A DNA stretch of 62,643 nucleotides, the filler included, from Globobulimina sp. (lineage: Eukaryota), in the NCBI GenBank assembly GCA_003354225.1. It is 17 parts of 17 records of this genome, joined end to end, with 100 filler letters (N's around TTAATTAATTAA, not from the genome) between each part and the next. Parts side by side here need not be neighbours in the genome. Positions count along the whole stretch, not along the records: positions 29,546 to 33,135 come from PIVH01002449.1; 16 more parts are not named here. One strand, given 5' to 3'. Of this stretch, positions 1 to 62,643 are shown piece after piece. The notes below the pieces were generated by a model that saw only the letters and a list, made by a program, of their open reading frames with translations, did not search any database and had not been told where the DNA came from. Numbering within the stretch: position 1 is the first letter of the stretch; every line of letters begins with the position of its first letter. The translations under genes and the position numbers were made by a program.

Positions 1-582
1 GACTCTTTATTTGATATCATATAACGTTAATGGTATTATATTCCAATCAAATACAATATACTAGGCAACATTACATTGTATTTTGTATCACAACAGATAT
101 GTATTTCTGATCATATGTATAAATAAAAATTGTTCGTTTTTTCTGATAAATAAATAGGATCAATAGAAATGTCTGGCTCAATATAAATGGATAGAATGGC
201 ATCCGGATAAAACAATCACACTCATTTTGTACATACAATGTTTATGTTTATTGTGATATGATTTATTTTGATGAAGCTCAAATATTCATTAAGTTACAGC
301 ACATTTACCGTTAGGGTACACAGACTTTTGCAACACCCTTTAGCTAACCCAAAAATTATTAAACTCAAGCTATTTTGAACTCGCTCAACATATCGCTGAT
401 GTGGATATATATGTACAATTCTATAAGTCTTTGACTACTTAAAATTAAGCGGATTTATGCATAGAATGGATATATAATCATTAAAATAACCATTATACGT
501 TGACTATTCGAAATGGTTTAGACACAAAAAACAGCGCTTAAGGTGTATTACTAAATACAACCAATCAAATTAAAAATTACCA

Positions 583-3534
583 TTAATAATAAGCCAATTT
601 AACACTTATTTCACCATAAAATTCAAACGGTTTTATTCTAATTAAATACTCATCTTTTTCATTACATGTATTATTATTATTCACTAATCTTTGTATCAAT
701 GCAATGCTATCTTTTGCTTTTTGTGATTTATCGATTATTGATGTAATATGGGGATATAATGAGTGACACAATTCGTTATCTTCAATTTCAACAACAAATG
801 AAATAATTTTATTAATTTTCACAGCAATACCAACTACTTTAATTTTGCAATATGGCTTATCAATAAATCTTTGCATACATTTATTCCATATATTATTATT
901 ATTTGACGCGTGGAAAATTAGTGTAATATGATCATTGAAATATTTTACATTCCCATAACTAAAGTTGAAATTAATATTTTTCTGTGAATTTATTATTTGT
1001 TTTAAATAATTTATAATTGATTGATTCCAAAATATGCCAAAATATATTATATTAACACAGGGTCGCTTTATTTCAATTAAATTAATATTTTTATATTTTT
1101 GATCATTATTTAATATACAAACAATATGATTTGCGATTTCTTTTGATGATAATCTATATTTTTGAATGTTAATCGTTTCTAAATTTAATATTTGAATTAA
1201 ATTAAATGCATTTTTTAATCGATATTCATCATGCTTCCATGGATCATATTTTATATTTTCAATATATTTACGCAAATTTATTAGTATTTCATCTAAATTA
1301 CTATCCACATTCTCATCCGTTTTAATCCAATTTAAAGCATTTGAGCCAATCAAATTTTTATTGTTATTTGCGGCTGGATTAAATATACAAAAAAATGACA
1401 AAACAATACATATTTGCTTGTCAATATGTAACTTATCAAAAGTTGGATGTTTCTGTCTATTTAATACAGATTGCAAACAAATTAAAAGTAATAACAAACC
1501 CATCTTATTCGCATTAATATCTTTTGTGTTTGTATTTGTATTTAATAACTTAAATGAATTTGGATATAAAACAATTGAACCAAAACAATATTCTCTTCCA
1601 ATTCTAACATATTGCTTATATTGTGATTCATTGCTATTATTCCGTAATAAAACTATAATTCCATATTTATTCGATAATAACAACTCAGTAAATGCATTTT
1701 GGCATAGTTTACCCGTATTGTATCGATTCCAATTCTCATCTTTCTTATCATCATAAAATGTATCTTGTTCAATAGCTATCACTGATCTAGCATCTCCAAA
1801 TAATTTCTCATTCAATTTATCTGCAATTAATGCATCACAAATAGAGTTAGCAACTGTTGTTTTGCCCAAACCAGGTATTCCTTGAATAATTATTATTAAT
1901 CCTTTACATTTCTCATCACATTCTTCTCCCAAAAATGTACTTTCATTTAATTTTCTTCTCTTTCTTGCAGGCTCTGGGTCTTTATCATCCAAAATCTCAT
2001 TCAACTTTCTTTTCCGATAAATAGCATTTGATTTAATATCACAATCGACTGAATTGTGAATGTCATGGTTAGAGAGCGAGTGAGTCAGTGAGTCATTAGA
2101 ATTGTTGTCATCATCATACATATCCACATATGGGTCGCTATCAATTAATAACTTCAGCTTTGAATTTAAATATTCGGCAATAATTTGATTGTACCATTTT
2201 TGATTGAAATTCTCAAACCGAATCCAATTATATTCACCGCCAAAATGCATTACATTATAATCAATATCAATTTGTGGTATTCCTGGGAAAATATCACTGT
2301 TCCTATCACCAATAAACTTATTCCAATCGGATATAAAATGCATTAAATTATTGAACTTATTTAATTGTAATGGAATGCAATAATTTTCCATAAATTGTAT
2401 AAATAATCTCAACCAAAAAAATGTTTTTTTTATCTCTAAATTACACATATATTTAAATATTAATCCATTCAATCTTTCGTAAAACTTATATCTTATTTCT
2501 AAAGTCAACTTATTTTCATTTAACGGTTTAAAGAATAGATTATTTACATTTTTATCGCTAAATTCTTCACTAATAAACATATAAAAAAATTGCAACATTT
2601 CAAACCATTCTGTTTGATGCAAATTCTTTCCGTTTTTGATTTCTTTCATTAAAAAATCATTTAATCGAATCATACCATAATTGCATGCAAAATATATGTT
2701 AATACATGGAAAACACTCGAAAATTGATAAAATATTTTGATTATGTTTGTTGTCATCGCAATAATAACCTAAAAATTCAAAGTGTTTCTCATTTTTTGGT
2801 TGTTTTTTACATATTTCATTTATTAACATCGCTTTTATTTTATCAGATATTATAACTTGTGAATAATTGATTGTATTTTGATGATATTTTAAATGAATGG
2901 TATTATTTACACAATTAATTACTTGTTGCAATGGATTGTATTTATTATGATTCATATTTATTGACAGTATAAACTGTAATGTATCAAATAAATCATTCAA
3001 TAAATCCCATTGTTTGTCTTTATCATTTTCCAAATATTTGTATTGAGCCTCAAAATATGCGTAAAATACGTTATTTTTATGCAACATGGAAATATTTTTA
3101 TTCTCATTAATCTCAGCAATCGGTAAAATATAATAAATATTAAAATCGATTTTAATAAATAGAAAATATATATTTGTAATAGTAAATAGTTTGAAATGTA
3201 CATCTCTGCCAAAAATTGAGTTAAAAGCAATAAACATTGCGGTGTGTCTGTTATGTGAATATAATTTGGAAACGTTTGTGTTTGTATTTAATCGAATGAT
3301 TCTATTTTCATACTGACAATAACAATCAATAATTGTTGAATGAGTCAAATTATTGTAATTGTTCAATGTTAATTTATGATGGTTTTTTAATGTTAAACAG
3401 GAGGATGCGTTTCCATCAAATATATTGCGAGTCAGTGCAAGGATAACGGAGTTGTACGTTATCTCCACTCGATCTTCTATAAATAATGGGCCTTTATCGT
3501 CATTATACGGCACTTGAATGACACTGGTTGCCAT
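583..3534 (-). CDS. Trl1-like polynucleotide kinase plus 2H cyclic phosphodiesterase, with an uncharacterised ~530-aa N-terminal region
   Basis: Intronless 983 aa; P-loop QGIPGLGKTT, then EQDTF, LRNN and VLNRQKHPT resembling the fungal Trl1 kinase; two HxT motifs (DHITL, PHITS); NLS-like RKRKL...RKRRKL. Confidence 0.75.
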   Translation of the reverse strand: MATSVIQVPYNDDKGPLFIEDRVEITYNSVILALTRNIFDGNASSCLTLKNHHKLTLNNYNNLTHSTIIDCYCQYENRIIRLNTNTNVSKLYSHNRHTAMFIAFNSIFGRDVHFKLFTITNIYFLFIKIDFNIYYILPIAEINENKNISMLHKNNVFYAYFEAQYKYLENDKDKQWDLLNDLFDTLQFILSINMNHNKYNPLQQVINCVNNTIHLKYHQNTINYSQVIISDKIKAMLINEICKKQPKNEKHFEFLGYYCDDNKHNQNILSIFECFPCINIYFACNYGMIRLNDFLMKEIKNGKNLHQTEWFEMLQFFYMFISEEFSDKNVNNLFFKPLNENKLTLEIRYKFYERLNGLIFKYMCNLEIKKTFFWLRLFIQFMENYCIPLQLNKFNNLMHFISDWNKFIGDRNSDIFPGIPQIDIDYNVMHFGGEYNWIRFENFNQKWYNQIIAEYLNSKLKLLIDSDPYVDMYDDDNNSNDSLTHSLSNHDIHNSVDCDIKSNAIYRKRKLNEILDDKDPEPARKRRKLNESTFLGEECDEKCKGLIIIIQGIPGLGKTTVANSICDALIADKLNEKLFGDARSVIAIEQDTFYDDKKDENWNRYNTGKLCQNAFTELLLSNKYGIIVLLRNNSNESQYKQYVRIGREYCFGSIVLYPNSFKLLNTNTNTKDINANKMGLLLLLICLQSVLNRQKHPTFDKLHIDKQICIVLSFFCIFNPAANNNKNLIGSNALNWIKTDENVDSNLDEILINLRKYIENIKYDPWKHDEYRLKNAFNLIQILNLETINIQKYRLSSKEIANHIVCILNNDQKYKNINLIEIKRPCVNIIYFGIFWNQSIINYLKQIINSQKNINFNFSYGNVKYFNDHITLIFHASNNNNIWNKCMQRFIDKPYCKIKVVGIAVKINKIISFVVEIEDNELCHSLYPHITSIIDKSQKAKDSIALIQRLVNNNNTCNEKDEYLIRIKPFEFYGEISVKLAYY

Positions 3535-3595
3535 GCTACTTAGTAGAAAGGAAAGTTTTTTATTTCTTCTTCAAAACTTAATAAATAAATATCAA

Positions 3596-3695
3596 NNNNN
3601 NNNNNNNNNNNNNNNNNNNNNNNNNNNNNNNNNNNNNNNTTAATTAATTAANNNNNNNNNNNNNNNNNNNNNNNNNNNNNNNNNNNNNNNNNNNN
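3596..3695. other. Artificial contig spacer (N44-TTAATTAATTAA-N44); 16 copies, one between each pair of contigs
   Basis: The same 100-nt block, with stops in all six frames, recurs about every 3.69 kb; contig lengths fall monotonically from 3595 to 3587. Confidence 0.99.
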
Positions 3696-4187
3696 CAAAA
3701 TTTGTTTTGTGGGAGAAACGATTCAAAACAATAAAATACGATCAAGAAAGCCTATGTATGCCAAGACATAATGGTGATCTTTAATTGTAAGATGTGTTTG
3801 CTCGTTTCATGATTAGACTAGTGCTCGTTTCAGGCAAGACAAAAAAGGTCAGTTTAATGGCACTTACTATCATGGCAAATACAGCTAAATTTCTCGTTTT
3901 ATATGTAACTGTCCGATAAGTAATGGTTGTTTTGCTAATTGCTATGCTAATCTACGTCTACTGTTTTGGAGCTAGAGAGGATGATGTTTGGAGAGAATGT
4001 TTTTGCTGAAAGTTCAAGATTGGCTCTATTAAACAATCCGATATATAGTGTGTAATATATAGTTTGTAGCAAGACAACAAATATTTTTAGTTTGTACATG
4101 TTCGTAGACATGAATTGATGTTAGAGAAACACTCAAAAATCAAAACAATGCAAATAAATATAGAATTTACCAAATAAATGATTGAAG

Positions 4188-7001
4188 TCAATCTTCTTGT
4201 TCGATCATTAAATTTTGTCTGGTTAAAATTGTATTTGCTTCATATTTTATTTTCTGTGCATTTTGTACAATTAATTTTTTTTGGATATTATTTGTTGAAA
4301 ATTTAGATTGTGAGGAAAGCGCTAAAATGATTGTTTCCAATGACGCATCAACAATATGTTGAATTGTAGTCAAACCACACCGATACAATATGCGAGCTCT
4401 GAATGCTTTAATATGATATATTTTCATTAACGGCAATAACTCCGAAGAGACGCCGTAATTTAATCGTTGACTAAAATGTGCAATTATTTGTGCCATACAA
4501 TTCCAATTTAATTTTATACAAAATATCGACAATGAAGAGGCGAATGACGCCGCACTTGTTTGCAATGACTGCATTACACCACCTTCGATATTAAAACGTT
4601 TCTCAATGTCATACAAACACTTTTCTTCAATGATTTGATTTAATATCACCGCACAATAAAATCTTTTATATTTTACATCCATTTTATTGTTTGATCCATA
4701 TTTTGGACGACGCGATGTGTTATGCGCAAAATCACACAATATCTTCTCCGAAATGCCAACACTTTCCGCAATCGCTTTTTTTGGGGCTGATAGCAACATA
4801 AAATATTCATAGTAACATTCCCAATCTGGGCGAATATTGCCTCCATTGTTCCTGACCGGCGATAACAAATAGCATAAATGCAATGAATTTGTTAAATGGA
4901 TGCCATATTTTCTGGTTTTGGCAATTTCTTCAAAAATCAGCAACGACTGATATGGATATAAACCACTTCCAACTGTCGCATAGCCCAAATTTGTAATTTC
5001 TAATGTTCCATCAAAATAGTTATCATTCATATTGTCGCATATCTCCATGCCACATTCCTTACTTTTTTGTAAGAATTCATTTTCAATCAACCAATCCAAT
5101 GCGATCCGACATTTTGCCTTCCATTCAATTTCCCCAATTTCAGTACACTGCAAACTTAGCGATAAATACCTCACCAAATCTGCGGATTTCTTGATTAAAT
5201 TTGTCCCAAAGCCTTCCAATATAAACCTCTGTAAATTTTGATTATTTTTCTCATTTTTGTCATCCAACAATTGTGAGTGAATCGCCTCTAACCGCGCATT
5301 GATCAAATTATCCACAACATACTTACACTCATTCTTATCCTTACAAATCACAATGCTCTCACCATACGAATCAATGCCTTTCCTGCCAGCTCTCCCCGCC
5401 ATTTGTTTATATTTCGTAGGCGAAATATGGCTCCGCCCAACCTTTGCCGTTCTAAATATGACTCTTCTCGCCGGCAACTTACATAACAAACAAGCAATTC
5501 AAACAAAAAAACAAACAGAAACAAACACATACATTCACGCCAGCGGCCAACGTGGATGTGGCCACTAATATATTTATTACATTCCTCCTGAATCCATTTT
5601 CAATGATTTCCCGCTCTTCCAACGTCAGCCCGGCGTGGTGATAGGCCACACCTGACAGTATACTCACTGCCAACACTGCACATATCGGCGTCGGCAGTTC
5701 CTTCAACTCTTCAATAATCATCTTACGTTTGTTAGTTACAGCTTGTACTCGCAACTGCAAACACTCCGCAATCATTTTACAACACTGTTTACACCAAACC
5801 TTCTTCTCACAGAACACCAAAACAGAGGCATTGACAGTGGTGACCTCCAGACATAACGTGACGACATGTTGTGGGTCTTTGGCTGCGCGAACGCTGGAAA
5901 TCTGTTTTAATTTTCGAAGGGCTTTTTGGGTCTTACCGTCATAGATTATATTGTCCAATTTGTAATATTGCGTCAATATCACTGGTCTGCTGCGTGTGAT
6001 GTATAATTTGGCCTGTAACCAATGTGCGATATGCTTTAAGTTTGGCAAAGTGGCCGACATGCCGATGATTTGTACATTATTCTGCAATATGAATAATATT
6101 TTTGTCAATAATATTTCTAATATCCAGCCACGATGTGCATCGCCGACATAATGGAATTCGTCAATGACCACGCAACCAAGCTGTGTGATTAAGTCTTCTT
6201 CGATCATTTTGTTTATGATGGAATTGGCTTTCTCGATGGTACAGCACAGAATGTCTGCATCTTCGATGCTGTTTATTGACACATTGGAATGATAGGCTTC
6301 CACTAAAATGGCCAGACAGTTTAGTTTGGATTTCAAATCTGACACTTTCTCGCGTACCAAGGAGATGAATGGCAGTATTAATAAACACTTCTTTTTTTCT
6401 AATAATATTCTACGAATCATCAATATTTCCGATATTAATGTTTTGCCGCCAGAGGTCGGTGCGCAATATAATAAGTTGTTGGTTTTGTTGTTGTTGTTAT
6501 TCGAATCAAACAACAATGACAAACATTCGATTTGCCAATCAAATAATTTTTTTATTCCTTTTAATGCATAATTTCCTACGATTTCGTGTGGAATTTGCCA
6601 ATAATTTAAGGATGATTTGATGTGATTGTTGTTGTTATTTAGTTGGGTTTGAAACGAAGGTGATTGGAATTGTCGTTTGGTTTCGGCTAACTTTTGTAAT
6701 TTTTGTTTGTCCAAAATACATTGATGTCGGCCTTCTTTGCCTTCGTATTCGTTTCCATCTAAATTGACATACACTCTTTTCCCTCCTTTTCGACATCGCC
6801 ATACTCCACGATGCTGTTTTTTGGTTTTATTATTTTTGACGCCATTTATATTTTGTTTAGGTCTTCTGTTGTTTGCTCTGCTTTTCTTGGCAATTTCCTT
6901 CAATCTGAAAAGAGTAATGCAATTCGTGCGAGCGTATAGGGATAGTTGAAATAACCTAACTTCTTACGTAAGTCTTTAGGATTATTTGAGAATTTCCCCA
7001 T
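4188..7001 (-). CDS. HELQ/POLQ-type Ski2-like DNA helicase (no polymerase domain); introns 6905-6960 and 5478-5532
   Basis: Motifs APTSGGKT, DEFH, GMSATL, HHAGL, ATSTLAAGVN|LPARRVI across an intron, QMAGRAGR; C-terminal HhH; spliced start reads MGKFSNNPKDLRKKLKE. Confidence 0.9.
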
Positions 7002-7390
7002 GGACTTAAGATGTTGACTGGCGAACTACAGTTCAAAAAAATTGCAACAACGTGACAACATGTGAAACCTGCACACCCTGTCGTGTTTCCGAAATAGTTA
7101 TAACAACACTAAAATATGGCAACACATTTTTGGGTACACCAGAGCTACTGTGTTTAGATACAATTGACTTTTTGCTTTCTGTGAAAATATGTGTTTTGGT
7201 TTGCTTTGCTTTGTTTTGTTATTTTTTTTCCCATGAAACCAATCAAGAAAGCAGAAACCATAAATATTATCATCATCACTATGAAAACTANNNNNNNNNN
7301 NNNNNNNNNNNNNNNNNNNNNNNNNNNNNNNNNNTTAATTAATTAANNNNNNNNNNNNNNNNNNNNNNNNNNNNNNNNNNNNNNNNNNNN

Positions 7391-8173
7391 TTACTCTGTT
7401 CGTCCCACACAACTCTCTCTGTGTCACTGTCATCGCTGTCATTATGTATTTGTGCGTTGTGAGTGCGAGGATACGTAAAATAGACTAAACTTATCCTGCA
7501 TAGATCTGCGCTGGTTATCATTTGAGGGAACTGGAGGGACAGTCCATGGACCACCATACGTCATCGATATATGTTGGAAAATGGGGTCATTTTTATCAAT
7601 TCTGATGGCAGCTTGGAATGAATATTCATAGATAGTTTGTAATAAATAGTTTCGATATAAAGGCTGTATTCCAAGCGTGTCATCCGTTGGAAGTGAGTTA
7701 TTTTTCACTTCTTCGTCGATTTGAGAGGATTTCTTTGTTAGCCAATCTGGCAATGAATGCGGTAGTTCTTCGCCGTCAAAGTGTGTAACTGAGGCATGCG
7801 AGCCTTTATGTATAGCGGATGGGTCGTAATGGCCCAATTGTAAGAATCCAATGACTGATCCTGTCACAATTAAGCCAATTATTACGATTGCTACCAAGGT
7901 GGCAGACTCACGACAGTTTTCATCTGATTCGCGTAAATAGGATGCGATGCGTTTGTTGACATCACGACGGGAGACTCGGTTTTGTGGCGGTTTGGAAGTG
8001 TTTGCTGGAGGGGTGTTTTGTGAGGTTAATGATGTGGTGTTGTTGATTGCAATTGGAATGTTGGTTAGGTTTGGATGATTATTGAGTGTGGGTGATGTGT
8101 CACTTTCATCTGAACCCATTAAACCTTGCGTTTCATGGTCATCTGCCTGTATTGGTACTGGTAGTGGTAGCAT
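7391..8173 (-). CDS. Single-pass (type II-like) membrane protein, 3' part truncated or spliced at contig edge
   Basis: 243-aa ORF with a low-complexity N-terminus and one hydrophobic helix (LVAIVIIGLIVTGSVIGFL). Confidence 0.55.
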
Positions 8174-8360
8174 TGTTGTATGATAAAAGCCGCCAAGTTT
8201 TTTTGAGTTTTTTTGACAAAGAAATCTTCAAAACTTTAAGAATCAAGGTCAGAATGTAACCGATGAAATATTACTATTGAAACAAAAAGTAGAAAGAACA
8301 CATAATTATAATAAAATAATAACAAGAAAGAAATAATAGAATGAAATTAAATAATAAAAG

Positions 8361-8810
8361 TCATTCGGATATATTTTGTTGACTGTCATCATCATTTTCT
8401 TTGGCAGACTGATACTGATTTGAATGGAACAAATAACCAAAAACAAAACAAATTCCACCGACACATAAATATGATACACATAAAATAATTAAACCAAATA
8501 AAATGCCACATTCAATAAATAAATCAGAATCTAAAATATCGCCATGATCATATTTATCAAATGCATTTGCGTCATAATAATTATTGTATTGACTCATATG
8601 TGCTTCGACACCAATTGGATCGACCTCATGTTTATTTTCTGTGCGTTGTTGTTGAGCATCTATGGCATTAAATATATCGTTTTCGTTGTTAGATGATATT
8701 TCATAGCTTGCCATGATGATAAAAATTGCATACAATGATAGCATGATGCAGATGCTGCCAAAAAAAGCCAAAATTAGGTAGCATCTAAAATTAATTTTGT
8801 CTGGCGACAT
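8361..8810 (-). CDS. Small membrane protein with two hydrophobic segments
   Basis: 149-aa ATG-initiated ORF with two clear TM-like stretches. Confidence 0.5.
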   Translation of the reverse strand: MSPDKINFRCYLILAFFGSICIMLSLYAIFIIMASYEISSNNENDIFNAIDAQQQRTENKHEVDPIGVEAHMSQYNNYYDANAFDKYDHGDILDSDLFIECGILFGLIILCVSYLCVGGICFVFGYLFHSNQYQSAKENDDDSQQNISE

Positions 8811-8848
8811 TAGGCCAAGGTCAACTAAGTTCAGTTCGGAAAAAAATA

Positions 8849-10533
8849 ATGTCAGCTAAATGTAAGCATTTTAAATGCTATTGTCAATCGTACCAAGTGT
8901 CAACATCAAAATGGTCCAAAGGAAAATGTAAACGCTGCAATCATTCAGCATCGGTGCATGGATCTGTCGCCATTCATACGAACACAGTATCAAAAGCTAT
9001 AAACAATGCTCATTACAATAACACTAACAATAAACATGACAGATTGCAAAGAGTATATAATGATTATGTTTCAAATAAGTATGCAAAACCATCAAATACT
9101 TATGATTTACTCAATTACATTGAATATAAGAATCTCACTGCCTTTTCATACAAAGAGGTGAATGACTTTCTATCATCGCATCACAACAAACATCAAATAA
9201 CAAAAACATATTCAAATAACAAAAACATATCAACCACTCATAGAACAGTGACAAATATATCAGCTGCAACTTACAAGAATGAAAATGTTGCAGAATTGTA
9301 CCAAATGTATTATAAAACGAAACGAATGAAACCTTCGACACCGCGGCAATTATTACAATATGGCAAAGGTTTTAATATCCATACGAAATGGAGTGAAGTC
9401 AGCAGGTTTTTGAGAAACAGTAAGCTTTATTTGGACTCATTAGTGACTGCGCATTCATTACAAAACGTAACAATCCCTCAAATGCATGCAAATACATTGA
9501 ATATCAAAGTCATAGACAGTGATACTAGTTTTTATTGGGTCAAAGGTCTTTCTTTAAATAGCACTGTCGATGATATCTGTGACAAATTGGCGCCACGTTT
9601 GATGCAATCGAGCACCAAAATTAATTTATATAAAGGCAATGAATCGCTGTCCCGATTCCGCACACTCAAACAAGTTAAAATAACTTTGATTGCTACATTT
9701 TATACATTCATTATTATGTTTAGTTGCGATTGGAAGATGGTGACAGTTTATATATGGGACTGTGGGATACCTCAATTGGAAAAGATTCATTTTTGCAAAG
9801 ATGTAAAGAAAAAAGGAAATGTCAGCCATCAGCTTCCACGGATCAGCGGAAAGCATATGGCACAAATTATAAACAAGGAACTCGAGCTCATACAAATAAA
9901 AATGGAAATGGCTGGAAAGGAAAAAAAATGGGCAAATGGACAAATGATGATATATTGGCGTGGATAAATAGTATGAATTTGGAGTATCAGTGGAAGAATA
10001 AATTAATGGACGAAATAAAAAACATTCAGTGTAATGGTAAAGATATTATGTCACTGAGATCAGCAAAAGAATTCGGTGAAGCGTTTGATATATCACATAA
10101 TAAAACGTTGTGCGATGACATATATCGGGAAATGAATACATTCAAATCACAGAAAACAAGGAAAAATGTTGCAATTGCAGGTGGTGGATCAGATGGAAAA
10201 TTTAAGATAAACATTTATAGCCAAAATAAATATATGAGTTTGGATGAAATGGTTTGCAGAAAAGTTCGCGTGAGACATGTCGCAGAATTATATAAGAGAC
10301 AATCCGCAGTGTCTGCATCATTGGATGATATTCATTTGTACGCTCATATGAAACTGCTACCGCAATGGGTATGGGATTCTGTTTAAAATTGTGTGTTGAA
10401 ACTTAATTTCTTTGTTTGTATATATATGATACAGAAAACATTGGAACAAGTTAATATCGTGGATGCAAAACATTTAATCACTGTCAAGTTTGCTGTAAAT
10501 GGCGCATCATTTTTAATTTATAATACATATTAA
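8849..10533 (+). CDS. Multidomain protein: Cys/His knuckle, ubiquitin-like, SAM, ubiquitin-like; introns 9674-9723 and 10369-10434
   Basis: Splicing joins LSRFRTLKQ|LRLEDGDSLYM and LLPQW|KTLEQVNI, completing two Ubl-like folds; SAM-like WTNDDILAWINSM. Confidence 0.65.
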
Positions 10534-10652
10534 TATATATAATGCATATATTGTTGCAATATCTATGTTAAGTTGTGGATAAAAAGAAATGTTTTTGTTT
10601 TGTTTCTTTTTTTTCAACTCGATTTTTAATTTTACAAGCATTTTTCTGAAAG

Positions 10653-10984
10653 TTGTTTTTTGATGCTCAAAGTAGTGAAAGTACCAAGTTGATCATTAAC
10701 AATACTCACTGTTTATTTGTGTTTTTTCTAGCAACGGGAGATGTTGTCGCAGATTATATAAATCAAATACGTGCACAAGGAGTTGCTGTCGGAGTGCAAG
10801 TCATAACACAAACAACTGGTGATCCTGCAAAAGATTTTAGGAATATTGGTAATTTTTATTTTAGGACAAAGAATTATGAGACAGCAAAATTATTTTTATT
10901 AAAATCACTTGAATGTGATGCTAATCATACAGATAGTGATGATGTAGCAGATGTACATAATTCATTAGCAACAATCTTCCAACA
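10653..10984 (+). CDS. TPR-repeat protein fragment
   Basis: AKDFRNIGNFYFRTKNYETAKLFLLKSL and ADVHNSLA fit the TPR pattern; runs off contig; start uncertain. Confidence 0.5.
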
Positions 10985-11252
10985 NNNNNNNNNNNNNNNN
11001 NNNNNNNNNNNNNNNNNNNNNNNNNNNNTTAATTAATTAANNNNNNNNNNNNNNNNNNNNNNNNNNNNNNNNNNNNNNNNNNNNGCAATCCTCTTAGACA
11101 TAAGTAGACTTGAAATGTAACGGTCTCAAAAAAAACTTAGTTGAGCATAGTCTAATGAGACCAATACCGATAATTATGTCGTCGGTACCATTGCTACACT
11201 GAACCATTCGCCTAATATTCAATTACAATCATTAAATTGCCTTATTTTCAAT

Positions 11253-14200
11253 TTGTCAGAACAAAAAAATGTACACACACATGATATGCAACGACATTGC
11301 ACGACACTTGATACTATGCAAAATAACAGATTCTTCATCGGAAATAAGACCAGTCACTCGGTCCATAATTACTTCAACCATTTTATGTATGTAATCCGCA
11401 CTGAATGCGTTGCCGGATATATGATAAGCACGAAGAGCCATAAACATACGCGTAAATTGTACCGCTTTGTTGAGCGATATCAACATAGACTCAGAAAGCT
11501 GTATAAATACATTAAAATCATTATGGACAAATCTCTGCGATGGGTGACTTTACGTATGCCACAGCATCGATATCATCCCATCAAATCCTTCATATTGCGC
11601 AAATTCCCACAACATATTCGAATCAGATTCAAGAAGATACCGTACAATAAGGCGACTGTTGAAGCGACTGTTTACACACAGCTCCATGCTTTTAATAAAA
11701 GTCCTGCGAAAATCTTGACACTTTACGACTTCATAGTAAAAAACCACTATGTAGAGAACGACCCAATTTTACGGCAGTCAGCAACAAACAACAACTACCA
11801 CATCAAATGGTTTGTGCCGGTGGATAAAAAAGCTCATGAAATCCGAAATCACTGGCAAGGAATTCATAACAGTCTGAATGTGAACCTTCATTCACTACAT
11901 CGAGATAACTGGATAAATAACCAGAAAAATAATGCAATTATCTCATTAAACCAAATATACAAACACGCGATAAACAAATTCCGCACTGAAAACAGAACAC
12001 TCCGAGAATATAAAAATTATATGGTCAGCAAAGTAATACAGGACTATACCACCAATGAACAACAGAATGACACAGATATCCCTGAGATCATTTTAAAATA
12101 TCCATTCATGCAAATCTACACTCCCAACATTGAGCCTATATCCTCCACCCAAATCAGAATAAAAAACATGAAAATAGGGTTCCTAAATATCAATGGAAAG
12201 GCCAAAACCAAAATAAATCAAATGCATCCATATATGCAACAGCTTGTCACCCACCATAAACTTGACATTATTCTGCTAATTGACACAAGAAGTGTCCACC
12301 GACCCAATTGGAAACTACCTGGATATAAATTGTTAGTCCACAAAGCTCCAATCACCACAAAAAACCCCCAAAATGTTGGTGGCATCTTGATCTATTACAA
12401 ATATACCCTCCGTAACAAAATGAAACTGATCAAGAAGACCAGATGCCATAATACGGCATGGATCTCAATACAAATAGCTGGCCAATCCAAACCTTCCTAT
12501 GTTGCCATAAATTATGCCCGCACATACAAACCAAACCTAAGCGATCGAAGCCGCAAATTCTATGAATCACTCACTGCTGACATTAATAAATATAAACCAC
12601 TATGCCACAGTATGTATGTCATTGGTGATTTCAATGCCAGAATGGGATCCATTACCATGGACCATACCACCAATGGACACTACCGATACATGAAGCAAAT
12701 GTTGGATCAAACGCGCCTAAAAATAGCAAATCCACAGTTTGCCCCCAAATTCCTGACCTGTTTAGCCAAAGGCTCCCACAACAATGGAGGCTCTATAATT
12801 GATTACGTCATAACTGACAAATTAAATACCATCCATTCCATGAATATTGACACACATCCTGTGTTCATGGACCATAGACCTGTTGTGTTTACGTTGAATG
12901 ATATAAAATGTGAAACCAGCAACATTGACAAACACCTAATCCTAAGAGCCAATGAGCCAAACAGTGAATTGATAAAAATACACAGATCAATCCTAGAGGC
13001 AGCCACCAAACATATAGCCCGATTCGCAACATCCACGGAGACGTTCAACACAAAAAATGAGCACCAATACATCTCCCACATAGTATCCATGACTACTGCT
13101 TACATAATACACCTAGCCTCCATCAAAGCCTTTGGACTCTCTGACTACAATGCAGCCAACAGATGGTCCAACATATCCCGTAAACAGGTCACACTAAATA
13201 TAAAACAGAGACTATTATTAAACACAAATAATCAAACAGATGATGGGAAACAGCTGCTATTGGACGCTGAAAGAAATTACACCCAAAATAGATTGGACAC
13301 ACTCACCCAAAACACCGTCCGATTTGGCAATTTGAACCACGCCAATAAATTAAAGAAATTCAAGATATATAATAAAAACAAGGATTTTATTTTGGACGAA
13401 CCTTATCTCAAATATAAAAACACCATAATGGACAAAAATAAGGCGCTCTCGGAATTCTTCTGTGATATCAATGGTCCGATAGATGACCCGATGAGTAACC
13501 CGCACATGAATGACATCAACAATTTCAATGGAGACCTACTGAAACGCTGTGCGAATAACTTAACCTTTGCCCCAAATAAGCCTGAAAATCCCACACAGAA
13601 TGACACCGATAGTCCCCCACAAACCCTTGATTCCATCCGTAACTCACAAAATAACACACAAATAACCGATGATAATACTGCGGTCCCACACTACGACCCA
13701 AATTATATACCGCCGACCCAGCCTCTCTTAGATGATCTGTTTGAAATTGAATATAATGACGACAGTGATGACATGGCGATAGAGACGCCAGGAATATTGC
13801 AGGACCCTCAGAAAGACCGCCGAATAAAATATAAATCCATTGAGATGTCCATTTCATATGCAAATCAGAACAGTGCGCCGGGCTATGATGGCATCAAATC
13901 CATACACCTAAAAACCAATGGACGCCAAATCAACAAATTACTCTGTGTAATGTTCAACGTCTGGAACGCCACATATTTTATTCCCTATTATTGGCGCCTT
14001 GGCTCTATAATCCCTATATTGAAAACCAAAACAGGAGACACTCCAAATCAGTACAGGCCCATAACTTTACTGCCAATCATATTTAAGGCCTATGAACGCT
14101 TGATATTGTGGGAAATGTCCATTGCCCACAAATTCAGAAGAAACTTGCATATTTTGCAGGGCGGCAACCGATCACGAAGAGGAGTCCCAGAGCAAATAGG

Positions 14201-14678
14201 TGCCATTAATCTGATAGCTGAAACTGCGAAAATGAGAGAGATCCCATTATATAGCGCGCTGTTGGATATACGCAAAGCTTTTGACACTGTCTGGCGAAAA
14301 GGTTTGCTGTATAAACTAAATAAACAATTCAATATACCGCTTAACTTATGCAAAATCATTAAGGCAATATATGATAACTCGCATTCTGCCATAAGAGATC
14401 TGCCATTTATCACCAATAAATTCCTCCTTCATAATGGTGTATTACAGGGATCGGTCCTATCGCCTGTGTTATATGCTGCATTTCTGAATGATTTAATTGA
14501 TGAACTACAAAACTCGCAGTGCGGCGCTGCTGCGCCAGATCCAGACGAACCAATAGCATGCACATTGTACGCCGATGACATCATATTAACAGCGAACAAA
14601 ATCTCGCACCTACATAAACTCCTAAAAATATGCGAAACTCACAGTAATAAATGGCAATATCGATTCAATCAAAAAAAG
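11253..14678 (+). mobile_element. Non-LTR retrotransposon ORF (APE endonuclease plus reverse transcriptase), 3'-truncated by contig end
   Basis: APE motifs FLNING, GGILIY, GDFNAR, IDYV, DHRPV; RT motifs APGYDG, YRPITLL, LDIRKAFDTV, GVLQGSVLSP, YADD; uninterrupted frame. Confidence 0.95.
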
Positions 14679-14778
14679 NNNNNNNNNNNNNNNNNNNNNN
14701 NNNNNNNNNNNNNNNNNNNNNNTTAATTAATTAANNNNNNNNNNNNNNNNNNNNNNNNNNNNNNNNNNNNNNNNNNNN

Positions 14779-16691
14779 CACCAACAAAGTCGTATCTATA
14801 CCGTGGACCATGAAACGCAAGACATTGAAAGCAATACAGCAGTCGAAGCAATTTGCATTGACACCAGCACCAAAACATTCATTGCCGTTGGTAATGCTTC
14901 TCATGTTTTAGCAGAATGCATGTCCACTGATTACGCATCAATCAAACAAATACATTTCAATGGTACATTAGCTCAAAATATTACAATTTTGCCTGGTTTG
15001 ACTGACTCGCATGCTCATATTATGGTACGTACTCCGCACAATTCTGAAAACATATTATTAACGTTTCTGAAACATATTATTCCAACGACAGTCTTATGGA
15101 GCAAATTTTTTTCGTGCGGATCTATCGACAGCGACATCAATCGAACAAGTTTTGCATTCCATTGAAACATTTATCTCAAACTACAGCAATGCAATAACCG
15201 ACAATTGGGTGACTGGCTGGGGCTGGGACCAAGAACTATGGACTGATCAATCGGGTTTCATTGACGGATTACCAACGCGCTGGATGTTAGATGCTCGATT
15301 CCCAGATTATAAGTTATATTTACGTCGCATTGATGGACATGCTGCATGGGCCAATACTGCCGCTTTGAATGCTATTCCTGGCGGATTACCGGGAGAAGAT
15401 CCAGAGGGTGGACAGATAATACGTGATGGCAATGGGACTGCGACCGGGGCGCTGGTTGATAGTGCTATGAATTATGTCAGGTATTATATTATGTCAGCTA
15501 TATATTAGCAATTTGCACGAATATTAAATAGCTCTCTAATTCCGGCGTGGTCAAATGATGAACGCTCTGCAATGTTGCAGCTTGTGTTAGATGAATGCGC
15601 TGCGAATGGGCTAACCGGTGTGCATGATGCCGGCGATGGACCGCCAGATATGGAACTATTTAAATCTGTGATCGATAGTCCAGCTGAACATGGATACCAT
15701 TTTACAATGAGGGTGAATGCCTTTGCTAGTCGTTCTTATGAACCTGGAGATTATATTCATTTGAAAGAGGAGTTGTATAAAGATTTATTAACTGTTTCCA
15801 CTGTGAAATTTATGATGGATGGTGCTCTCGGCTCGCGTGGCGCTGCTTTGATTCAACCGTATTGTGATTCGAATGCAAGTAACGGTATTTTAATGTTTTC
15901 GCCAGCTGCGTTTTATAATAATATAAGTATTTGGCACGAAGCGGATTATCAAATAGCAACACATGCCATTGGTGATGCTGCAAATAGAGAAGTCATACAA
16001 GCATATATTAATTTGATTGAAAACTATGGTTTGGAGAATGTGGATCATCGCTTACGGATTGAACATGCTCAGATTGTGAATGCGACGCATGATATTCCAC
16101 TAATGGGCCAATATCATATTATTCCATCGATGCAGCCAACGCATGCGACATCAGACATGGTGTTTGCAGAAGATCGGTTATGTGCAGATCGATTGAGCGG
16201 AGCTTATGCATGGCAAAGGATGTTAAATTTCTCTGTGCCGGCCATGCCATTTGGTTCTGACTTCCCTGCCGTTGGAGTGGTTAATCCATTTTTAGGCATT
16301 TTTGCAGCAGTTACGAGACAAAATGAAAGTGGACAACCTGTGGATGGATGGACACCGTATAATAAAGTCTCGAGATATCAAGCTGTTAAGGTAGTACTGG
16401 CAGTAAATAATGGCATTTATAAAATATAATTTATTGTTTTATTATATAAAAGCCATTATTTCATTGTGATACTGCTTTAAGGGATATACGTACGATGCAG
16501 CATATGCAGCCTTTCAGGAGGATGTATTGGGCACAATTTCACAAAATAAATTTGCTGATTTTATTGTGATTGATAGGGATATATTTGAAATCGATGAAAT
16601 GCGTATATTGGAAACAAATGTTATTGCTACATATTTGGGCGGTGATCCAGTTTATATTGATCAGGAATGGCAAGATGTCATTCATTTTTAA
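14779..16691 (+). CDS. YtcJ/LAF3-like amidohydrolase (amidohydrolase 3 family), 5'-truncated; introns 15024-15091, 15481-15530, 16391-16481
   Basis: PGLTDSHAH, GWGWDQ, RIDGHAAWAN, DGALGSRGA, HAIGD, RIEHAQ, MQPTH, GSDFP, ADFIVID; GT-AG introns restore the frame. Confidence 0.92.
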
Positions 16692-16912
16692 TCAATGAAT
16701 ATATGCATTCTACTTGGAAACTGTGTAAATGATAAATATTAATTATGTACAGTATAATAAATTTCGTTTTTAAAATTCGCACATTCGCAAATCATTTTGT
16801 TTTTCGACTTTTTTGGTAAAATTTAACTTTTATAGCGCTCATATATGAGCATGGTTTAATAGTAATTAGTACTGCAATATAATATCCAAGATATTTATTT
16901 TGGTACGCCACA

Positions 16913-18371
16913 ATGCAACGCGTTGCAGACGATACTAAAGAAAGAACAGAGTCAACAAAGTTCCCGGAATTGAGACCAAAATTATTTGAGATTGATCCTA
17001 TTTTGAATGCAATATTTATTTATTGTACAGAGGTGCAGATCATACATATTCATGAGACTGTTTTGTTCAAACAATATAAACAATATTGGCAATCTTCACC
17101 AGTTGTTATTATGTTTGAAATGACATCATTATTAACAGCAGATATTTTGTGTAAATTGTGTGATATTTTAGAAATATTGAAAGAGAATCTAACCACTATC
17201 GCCATTCGAATCCATTTTGATTTGTTTATGAACCATATTGATTATGATCAAGTTGCACCATTCTTCAATCAAATATTGCTTTGTGCGCAAGCATACTCAT
17301 TATGGCGATTACGATTAATTATAAAATATAAACATTGCGATGTAGATTTTAAATGGCACCAATTATCACAAGAATTGATTGCATCACTTATGATGTTGCA
17401 ACTTAACAAAACAAATAAATTTAGAAAAAGCCGTACGATCCGTTTAAGTTTGCGCGTCATTGATTTTATATTATTTTGGAAATTGCACCATCAACAATAC
17501 AAATTATTTTTGAATAATTTAACATTATCCACTGCCATAAGTCAATTACAAATTGAATTTGCGTCTTTATATAAAGTACATAGTAATTATAGCTATATTA
17601 TCTCCAATTTATTTGATGCGATTTCGAAAAATGTTTCCATTTCAGGTTTGTCATTGAAAAATTGTGCGGATAGCAACTTAAATTACACTCGAAATGATGA
17701 AGATTTAGCGTCATTGCTAAGTAACAATAACAATGATAATAATAATGACCGTTATGACCATGACGGTGCATATTTGTCATATATTTATAATTGCTTTAAA
17801 AGCAAAAAAATTGATGTAAAATACGGAGGAAATAATGCGTGTTGGAAACAACAGTCATTTTATAAATTTAGTTGTTCTGAAAAAGACTTTTCGTTGCGAA
17901 TAAATTCAAAATATGGTATTTATAATATATTGTCAGCCATACAGGAAAACGAGAATTTATGTTTAAATTGTTTGGTTTTAGAGAATGTTATTTACGATCA
18001 CGAAGAAAATAAGCAAATTTGGGAGGATCCGTTTCAAAATGCAGTGGATACAGTAACTGAATTCCATGAAGTTAATACAGGCAATATTTGGAAGGCATTG
18101 TTAGAAATTTGTACATCAAATAAACATTTTGTAGAAATATTGGAATTTGCAGAAAGTAAAATTGGTAAAACATATTGTGAGGATTTGCAGCGATTTATGA
18201 AAAGTATTATTTATGGCAATAAATTGAATAAAAATGACAAGAAATGTCACATTCGTAAATTTAAAATGTGCAACATATCATCGCATGGAACAGATGTATT
18301 TATCGAATATATGGTTGATTTGATGAAGAATGGGCTGTCATACAATCCAATGATGGCGGAGATTAAAATTG
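16913..18371 (+). CDS. Hypothetical protein, possibly degenerate LRR; 3'-truncated
   Basis: Open frame of more than 480 codons; LxxLxL-like periodicity in the C-terminal half. Confidence 0.55.
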
Positions 18372-18663
18372 NNNNNNNNNNNNNNNNNNNNNNNNNNNNN
18401 NNNNNNNNNNNNNNNTTAATTAATTAANNNNNNNNNNNNNNNNNNNNNNNNNNNNNNNNNNNNNNNNNNNNAAAAATTAGAAAAGAAAAAAAAAAACAGA
18501 GCAGAACAATAATAAGATAAAAAAAAATGATATAATCGATGTAAAAAAATGACAGTAGAAACTAATTAATAATATATCTCAATAAAAAAAAAACAATGAA
18601 CACAAAAAAACGTAAATTTCAAAACAATTAACAGAAAAAAAGAAAATAAAACAGGAACTTATA

Positions 18664-20841
18664 TTAAATACTATTTTCCAAGGCATCGATAGATTGATTC
18701 GCAAAATATACCACATCGATATCATCATCATTTTCCACGATAACTTGCAATTTGTCCAAAATGCCTTCCATAAACTGCCGGCGGATCAACTTATTCTTCG
18801 CCAAAAACGTCACAATCTGACACGCCTTAAACCGCACATTTGGCACTTTGTCGCAAGCCATAAAATGAATAATCTCCTGAATCAATTCGCTGTTTTGCTT
18901 GACCCCCAGCCCTTCGCTTAAATACTTAAACGCCAACAAATAGATCAAACGATGCAAATAGTTCTTAGACTCATACATCTTGGCCACCAGACTCGGTATC
19001 AATTTCTGTCGCGTCCACCCAAAATCATCCTGCTCGCTCTCCTCGAATATGCGGCTAATCTCAAACAAGTTGCTGGCCGCAGACAGCCGGATATCCGACA
19101 CGTTGTCCTCCAAACTCGCCAGACATAAATCAAACAGACGTTCGTTGAAAAACGCTAATCCAAACTGCTTGGCCAAGGCTGGGAACTTATCGATAATCCC
19201 CAGCCGAACTCGCCAGTCATTGTCCAACGTCAACTCCATGATGCTGGGAATTATGCTTTCTTCCAACAAAGAAATGTCAAAATCCGAGCCTTTGCCGTTG
19301 TTGTTATCAGAACAAATGTTGCTGATAACATGCAAGCGTACATTGGGATACTCGTCCTTCAAAATACACAAAATGCAGCTCAATATGTGTTCAATTACGA
19401 CCTGATGCGGCAACAAATAGCAAAATGGAATGATGATGCTCGCCAACGAAGCGCGGGCATATTTGTTGCTGTCGCACACCAATTCCTTGCTGATGATGGG
19501 AATCAACTTCGTGATGCTCAGCTCTTTGCCGATCAGCGTGCTCATTTCGGGGATTTTGCTGATCGCAACGGCACGGACCTCCGCCTCCTGGTCTTGCAAC
19601 AGGCGGATAAAATAATTGATCATCGAGTCGCTGATGCATTGCGAGTCCAACATTTGGCACAGTTTTATGAAGTTATCAGCGGCAATGTACCGCACTCGCC
19701 AGGCCTGATCGATGCATAATAAGCGAATGTGATACAACAAATGCGACACAACCTCGGATTTATCGAAGATGTCGCTGAATTGGATGAGAGTCTCCACGGC
19801 GAAGACGCGCACATTGTCCTGGTCGTCGCCGGACAGTTTCTTGAATAGAGGGAGATACTGCGAGAGGACCTGCTGTTTGTCCGTCGCGTTGCGCCCATCC
19901 AGACACGCCACCATCTTCCCGAGCGTTATAATGGCACTTCGACGCACAATGGGCAGCGAATCGGAGCACAATTCAGATAGCAACAGCAACATATCCTTCT
20001 TGTAAGAGATCAGACGCTCTCTCTCCTCCGTTGCCTCTTCATTTTCAGTTTCATTGTCAGCGTCCAATTCGTTTAATAATTCAACGAACTTTGAAAAGGC
20101 ATTGGCTATTAAGGTGGCGCCTGATTTGTACGTCAGAATTTTAGAATTTTCCCGCAATTTCGCAGTGTGAGTAGGTACAGTACAGAGTTACATGCCTGAC
20201 ATGCGGGCCGTGTTCCAGTCGCAATGACACAGTCTATTGAAGAGTGGCAATATATATTGGTGGAAATAGAAAGGTTTGTGCTTGTAAGGCATGTTATAAA
20301 TGATTTTGCCGAATTTGTTGGTGGCTTCGTCGCGAATTATTTTCTCTTCGACTTGGCATAGCCGCTCAAACGGAGGGATCAAGCAAAAGGAAAAGGGGTT
20401 GTTGACGGAGCTGGCGCCGCCAATCAATTTGAGCGTCAATAATCGGTAGATCTCTTCAATTAAAACTAATAAGACTTCGTCGTCGTCGTCGATCATTTGC
20501 GTGATGTATGGGATCAATTCGTTGCGAGTGCGCTCTTCGCCTAAGGCTTTGGAGATGATTGGCAAGGAACGGATCGCCTTGATGCGCACCGCCGGGTCGT
20601 CCTTCATTAACTCGTCAATCATTATGGCGATGCTTTCGAGATCTTCTTCGCTGATTTCCACGTCGAATTGTTCTGCTTTTATGTTTGTGTTTAGGTCGTT
20701 GTCTTCATCAACATCCTCCTCGTCGTCGAGGTCCATTTGCGTTTTGTGAGTTGCTTCATTTGTTTTCATGGTGGTGTCGTTGTCAAAATCTAGTTGTTTC
20801 AGAGTGGCTGTATTTGGGGATTCCGGATCCATGTTTTCCAT
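18664..20841 (-). CDS. Protein phosphatase 2A scaffold (A/PR65) subunit-like HEAT-repeat protein; intron 20121-20195 (GC-AG)
   Basis: ALGEERTRNELIPY, DDDDEVLLVL, DQDNVR, AWRVRY, DQEAEVR, DWRVR, DKVPNVRF, DDDIDVVYFA. Confidence 0.93.
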
Positions 20842-21251
20842 TGGAATATGAGTAGTTATTTGTAGTGACGGAAGGATGATCAGAGACTTAATTTAGCTGA
20901 GTTAGTAAGTGAAAACTACAACAACAACATGTTATTATAATGGAGGAGAAAAACGAATTCAAATAGGCAACGAGATTCTTTCTCACAAAATAGACTCGGT
21001 ATACAATAAAAAATCACGATTCATGTATGCCATATGCAATGCAATAACATAAACATTATGAAATAATATAATTACTCAAATAATCACCGGTAAAGTTCCA
21101 TTTATTTTTTGATGCTAATCTCCCTAAAAGACAAAGTGGTTAATTGCATAGATTCCGTCATTGATTTTCCAACGAAGAAAGGATTGCAAACTACAGAATG
21201 ACTCTTTGGTTGAAAGATGATCAAAAGATAAATTTAAATAACGACAAGAAA

Positions 21252-21710
21252 TTACATTTTAATTCCACCTTGCATCATTTTACGAAATCCTTCCAACGAC
21301 AAAACACCAGAATTATTTGGTTCAATTTCATTAATCATATCACGTATTTCATCTTTGCTTAAATTTTCACCTAAATCTTGCATTACTTTTTGCATATTTT
21401 CAGCAGAGATCGTATTATTTGAAGAGTTAAATAATTTAAATGCTGCGTTGGTCTCTTTGTTCGAATCCATTTTGTTTAATTCCATCAATTTAAGAAACTG
21501 TGGAAAGTCAATTGCTCCCTTTCTTTGCACATCAACGTTTTTAATTAATTCCTTAATTTCGTCATCTGTCGGATCAATTTGTCCTAAAGACCGAAGAAAA
21601 TCGCCTAATTCCGAAATAGTGATTCTTCCTTTTCCACTTTTGTCTAAAATGGAAAATGCCTCTTTAAATTCTTGTAATTCCTGATCACTTAAACTTGTTT
21701 GAAAATCCAT
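21252..21710 (-). CDS. Calmodulin-like EF-hand protein (divergent)
   Basis: EFKEAFSILDKSGKGRITISELG, IDFPQFL, LGENLSKDEIRDMINE; C-lobe loops degenerate. Confidence 0.9.
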   Translation of the reverse strand: MDFQTSLSDQELQEFKEAFSILDKSGKGRITISELGDFLRSLGQIDPTDDEIKELIKNVDVQRKGAIDFPQFLKLMELNKMDSNKETNAAFKLFNSSNNTISAENMQKVMQDLGENLSKDEIRDMINEIEPNNSGVLSLEGFRKMMQGGIKM

Positions 21711-22163
21711 CTGAAAATTTCTGTAAATATTTTCACAAATGATTCAAAATGAAAATGACAATTTCATAATAGAGTTTTGTTACAAAAATAGAATCGATCC
21801 ATGTAAAAAAAATAGTGCAGCTACCGAGCTGGTGCAGTTTTTGAAAAAAAAGAATAGGATCATGTCATTGTTACAGGCATTGGGTTAAAAGAAAGTGTTT
21901 TCAAACAGGAACTGTTTGTCAGTCACCAGAAACGGTTTGCCATCTACCTTACCCCAATAAAAATCTGACGCTGAAAACCGGATGCTCTTTATAACTTATT
22001 AATTGAAAAGATCTCATTGAAAAGATATAATATACCATTTATTATTTTATGATATATAATAGTNNNNNNNNNNNNNNNNNNNNNNNNNNNNNNNNNNNNN
22101 NNNNNNNTTAATTAATTAANNNNNNNNNNNNNNNNNNNNNNNNNNNNNNNNNNNNNNNNNNNN

Positions 22164-22740
22164 TTCATATATTTTAATGTTAATTTATACCGTAACCTGT
22201 TAGCTCGTAATGCTTAACATCAAGCATAGCATGCGTTATTTTAATGGTATAGTTATCAACGCCGGCCATGTATCGTTCTGGTGTTGATTTTTCAACATAG
22301 CTAATATTTCCGTTACAGTTTGTAAGGTTATTTTGCCCAAAGTTTTGCCAAATGCAATTTGGATTCATTGTTAGCCATTTTTCAGACACGCGAGTTGTAA
22401 TAAACATATGTTGGTGGATTGATGTTGGAAATAAAACCATATCTTGAGGCCATACTTCACATAAACGTGGGTCCGAATAATTTGCTTTGGATGCATTACA
22501 ATAATCAAATTGTTGTGCATTTACATTTGCAGTCAGTGGTCTCTGTAATGTTGCAGTGACTGTGCCATCCGGGGATTGGATATCTAGGTATCCTCGTTCA
22601 ACATACAATGCATAGACTAAAATATATACAAGGGTTGCAATCATAAATATATATCGCAGAGCTCCTAATCTCCAATCTGATACCATTACCATTTTCACCG
22701 TTGGATAAGCCAGCGTGTGGTTCAAATCTGTGTTACACAT
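22164..22740 (-). CDS. P2X purinoceptor-like ATP-gated channel, N-terminal part
   Basis: YPTVKMV (YxTxK), DWRLGALRYIF TM1, FITTRV, DNYTIKITH as in protist P2X; truncated at contig edge. Confidence 0.85.
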
Positions 22741-22862
22741 GTTTGCGTTCACTGGAGAGTTTTCTGGAAAATTGTTTTTTATATTCTCAAAACTTTAAGA
22801 AATTGCTTAAAGTTGTACATAGTTATTAAAAGTTAACAAAATTATTGAAATGAACCACATAT

Positions 22863-23897
22863 TCACAGATCATGTTTATCAATTCTTTGTTTCATAGAAT
22901 GTCCGTCAGGCCCATACACCATGCTTCCTATACCAAGTTTATGTATCGAATAAAATCCAGGTTTTGCATCAATAACCTGCGGAATACGATTTATGGCAAT
23001 ATTACAGCTCACTCCATAAGGAATATCTTTTAATCTCAATTCTTGATCCGGTTCACCAATTAATTTAACTACCATCGCATTATTTGTTTCATCATTAAAA
23101 TTAGCAAAAAAAAACTCATTTCTCCAAATTATATGTAATTTTTCATCTTTATTTGCATGTGAATATCCATCAAAAATACATGTTAAATTCCAAATTATTT
23201 CGCTATATTCATACAAGCAATCCAATGATAATTCATTCCATTCCAATTCATATGCATACCATTTAATCATTTGTATTGTAAATGGTTGTAATATATCCTT
23301 TGTTTCTTGACTTCCTTTGTTAGCCCAATATGCAACCTCATCCGATTTAGGTATCCATGCAACATCTAATGTATTGATATAATTCATTGTTGATATCATC
23401 GATAAAACAATTGTTTGATAATAAATATCCTGAATACCGGTTACAGACAATGTGACACCATTTTCTTTTGCAATTTTATCCAAATCCATTGCCATCTTAA
23501 TATCGTCAGATTTATATGGGAATATTAAATGTGATGCTAAAGTTATTATATTCACACCATTGGATAGTACAATTTTGAAATGTTCATAAACTGATTCTAA
23601 ATCATCTTTGGTTGCATCATGACAAATATTTGGTTTTGTTTCTTGTAACACTTTATTTAAATCTGTTGATGATGACACAACAATGCCAAGTTTGTCAGGT
23701 AAACCTAATATTTCCCCAACATCTGTGCCTATAAAACTTGTCCTTGTAAATGCTGCGACCAATGTTACTCCCTTTTGTAAGGCACGCTTCAATGCTCGTT
23801 GACCTGATGTACCCAAACCAATTTGGCAATATCTAATAACAGTCGGCGTTTTGCTATGACACAAGACCACTATCAAACTTAACAATAAAGATAACAT
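22863..23897 (-). CDS. 2,4-diaminopentanoate dehydrogenase / DapB-like NAD(P) oxidoreductase with predicted signal peptide
   Basis: Rossmann QIGLGTSG, GTDVGEILG, NGVNIIT, LDKIAKENGVTLSVTG, INRIPQVIDAKPG; hydrophobic N-terminus MLSLLLSLIVVLCHS; intronless. Confidence 0.75.
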   Translation of the reverse strand: MLSLLLSLIVVLCHSKTPTVIRYCQIGLGTSGQRALKRALQKGVTLVAAFTRTSFIGTDVGEILGLPDKLGIVVSSSTDLNKVLQETKPNICHDATKDDLESVYEHFKIVLSNGVNIITLASHLIFPYKSDDIKMAMDLDKIAKENGVTLSVTGIQDIYYQTIVLSMISTMNYINTLDVAWIPKSDEVAYWANKGSQETKDILQPFTIQMIKWYAYELEWNELSLDCLYEYSEIIWNLTCIFDGYSHANKDEKLHIIWRNEFFFANFNDETNNAMVVKLIGEPDQELRLKDIPYGVSCNIAINRIPQVIDAKPGFYSIHKLGIGSMVYGPDGHSMKQRIDKHDL

Positions 23898-24250
23898 GAT
23901 AGAGATAGAGCTAGCTAGTAGCACTACCGATTTATCTTCTGTCAGAGTGCAAGGATTACTTCAAAATAGCATCTACACGGATTACAAAGTGTGATTTCTT
24001 TGAAAACGCCAAAGCTTAGTAATGCGTTTAGCGGAACTGGTTCTCGTTCTCACCTTGCGGCTCATTATCATGACACGGTAACTAATAAATTGAAAGAAAA
24101 AAACTTAAAATTAATTAAAGATAATTAAAACGAATTAATATAAATATAGATTATAAATAATAGTTCTTACAATATTAAAACAGCTAAGTTATTAATAACA
24201 AAACAATAAAAAAATATATTTTTTGCATTTTTGCACAGAATGAAATAGAT

Positions 24251-25755
24251 TTAGTCAACATAATTATCCCGATTTAATTCAATATCATAAGAATGTACAT
24301 CTTGTATCGAGATGGGAGTAGCCGGGCAAAGTGGTACAGGACTTCCGGGCCTCGGAGAATCACCATTTGATTCTATAACAATATTTGCTGCAGTGGCAGT
24401 TACAGAGTATTTTCGAATTCTTTCAAATGCACCAAAACAACATAATGGTTTGATATTTAATTCCTTTCTTAATTTTTTCATATTTTTACGATACATAAAG
24501 CAAATAATGCTTAAACATATCAAATGTGAGGAAATATCAATAATTCTCCATTCCAATGTAACTTTATTTAATTGTTTCGATACGTAAAACACAGTCAATA
24601 TAAATTGAATACAAAAAAACAACACAATTATAATTGCAATAAATGATAATTTTCTCGCGACTTCAACCTTAACGCCAATATGTGAAAGGTTTGGTAATTG
24701 TTGTTTTGATGATGAGCGTGATCGTGATCGTGATCGTGATTGTTTTGATGGGGCATGCTCCTCTTCCATAGTTTTTGCAGTCTCATATATTATTTTCACC
24801 ATTTTATATCCATAATAGCTGAATAATAAAACACTAAAAAACATTAAAAAACACCAAATTATTTCACACAATAAATAAATAAATTGATTATTTAATCTCA
24901 ATGATAATATAATAACTTCTGCTATGAATAATAGAAAATAACAAATATTTGCCACAATTAACGCTCTTCGAATGTGTTTCGTTATATAATATGCATTCGG
25001 TTTCATTGAATTTGCCACTGTCGTCCATGAGAAAAATATCCACGAAAACATCATAAAATAAAATATTAATGGTATTAACATAAAAAAAGTTAACAATGAA
25101 ACATTTGAACCATTCCATTTAATTTTTGTCAAAAACAACATAAAACAAACAACCATATTAAACAATGCGATAATTAGAATAAAGACTAATACAAATAACT
25201 GAAAATGTTTTAAAAATATGTTTTTGTTTTTATGTTTACGTTTATATTTTAATACAAAGGGTAAGATTTGAATAAATACATAACAAAATAACATGAGAAA
25301 TAAAATAAAAAATACTAAATGCGCATTTCTCCACTTTTCATCATTAAATAAATCACATGAAATATTATTCGCATCGTGTATATCGTGGACAGTACCAAAT
25401 ATCGTCAGATGATTACATGAACAATGAATTGAACGACTGGATAAATCAATATATTGTGTACATCCCTCATAGCTCCACACATTATTTATTGGGTCAAACC
25501 ATGCGCATCGTAATTCATTTAAATCTATGTCTAACATTCCATTAAAATCAAATGTTAAACTAATATTTGATGGTAATGATGATACATTGAAATCTGAACC
25601 AACCATTTGTATTGACACTGCATCAGAATCTGATAATGTGCTATTTATAATTGTTAATGTTTTTTCTTGATCGCAAATATTTGATTTCGTGATTTTAATT
25701 TGTTTATTTGTAATATTGAGAGGCAATGTAATGATATCGATGCCACATAGCTTAT
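24251..25755 (-). CDS. GAIN/GPS-domain 7TM (adhesion-GPCR-like) protein, 5'-truncated
   Basis: GPS motif CAWFD...WSYEGC...CSCNHLTIF followed by about seven hydrophobic helices. Confidence 0.85.
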
Positions 25756-25856
25756 NNNNNNNNNNNNNNNNNNNNNNNNNNNNNNNNNNNNNNNNNNNNT
25801 TAATTAATTAANNNNNNNNNNNNNNNNNNNNNNNNNNNNNNNNNNNNNNNNNNNNT

Positions 25857-27395
25857 AATAAATTAATTATTTCTTATAATAATAATAATTTACAATTTAA
25901 AGCATTAAATAGTAATGGTGATTATGATCTAGTATATAAAACAAAAAATTTTCTATATCAAAGTTGGAATAATATAGCAATTAATTATTATAGTGGTAAC
26001 GTTGACATATTTATAAATAATGAATTAGTAGCCACTTTACCGGGTATTATACCATATATGATATTATCATCACCATTACAATATATGGCATGTTCATTAT
26101 CAAATTATGGTCCAATAACCTGTTACTCCTTAGGATTGAAACGTATTTTTCTAATAAATGATCCATTTTTAGCTAAACAAATCTATGCCAATCCATTAAC
26201 TTTAAGTAAACAATTAAGAGGTAAAACAGATGCGAACCCATTAGGTTTATTAAATGGAATTGTATGGAAAAACAGGCGCAAAATACTTTATTCCACAATC
26301 ATATCATCGTTAAAAACATCATTCATTGCAAATGGAACAAAAGATTTCTTTAAAAATATAATTTCTGATACAATAAACAAACATTGTGACAATTCAAAAG
26401 CATTACATTTAGGATATATTTTAAAACCATTAACTTTTAATATTATATTTTTTGCATGTTTTGGACAATATTTATCGTCATTAAATGATACGTTTTGGAT
26501 TTATTTTCAACATAAAACAAATAAACATACATCAAATACATTGATTCGCATATTAAAGTCTTCATTTTTTGGTGAAACAGGTTGGACTGATCATGAATGG
26601 AATGAATTATTGTCGTTTTTAAAAACATATGTTTCTGAAAATAATATGTTAAATAACAAAGATTCAATTTATTATAAATTAAAAATACGAAAAGAAGAGA
26701 ATAAAATGTGTGAATTGGATATAATTTCGGAGATTTTGGGTTTATTTATTGGAGCAACTGAAGCAACATCAACTACCATGCATTTTGCTATATTGTTATT
26801 ATGTAAATATCCACAAATACAAAATAGGATTTATAATGAATTAGAAACATTAAAATGTGAGAATGACATTGGTATAGATTTAAATGGTAAAAATTTAGTA
26901 AAAATGCCGTTATTTCGGAGTTTTATTCATGAAACAATGCGATTGTATCCAGTGACCATTGCAACTGCACCCCGTGCGATAAGGAAATCATTCGTGATTA
27001 ATAATGTTCAAACATTATGTGGCAAAATAAAATCATATAATATTGCAACAGATTGTTTATTGCAAATAAATACAATCGGCATTTCAAGAAATTGTAAATA
27101 TTGGACTGAGGATAAAAATATTAATATGGATGAATTACATTTAGAGTTTTGGTTAAATAATGAAGGTAAATTCGTATTAAATAAAGATGGATTTACATTA
27201 TTTAGCGTTGGTAAACGTGATTGTATTGGAAGAGGATTAGCAATAAAACAAATGTATATTGTTATGTCTTGTTTAATTTTGCAGTATAAATTTTATGTAA
27301 CTCATCCAACTTCATTTAAAATTAAAGGGAAAGTAGTGAGAGGACCATTAATTCCAATACAATCGATGCCTGTGTTTGTTGCCAAAAGAAAGTAA
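25857..27395 (+). CDS. Cytochrome P450, preceded in frame by a LamG/ConA-like segment at the contig start
   Basis: WKNRR, GATEAT (I-helix), ETMR (ExxR), FSVGKRDCIG heme motif; frame open from 25857. Confidence 0.9.
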   Translation, partial: NKLIISYNNNNLQFKALNSNGDYDLVYKTKNFLYQSWNNIAINYYSGNVDIFINNELVATLPGIIPYMILSSPLQYMACSLSNYGPITCYSLGLKRIFLINDPFLAKQIYANPLTLSKQLRGKTDANPLGLLNGIVWKNRRKILYSTIISSLKTSFIANGTKDFFKNIISDTINKHCDNSKALHLGYILKPLTFNIIFFACFGQYLSSLNDTFWIYFQHKTNKHTSNTLIRILKSSFFGETGWTDHEWNELLSFLKTYVSENNMLNNKDSIYYKLKIRKEENKMCELDIISEILGLFIGATEATSTTMHFAILLLCKYPQIQNRIYNELETLKCENDIGIDLNGKNLVKMPLFRSFIHETMRLYPVTIATAPRAIRKSFVINNVQTLCGKIKSYNIATDCLLQINTIGISRNCKYWTEDKNINMDELHLEFWLNNEGKFVLNKDGFTLFSVGKRDCIGRGLAIKQMYIVMSCLILQYKFYVTHPTSFKIKGKVVRGPLIPIQSMPVFVAKRK

Positions 27396-27590
27396 CTCAT
27401 TACAGAATTAATATATAGTATGTTGTTGCTTGTTTATTACCGTATGTGTTAATTATTTATTTTAATTATTTAGTTTTAACTATTAATATCAAACAGCTTA
27501 GTTGAAAACCACTAGAAACATCACAATCATTCACTTCCTCCCTTCCTCCGTCTAGTAATTTTATTTGCTTCCTCAATAATCATACCAACT

Positions 27591-28982
27591 ATGTCTGTGA
27601 ATGTTATTGATGACAGTATCCCATCAGAGACAGCAGTAAGAAATATAAAAGATATTATATCTTCTGCCCCAAAATGTGGTGACGAAAAAGATACAGAATC
27701 ACAAGATCAAGATCAAGATATGGATGAACAAGAAATGAATAAAGACCAAGTAGTCGATGATGATTCTGTTGATGATGATGAACAATTAGGTTTTAGCCAA
27801 GATTTTATGCGCGAGATAATATTAAAAAAAGTAAGAGATGATTTCCCCGCAAAATTTGGTCGTGCGCCAACCGAGGAAGAGTTAGAGAGCTATGTTTCTG
27901 GAATGCAGACTATGATCCAACAGGTAGAGGATGAAGAGGATGCAGACTATGATCCAAAGGAAGATGAACAACAAAAAGTTGCCGATGAAAAAGAGGATTT
28001 GGCGGATGAGAATGACTTAGAACAGGAATTAGCAGATGAGGCAGACGAAGAGGATGCAGATTATGATCCAAAGGAAGATGAACAACAAAAGGTGGCGGAT
28101 GAAGAGGAGGATTTTATCGATGAGGATGAGTTAGAACAGGAATTAGAAGCTATTGATGAACCATTAGATGTGGATGAAGTGGACGAGAAAGAATTAGTTA
28201 ACTCTCAAGAGTTTGAGATGGAATTACGTGCCGCCATTGAGAATGTACAGCATATTGCCAAGCTCGATAAAGAGAAAATATTATTAATGGCCAGACAGGA
28301 ATATATCGACGATACCGGCGAGGAACCCACCCAACAAATGGTCGCTGCTGCATTTAAAATGTTTGCTATTGAAGAAGATGAGAATGAGATTGAGGACGAG
28401 AATGAGAATGAGAATGAAGAGAAGAATGCTGATATTGAAGCAGCGGAAGATGCCGAGCTGACTGCCGAAGCAGCGGAAGATGCGGAGTTATTTGAGAAGG
28501 AATTTGGCGAAGCCTTAGAGAATGTGCGTGAATTAGGGCAAGCCCATCAGAAGAATTTGGTTGATAAAATATGTCAAACCTTTGGTGAATTACATGGTAA
28601 ACAACCAACACCGGAAGAAATGTGTGGAATATTTGCGCGAATACAAAGTAAATTGGCTGAAGAAGCAATGGAAGATTTTATTGAAAAGAATAATGCCTCC
28701 GATGATGTCGAAAATGATCCGGATTACGAAGCAAATGAGGAAGAGTTGAAACAAGTGGAAGAAGATAAAAAAATTGAGGTTTTGGAAGACATTGTAACCC
28801 AAACGGAAGAGAATGAGGAGGTAAATATTGTTGGTGATGATGAAGAGGATGAAGAATATTTACCAGAAAAAGATACGGAGGATTATTCCAAGGATATTGA
28901 TGATGAGATTGAATTTGAAAATGAAAATGCTATAAAAGGATCTGATGAAAATGAAGATACCTCAAATTTTATTATCGATTGA
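27591..28982 (+). CDS. Highly acidic repetitive protein
   Basis: 463 aa, D/E-rich; repeated DEEDADYDP and three GxxPT motifs. Confidence 0.8.
   Translation: MSVNVIDDSIPSETAVRNIKDIISSAPKCGDEKDTESQDQDQDMDEQEMNKDQVVDDDSVDDDEQLGFSQDFMREIILKKVRDDFPAKFGRAPTEEELESYVSGMQTMIQQVEDEEDADYDPKEDEQQKVADEKEDLADENDLEQELADEADEEDADYDPKEDEQQKVADEEEDFIDEDELEQELEAIDEPLDVDEVDEKELVNSQEFEMELRAAIENVQHIAKLDKEKILLMARQEYIDDTGEEPTQQMVAAAFKMFAIEEDENEIEDENENENEEKNADIEAAEDAELTAEAAEDAELFEKEFGEALENVRELGQAHQKNLVDKICQTFGELHGKQPTPEEMCGIFARIQSKLAEEAMEDFIEKNNASDDVENDPDYEANEEELKQVEEDKKIEVLEDIVTQTEENEEVNIVGDDEEDEEYLPEKDTEDYSKDIDDEIEFENENAIKGSDENEDTSNFIID
27933..28147 (+). repeat. Coding tandem duplication, period 114 nt (38 aa)
   Basis: GAAGAGGATGCAGAyTATGATCCAAAGGAAGATGAACAACAAAA begins at 27933 and 28047; both copies end TTAGAACAGGAATTAG. 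Confidence 0.9.
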
Positions 28983-29545
28983 AACGGCTGTCATATTGTC
29001 CGAGAATTTGTTTTGACCTCAATTTATTGATTTCTTTTTTTTTTTTTATAATTATAAAATTTCAATTTATTTAATATGAAGAAAATTAATATTGATTTTA
29101 CAAAATATATTTGCGAAAACTCAGCAAAAAGTATGATATTTAAAATTTTCATAACCAATTCAATTATTATGTGTTTGCATGTATTAATTTCCAGTTATTT
29201 GATGCCTTTCTAAACCAATTGGAATCATTATCATTCACAAACAATAATTTTCTGTAATTTTCATTGACGTTGAATGACAATATAATTTTGCCATTATCAA
29301 TCCAGTTAATATCTGCAATAATTGGTGACTAAATTTGTGTGTGCAATTTAAATTCATTTTCATTTTGTAATTATTCTCTTTTTTAGCACAGCAAAACCTT
29401 TCTTTTGAGGTAATGCACGTGGAAGCAAAACCTGTTCTGGTGACTNNNNNNNNNNNNNNNNNNNNNNNNNNNNNNNNNNNNNNNNNNNNTTAATTAATTA
29501 ANNNNNNNNNNNNNNNNNNNNNNNNNNNNNNNNNNNNNNNNNNNN

Positions 29546-32500
29546 CTCCATGTTTTCGGGGCGATACACTGAAAGCAGTTGATGAATTCGTCTTTCTTGA
29601 GTTCATTGGCTAGCTGTCCCAAAGCTTCTCCTCTCACTGGTTCTGGTGCTCCAGGGATACGCATGTAGACCAAACTGTCTGAAAATAACATCGTTACCTA
29701 TATTTTTTCCTCATCAGATAGCTTACCCGTATCGCAGTAGAGGGCTCTGTCTCCGACGACTTCCAAACACTTTTCCAACAAAGTAATTCTAGCTAGAGCT
29801 GTGACCATTGCCCCTAGCACTGGATTGTACATGCTTGTTTCAGTGATAAACTCTTGCTTCTTTTGGTAGCTGAGCACGAGGGTGCGATCGGCGATTTGCT
29901 CCACTCTGTTTATTACAATCTCCTTGTCATCCATCTTGCGTTTCAAATCTAGCCAGGAATTCGCGAAGCATGTGAAGGTCTTGGCTGACCGTTCGCAGAA
30001 CTTTCCTGCAAATGAAATGTATAGGAGTGAACAAGCTTTTTGTTACCATTACCCCACAGGGAATTCATAAGAATCTTAGCCGATTGTCTCATCGCCGGAG
30101 AAGGACTGAGATCTTCTGCCTTCAAATCCAAACCCTCCACGCGCTCATTCCATTGTTTACAAAATTCTTGAGGCGTCATATGAGATGGCACTTCGCTGTG
30201 CTGAGTCTTCATCTTGATCATCCTGGATACATATTCGGCCATGATTTTTGCCTTCTCTGGTCCATAGTCCCAAAGCTAAGAAATTACACTTTAGCTAATG
30301 TATCGCACGGGGTTTAACTTACTTCAAATATATGGGTAACTACATAACCTCTCTGTATGGCTTTGAGCAACTCGTAGAATGTGTATACTCCTTCCAGGGC
30401 ACGTTCGTCACCATCGTGGTCGCATCCCTGCAAACAGTGGACTCATTGGTGGGCTTTCAGTTACAGTTTAGCACTTACCATGTCATTGTCTTCTTTGGCG
30501 CAGGTACGACAGAGGGGAAACACTGTCTTGTCTCTGGTTCTGTATGGTAGCACTGCATAGGGCAGTCGGTATGGTGGCAACACTGTGCAGTAACAAAGTC
30601 CATAGTTGTTGTCCAACAATTCCTCGAGTTCCTTCTCATTATCCACCAATTGTTTGAGTCTGGCAATTTCCACAATCACCGTTGGATGGGGGTTGGTAGT
30701 ATACGAAAAAGCCCATTGCACATAGGGATACAGTGAGCAGAAATCCACATATTCGATGGTATAGCCGCGCATGATTTGTTCGTCTGTCAGAACCATTCTA
30801 GGTTTGAATGATTCAACTCGCCCACCAAATACCTAAAGTTTGGAGCACGTTGTATTGCCAACAGATAAATATATATGCTTACGGCTTTGCTCGGATCGAG
30901 CGGTTGTTTGTATTTCTTCAACATCTCACCATCCTTCATGAATGAGCTCAGCAAAGGGTTGGCACTCATTTCCTTGATAATTTCGCAGGTCCATATGGCA
31001 TGGACAGTCCTACCAGTCTCCTCAATTTGTTGCAACCTTGCGATTGTTTGAATGTTGACATCTTCGAAGGTCAGTGGTTTCCTCGTGGGATGTATCGATT
31101 TTCTTGATTGCCATAGACAGTCAGATGGTGTCGAAGTATGCGCATGCCAATAGCAGCCCCTGTATACAGTACTCAATCTATATTAGGTAATGTGGTCAAT
31201 ATCAACTTACAAAATCTCATAGACATCTCCACTTTGTTGACAATATCCATCCACATGAAATGGCCCAATCGTAATTTCTCCAACCGAGTTGTTGGCACAG
31301 ATGAGTGGCTGTTCTCCATTGCTTGTTCGTTGATGATTCAAGAAATCGAGATAAGCCGATCCTTGCCATGATTGTCCAGTTCTTCTTGGATTTCGGTAAC
31401 CTGAACAGCTTTGTAGACATTTTATGCAATTACATTAACTGAATAGAACTTACCTCCGTATGGTACAATTCCTATTCTGTGATGCATGAACAAACTCTTG
31501 TAGATCGATGCAGAAAATGATGCGAGAGTAAAATTTCGGCCAAGTAATGGGTCGACTTCTCCATCGGTCAGTTTGAGACAGCTATTGCGAAACACCTTCC
31601 AAGCTGCTTCCAATATTTTGACATCCATTCTGAAAACTATAATTAACAACAGTTCTACATATTGGCAAACTTACCGGCAGTATTTGAGTGCTTCGTCCTT
31701 CAAGACAAATACATAGTTTTGATCATTCTCCAGGGGTGTGTACCACTTCCAGAATTCTTCGGCCTTTTCATCAACCATTCTCTCAATTGCATAGTCATGG
31801 GCTGGGGGTATTTTACCGCTGTAGTTCAAAGGTTTGCGATCGACCAGTTTGTATGGAAAGAATCCCTTCTCAACTCCTTTGAGCCCCAGCATGGCAGGCA
31901 GCTTGTCCAGCGCTGCTTTCATAAACTGCAGGGAGTCTTTCAGTTGAATTTTCTTCCATGAAAATGATAGCAGATCATTGGCTTTGAAATGCAGGGTAGG
32001 TTTAGCTCCAACAGCCGCCATATAGGAATAAATAAAGTAGCCGTCGAAAGATGAGCTGAAACATAGCTGTTTGAACTTGAATTAAGTCATTATAATCATA
32101 CCTGTTATGAGCTGTCAGTATAGTCCGATACTTTTCGAATCTTTTGTTGGTTGTTAGCCAGTCGCAGAAATCGTTTGCACAGTCCCATCCGTAGTAGTCT
32201 CTGTATCTGGGTCCACATTGGGTACAGTTGTCAGTTTCCACATCGATACACAGCTCGCAGTTGATGGCACAACAGATCAGGTATGGCACAAGATGTCCTT
32301 CCTCGTCCACACCAGTTTCGGTATCAAAGTAAACAACTAAAATGTAAAAGTTATTATCTACACTCTAAGACATTTTCGCTTACCATTAAAATGGTCTGAT
32401 CCACCTAATCTGGTCCTCTCAGATGGTTCCTGCACTTCGCACAGATGCAACGCTGGATCAACCTGAAATAATTATGATAATCGTTGTCCAATCAATTGAT

Positions 32501-33135
32501 TTTAAGCACTTACTTCTTCGAAACAATGCTGACATTTGGGTTTCTTCTCACATTTATGATTCTTGTCCTCGGTGTATCTGACAGAAAGACATGTTTGACA
32601 TCTGAGACGCTTGGTAAGGCACACCCGTTGGGTCTCATTGCCATGGGTCAAGTAGCATCTGACATGTTTGAATGTCAAATTGCACATCTCACATATGATT
32701 ATGGTGTCAGGGGTTTCCATGGCTTCGCAGTTGACTCTTTCGCATTGTGGGCAAACGTCTTGGCAGAGATGTCTCTTTCTGGCATCGTAAATGGTAACAC
32801 ATCTTGGACAGTACCTTCTCTCACCTCCAATGAATGCAGCCAAATTCCATATCAGGTAGTAGTGCTTGTTTAACAACAACAAAAACATTTGATCGTCTTC
32901 TTGTCTTTCGGGTTCTCCGGTGAATACTTGTTCCGAGGAGTCATTCAGCACAATGATCTGTTTCCCATGACGCTCATTGAACATGGTTTGGAACTTCTTG
33001 AGCTGGTCTGGACCACATTCCTCCTCCGAATCGACTCCTGCGCCGGCATACAGTTGGGTGGTGAGAATGTTGAGTGCTGGGCTCTTCTGGGGATTCTTGT
33101 AGAATTGAGCCTGTTTGAAATCCTTGTCTCCTTGG
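29546..33135 (-). CDS. Protein-primed family B DNA polymerase (Polinton/Maverick pPolB type) with inserted Vsr-like nuclease domain; 11 introns; truncated at both ends
   Basis: Spliced motifs: ExoI YFDTET, ExoII HNSSSFDGYF, DSLQFM, KGFFPY, ExoIII YCRMDV, FGGRVE, motif A YVDFCSLYP, motif B KILMNSLWGKF, motif C YCDTDS, APKTW. Confidence 0.92.
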
Positions 33136-33328
33136 NNNNNNNNNNNNNNNNNNNNNNNNNNNNNNNNNNNNNNNNNNNNTTAATTAATTAANNNNNNNNN
33201 NNNNNNNNNNNNNNNNNNNNNNNNNNNNNNNNNNNGAAAGGATAAAATGTTTCGGCAAAAAAGTGGTATTTATTATATACTGTTAATATGTATGACGACA
33301 ATTACATTGGTTATATATATAATTCAGT

Positions 33329-33877
33329 CTAAGCATGGCAAGCAGAACAGGCAGCAGCTGGCTCACCGGCATGTAATCTTCGTCGCTGATTTCCAAATTC
33401 TTTCAATAATGGAATAGTAAAATTACCATTGAAATTCTCAAATAATCGATCCTTTCCCTCCTCCGTTGTATGATGTACGTACCACATCACAATCTCTGAG
33501 CATTTTAAATGTTTATCCTCGGAATCCGTCAATGATGAATACTCATCCTCTAAATCACCAAAACTGTCATATTGATACATTCGATTGTCATTGACCTCGG
33601 AATATATCTCATTTAATGTTGGAATACGAGCATCAAATAATACTTTTTCAATGTCATACAATTCATCAAATCTAAAGTCTTCACATTCTGCAGTCTATAA
33701 ATTCGTTTTCTTTTTTAAAATATCATTTAAAACCACCGTATAATCCACAGTTGAATTTCCACAAAAATGTGATCCCGGCATCATTCTCATTGCTCTGTCA
33801 TAATCAGCATCCGATGCATATACAACGTAAACCTGTGAAACAAAAACAAGTCCAAAAAGTGCTTGCAATGAAATCAT
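33329..33877 (-). CDS. Small secreted protein; intron 33695-33736
   Basis: Signal-like MISLQALFGLVFVSQVYVVYA; a 42-nt GT-AG intron joins VDYT|TAECEDF to the 33329-33661 ORF. Confidence 0.6.
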
Positions 33878-33933
33878 TGTTCTTAGTAACTAGTAAGCGC
33901 AAAGTGAAAAAGTAAGTTATCACAAAAAAATGT

Positions 33934-35178
33934 TCAAAAATAACAAAAGCTTGGAAAGTATAATAAAACTAACTCCTTTAAATAAAATGGAAAATTATAA
34001 CTTGTTTCAATCGCTCGAATCAATCCATAAACTAAACTCCGATGCATATTATCTTTGTACAATTTACGCAATTTCTTTGGTAATAAATCATTCCAATGGA
34101 TCTTAAAAAAAAATCGTTTATCATATTCAGCATATTTGATATAATATACATAATTATCTTTACCATCCATAATATGTGTATTGATTGAAACGATTGGAAT
34201 TTGAGCATCACTGCAAAACCATTTATTTGACAACAAATCAAAAAATAATATTTTTTCCCCAGGAATAATCATTGCAATTAATGATTGATAAACATTTAAA
34301 ATCGTATAACGTTTGCCAATAAATTTCGGCATTTTAATATCTTTACATTTGACAAATTTAGCTCGATGATTTTTATTTGTTTTTGTATAAAATTCATAAA
34401 TTTCTTGACCAAACAATAAAATTCGTTTTTGATGCGGTATGAAAAGAATATTTCCTTTAATTAATGGAAGAATTGTTTGTAACAAAACAATTTGCTGTTT
34501 ATCAATATTCAAATACAAATGATAACATTTTGCATCAGAGATAAAAGCAAAAATATGTAACACATCTTTATGTTGATAATTATTCGAATAACAATAACAA
34601 TCATCGCCCGGATCATGATTAATAACAATGGATAAAAGATTTTTGGAATAAAAAAAATGATTTGATATTTTTTTGCTTTGCAATGCATTATTTTGTAAAT
34701 CTAAAATATCGAACGAACTCTTTCCATTCGTAATATATAATAATTCATTTCTTGCATCATATGCTATTGTTTTTGATTGATTTTCATATGCAATTATTTG
34801 AACATATTTGTCATTGCTTATATCATATTTAAATATGCCGTCTTCGCCACATATTATAAAGTTTCTTTTATGTAATATTGGTTTTTTGCATGTATTCAAA
34901 TTATAAAAATACTGTTGTGTATATTCTGGGGGCGTTTGTAATTGAACTATGGGTAATGAATAAGTGTGTAGTTTTGCAATTAATTTGCTTTGTTTATCAA
35001 ACCATATATTCCATTTACTGTTCCAGGTATAAAACTGAATTTTGATTTGATATTGTTTTAATTCTATTACTTTAGCAATCATCCATGCTTTGTCTTTCTC
35101 ACTGTACACATCTATATCATCTCCAATGTTAAATGAGTGTAGTTTGGAGCATTTAGGTTGCTTTAGTTTGTGTGCCAT
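33934..35178 (-). CDS. Tudor/Agenet-like N-terminal domain plus degenerate Kelch-like beta-propeller
   Basis: FNIGDDIDVYSEKDKAWMIAKV...FYTWNSKWNIW; propeller-like FKYDISND and FDLLSNKW; C-terminal LVYGLIR...FPFYLKELVLLYF. Confidence 0.65.
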   Translation of the reverse strand: MAHKLKQPKCSKLHSFNIGDDIDVYSEKDKAWMIAKVIELKQYQIKIQFYTWNSKWNIWFDKQSKLIAKLHTYSLPIVQLQTPPEYTQQYFYNLNTCKKPILHKRNFIICGEDGIFKYDISNDKYVQIIAYENQSKTIAYDARNELLYITNGKSSFDILDLQNNALQSKKISNHFFYSKNLLSIVINHDPGDDCYCYSNNYQHKDVLHIFAFISDAKCYHLYLNIDKQQIVLLQTILPLIKGNILFIPHQKRILLFGQEIYEFYTKTNKNHRAKFVKCKDIKMPKFIGKRYTILNVYQSLIAMIIPGEKILFFDLLSNKWFCSDAQIPIVSINTHIMDGKDNYVYYIKYAEYDKRFFFKIHWNDLLPKKLRKLYKDNMHRSLVYGLIRAIETSYNFPFYLKELVLLYFPSFCYF

Positions 35179-35227
35179 GGCATGTAGTAAAGTAAAAGAT
35201 GGTTTTTAGGTCAGCTAAAATGTAAAT

Positions 35228-35893
35228 CTATTCTTTCGTACACTGTTCACCAGCAATCATTACCTTGATTTTTGAATCTGTCTCTGCACAAAAAACAAAA
35301 CGAAATTCAGTTGCTTCATCATTTTTTATTGTGTGATCTGTCGCAGACAATGCATTTCCAAAATCTTGCTCATTGCACAAAAAATGCAATGTTGATTCAT
35401 TTAAATTTAATTTCATACTAAAAGTATCTCCTTCATTTACTGTACATTTTTCTGAATAGTCTTGAATTATTTTACTAACATATCCAAATTGTCCGGTCCA
35501 TAAACACCATACATATCCACCAGATTGATACCAGTAATAATTAGATTTGTATTTTGCTAATGCGTTAGCATCATTTGGTATTATTCCCACCAGAAATTTA
35601 CAACCTTCACATGCAATGAATTTTAAATGCCATGCAAATATATCGCCTTTGCGAATAATATGCTCACCATAAACTGTACAATTATTTGGAACATTTTCTA
35701 TCTCAACGTATTGTTCATCGTCACTTATTTTGGCTGCAGGATTGCTATATGTTTTGCTCCAGTTTTCAACGAAGAGTTGGTATCCGTATATGATCGGAAT
35801 GATTGAGGTTGGAACAACAGTCGATAGATTCAATAATGTTTCTTGCTCTCTGACATATCCACACACCAATAATCGAAGCTGATTTGTATTCAT
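35228..35893 (-). CDS. B30.2/SPRY-domain protein
   Basis: FAWHLK, FLVGI, EGDTFSMKLNLNESTLHFLCNEQDFG. Confidence 0.8.
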   Translation of the reverse strand: MNTNQLRLLVCGYVREQETLLNLSTVVPTSIIPIIYGYQLFVENWSKTYSNPAAKISDDEQYVEIENVPNNCTVYGEHIIRKGDIFAWHLKFIACEGCKFLVGIIPNDANALAKYKSNYYWYQSGGYVWCLWTGQFGYVSKIIQDYSEKCTVNEGDTFSMKLNLNESTLHFLCNEQDFGNALSATDHTIKNDEATEFRFVFCAETDSKIKVMIAGEQCTKE

Positions 35894-36072
35894 CAAAGAC
35901 CGGCTTGGTACTGAAAAAATTTAACTTCAAAAAATTCCTATTTCTGTTTTCAAATCTTGGAAACTGCTCTTTCTCCTCGACAGGTAAAGACCTACATTCT
36001 GTATTGTTATAGAATGTATATCTGAAAAACAATAGAAATTAAGAGCTATGCAGAAAATATTATCATTCAATA

Positions 36073-36350
36073 TCATTTGTATTTTGACTTTGTTTCTGTA
36101 TCATATTCCGCTTGGATCCATTCATCAATTATTGAGCTAATGTATTGTGGTGAACAATCAACTCCAAAAGCCGAAGTCCGAGCACTACAATTTTGATTGA
36201 ACGCATTTACATTGGGAATTAATAAAATATTATCGCGTAAATAGTCCAAAATATATTCAAATATTTTGCCATTTCTATCAATGAAATATGATCCGTCATC
36301 CAATGGGAAAGAAAATTTCTCTTCGAACATTTTATGTAAAATGCTATCAT
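36073..36350 (-). pseudogene. KCTD-type BTB/POZ fragment, probably a remnant
   Basis: DSILHKMF...YFIDRNGKIFEYILDYLR; the N-terminal BTB strand (LNVGG) is absent and an in-frame stop lies just upstream. Confidence 0.55.
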
Positions 36351-36485
36351 TTTATGTTAAATACTTAAATCCATAGTTCTGTCACTTCTGTGCTATACAG
36401 TATACAATAATGTTCTCTCCAAGATTTACCCAAAAAACACAGTTTCAAGAAAGAATATATATTTATGAACAACAAACAAAACAAA

Positions 36486-36825
36486 TCATAAATTATCCTT
36501 TTCATCTTCATTATTTGCTTTCCAATTACAAATTATTAGTCGTGTTTCATTAAATCCAGGATACATAGCAATTATTTCTTCATCTGTATCAAAATAATTT
36601 GAATTAAATAATAAGGGTTTCTCAATATTTGATGGCGGATTGGCATCATCAACATATAAACATTGATTATATTCATTATCTCCCCATAAATAATATTTGT
36701 TATCCGCTGTCTTAACAATATTATGATTTGAACCACATTTAATATCAATAATTGTTTCCTTTTTTAATGTTTCATTTGGTTGTGGTAAATATACAGTTTC
36801 ATCTGAACCATTACCACATTGATAC
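36486..36825 (-). CDS. RCC1-repeat protein, C-terminal fragment
   Basis: Manual translation: YQCGNG...IIDIKCGSNHNIVKT...YLWGDNEYNQC. Confidence 0.8.
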
Positions 36826-37059
36826 NNNNNNNNNNNNNNNNNNNNNNNNNNNNNNNNNNNNNNNNNNNNTTAATTAATTAANNNNNNNNNNNNNNNNNNN
36901 NNNNNNNNNNNNNNNNNNNNNNNNNTATTCTAAAGTATTCATAATAATAAGTTATAAATTATATTGTATGTATGTTGCGTTATATTCTACAGTTTCCTTG
37001 AATTTTGCATGTTATTTGAAATTATGGTATACACAAAAGGCCAGGAAATGAACGACTAT

Positions 37060-38904
37060 TTATGGAAACATACATATTTGCTTACACAGTACATTGAGCA
37101 TATTTGATGTTGCTTTTTTCTTTGCGCCCTTTTTACTTTGTGCAAACCCTTTGGAACTCACTGTTCTTAAACATGATCTATATTCCAACATACATACGTA
37201 ACCATTGTTTGCTTTCAAATATTTGTCACGCAAAACTACTTTCGTCCGCTGACAGAATTGTTGCATCAAACTCAATGACAAAGATTTATAGCGAATATTT
37301 TTCCATTTCACTAAAATCTTTTTTGCATTTCGCTCTCGACTGTTTTGAGCAACTCGTTGTTTCTCGATAAATTCCGCCGAATCAACTTTGACTTCATCAA
37401 ATTTAGCAGAAATAGCAGATTGTAGTTTTTCAATTGATTCCAATTTATCAACTGTACGTCCTTTCTCTTCACTCATTATCACAAAACTGCTGTCTTTCTG
37501 TCGTGCACGACCTCGACCTTGAACAAATGAGACAGAATTTAATATAGAATCGAAGCGTATCACACAGTTTGCTGCAGCAACGTCAATACCTTCCTCAGCC
37601 ACTGTCGTACACACCAAAATATTGGCTCTCCCTTCTGCAAAATCATCCAAATAACGTTCTGATTCTTTCTTTGATAATGACAGGCTGGAAGTTGGTGGTT
37701 TAGTGCTACTCGAATATAACGGCACTGCTTTAAATCCTTTTGCAGTCAGTTCATTATCGTTTGATATAAAATGAACAATAATATGAACCGCCACCTTTTG
37801 TTGCACAAACACCAATGCACGCAAATCTGACGCTGCTTCTTTCTGTTTTACTAATAACGTCTTCTTTAAACCATCCATTTTTGCGCAGGAATTACCATAC
37901 GTAGCGAAGAAAGCATTTATTTTATCAATTATAAACCTATCTGATTGCAATTTGTATGTATCAATATGCATCATTTTCAAATATGAAACAGCCAATTCTA
38001 AACCTTGAGATTCCTCCCAATTCATCACAATCATTCGTAACGATTCATACCAATGTTCTAAAAAATATAATCCTGCTCTATGTGCATAAGCACCCCAATT
38101 TGCTAATTTTCTCTGCTTCAAAGGCGATTTAAATCCAATGAAATTCACTTTCGCTTTCTCTTCCAATGCATGAATAATATCCACAATACATTTTGCGTGC
38201 GACGTTAATTGATTTTTCCTATATCGACTCCAGAACATAGCATACATTAAATGAGGCTTCCTTTCATTCAAAGGAATTGTACCACGGGTTTGATGCAGTA
38301 ATGTTTGCGTCTCTGCTTTTGTCACATTTCCATGATATCCATCTTTTTGAAGTTCTTGGATTGTTGCTGTTGCCAACACTTTGATTCTTAATTCGTATGC
38401 AAACCGTTGCACTGTTTTGTTGACTGCTTTTTCAGTGACACCATATGTTAAGGAAGCAGTCAAGCCAATAATTTGTACGGATTCTGGAATTTGATGTGCT
38501 ATTTTTCGATACGGATGATCTTTGAGAACATGATGCACTTCGTCGAAAATTACAATACCAATATGAGACCAATGTAGTTTGTCCAATTTGCGCTGTTTAC
38601 TCAAGAAAGCCTGAGGTGTTGATACCAAGATATCAAAGTTGTTAGGAAAGGATATTCCTCCCATATATTCTCCAATTTCAAGTTGAGTCCATTCCCGTAT
38701 GGCTTGGGCTTGCTGGGCAACGAGAACGCGCGATGGAACAATGAATAATGCAGATAAAGAATGCACGCCTGTCTGATTACAGATATATTGTTTCAAAATT
38801 TCAGATCCGATCAGAGTTTTGCCGGAACCAGTTGGTAACAGAACTATTGCATTTTGTGATCCAACCTGATTTACAATACGCTTTTGATACCCTCGAAGCA
38901 GCAT
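37060..38904 (-). CDS. Dicer/RIG-I-family DExD/H RNA helicase with C-terminal dsRBD
   Basis: LRGYQ, LPTGSGKT, STPQ, DEVHH, GLTAS, LVFVQ, TTVAEEGIDV, VQGRGRAR; dsRBD-like LMQQFCQR...AQSKKGAKKKA; complete intronless 614 aa. Confidence 0.88.
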   Translation of the reverse strand: MLLRGYQKRIVNQVGSQNAIVLLPTGSGKTLIGSEILKQYICNQTGVHSLSALFIVPSRVLVAQQAQAIREWTQLEIGEYMGGISFPNNFDILVSTPQAFLSKQRKLDKLHWSHIGIVIFDEVHHVLKDHPYRKIAHQIPESVQIIGLTASLTYGVTEKAVNKTVQRFAYELRIKVLATATIQELQKDGYHGNVTKAETQTLLHQTRGTIPLNERKPHLMYAMFWSRYRKNQLTSHAKCIVDIIHALEEKAKVNFIGFKSPLKQRKLANWGAYAHRAGLYFLEHWYESLRMIVMNWEESQGLELAVSYLKMMHIDTYKLQSDRFIIDKINAFFATYGNSCAKMDGLKKTLLVKQKEAASDLRALVFVQQKVAVHIIVHFISNDNELTAKGFKAVPLYSSSTKPPTSSLSLSKKESERYLDDFAEGRANILVCTTVAEEGIDVAAANCVIRFDSILNSVSFVQGRGRARQKDSSFVIMSEEKGRTVDKLESIEKLQSAISAKFDEVKVDSAEFIEKQRVAQNSRERNAKKILVKWKNIRYKSLSLSLMQQFCQRTKVVLRDKYLKANNGYVCMLEYRSCLRTVSSKGFAQSKKGAKKKATSNMLNVLCKQICMFP

Positions 38905-38966
38905 GTTGTGTGAGTGTGAAAGAAAAAGCAGGTTTTGTGATAGTGTTTTAGTTTTAAATTAACGCA

Positions 38967-40514
38967 ATGAGCACCACAAAGCAAGCCGAATCCAAACAAA
39001 ATGACACAACAAATTCGTCATCTGCGTTACTGAGCAAATTAAAACAGATTTTAGACAACGTATCGACCCAAGAAACTGTTTTACAAAATAAAACATCTAA
39101 AATTGAGAAATGGTACAATATGAATAAATCAGCATTGCAAACTGCATCCACAGTAAAGACAAAATTGATGCAATTTGAACCAATAAATGAAGCCACCGAC
39201 AACCAACAAATAAAACAAACAAAAACAGAGAATAAATATGCCATCAATATGGCATTAGATAATTTTGCAAATGAATTAAAATTATTGCATAAATCTGAAA
39301 TACAATACAGATCCACAGAAAGCGACGGCGAACTAACACAAAAAACACAAACTATCAATAAATTACAAAATAAAAATAATATCTTAGTGCGGCACAATAA
39401 ATCATTGTTGGAAGCAAACGCAAACTATGAGGAAAAAATAAAATTATTAGCAGAACAGCATAATTTATTAATGGAAACTACAAAAAAGAATCTATTCGAT
39501 CGACACAAAGATTACGTCGAAAATTTGCAACATCAACATCAGGCACACCTAAAATCGCAGAAAATTCAACATCAAAATCAATTAACTTATGAGCTGACAA
39601 CGTTAAAAAAAGAGAAATCATTGGAATTAGAGGTCTGTGCTTTGTAATATTTAATATTTAATACTTTCTACAATATTCTGTTTACCACAGAAACAATTAA
39701 ACGAATTATCCACGCAAAAAACCAGCGAATTTGGACGAGAACGGGCTGAAATTCAGCAGCAAATTAATTCATTAAAGCATAAATATAATGCATTAGTAAC
39801 GGATATTAACGAAAACAAGGAATTATTAACAAAATATGTAGAATTAGATAAAGAACATCAACGATTAGCACTGCAATGGAGCACAGATAAAAAACAATTA
39901 AGTGCACAAATACTCGAATTAAAAGAAAGTGAAATAAAGAACGCTGAAGCATTATTGCAGCAAATCAACGAAAATAATAAGTTACAAAGCAATGCAGCGA
40001 AAAATGCATTGCTTAGTATCAAGCATTCGGAAGAAATGGACAAATTCAATTTGCTGGTCATGGAATTGCACACCGCGTCGGATATAAATGACTTAAAATT
40101 GCTGCGTATGAGTGAGAAATATGAATTATTATTAAATCAATATAAAGTGATGAAACAGGAGAAATGTGCCTTAATAAAGGAAGTAAAAAAATTGAGGGAA
40201 AATATTGTGGCGAAAGACTTGAAAAAATCCGAGATTTTAAGCAAAATGTCAGCAAATGAAGTGATTCATAACGAGGAAGTTAATGCATTGAACAGTGAGA
40301 TATTAGTATTAAGGGCTCAGCATTCAAATGTTTTAAATCGATTTGAAGAATTTATTAAATCGTTAGCTGACTGTAACTCTCATATGGAAAATTTTGGTGA
40401 TACTATAAATAATTTTTCTGTGACCGGTTTGATGGATAGTTATGACAATGAATATGATGCGAGGCTAAAATCCACGCAATTAGTGAATGATACGTTGGAC
40501 AATAAAATGAATGC
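38967..40514 (+). CDS. Long coiled-coil protein; intron about 39633-39690; 3'-truncated
   Basis: Heptad-rich K/E/Q/L sequence; GAG|gtctgt...ccacag|AAACAA restores the frame. Confidence 0.7.
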
Positions 40515-40614
40515 NNNNNNNNNNNNNNNNNNNNNNNNNNNNNNNNNNNNNNNNNNNNTTAATTAATTAANNNNNNNNNNNNNNNNNNNNNNNNNNNNNN
40601 NNNNNNNNNNNNNN

Positions 40615-41770
40615 ACAAAACTGTAGGAAAAAGCTGTGCAATTTGTCGCATTCTTCTTGCAGTATTTTATCTTTATCATTTCTGTCTGTTGTGATTTTAT
40701 TATCATTATTGTCGATAAGATGAAACATTTCCTTTTCTGCTGCAACATTATCTCTGTCCCTATAATGCCTTTTAAATGCTTCACATTTCCCTATATCATA
40801 GCATTTATATTTTTTTTCAAACTCTTCACATAACGTTTTTGCTATATTGTGATATTTTATTTTTGATTCTTGCGATCCGCGTTGTGGCCGCAGCTTTTTT
40901 TTTCTGTTGGTGTCAATGTGATACATTTTTACATGCAAAAAATCATTATAAATTTGTTGATGGCCATACAGATCTTTGAATATTAAAATAGGTCCAAATG
41001 GCACGCTTTTCCATAACATTTCACAATGCATTAATTGATTATAAACAGATAATATGCAATCTATTCTTTGTACACATCCACATCGCATTATTAAATGGTC
41101 GCTGGTTCCCGGACAGTTTTCATTTAAACACTGTTTTTCCAATGTTTTTTTTGTTTGATTTGTTAATAATTTACTCATTGTAAGTCTATAATCATAGGTT
41201 ATTTTTTTATATTCTGTTGTGTTGGTCAATTCTTTTTGTTTTTTGGCATATTGAGAAGGGGTCAATTCGTCCCATGCTTTTTGTTCGGTGACCTTCAAAT
41301 AATTTTGGTCCTTGAAACTTTTTGTAGTTTTCAGTGAATTAGATCTAGATCGGGAAAGTGTGTCACTTGTACCGGTGCCCTTATATGTAATACAATTAAT
41401 TGTGATTTATAAGGTAAATATATATAGTGCATACGTCCTGTTTTTGTATTTCCGTCAAAATATAGCTGATTCTTTGTCTATCTGCGGAAGATTTGCCTGT
41501 ATTCAATTTGAAATATACATATTCTGTCATGTTATTCTTATTGTTATCATATGATTTATCTCTCTTAATATCAGAAAGAATGTCTCTCACATTTTCCATT
41601 ACTGTAAAATCATCGATATCCAATTTATGAGGTAATGTATCATAATCATATGCGGTGCTAGGCTGCGATTGTTTTGTGTGTTGTTTCGTGAATTTGACTT
41701 TCGTTTTGATGCTAGGCTGCGATTGTTTTGCTTTTTTTCGTTTCGATTTGGTGTTTCCCATCGATAGCAT
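40615..41770 (-). CDS. Hypothetical protein; intron 41380-41434; 3'-truncated
   Basis: A GT-AG intron joins ORFs 41396-41770 and 40567-41298 (QKQD|GTGTS); Cys/His motifs CDIGKC-like and FKRHYRDR. Confidence 0.65.
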
Positions 41771-41951
41771 TATTGATGAAACATTCTGTTTTCATTTTTC
41801 AAAAAACTCTTCAAAATACTAAGAAATCAATTGAGAGGTGTTTCTGGATGGAATAGCGTCCATTTTCTTTTGGGTCTGTATTGGCTTATTTAGCTATATC
41901 ATTTAAACAAACTCAAACACGTACAGAAAAACAAAATAATAATTAAAATAT

Positions 41952-44203
41952 TTAATAACCATTGCCATTATCGCTGATAACTGATTTTTGTCGGGAGAGC
42001 AGAGACTCTGCATAGTTATAAAGACGTATTTTAAATCCAATTTTCCCATTTTTACCACTCTTTATTTTCCAACCACAACTTTCCAATTCCGCTCTCAATA
42101 CTTCTTTTAAATCATTTGGATGAAAAAACTTATCTCCGGTGGCTGGATTATTAGCCTCCGCATAATTATAATATACAAATGTTACTTTCTTTAAACGTAT
42201 TTTTTCATTTTTCCCTCTCAATATACTCAACAAATTTGTCAATACATCATCATCAAAGCGATAATCATTTATAAAATGTGCTATTTCAACATTCGGGAAT
42301 ATATTTAACAATTTTGCAAATGAAACAAGATATTTATCATTTTTATGAACATCTTTATTCTCCACTTTCTCCAAAAAAAACGGCTTCAATCCATTACTAA
42401 TTTGATCTATTTTTACAACTTGTTTTATATTTGGTTGGTTTTGGAAATCCTTAAATTTGTTCCATAATATCTTCATTATTTGTATTTCTTTTTCACTTTT
42501 ACTCCAATCTCCGGCTTCTGTCAACCGACCCTTATGTTCAGCACACATACAACACAAAAACGATAAAAACGATTCTTTTATCTCTTTTGTGACTGAATCT
42601 TTATCATAGGTTTTACAGCAATTCATCTGATTACATTTCAAGAACTCAATCAAATAATATTCCAAATGCTGACTCATTGAAAACATCTGCTCCCGAAACA
42701 AATGAATGGCAAAAAACACAACCCTTATTTTAGAGGCTAACGGTGCGTCATCCCATGATTCTCTATCCATAATATTATGGATAATTGGTCGTGTCCTTAT
42801 TTCTAAAACTCGCATATACACAAAACCGATCAAATATTCCTGCTCTTCCGGGTAATCACTGATCGCCGAGGCGTCAAAAGCGCGGCAAAAGTCCAAGCGT
42901 GGATATTGTGAGGTTATTTTCAACACCATACCTTTTGCGGTGGCAAACGTTTTTGCGACGTGGTAGGACGCCGTGGTCGATAATGGACCGTAAAAAGCCA
43001 TGGTTTCATGTGGATGCAACATCATTTTCGCATTCACGCCGTGATATAATACCATATTTTCTTGATTGATTTTTTTACCATATTTGTTTAATACGATCAA
43101 TAAACCAAGCCTCCAATGGAAAAACTCACATAGTCGTTTCTCTAATTCTTGCTTTTTGGCATTGTCTTGCTTTTCTTGTTGTATTTGTTCCATTTCTTCA
43201 ACCTTTTCATCGTTTTGTTGGGTAATATTAATAGTTTCCCATCGAAAGCATTTCTTCAATTCGTGTTGTAATTTGTCAAAGTCTGCGTATATATAAACGT
43301 GTTGTAGTCAATGTAGTGTTGGGCGAATTGCCTCTAATATCTCTACAAATGTACCTGTGTATAATTTGAGCATAACAACTTCGGTCATTGTGATTTCTTC
43401 GCCGGCTCTCCATGTAATATGGGTCGCACTCACATCATCTTTAAAATTGCCAGGATATAATGTTTTGATTTTTTTTCTGGCAAATGATTGGTAAAATATT
43501 TTGGATTTTCTTAGTGTTTGATTCCAATTATCTTTGGATGCTCTACGATATGAATTATACAATGCCTCTCTATATATAAAAAAATCCAGATTGTATACAA
43601 CAACAACAACACACAACACAACAACACCGTTTGTGTGTATTACCGGTAACTTAACTCTTTGACATTTTTATATATAGGTCTTAAATGAACCAAACCTCGA
43701 TTTTGACCGGTCCGAAATCCACTATTTGTTATAAATTATCCTTGCACAGTGATTGTGAGATTAATATATGCCACATACTGAGCACTCTGCCATCGAAATA
43801 TTCCCATATGTTGCACCAACAATCTGTATCCGGCGCCATCGCCATCATTTTTAGATTCAAACGCAAAACTTTCTAACCATTTCTCGTCCTCTGTACATGT
43901 TAAGTATACACTGTCAAATAAGTATAATTAAATAATTTATTAACTAATCGTACCTTTTTTGCCAACATAGGTTCTTCGGGCACTCGATTTTAAAGGAGGG
44001 TTTTGCCCGTTTTCTTTACTTTCTTTATCTCCTTTGTAAACAGAAAAACTTCTTCCCAATGCCTTATCTGCTATGGCATCAATCAATTGATTGGACAGTG
44101 CTTTATTGTCAACAGTCTCATCATTATCATATTTAATGGTTGAACTAAATATAAATATAATTATAATTATTATTTTTTAAACAGATATTTTTAACAAAAC
44201 TGT
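41952..44203 (-). CDS. ADP-ribosyltransferase-like domain protein, multi-exon (introns 43283-43354, 43570-43643 and probably more upstream), 5'-truncated
   Basis: LYHGV...PLSTT...VAKTFA...GMVLKI...ISDYPEEQEYL matches the R-S-E ART pattern with H in place of R. Confidence 0.7.
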
Positions 44204-44318
44204 NNNNNNNNNNNNNNNNNNNNNNNNNNNNNNNNNNNNNNNNNNNNTTAATTAATTAANNNNNNNNNNNNNNNNNNNNNNNNNNNNNNNNNNNNNNNNN
44301 NNNACAATCACTAAATTT

Positions 44319-45224
44319 ATGCCTGAGTTGTCTGAAGATATTGAGATAGCGTCGGATGATAATAATATTATGGAACCAGCCAGTCCTTCCACAAAAAATA
44401 TAAATCACAACAATAACACCAATAATCAGGCATCGAAGGAGAATGATAATATGCACGAAGTGGAGGAGGAGAAGATTGATATCATTCATATTGGCGAGAA
44501 AAGCATTAATTTCGTACATGAGTTGCAGTTGAAATGTCCATTGGGACATGAATTAGAAAAACTAATTTGTGAGAATTCTGATATTTATCTGTGCGATGAA
44601 TGCAGAGAGGACTTGTTTGCAGGAATGGTGCAGTTTGAGTGCAGAATGGATAATTATGATTTATGTGGGAAATGTCACGATAAATTGTTATTAACCGAAC
44701 GCGAAAAATTGAAAAAAGAAATGGAGAAAACAGACGTTTGGGTTATTGACGAATATAAAGGAGTGGAATATGGCGATAGATTAAATACAGCCAAATCTGA
44801 GATAGAGCGCAGAGTAGAAAGGGAAGAAAAAGAAAAGGAGATTGAGATTGAGATTACGCCGGATCCAAAAGACGAGCGGAAGGACAATAAAATATTATCA
44901 CAGTTTAAAAAACAAACAAGAAAACAGAATAAGAATAAAAATAAGAATGGTAATGATGAGAATATGAAATATATTTTGTCAGGGAATAAGAAATTGAGAT
45001 ATGACGGATCGGCATTTGACGATGAAAGGTGGTTAATGGAGACGTATGATGGGTATTGTGAATGGATCAGAGATCAGTTTATGAAATGTAAAGATATAAA
45101 TGATCGGAGAGTTATTCATTGCCACACTCTGAACTTAGTGAATCAAGAAGATGTTGAAAAGGTTATGTATGAGTTAAATAACTATGTGTTCAGAAATATG
45201 TTTCATAATGACTGGCTGTTTTGA
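44319..45224 (+). CDS. Zinc-finger (ZZ/C1-like) protein
   Basis: CPLGHEL...CDEC...FECRMDNYDLCGKC. Confidence 0.65.
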   Translation: MPELSEDIEIASDDNNIMEPASPSTKNINHNNNTNNQASKENDNMHEVEEEKIDIIHIGEKSINFVHELQLKCPLGHELEKLICENSDIYLCDECREDLFAGMVQFECRMDNYDLCGKCHDKLLLTEREKLKKEMEKTDVWVIDEYKGVEYGDRLNTAKSEIERRVEREEKEKEIEIEITPDPKDERKDNKILSQFKKQTRKQNKNKNKNGNDENMKYILSGNKKLRYDGSAFDDERWLMETYDGYCEWIRDQFMKCKDINDRRVIHCHTLNLVNQEDVEKVMYELNNYVFRNMFHNDWLF

Positions 45225-45260
45225 ATGCTAGCTTATATTAATGGTTTTTCAGTGTGAGTC

Positions 45261-45825
45261 ATGCTAACCCGTTTTTTACTCATCACAGCTTTAAACATCA
45301 GGGGAATAACTACAAAGTGTCAATATTGTCCTTTGCTGTATAAATATAAGCATATTAAGATTAACTATCGAGGCATGTCAACTCCAAATACGTCAAGCCA
45401 TAAAAAAAGTGTATATCGCAATAACAAAGATGATGAGAAAAAAAGAATTGATATATCTCAAGTCAAATTTGGTGTTGACTCTCTGAAAGGTAAAGCAATA
45501 GGAACATATAAGGATGATCAGGTCGCATTTATTGATTTCACAGTTGATGGTTTGTGTAATTGTGTTACTTATACACATAAAATACAAACTTACATTGATT
45601 CTAAATCATGCAATAAAAGGTAAAACCTCGACATTAAATATAATTCGTACTGTAACCATGGATAAATATCGGGGCAATGGAATTGCTGAACAAATAACAA
45701 AATCAGTATTTCAATACGCGCAGCAACAAAAATATACGGTAACATCTGATTGTTGGTACACATCCATTTTCTTGAAGAAAGCACATAATGCACAATATAA
45801 TAAAATATACAAAGCAAAACTTTAA
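45261..45825 (+). CDS. YjdJ/NATD1-like GNAT acetyltransferase with possible mitochondrial presequence; intron 45550-45619
   Basis: VAFIDF...LNIIRTVTMDKYRGNGIAEQI...SDCWY. Confidence 0.75.
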
Positions 45826-45945
45826 TTATTAATAATATTTTATTTACCAATTCAATTTATTTACAAACTGTCGCAAAGTTCACTAGATTTTTTTTAAATT
45901 CTAAATAACCGTTTTTTTTCGAGTAGCTCCTTGGCTGAAGCGATC

Positions 45946-47892
45946 ATGACGGATTCAGAGGATATTGACACAGGAACTGATGTGTCAGACACAGGCACAG
46001 ATGTATCCGATGTAGAATCAACAGGTTCCTCATCCAAACCGCAAGGGATGGTCAAACATCGTACAAACTCATCGCTAGGCAACCATATGGATTTAGTGAA
46101 CCGTATGGTCTCTCGATGGGGCTCTATAGGAGACGGCGAGTTTGATGGCGAGTTACTCAGAGAGAACACCGAAGAGTTCGGGACTGATTCAGACTACGAT
46201 GACAATAAACAAAATGCAGAAAACAACCCAAATGGGGATGATAAAGCCACTAAAAAGCCAGTGTCTAAACCAGGTCATAGACGTAAGAAATCAGCCACGG
46301 ATGAAATGAAATTACTGAAAATGGAGAGAGAAGCATTGGAGAGCGCCTTTGATAAATATATAGATCCCGATTTGAACGGTGATGTGGATGTCGATGAATG
46401 GTTTATGGGCATTCAAAAATTAAATGTGCAGTTAAATGAGATGCAGCAGAAGAAAATCTATAATTTTATGGACAAAGAGGAATCCGGATTCATTGAAAAG
46501 GACGATTTTGTGACCTTTGCCAGTGCTAAATTTGATAATGCAGAATTGCAGGAATTACAGAAACCGATATTAGAGGCGGTGCGCCTACAAAACTTACATA
46601 ACCGAACACATTCAAACTTAATGAACCCATCACATTTATCGCAAGATTGGAACGATTATGATATGACCAACTTACAACACGAAATGTTCGAACATATGGC
46701 TGAAATGGTAGGAGTTATGCAGGTATAATACCACATATACTCTATATTGCACATTCCACAGATTCGCAAAGCACACGTACTCATTTTGCGACTAACAAAG
46801 CATCCTTGCACTCAATGCATAATTATGATAAACAATAGAAACAATATCGCGCATCGCTTGAAAAAGTAATCAAATCATACAATAAATAGTAATGTTGACA
46901 GGAAATACAGCCATGCCATATATTGCATGATTTGAAGACTAGCGTTGCATATTAGACATTTTATTAGTTTCTAGCTTGAAATTGTGTTGAAACTGATAAT
47001 TAATGCACCAATAAATAGACGGAAGTAAAGCAAGAACACGAATTCGAGCAAATGGTGATCGAGCGGGCGGAGAAGAACCCCGATATGTTACAGCCCGAAA
47101 ATGCCTTCAAATGGACCAAATACGAAGTGTCTCGCTGGATAACCAACATGGGCATGGATAGGTATGCCCGGTATTTTGCGCAAGAGTGCGTGGACGGTCC
47201 CATGTTATTGGAAGATATGACGGAGGAAATGCTTCATACAAACTTAGCTGTTCGCTCCATCCACGCTAAGAAGATAATGCGCGAGATCTACGCCTTAAAA
47301 AAAGCAGTGCGCGGTGTGACCGACTTAATTTTGGAGCAATCCGACTTTGTTTGTACGCACAGCATCGACGACATTGAGAAGAAAATCGCCACCTTGCAAA
47401 TCAAGGAAGAACTGGAGAAGACCAAGCGGCAAAAGGAGCAATTAAAGAAATTCTATGAGAACGAAATGATGAAATTGAACAAAGTCATCATTGAATTGAA
47501 AGAAAATCAATCGAAGCATGGCAAGAAAAAAAAGAAGAAGAAAAATAAGGACAAGGAAAAGGAGAAAAAAAAAGAAGACGTCATCGTGCTCCCTCAACCT
47601 CCCATGGATTTCGACCAAAGCACGAGCGCAGAGTCTATGATCTCGCCGCAATTCGGTCTGGGTGTATTACCGCCGCTGAATGACACAAACGACACAAACG
47701 ACGAAGATATGAAGGACGATATCAAGGAAAACGAGCTCGAGACAGAAAACGACAACGACAGCGCGGATGACTCGAAACCGGAGCAAACGCAAGAAATTGA
47801 GCAATATGTGAAGCCGGCCAGTGATTCGGAGGACGCTTCCTCTGAGGATTCGGAGTCAGAGTCAGAGTCCGAGGACGAAGCATATGTTGGTC
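45946..47892 (+). CDS. EF-hand pair plus SAM domain plus coiled-coil protein; intron about 46723-47018; 3'-truncated
   Basis: DPDLNGDVDVDE and DKEESGFIEKDD loops; SAM WTKYEVSRWI...YARYFAQECVDGPMLL. Confidence 0.8.
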
Positions 47893-50800
47893 NNNNNNNN
47901 NNNNNNNNNNNNNNNNNNNNNNNNNNNNNNNNNNNNTTAATTAATTAANNNNNNNNNNNNNNNNNNNNNNNNNNNNNNNNNNNNNNNNNNNNTTTTAAAG
48001 TGAAAAACTGCAGTATCGTGCAGCCGGTTGTCAATCATTCCATAACCATAATTATGCATATCATCTCAATAATTAAGCGCCAAGTACAAACCTGTATAAT
48101 AAATAATAGAATCCGTAATGAATAAGCATAAATAAATCCATGATAAGTAATCCATTATAAATAAATTGAACCACAATTAATCCAGAATGATCCAGCCAGG
48201 GTAATTAATATTAAATAAATAAATAATGCCAAAATATATGCAGAATCCAATCCAAAGTAGTCCAGAATAATCATCATGATCTGTACTGTTACGGTACGGT
48301 ACGGAAGCCAATAAATTACTGTACACACAACGATTCAAAATTACATCATCATAAGTCATCCAATGGAATAAATATGTGGACAGTTACGCATGGAAAATAA
48401 ATACTTTTGTAAACAAACAAGTCCCTTTTCTGAAACATATTATAAATTCTACATGGTGGATCGAAATTTACAACTACATATTCTGTGTAATGCAATTGCC
48501 AACATTTGTCATCGTGGCATGTTCTGTATCTTCATTGACTGTAACATGGTAGTAGTATCATGTCATATCATACAGTAGTATTATTCATAGTACATCATTC
48601 ATTGATACATAACAGAAGGCAAATTTCAACTACTTATGCAAGAAGTGATGCCTCAAGCCTCAAACAGAGTAAACAAAACTGACTATTGATATGCAAAATG
48701 TAGAGAAAAATCAGATCGACAGGATCTGTATATCATGTGTGTGTATTATGGCATATCATTCGGATTTATATTTCTTGATGTCCAAAGCGGTCGTGTCATC
48801 AAATTTCTCAGCTCTTCTTTTGCTGTTCAATTCTTGTTTGTTGTAATTTTCTTGCAATCGATCATCGTGACCGTTTTTGTCCAAATGTTCACTGATGATC
48901 TCAGTATCCAACAATGGCATTCCGCTGGTGTCAGTGGGATCGGTGCACGGAGGGAGCGGATAAGCTAGAAAAAATCAAGTTACAACAGTCGACATATTCA
49001 AGTAAAAGAAGGGCAGTTGTAGAAAAAAGTACCCGAAATTGGCATTTCTCCAAATTGCGGCACAACTCTGTCAGTGTCATTGCTGTTAATTGCGCGAAAC
49101 ACCAAAAAGTCCATTATTTGTGTATATGAGTAGCCACCACCGAAGTAGTCCACAATAAAACGATTGATGTCGAACGAGTCAGCTAAAAGCAACACGGCAA
49201 TGAAGGAAGACATGACACCACGAAACATGGGGGAAATCGAATGGAAAACCTACATTCAACACGTGCACGACGGGCTGCTTGGAACATCATAAAAATTTCG
49301 GCGTCGGTAGGTTCAGGCAAAGGAACCATCAGTTGATGGAACCCTCTACTTCCAAGATTAGAGCTTGGAGTGCTTCCGTGTGTTTGCACAGTGCCTGGCC
49401 AATGAGAACTGTGAGCCATAATAGTACAGTATATCAATATGGTTTGTACTGAAGTAAAACTTCCAAATGTAGAAGCGAAAGCAAACAACAACTAAATAGA
49501 AATAAATCTGAACATTTATGTTTGAATTGTGTATAAGTAAATACCGGAAAATATGCCAACTGAGCTGGATAAATAATACCAATTGAAAAAGAAACAGGCA
49601 AACAGGGAAAGAAGTCAAAATTATTTTTATTGAAATGAAAATTTTATCAAGTACAAAATAAATGTGAATAGCTTTTAGAGCACCACAAGGCGCGAGCATC
49701 AAAGAAAAGCAAAATAATGTGATAAAATAAAGACAAATTAATTGTCACTGGAAATTTGCATAATTTGTACCTACCGTACAAGCTCCCGGAGGAAAGCTGA
49801 ATAACATTTAAATTTATTTATATTAGAATATTGAACCGGATATAAAAACTAAACTACTGTACATGTACCCTAAAATAATGTTGGCTGCGAGATCGAGGCG
49901 AGATTGCACATTTTTCGAATATGACTTGACTTTAATGAACACATCATTCTTGGAAGAGGATCAAAGTATCGGCAGTTTCGAAGCTAAATAATAAACTCTG
50001 TTAAAGGGTCTAACTTTTCGGAAAGTTGATTTAAAATGGATAATTTTAATTAGAGAAATATCGTATCGTACGGAGGTGCATTTTTATATTTTAAAAATTA
50101 AATTGTTATTTCCATTTAATTGAAGTCGAGCGCAGACTCCAATGTGCATCAGTGCGTCAACACGAATTTGTGCATTTTACCTTTGCAGGTGGAAACCATT
50201 GCAGGTGGAATCTGATCGAAGGCCAGATTTTTTTATAAATTTGGTGTTTTGGGCACAGAATTTGTGCAATTAGCAAGGAATGTTCCGGAAAACCAGATTT
50301 TTCCTGACTTTTACGCAAAACAGCTCAATTTCCTGACCAGCTAAGACCCCTGCAAATTCCTGTTGAAGACACACTGACGCAGACTGTGAGACTGCACTTT
50401 TGCTTCTTAAGCAAAAAACAAAAAATGCACCCTGTACGACATACTAATCAGACATGCTTACTTCGGTTCCAGCTGATTTTCTTGACCCCCTTGCAAATCG
50501 TTTACTTGACCACCTTGTACTTTGAACCAATCAGACCATATTACATCTCTTGCAATTTCTCCCTCCGAATGAGTCCGATCAAAACTGAAAATAAAAACTA
50601 TTATAAACTATTTTGTAAAAAATTATGACACAATAATGTACTGTTCTGTTATCACTGGCAATTTCAAGAATGTGACTGTTAAAAATTAAAAAAGAAAAGC
50701 AGGAACCAAATCAAACCACACGCCACTTACTGTATTCGTTCATTTTGTTGACTACCAAGTCCATATGGAATATTTCCTCCATCCGAGATAACCCGTCGGC

Positions 50801-51146
50801 GACTGAAAGAGCACAATGTAATCAGAGCACAAATCAGGGGCAAATAAAATTGGCATTTGATAAAATGTCAGTGCAACATTATTCATCACTTCATTGATTA
50901 ATCAATGGCCATTGTAATCGAATCTGCCATCGGGTTGGATAAATTATGGAATTTAACCTCCTGGGCTTATTGTATGAAGCAAAGAAACCGATTGAGTAAT
51001 AATACGATGTATGAAGCAAGTGGCATGAATAAATACAAATAAATGAGAAGCAACAAAAATTGGCTTACGATGGACGAGCAGATCCAACACTTGTATGCAA
51101 ATCTTTGTCTCCTTCGTGTGTGACTGCCTTAAGTCTAAAAACGATT

Positions 51147-51226
51147 AAACTGTATGTTACTATTTATACTGCTTCGCTTGCTTCAAAAACTGTATGTTAC
51201 TATTTATACAGCTTCGCTTGCTTCAA
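51147..51226. repeat. Tandem duplication, 2 x 40 nt
   Basis: AAACTGTATGTTACTATTTATACwGCTTCGCTTGCTTCAA occurs twice with one mismatch. Confidence 0.95.
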
Positions 51227-51681
51227 TCTTAGGATTAACTTTAATGCTTCATTCATGCCTTTGACTAAATGTTTGAAGCAATCGCGAAAAGGGGCATCTC
51301 GATGGTGTGGGTGGAGCCATAATAATGAGCTAAGTACAGTAAAGTCGTTAAAAATGAAATAGTTATAATTAGGGTATGAAAGCGTTTTATAATTTAATTT
51401 TGATAAATACTGTACTTGGCTCATTTTGACTCCAAGCCATCGATCTGTATCTGACTGTTTCAGCTTTACTATAACTCCTCACTTCACAGACAAAAAGTAG
51501 AAACTGTTGTGGACGTCGCTACACAACAGAGAGTGGCACACTTAGACTTTCCAAAAGTAAAACTAATTGGAAAACTAATTTNNNNNNNNNNNNNNNNNNN
51601 NNNNNNNNNNNNNNNNNNNNNNNNNTTAATTAATTAANNNNNNNNNNNNNNNNNNNNNNNNNNNNNNNNNNNNNNNNNNNN

Positions 51682-53162
51682 ACGGCAAGCCACTGCTTTG
51701 CAAATAATACGACAGTCCATATTCGAACAAATTACTATTCGACTTTTGGAATATATCCACTTTACCAGCTCCACCCTCTGTTGGTGGCACATTTGTGGCA
51801 TTAAATCGCAACTTATAGTCCCAAACCAGTCCATTTTCGCCGCCGGTTTCCTTGAACACAATGGCTGCGCCAATTGGTCGGCTCGCCGCACCATTGTCAT
51901 TTTGGAAATTAAACCCGGAATTCCCATACGCTTCGTCTTTGACATAGTCTTCTAACTCGCTCTCGTGATTAAAAAATTTCAACAACGAACCTTCCGTGAA
52001 ATTGAGATAGTGAGTGTCCCGCGACCATACTCCACAGGAAAATGGCCCACATTTTTGCGGGAAATAGGACAGAAAAGTCTTGTTATAGACACTGGTGTCG
52101 TCATCCAAAACATCCATATCGCAGTATGGGTTTGGCTCCGTTTGTAATAAGTTCCTAGCTCTTCTTCTCGCAGTGGTAAAAAATACAGTGGGCGCAGCTG
52201 TGGCCGCTGTGGGAGAAGGTGTGCTTACATTGGATGGCGCGGCGGTGGTATTTACCGTAGGGTCTGGTGCAACGAATGGGAATGTCCACGTACTGTCTGG
52301 GTTGAGATATTTATCTGTTAGCCAGGCATGTGGATACGTGTCGGAATCACCATATTTATTTGCTAATATGCTCAATAATTGTTGTACGTTATCATTGGTG
52401 GCATAATCGGGTGCAACAATGGCGAGATAGGAAGGTGGATCCGCATCATTCATACCACCTTGAAACTGAGTATCTGGACAGACAATGTACCGAATCCATT
52501 CGTTTGCGATGGAGGTATCAGTCCATGGCAGGTTATTTCCACGGTCAGTGTTCGCTAAATAGGCGGTGGAAAAGGGCGAGTTTGCATATTGCGCGGCGTC
52601 ACCAGTGTTACTCAGCACGTATTCAAATTCGGCGCCATATTCCAGGGAAACATCACGGCGGATATCTTATAATTACAGTATGTAAAAATATATTGACAAG
52701 GTACATATATATATATTGACAATATGTGGTTGTGTTGATATGAAGTTATGAACAAAATTAACCTTCGATGGCGGTCATAGCTACCATGATTAACATAATT
52801 AAAACAGGGATGCAACATTTACAGCAACATGATTTGGGTCGCCGTAAGAATTGAATTTTCATATTTTTCCATAATAATAGTTTGACTTTGGTAGCAAAGC
52901 TAACATCACGTGTTAATACTTGGAAGTTTGCAGTGTCGGTTTTGCCGGTTTCGGTCAATGGTCCTAACTCAACAGTATCTCCATCGGATGCAGTTAGTAA
53001 TGTAGTTCCAGCATCGTCTGTGGTCTCTGTTGGTGCATCTTTGGTCACTTTTGGCGTCTCTGTCGTTTGTTTTGTAGTGGTGCGATTTTCATCATTAAAT
53101 GCGGCAGCGATGTCACCGCTTTCTACATCTACTAGCTCTGCCTTTGTTGTTGGATCTGACAT
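51682..53162 (-). CDS. ABCA-subfamily transporter, N-terminal part; intron 52666-52762
   Basis: KLLLWKNMKIQFLRRP plus TM1; FFNHESELEDYV, IGAAIVF, WDYKLRFN, YLQSSG typical of the ABCA first exoplasmic domain. Confidence 0.85.
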
Positions 53163-53197
53163 GGTTTTACTGATCGCTAAAAAAAAAAGGATTTTTG

Positions 53198-53962
53198 ATG
53201 GTGATGGAGGTTTTAATTGTTAATGGCTACATACGAAAAGTTCAAAAAACAATCAAACCCAAAATAATCCCAATATCCATTAATCAAATTTGTTATAATT
53301 ATTTTGGCCATGGCGATTATTATAAAAATATTGTAGACACATTCAAAATTGCTCATAAATTGATTTCAATCTCAAAGAATGGGAAAACTGTTTCAAGCAA
53401 AGGTGGTGGTGCTTATTATGATTATGGCAATGCATTTGGAAGTATAGGAATTGAGGCAGGCAGCAAAAATAAATATAAATATAAATATAAATGGAATTTG
53501 ACATGCAAGCAAAGGAGTAATTGGATGTGGATTGGTATTCAATCAAACATGCACAGGAATGTTGATGCTGAGTGGACGGAGATAGATTATGGATATGATG
53601 GATATTATGGTGGGAAATGCCATTTAGGCAAATATGAAGAATATGGAATTAAATGGGGTGCCGGTGATGCAATTGAAATGAGAGTTGATTTTGAAAAACA
53701 AGAAATGGGATATTCAGTAAATGGGAGTGATCAAGGAATTGCTTTTCGGAATATACAGTTGGAAAAAACATATTATTTGGTTGTTTGTATGGAGACAGAT
53801 TTTAAAGGAGAGAGCATTTTTTTGACTGATTTTAATGACTCCGACAGAGGATTAAAGACTCCGAGCAACAAAAAAAATAGATTCAGCAACGTTGTTTCCT
53901 CCAATCATACACAAACAACAAATACGAACAACTTTCATGGGATAACACTGCGTCAAATTTGA
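53198..53962 (+). CDS. B30.2/SPRY-domain protein
   Basis: YKWNL, MWIGI, EYGIKWGAGDAIEMRVDFEKQEMGYSVNGSDQGIAF, YYLVV. Confidence 0.85.
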   Translation: MVMEVLIVNGYIRKVQKTIKPKIIPISINQICYNYFGHGDYYKNIVDTFKIAHKLISISKNGKTVSSKGGGAYYDYGNAFGSIGIEAGSKNKYKYKYKWNLTCKQRSNWMWIGIQSNMHRNVDAEWTEIDYGYDGYYGGKCHLGKYEEYGIKWGAGDAIEMRVDFEKQEMGYSVNGSDQGIAFRNIQLEKTYYLVVCMETDFKGESIFLTDFNDSDRGLKTPSNKKNRFSNVVSSNHTQTTNTNNFHGITLRQI

Positions 53963-54078
53963 TGCAGTTAGTAATGTAGTTCCAGCTTCAATTGTTTTGG
54001 TCTCTCTGTCGTTTGTTTTGATAGCTCCGGCTTTGTTGTTGGATCTGACATGGTCCTACTGATAAAAAAAGGATTTTT
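53961..54078 (-). pseudogene. Internally deleted duplicate of the ABCA 5' end (copy of 52987-53196)
   Basis: Three collinear matching blocks; minus strand reads MSDPTTKPEL..KQTTE and then stops early. Confidence 0.85.
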
Positions 54079-54123
54079 CCCCACAAACATACTTGAGTGC
54101 ATTAATTAACTTCATTCCGCTAA

Positions 54124-55118
54124 TGATGACGCATGTGACGATTAGCAGAACTGGAACGACTCTAAATGCAGAAGAACAGCAATCACTAAATCAAATGCGT
54201 TCGAATGGATTATCTTGTAAAAAAGAGTCAGGATCGGCGTCGGCATCGGATGCCATTAATACAACTGAAACACCTGTGAATATTGTATTTGTTAGCAATA
54301 TTTTGTTATGTTCCATCAGTATTGCTATATGGCTAGAAACCAAATCATTTATTGTTCTGTCCATATTCATCTATCAAGCATGCGATACGACAGTTGCTAT
54401 TCTTACAATGTACACTCAATACTCTATGAAACAGAATATGGACAAATTCCCGGCTGGACGTTCGCGACTGGAATGTGTCGGAATTTTCGGGTGTTCAATG
54501 TTAATGATTGAAATATCGGTATTTGTCATATATTTTGCGTCAACAGAAATATACCATATGTTCACAGCCAGTTCGCATGCGATGAGGGATGTGAATGAAT
54601 GGTGTGTTTTCGGAATGATTTTTTCTGTGATTTTAAATCTTACTCTTTGGTTATTTTGCGGACTGTTTGCGTCATCACCACACATTATTGCATTGTCAAT
54701 TAAGTGCAGGAATGATATGTTTAAAGTATGTGTTGCCTTTATCACTGTTTGTATTATATCCCATTTTAATAAACCTATTTGGTTGGACCCTGTCGGAGGG
54801 ATATTAGTATCATTATTTTTTGCTGTTTCGTGGTATTCTGACGGTTTGGGAGAAGTCAATAAATTGATTGGCATACAAGCTGCTGATGAACATATGGTAA
54901 ACATTCGTGATTTTATTCGACAAGAAATAAAATGTGATGATTATATGTTGGTTGGTTATCATATTGGAATGAATTTATTGGTTGAGGTGAAATTAATATT
55001 ATCAGATCATGTACACTATGATTTATGTAATGATTTACAACAGAAATTGGAGGAGTTTAATTTCATTGAAAGGGCCTTTGTTAGTTTTGATTGTATTAAA
55101 AGAGATATACCCTTATAA
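54124..55118 (+). CDS. Cation diffusion facilitator (MTP/Mn-CDF-like), divergent
   Basis: KFPAGRSRLECVG, CRND (normally HRND), WLDPVGGILV, YHIGMNLLVEV, LQQKLEEFNFIERAFVSFD. Confidence 0.8.
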
Positions 55119-56713
55119 TTACATAAAATGCCTTGTTTGTAATCAAGCTCCAGCGGATTAGTGTTGTATGCACAAAAATGAGTGTTGCCATAATCATAAT
55201 TATAATTCTGAAAAAAATAACTATACTTTCCATGTTGAACAACATGTTTAACAGTCTGATCAAAAATGCNNNNNNNNNNNNNNNNNNNNNNNNNNNNNNN
55301 NNNNNNNNNNNNNTTAATTAATTAANNNNNNNNNNNNNNNNNNNNNNNNNNNNNNNNNNNNNNNNNNNNAAGGCATTAAAAAGAACCTGGCGGCACATCG
55401 ACATCATCAAAATTTGCGATTTTGCGTATGAAAATATGTGGATAATATCTATGATTTTATGCTCCAAACCAGGTATTAATAAAACCTGCGTTGGATTCTA
55501 GTAATCAATTGCAGGATTATCATCATTTAAAAACAAAACACTGACGCCATGGTACCAACATGACGAAAGCATTGAACTGAAGCATTGAAATGTAATGAAC
55601 TGACAAAAAAACTTTTTCATTTTACATCTTAATTCACAGTTTTGAATGACAAAGTTGCGAGATGTTTGTAAATCATTGGTGCATTGTTTTAGTTTTATGA
55701 TTTCCATCTCATGAATGTTATCTAATATATACTATGAAAATCTCAGTTTGATGTGATGCATACATCATAGCTCAAACCACAAATCAGTCACTATCCAAAA
55801 AAATGAGAAAGTTCAGCTGTTCAAAAAATGATAAATTTGTCTAAAAAATCATAATTGCCATAATTCCACAATTTTTAGATTTTTTTTCAAAAGTCTCATT
55901 CACCTTTGACGTTTTTCTCAAATTTGTTTCGACCAAAATCGTTGAAACTCAACATTCTAATCATTAAAGACCTTAACTACAACTCTGGTACTTTTTTTTG
56001 ATTAGATGACGGACATTTATAAAATTATCTGTTTTTACTTTTCCAGACTGTTTTTTTCGGTGTTACATATATAAATCAATTGCTCTGACGATTCAATTGC
56101 AAATGAAGCTATATATACAAACTTCATTTGCATAACTAGTTCCATTAAAAATTTCATTAAAAACAAGACAAGTTTTGCACACAAAAACGTCAGTCGAATT
56201 TCATTGGTCATTATCTGACAGCTGTATCGATTGGCAGTCTCCCATTCAGTCTTAAGATTTGTGTTGCTGAGCAACACTTTTGCGCTTAAAATAGACAATA
56301 AGTTGAATATTCACAATTACACTCTCTATACATCTTTTTTTTTTACCCCTAAATGTAAAATATCAAAATTATTGCGGTATAAATGGTAGTTTAATCATAC
56401 ACAATTTGAGCAAGAAGATATGCAACAATATGGTTGGTTGGCCGCAATAATCTTATTGATTATACAATGCATTATCAACGCAATACGCAACAATGATTGA
56501 AATGCAAAGAAAATACCCCCCGGGGACCCGGAGTAGATCCAATTTCATCAAAAACCATTCCATAATCAATATGTTATTTGTTCCCAAACATTCATATTTG
56601 CTGCATACCTTCTTTTTGTTTCTTTTTTTTAATTATATTTCTAAGTATAACTCAAGGATTGTATTACTATTTAGGCTCAATTTAATCTCAACAATGTTAA
56701 GTTGCCACAAAGG

Positions 56714-57728
56714 TCACAATTTACTTTTCGTTTTAGTTGCTCCCAATTCAGTGGCTCTGTTGGCGGCCATTTCCACCGCACTCATAACAGCGTATCGAAA
56801 TTTATTTTTCTCCAATTGTTTGATCCCAGCAATGGTGGTTCCGCCCGGCGAAGCAACCGCATCTTTGAGCTCGCCGGGATGTTTTCCAGTTTTTAAAACC
56901 AGACTGGCCGCACCCAACACAGTCTGAGCAGCTAATTGCAACGCCACTTCCCGCGATAAGCCCGCTTTAACTCCGCCATCAGCCATGGCCTCAATGAACA
57001 TAAACACAAATGCGGGCCCACTGCCACTCAAACCAGTCACTGCGTCAATCAATGCTTCTTTATCTACCTTTTTAACCAAACCCGTTGGCCGCAATAAGCG
57101 CTGTACCAACAACAAATCGTCATTTGTCGCATAATCACCTTTCATATGCATCATATTGTTGTGTTGTAAGTACGTGCGAGGATATCATATACGTATTGTT
57201 ATACTGTACCTTTTGTAATGGAGACCGCAGCACAGCCAATAAGCGCTGGTGTATTAGGCATAATACGTATGACTGCTTGTGTCGGTTTGTCGGTTAACTG
57301 AGTTTGTAATACATTGAATGTGGTGCCAGTTACCATAGAAACGATTATTTCTTTGCCAGTGAAGCTATGATTTAATTCTTTCATCACTGATGGTAAATAT
57401 TGAGGTTTAACTGCAATGAAAACAATATCACAGCCTCTGATACATTCTTTGTTATCTGTGGTAGTCTCGAACGATATTTTCCGATTATTTAATGAATTAA
57501 ATGTGTTTTTAAGGCTGGTTAGTTGGGATTGGTATGGATCAGATATGATTATTGATGAATTATTCACCAAAATATCACTTTTTACTATTCCCATTGATAA
57601 GGCTGTTGCCATTTGACCGCCACCAATGAATCCAATGCGCAACCTTGGTAGTCTCTGTTTTGTGTGGATGTTGTCATCGCAAATTCCGATGGATTTGAAG
57701 GTAGTCTAACTCTAACCTGCTGCGTCAT
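56714..57728 (-). CDS. proC: Pyrroline-5-carboxylate reductase; introns 57655-57716 and 57139-57209
   Basis: IGFIGGGQMA, AVKPQ, RIMPNTP, TGLSGSGPAF, SPGGTTIAG; C-terminal SKL. Confidence 0.95.
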
Positions 57729-57880
57729 GATTGGTGAAAGGATTTCTTTACTGGAAAACTTTCTGAATTTATCAACAAACTTCAGCAACTTTTTCCTTCT
57801 TTACGTACTTTTGCATTGGGTTTGTATCTAGTTTGCGTCGTTGTTGTTGTACTTGGAAGTTAATATTAAGTCAATTAATC

Positions 57881-58640
57881 ATGAAACAAATATTCGAATC
57901 AAATAAAGAAAATGATAATCCAAATGGCATTGATTCAATGTCTCATAAAACAGCACGATATCGATGGATTAAAAAAGTGTCAAAACCTAATCATGAAACA
58001 AAAATTGATCCAGGTTTGCGTAATTTATTTGTATCACACGTACATTATATGACAGTTCCGATATCGATATTGATTGCACATACAACTAATACAGCAACAA
58101 CAGATATTTTAATTGAAGATTGGTTAAGAAACAATAAACATCCAACATCTGTTTTAGATGCATTTCAAAGTAAAAATATAAATAAGACATCAGATTTTGG
58201 TAAAATTGGTTATGAAGAATTGGATGAAATATTAAGTTCATTAGAAATATCAGATGGGATAAAAAAAGCACGATTGACTAAAGATGTCATGAATTATCGT
58301 ATTATTTTTAAATTTAGTGATCCAAATCAAATATCAGGTACATGTGCTTTATATTTTGTTTTCGAGGTTTGGTGTTTTTGTATACATCTAATTGTAATAT
58401 AAAATACAAAAAAGAAGAAAAACAGGAAGTGAGGGTAGAAGCAGTGGAAAGCAGTGACGAAGTTAATTGCGAATTGAGATATTTAGGATTGTATAAAGTT
58501 GTAATTTTGGATTATTTGTATCATAAAAGAATTGGTAGAGAGCCGGAAATTGAAATATTAGAAATTGGAGATGGTAAATCATATTCATGTCAAGCAACGA
58601 TAGTTGTTCCTGATCAAAAAAATATTGTTTTACAAAGTGA
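57881..58640 (+). CDS. SAM-like plus partial dsRBD-like protein; intron about 58338-58414; cut off by foreign sequence
   Basis: IEDWLR...LDAFQ...ELDEIL...GIKKARL (SAM-like); YKVVILDYLYHKR...EP...YSCQATIVV (first half of a dsRBD). Confidence 0.5.
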
Positions 58641-58956
58641 TTTGGTTTTGGTGGAAATTGTACCTCTCTGTTAATTTCAAAGCTATAGTTATGTATATAA
58701 TAGATAGCAATAGCATTTCGCCTCAAATCATCGATGATATTTTTTCAGACAAGCTGATCGAGCATGATGGAAATAAGTATTTTGCCATTGAATCTTCTGT
58801 TAAAGACTTTATTCCAAGAGCCGCGCTTAGAAGGATGGGGAAGGGGATACGCTTTGGAATAGGAAGTGGATTAGCCCTGCTTAAAAGACACCAGGATATT
58901 GGCGGAATTACAATAGCTACTACAAGGAATGGTTTAGGGGATTGTATATTATTTTT
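58641..58956 (+). CDS. Bacterial-type fragment: C-terminus of FabF-like ketosynthase (58641-58688) followed by a ketosynthase-like/chain-length-factor gene (58691 onward)
   Basis: FGFGGNCTSLLISKL* then, 2 nt later, MYIIDSNSISPQ...FIPRAALRRMGKGIRFGI; operon-like spacing. Confidence 0.75.
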
Positions 58957-59375
58957 NNNNNNNNNNNNNNNNNNNNNNNNNNNNNNNNNNNNNNNNNNNN
59001 TTAATTAATTAANNNNNNNNNNNNNNNNNNNNNNNNNNNNNNNNNNNNNNNNNNNNCTGTTTATAGCCTATGGGCGAATGAATGCAATATTCTATACATC
59101 ACAAATTTAAAACATGACGAGTTTAGAATAAGCTCTTTAAATCAAAAATTTCCAAAAGGCAATATTCTAAACACGTCCTATTCTAAAGTATATGATATAA
59201 TTCCAGATGAATTGGATCAGTTTTATGATAGAAAAAATACTGCATTGACTGTAGGATACATAAAAAGCTACGAATTACTCAAATTTGTGCCAACTGATGT
59301 GACTACAATTCTTGTTTCTTATTTACTGCTGAAATTTTTTTTGGAGTAAGTAAGTAAGTATTAGCAAATTTGAGC

Positions 59376-59967
59376 ATGTCTAAATTTCATGGTTCGTTTT
59401 TAACGACAACACCAACATCGGATAATGCACTTACGCCAGATATGATTGAAGCAGATAAACGCGAATTAGCGTCAAATCCAACTATAAATCGTATATATCA
59501 TAATCCACGAACAGGATATCGCGTAAACTTAGAATGGTATAATTGGGGCTATGGTGGTTTTTTTCGACATCAAATTCCAGATTGTCCAAAAAAAATATTG
59601 GAGAATACCAATATGTGTGTACCAATAAAAGGTGGTGGTGTTTCAAGAAAATGTCCAAATACAAACCGAGGCTGTCAAATGTTTTTCAATTATCAAAAAT
59701 TCTTACAATGTTATAATCGATTTGAGCATCGAGGAAAAGAAGCTGCAATGGATAAATGTGGATTTTTTTTAGTTGGTTTTCATCCAAAAGTAGTTAAGTC
59801 TAAATTTAATATATAATATATAATCTATATAATAATAATGCGAATTTGCGTATTATAAAATACAGCGAGAATGGTTTGAAGAATTAAGAGAGGATAATGA
59901 CTGGGCAGGAATTAAAAGTAATTATGTTCCCGTCGGAGAGGATGATGATGACGATGATGATTGGTAA
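59376..59967 (+). CDS. Divergent COX6B-like CX9C protein; intron about 59790-59865
   Basis: RKCPNTN...YQKFLQC...G...DKC...HPK|REWFEELRE resembles the COX6B RFPNTN...C...CP.EW pattern. Confidence 0.5.
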
Positions 59968-60133
59968 ATTGGTGAATGAATTGTCTATGACATATATTAT
60001 TATTATTATTCTCTTAAAGTCTTAAATAGTTTATAGTTCAATTATAGACTGACTCCTTCAGTTTCTTTCTCAAACTCGGGGCGTAGACCACTATTTATAT
60101 AAAGCCGAGTCCAAACTAACTTCAGTTGCTGTC

Positions 60134-61403
60134 ATGAAGTCGTTACGTCGCTTAATAAATAAACCAAAAAATCTAATTATTTTTTTATGTCGAAGGCGCT
60201 GTGGGCAATTAATGTCATATTGTTGTACTAAATCACGTTTACGATGGATTGAGGATATAATAATTGACATTTTAGATTTTGTAATAAATAAAGGAATGAG
60301 AGCATTAGGCCCTGTATTAGCATTGGCAGCAACCTGCTTAATATCATTAGTTATTTATCAATATTTCGAAGAGGTATTCCCTCATTTAACAACTATAAAA
60401 TATCCAAACTCTTCATTTACGCCGTATATAATAACATTGATTGGCATCTTTTTGGTAATAAACATATTATTTAATCACCAATCATGCGTTTGGACATCGC
60501 CTGGTTATGCACCATTGTCAATAGCATTATATCCAAAAGGAACGCAACAAATACCTTCAAAATATTACAAATACGATCCTGAATTAAAATCTTCGGATGT
60601 TGTCCGATATTGTAACCAATGCCAATGTTATAAATCATGGCGATCTCATCATTGCTCCATATGTAAAAGATGTGTATTAAAAATGGATCACCATTGGTAT
60701 TTTTCTTCTTTTTCTTTTTCTATTATAATGTTTAATATTTAATATTTACAGTCCATGGATGATGAATTGTGTCGGCTATGCAAACTATCGCTATTTTTAT
60801 ATGTTTTTATTTTATTTATGGTTTGGTACATTATTTTATGTATATGTTGGTTACGAAGCTTTATTTGAGTCATTTCGAGTTAAATCCTGTGCGTATCCGT
60901 GGTTACCATTTTTCTTTTGTCGGATTGCCAGATTAAAACATAAATTGATACCAAGTGATGGTGTGGATGAATTTGGCAATGTTTTGCAACAAAAGATTCC
61001 AATTAAACGGAATGAATTATTTGTTTTTACCTATTTTTTATGTATTGGAATATTTGTTGTTATGATTGCTTTTTTAGGATTTCATACTTATTTAATTATT
61101 ACAAATCAATCTACGTTAGAAACGATGACTAATTTTAGCAAAAGAGCAAGATCCTATCGCCGATTTCAACGATTAAGGAATGTAAAATATTTATATAAGT
61201 TAACAATTTTAGAAAATATTCAAGAAATTATGGGTGAAAAATGGTATTTAGCATTATTACCAATTTGGACCAAACCAAGAGGGAATGGATATATTTATCC
61301 ATTAAGAAAAGAAATTGAAAATGTACTGTTCACTTCAAAATCTGCTATGGAACAACACGACATTGACACTTGCCATAACAATACAAATATGTCGTTGCCA
61401 TAA
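60134..61403 (+). CDS. DHHC palmitoyltransferase; intron 60697-60751
   Basis: [40 protein letters not shown] motif. Confidence 0.95.
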
Positions 61404-61453
61404 GTTTTTTCTCACTTTCAAATGGTTTTTTGTTCAGTTTTAAACATCCTTAA

Positions 61454-61822
61454 ATGGCAGCTCCATCAACTTCTAACGCGATAAGTAATGATATTAATGA
61501 ATCAAAACAAGCACACTTAGCACAGCCAAAAAAAGCTGCAACAAAAAAGAAGAAACAAAAATTCGAAATATTAAAATGGAACGCTGTGGCGTTATGGGCG
61601 TGGGATATTGAGGTTGATAATTGTGCAATTTGTCGTAATCATATTATGGATCTATGCATTGAATGCCAAGCATCAGGTTCCGCGACGTCAGAAGATTGTA
61701 CTGTTGCATGGGGTATTTGTAATCACGCTTTTCACTTTCATTGCATTTCACGGTGGTTGAAAACAAGGCAGGTCTGTCCATTGGATAATCGTGAATGGGA
61801 ATTTCAAAAATATGGCAAATAA
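61454..61822 (+). CDS. RBX1: RING-box protein 1
   Basis: [33 protein letters not shown]...[22 protein letters not shown]. Confidence 0.98.
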
Positions 61823-61982
61823 TTAAAGTATCCTTGCACACATTCAATATCTCAATCTCATGATCAATAACATAAATTTAATTTAATTTAATTCTTTTTT
61901 TTTCATTTTTTCAATTGGACTGAGGCACTGAGCTGATTTAACAGAATTAATCGTAAATACAGTAAAGTCTCCTTGTGAAAGC

Positions 61983-62643
61983 ATGTCGTCATCACAACAG
62001 AAACCACATCACTCAGATTCGTTATCTTTAGCAACAAGGTACTCATTATTGCGGGGTAGGCATTTATCAATGGAAACATATTGGATCGAAAGACATTGCA
62101 ATGATAAAAAATATATACAGGAATTGGAAAATCGCAATTGTACATTGATGCAAATGTTACAAATTGCCCAAAATGAGATAAATAATCTTAAAAACCCCAA
62201 TCTCTGCGACAATGATGAAGAAAACGATGAAAATGAAAATGAAAAGAAAACGAACGATAAACATAGCCATGAGATTACACGCATTAAATCATTGGATTTA
62301 AACTTGGAATATAAAACTTTATTAAATGCAAAAACAAAGAAATCAGTTGAAAGAGAGAAGTTATTTTATGAGTTATTGCGAGAATGTTTATTTTTATCCG
62401 ATCCATATAATATCCGTCTTTTAGTGAAAAAATCAAAATCCATTGCAAATAACAACAATAATCAAACAAATTCATCATCATCGCTTTCATTACAAACATC
62501 AATTTCAAATATTGTAAAACTTCGGAAACAAAATGATTACGAATGTGATTGTTTTGCGATATATAAAAACAGTAATTACGTATACAACAATTGCAATAAT
62601 TACAGCAGCAGCATACGTTTAATATTAATGCGCAATTCATTAA
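61983..62643 (+). CDS. Hypothetical protein, open to the window end (absent from the ORF track)
   Basis: Manual translation MSSSQQKPHHSDSLSLATRY... runs about 220 codons without a stop. Confidence 0.6.
   Translation, partial: MSSSQQKPHHSDSLSLATRYSLLRGRHLSMETYWIERHCNDKKYIQELENRNCTLMQMLQIAQNEINNLKNPNLCDNDEENDENENEKKTNDKHSHEITRIKSLDLNLEYKTLLNAKTKKSVEREKLFYELLRECLFLSDPYNIRLLVKKSKSIANNNNNQTNSSSSLSLQTSISNIVKLRKQNDYECDCFAIYKNSNYVYNNCNNYSSSIRLILMRNSL

Follow-up and report, generated by a model that had tools for sequence, protein, structure and literature searches.

A polymerase gene fragment with eleven short introns in a Globobulimina assembly: a probable intron-rich lineage of Polinton/Maverick-type elements

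Can the replicase gene of a Polinton/Maverick-type element be cut into small exons by host-type introns and still belong to such an element, or does this architecture point to a gene that now serves a host? This question is raised by positions 29546 to 33135 of the window, the whole 62,643-nt stretch of Globobulimina sp. DNA (GCA_003354225.1) that was analysed. In the accessible parts of three reports, the genes of Mavericks/Polintons and of related endogenous viruses are described as intronless (PMC8097293; Widen et al. preprint 10.1101/2022.07.12.499685; PMC8547959) and, according to the accessible part of a large survey, a prokaryotic gene caller was used on such genes for this very reason (PMC10120064). 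An exception, likewise known from partial text, is provided by recent introner insertions in dinoflagellate elements (PMC11957031). A literature search for intron-rich Polinton core genes, in which sources were available in part, gave no report besides this introner paper; earlier reports may exist for some Polintons.

The window is a chain of unrelated contigs of about 3.6 kb joined by artificial linkers, and positions 29546 and 33135 are the two ends of one of them.

29546..33135, (-): internal part of a protein-primed family-B DNA polymerase gene, 1017 codons in 12 exons, filling the whole 3590-nt contig and open at both ends
29446..29545, no strand: linker N44-TTAATTAATTAA-N44, a non-biological assembly artefact with an unrelated contig beyond it
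33136..33235, no strand: linker N44-TTAATTAATTAA-N44, also a non-biological assembly artefact

The spliced gene has neither a start codon nor a stop codon on the contig, and its homologues extend by a median of 142 residues upstream and 102 residues downstream of the portion found here. The initial annotation had called the polymerase intact; this is not established, since both ends of the gene lie off the contig. As the gene overruns both contig ends, its neighbours in the window give no genomic context.

The 11 GT-AG introns of 45-53 nt that had been proposed to join the minus-strand ORFs into one stop-free frame were all recovered exactly. The spliced frame contains no stop in 1017 codons while the two other frames contain 43 and 39, and a spliced aligner led to the same 11 introns. 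Spliced alignments guided by database homologues that are presumed intronless placed 9 (P0067), 8 (P0054), 9 (P0019) and 7 (P0074) of the 11 introns exactly, the homologues scoring 705-867 against 56 for a reversed-protein control. All the introns start with GT and end with AG, their G+C content is 27-45% (45% in exons) and their density reaches about 3.6 per kb of coding sequence.

The assignment to a protein-primed PolB of Polinton/Maverick type, also made in the initial annotation, is borne out by two kinds of matches. The gene matches PF03175 (DNA_pol_B_2) through exons 4, 8 and 10 in the order of the profile (E values of 3e-10, 1.3e-4 and 1.6e-3), exon 4 with 40 bits for a curated cut-off of 25.8 bits. 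The spliced product also matches full-length pPolBs with E values from 1e-75 down to 1.8e-121. Across 32 full-length homologues, 97 columns reach a conservation of 90% or more, and the window protein keeps 87 of these. Exo I, II and III and Pol A, B and C below denote the conserved catalytic motifs.

32439..32810, (-): Cys/His-rich N-terminal array, residues 109-215, with 18 of 18 Cys/His columns kept (at least 90% conserved, 32 homologues)
32311..32331, (-): YFDTETG with the acidic pair D238/E240, found by column conservation, Exo I
30725..30751, (-): YVDFCSLYP, found by PF03175 match and column conservation, polymerase motif A
29548..29562, (-): APKTW at the contig end, with K1015 kept and W instead of Y at 1017, presumably the KxY motif

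The residues of Exo I-III and Pol A-C are indeed all in place, as had been noticed from the sequence: D238/E240, H310/D316, Y437/D441, D683-SLYP, K873..W880-G881 and Y970-DTDS. In the putative KxY motif, W replaces a Y found in 29 of the 32 homologues, both in the window copy and in two intron-bearing relatives (see below); what follows this motif in the thumb domain falls past the end of the contig. Eight replacements specific to this lineage occur in all three copies at columns that are conserved elsewhere, and the window copy adds one of its own, at P379.

The two relatives, L001 and L002, are metagenome contigs from one assembly. Their polymerases are respectively 76% and 65% identical in amino acids to that of the window and 68% identical to each other, and their spliced stop-free frames cover 811 codons (L001) and 852 codons (L002). 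The introns of the window copy and their occurrence in these relatives are as follows.

32463..32513, (-): intron 1, 51 nt, phase 0, after residue 207; common to L002, L001 stopping short of this region
32337..32383, (-): intron 2, 47 nt, phase 1, residue 234; common to L001 and L002
32056..32101, (-): intron 3, 46 nt, phase 2, residue 312; splits AHN|SSSFD (Exo II); common to L001 and L002
31630..31674, (-): intron 4, 45 nt, phase 2, residue 439; splits YCR|MD (Exo III); common to L001 and L002
31401..31453, (-): intron 5, 53 nt, phase 1, residue 498; common to L001 and L002
31160..31210, (-): intron 6, 51 nt, phase 2, residue 561; common to L001 and L002
30833..30882, (-): intron 7, 50 nt, phase 0, after residue 653; common to L001 and L002; found in contigs of run X3
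30428..30478, (-): intron 8, 51 nt, phase 0, after residue 771; common to L001 and L002; missing in the P0003/P0151 copy
30276..30322, (-): intron 9, 47 nt, phase 0, after residue 806; common to L001 and L002; indels in a diverged copy of run X1
30006..30052, (-): intron 10, 47 nt, phase 1, residue 881; splits NSLWG|KF (motif B); common to L001 and L002
29679..29726, (-): intron 11, 48 nt, phase 1, residue 974; splits YCDT|DS (motif C); common to L001, missing in L002; indels in a diverged copy of run X1

Four introns thus lie inside catalytic motifs, exactly where the initial annotation had placed them. The comparison of intron positions across homologues that it called for reveals that each relative has 10 of the 11 introns at the same residue and in the same phase, introns 2-11 for L001 and introns 1-10 for L002. 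Both relatives have an extra intron after residue 355 that the window copy does not have, and the gene of L002 continues for about 165 codons beyond a twelfth intron. GT-AG ends, a frame restored by their removal, positions conserved among homologues and a drifting sequence are all found here, as for spliceosomal introns.

Synonymous sites are saturated between the three copies (pS 0.72-0.93), with dN of 0.16-0.27 and, for the window copy and L001, a dN/dS of 0.066. Strong purifying selection acts on the coding part of the polymerase gene. The likeness between orthologous introns is 0.49-0.71, where a shuffled control gives 0.61, and in run X1, 11 of the 12 indels listed fall within introns 9 and 11. 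The introns evolve freely, and single ones are gained or lost. An introner origin was considered and rejected, the pairwise identity of the 11 introns (mean 0.61, maximum 0.69) being no higher than that of shuffled-core controls (mean 0.61, maximum 0.74).

In the pPolB tree, which had also been proposed as a check, the three intron-bearing copies form a clade of their own (SH-aLRT 100) on a long stem (1.17), apart from the other Polinton/Maverick PolBs. The expectation that ORF-based searches would miss such a lineage agrees with what databases hold: the closest proteins in the databases are fragments the size of an exon (118-154 aa), a scan of IMG/VR with a polymerase exon retrieved no relative, a scan of GTDB genome contigs gave no match and a search with exon 4 against longer proteins found no homologue.

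The genes that surround a polymerase of this family can be seen on L002, an 11.3-kb contig truncated at both ends, which carries the polymerase together with penton, capsid-like, ATPase-like and integrase-like genes. This element context derives from a 65%-identical relative in another assembly, not from the window contig, on which there is no neighbouring gene, TIR or target-site duplication; when the remaining L002 proteins were compared with the window by tblastn, no match appeared. The window contig, L001 and L002 each end within or near genes.

The structural model of the L002 penton ORF, a weak one (pLDDT 62.7, TM 0.3-0.4 to its fold matches), best matches the mavirus minor capsid/penton protein (BFVD E 3.3e-8; PDB 6g41/6g42 E 2e-8). 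It is followed by Sputnik (3j26_N), adintovirus, adomavirus LO5 and adenovirus penton base, and the likeness to the virophage, adintovirus and adenovirus pentons is one of fold, at a sequence identity of 8-15%. This ORF has no intron, the homologues that are 54-60% identical to it are without exception full-length ORFs (249-266 aa), and it has no match in IMG/VR.

The capsid-like gene (445 codons, 2 introns) gives Atlas feature leads only, to DJR-like and Capsid_N clusters (0.95-0.97), without any match in Pfam, PHROGs, PDB sequences or a homologue search against longer proteins. A single-sequence AlphaFold model of a capsid-like exon was discarded (pLDDT 33.7). The ATPase-like gene (231 codons, 1 intron) shows Walker A and B motifs of a P-loop ATPase by eye and reaches 12.4-12.6 bits against Pox_A32, below the cut-off of 22.8; no match to its exon was found among PDB sequences. 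The integrase-like gene (6899-7955), in which a 46-nt intron lies at SDAG|GEF, is weakly similar to rve (E 0.021-0.023, 15.5 bits for a cut-off of 32.6), to an IS481 transposase (9.2e-5, a weak NCBIfam match) and to the PDB integrase 3dlr (E 0.99). Scans of the L002 genes gave nothing else in NCBIfam and no match in PHROGs. Pfam and NCBIfam scans revealed no adenain-like cysteine protease or other protease among the ORFs of L002, and no TIRs were seen on this contig, itself truncated at both ends. The Atlas leads for the L002 genes point to Preplasmiviricota.

Sequencing runs indicate that the family is not restricted to one copy. In run X1, 15 of the 23 pieces are less than 90% alike, which corresponds to several diverged copies, some of them with a word depth above that of the window copy. 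Run X4 gave no matching piece. Pieces that are 99% identical occur in three differently labelled samples, including X2, a marine metagenome, and X3, which bears the label of another organism. The X3 contigs, whose 'RNA?' label is a guess, contain intron 7 and are uninformative either way about expression and splicing.

Taken together, these data suggest that the contig is probably an inner segment of the gene that encodes the replicase of a virus-like element of Polinton/Maverick type (Preplasmiviricota), from a lineage with many short spliceosomal-type introns. Of the two origins put forward in the initial annotation, it is the intron-rich Polinton-like lineage that gains from the three deeply diverged copies with common introns and from the penton, capsid-like, ATPase-like and integrase-like genes linked to one of them. 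The other one, a pPolB captured from a Polinton and turned into a single-copy, intron-bearing cellular gene serving the host, is improbable. The intron density, the conserved intron positions and the low dN/dS do look like those of a host gene, and the window contig carries no integrase, capsid gene or TIR. This contig is however too short to reveal any neighbour. The L002 polymerase adjoins penton, capsid-like, ATPase-like and integrase-like genes. The several diverged copies in X1, with the linkage of the family to capsid genes, mean that domestication is not supported, and the presence of L001 and L002 in one assembly also speaks against it.

Slightly more credit, although still little, can be given to an entire virus that was endogenised and is maintained by the host as a polydnavirus-like domesticated gene set (polymerase, capsid, packaging), which would have gained introns without autonomous spread. 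Host-type introns indeed occur in the polymerase, capsid-like, ATPase-like and integrase-like genes of L002, while the penton ORF has none and its homologues of 54-60% identity are full-length ORFs. Against this, diverged copies within one sample and within one metagenome assembly fit a proliferating family, 99%-identical pieces are spread over three differently labelled samples and an integrase-like gene is retained on L002. A decayed pseudogene, with chance GT...AG segments or assembly errors mistaken for introns, is very hard to defend and was rejected. One X1 contig does lack a single nucleotide at 29797, within exon 11 and 38 nt from the end of that contig, but the stop-free frame, the two diverged copies with introns at matching positions and phases, the gap between the scores of real homologues and that of the reversed-protein control, and a dN/dS of about 0.07 all contradict decay.

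A last alternative concerns provenance and is compatible with the replicase of an intron-rich Polinton-like element. The contig could belong to a different eukaryote in the sample, be it prey, an epibiont or a co-sorted cell, or to free DNA of the element, and not to the AT-rich, intron-poor organism of the rest of the window. This is a serious possibility, somewhat short of an even one. A splice-site matrix, partly trained on the polymerase contig itself, detects 10 tiny introns on the gene strand here against 7 hits on both strands of the other 16 contigs. The neighbouring contigs have ORFs of 400-1191 codons with few introns, and the near-identical pieces in X2 and X3 point the same way. 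However, the neighbouring contigs do contain a few GT-AG introns, two of which measure 55 nt, and the GC3 of the polymerase gene (0.50) lies inside the range of the neighbouring ORFs (0.16-0.61), which makes composition uninformative as a test of provenance.

For an intron-rich Polinton-like element, the following scheme can be proposed. The element would reside or replicate in the nucleus of a eukaryote, probably a marine one, whose own genes are rich in introns; there, host RNA polymerase II would transcribe its genes and the host spliceosome would excise introns of 45-55 nt with GT-AG ends. The spliced mRNA would give a protein-primed PolB with working proofreading exonuclease and polymerase, which would copy the linear DNA of the element. 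Because the element would spread as DNA and not via RNA, its introns would be inherited, then kept, gained or lost as in host genes. Splicing of the 11 introns and activity of the polymerase are predicted here from sequence, and it is by analogy with L002 that the window copy itself may be placed in such an element.

Polinton/Maverick PolBs from Apostichopus japonicus, Diadema antillarum, Tubulanus polymorphus, Ischnura elegans, Caenorhabditis brenneri (these animal proteins being annotated as uncharacterized) and metagenome contigs have the same PF03175 domain, Exo I-III and Pol A-C columns and Cys/His array. They share 45-53% identity with the window copy over the motif A exon. These relatives are single proteins of about 1100-1750 aa, most of which were predicted as one ORF on metagenome contigs and are presumed intronless, whereas the genes of the window lineage have 11-12 introns. 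Adenoviruses, which are nuclear dsDNA viruses with a protein-primed PolB, also depend on the host spliceosome for their expression. Their splicing mostly joins leaders to whole ORFs and does not split the polymerase reading frame over a dozen small exons. The window lineage would resemble them by a nuclear life, a protein-primed PolB and host splicing, but differ by a polymerase gene cut into many small exons. Judging from the accessible parts of two reports (PMC11957031 / PMC12166617), Maverick-polinton-like elements of dinoflagellates likewise have pPolB, integrase and capsid genes with spliceosomal-type introns. Unlike the introner elements described there, the introns of the window are no more alike than shuffled controls, and their positions are common to copies whose synonymous divergence is saturated.

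A broader reading comes close to an even chance. It is that of a still-active Polinton-like lineage of a marine eukaryote that would have acquired a host-like gene architecture from a long life with the spliceosome, with at least 16 tiny introns over the polymerase, integrase, packaging ATPase and major capsid genes, ongoing gain and loss, and invisibility to ORF-based virus discovery. Relative to the parts of the literature that are accessible, in which these elements are usually described as intron-free, old and position-conserved introns in core genes would be new. If the intron-rich lineage is real, a dozen such introns in the replicase, together with those of the capsid-like, ATPase-like and integrase-like genes, would mean that elements of this type can depend fully on nuclear splicing and that intron gain and loss can be traced within a mobile element. 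It would also mean that whole lineages are missed by ORF-based screens: of the present one, protein databases contain exon-sized pieces only and IMG/VR none. If the lineage is in addition still active, it would provide a natural system in which to study how nuclear DNA viruses gain introns and retain them, and present catalogues would undercount such elements.

The window (1-62643) is made up of 17 contigs of ~3.59 kb, slowly shrinking in length from about 3595 to 3587 nt, and of 16 linkers of 100 nt each (N44-TTAATTAATTAA-N44, e.g., 3596-3695 and 7291-7390); the adjacency of contigs in it has no biological meaning. As 29546-33135 is exactly one contig between linkers, the sequences on either side of the polymerase are unrelated to it and offer no extension of the gene. 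Its frame runs off the contig on both sides, without start or stop codon; in homologues, the part found here is preceded by a median of 142 residues and followed by one of 102. The initial annotation, whose observation is otherwise real, thus goes too far in calling the gene intact.

The 11 proposed introns all start with GT and end with AG; their lengths range over 45-53 nt and their G+C contents over 27-45%, versus 45% in the exons. Their removal leaves 3054 nt with one frame open for 1017 codons, the two other frames having 43 and 39 stops. The same 11 introns were recovered by a spliced protein-to-DNA aligner (our own script). As an independent test, this aligner was guided by four homologues, all single long database proteins: P0067, P0054, P0019 and P0074 led to exact recovery of 9, 8, 9 and 7 of the 11 introns, respectively, with alignment scores of 705-867 versus 56 for a reversed-protein control. 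The remaining homologue-guided calls are near-misses located in weakly conserved stretches. All four guided runs also miscalled as a 39-nt intron a lineage-specific insertion of 13 codons in exon 8 (30634-30672 (-), gene-strand 2463-2501), which is absent from the four guides and open in the spliced frames of the window copy and of the related copies of two metagenome contigs, L001 and L002. The 11 introns and their single stop-free frame, as initially annotated, therefore hold, and so does the interruption of motifs, four introns falling inside them.

The gene was searched, as had been proposed, with PF03175 (DNA_pol_B_2): exons 4, 8 and 10 match profile positions 19-144, 214-305 and 368-383, respectively, exon 4 reaching 40 bits (curated threshold 25.8). 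Comparison with full-length polymerases gives E-values down to 1.8e-121. The window protein keeps 87 of the 97 columns with a conservation of 90% or more among 32 full-length homologues, including the acidic pairs of exonuclease motifs I-III and the polymerase motif A, B and C residues, which agrees with the initial annotation. The final conserved motif (29548-29562 (-)) reads K-T-W, whereas 29 of the 32 homologues have Y. This replacement in the KxY motif is common to the window, L001 and L002 copies, as are seven more at otherwise conserved columns (G337A, P698T/S, G700N, P746A, L756T, F818M and N865S). Another conserved region precedes the exonuclease domain:

32439-32810, (-): Cys/His-rich array, residues 109-215 of the spliced product

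It has 18 Cys/His columns conserved in 30 or more of the 32 full-length homologues, and the window copy keeps all 18. No Pfam family scores above threshold for this array, which is probably a zinc-binding domain at the N-terminus, as is typical of this group of polymerases.

Searched exhaustively with HMMER, exon 8 retrieved 792 proteins at E ≤0.001. The three best matches (59-67% identity) are exon-sized (118-154 aa). Two of them continue into V-R-K or V-S-Y where exon 8 ends, as would be expected from read-through into GTAAG. The third, P0003 (cluster mate P0151), runs in frame from exon 8 into exon 9, so that the copy behind it lacks intron 8. More distant matches (45-53% over the exon) have about 1100-1750 aa and are mostly found on metagenome contigs of 4.8-18 kb. 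Only seven of the 20 clusters looked up bear any name, six of these being animal proteins (Caerostris, Tubulanus, Apostichopus, Ischnura, Diadema and Caenorhabditis brenneri). Scanning of GTDB genome contigs and IMG/VR gave no relative, and that of metagenome contigs gave two loci, L001 (3040 nt) and L002 (11331 nt). In a tree of the three intron-bearing copies and 42 database polymerases of at least 866 aa (shorter matches being left out), the three copies form one clade (SH-aLRT 100, stem of 1.17 changes per column), whose placement among the 42 others is not settled.

Intron positions were compared across these homologues, as had been suggested, and 10 of the 11 window positions are common to each of the two other copies:

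Window copy: spliced frame of 1017 codons, no stops; 11 introns; reference for all 11 positions
L001 copy: spliced frame of 811 codons, no stops; 11 introns in the part covered by the contig; introns 2-11 at the same residue and phase as in the window
L002 copy: spliced frame of 852 codons, no stops; 11 introns in the compared part and a twelfth beyond the end of the window copy; introns 1-10 at the same residue and phase

An extra intron after residue 355 is found in L001 and L002 and absent from the window copy, and intron 11 is absent from L002. The window protein shares 76% identity with L001 and 65% with L002. Among copies, synonymous sites are saturated (pS 0.72-0.93) and dN is 0.16-0.27; dN/dS is 0.066 for the sole pair with computable dS. 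Orthologous introns are no closer than chance (0.49-0.71 alike versus 0.61 in shuffled controls). The 33 introns of the three copies are 45-55 nt long, with the consensus GAG/GTAAGT ... TTTCAG/G. An origin of the window introns as introner copies was rejected, since the 11 introns are no more alike mutually (0.61) than controls (0.61).

The element context comes from L002 alone, the first five gene models below being open after splicing:

Polymerase strand: polymerase, continuing ~165 codons past the twelfth intron, then stop
Opposite strand: P-loop ATPase, 231 codons, 1 intron; Pox_A32 at just 12.6 bits
Opposite strand: integrase-like gene, 46-nt intron at SDAG/GEF
Opposite strand: capsid-like gene, 445 codons, 2 introns
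Opposite strand: penton candidate, unbroken ORF of 253 codons
3912-5848 region, (+): three ORFs, no family match, candidate introns 4451-4502 and 4889-4941
5209-5848, (-): two ORFs, no family match
7870-8397: Cys-rich RING-like ORF, no family match
8491-8982, (+): ORF, no family match

Matches of the integrase-like gene are weak (rve, E 0.021-0.023; IS481 transposase, 9.2e-5; PDB integrase, E 0.99). Four full-length homologues of the 253-codon ORF were found (54-60% identity). The AlphaFold model of this ORF is of mediocre quality (pLDDT 62.7) and TM-scores are just 0.3-0.4, but the top fold matches agree in both libraries: the mavirus minor capsid protein in BFVD (E 3.3e-8), followed by virophage, adintovirus, adomavirus LO5 and adenovirus pentons, and the mavirus penton 6g41/6g42 in PDB (E 2e-8), with Sputnik 3j26_N and adenovirus penton base. 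As leads rather than tests, Atlas feature searches link the penton candidate to Preplasmiviricota, cnidarian and arthropod clusters; for the exon of the capsid-like gene, they give DJR-like and Capsid_N clusters. Neither TIRs nor the expected protease were seen on L002, both ends of which are cut, and none of the ORFs without family match (3912-5848, 7870-8982) was recognisable as this protease.

The neighbouring contigs are AT-rich, with long ORFs and few introns. Three GT-AG introns were read by eye:

5478-5532, (-), and 60697-60751, (+): 55-nt introns of helicase-like and DHHC-like genes
about 20115-20190, (-): ~75-nt intron of a HEAT-repeat (PP2A-A-like) gene

Their donors are GTATGT, GTATTT and GTAACT, versus GTAAGT on the polymerase contig. 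A splice-site matrix, partly trained on the polymerase contig itself, predicts 10 tiny introns for the gene strand of this contig, versus a total of 7 for the other 16 contigs, both strands included. The GC3 of the polymerase gene (0.50) lies within the neighbours' range (0.16-0.61). Another contig is wholly occupied by a 1191-codon open frame (11151-14678 (+)), which by eye looks like a candidate non-LTR retrotransposon ORF2 (endonuclease and reverse transcriptase).

Sequencing run X1, which contains 0.71 of the sampled words of the polymerase contig, is probably its source sample. Among the X1 pieces matching the contig, 15 of 23 are less than 90% alike, some being deeper in word depth than near-identical pieces. 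Since 11 of the 12 indels listed fall within introns 9 and 11, these diverged copies keep both introns and the exon frame. One X1 contig, ending 38 nt away, has a 1-nt deletion at 29797 (exon 11), which may be an artefact because of its closeness to the contig end. Pieces 95-100% identical to the polymerase contig also occur in X2, a marine metagenome, and X3, a run labelled with an organism other than the probable source. Either the element or its carrier thus seems widespread among marine samples.

The initial annotation left a choice between a polymerase domesticated by the host and an intron-rich Polinton-like lineage. Domestication of this single gene is unlikely, because capsid genes accompany its relative on L002 and one sample contains several diverged copies; domestication of a whole virus is possible, at a low probability. 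The other alternative is retained: the best reading of the polymerase contig is a part of an intron-rich lineage of Polinton/Maverick-type elements. In the literature consulted, core genes are described as intronless in vertebrate Mavericks, "in agreement with Kapitonov and Jurka (2006)" (PMC8097293), in nematode Mavericks (preprint 10.1101/2022.07.12.499685) and in Cafeteria virophage-like elements (PMC8547959), and protist endogenous viruses "do not contain introns" (PMC10120064). The exception is given by introners, found in ~25% of dinoflagellate viral elements and mostly gained after integration (PMC11957031). Our literature search revealed no core genes of such elements described as intron-rich with conserved intron positions, although an earlier mention is possible. 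Genes of this lineage, if active, would be expressed through the host spliceosome, and the elements would keep their introns because they are copied as DNA.
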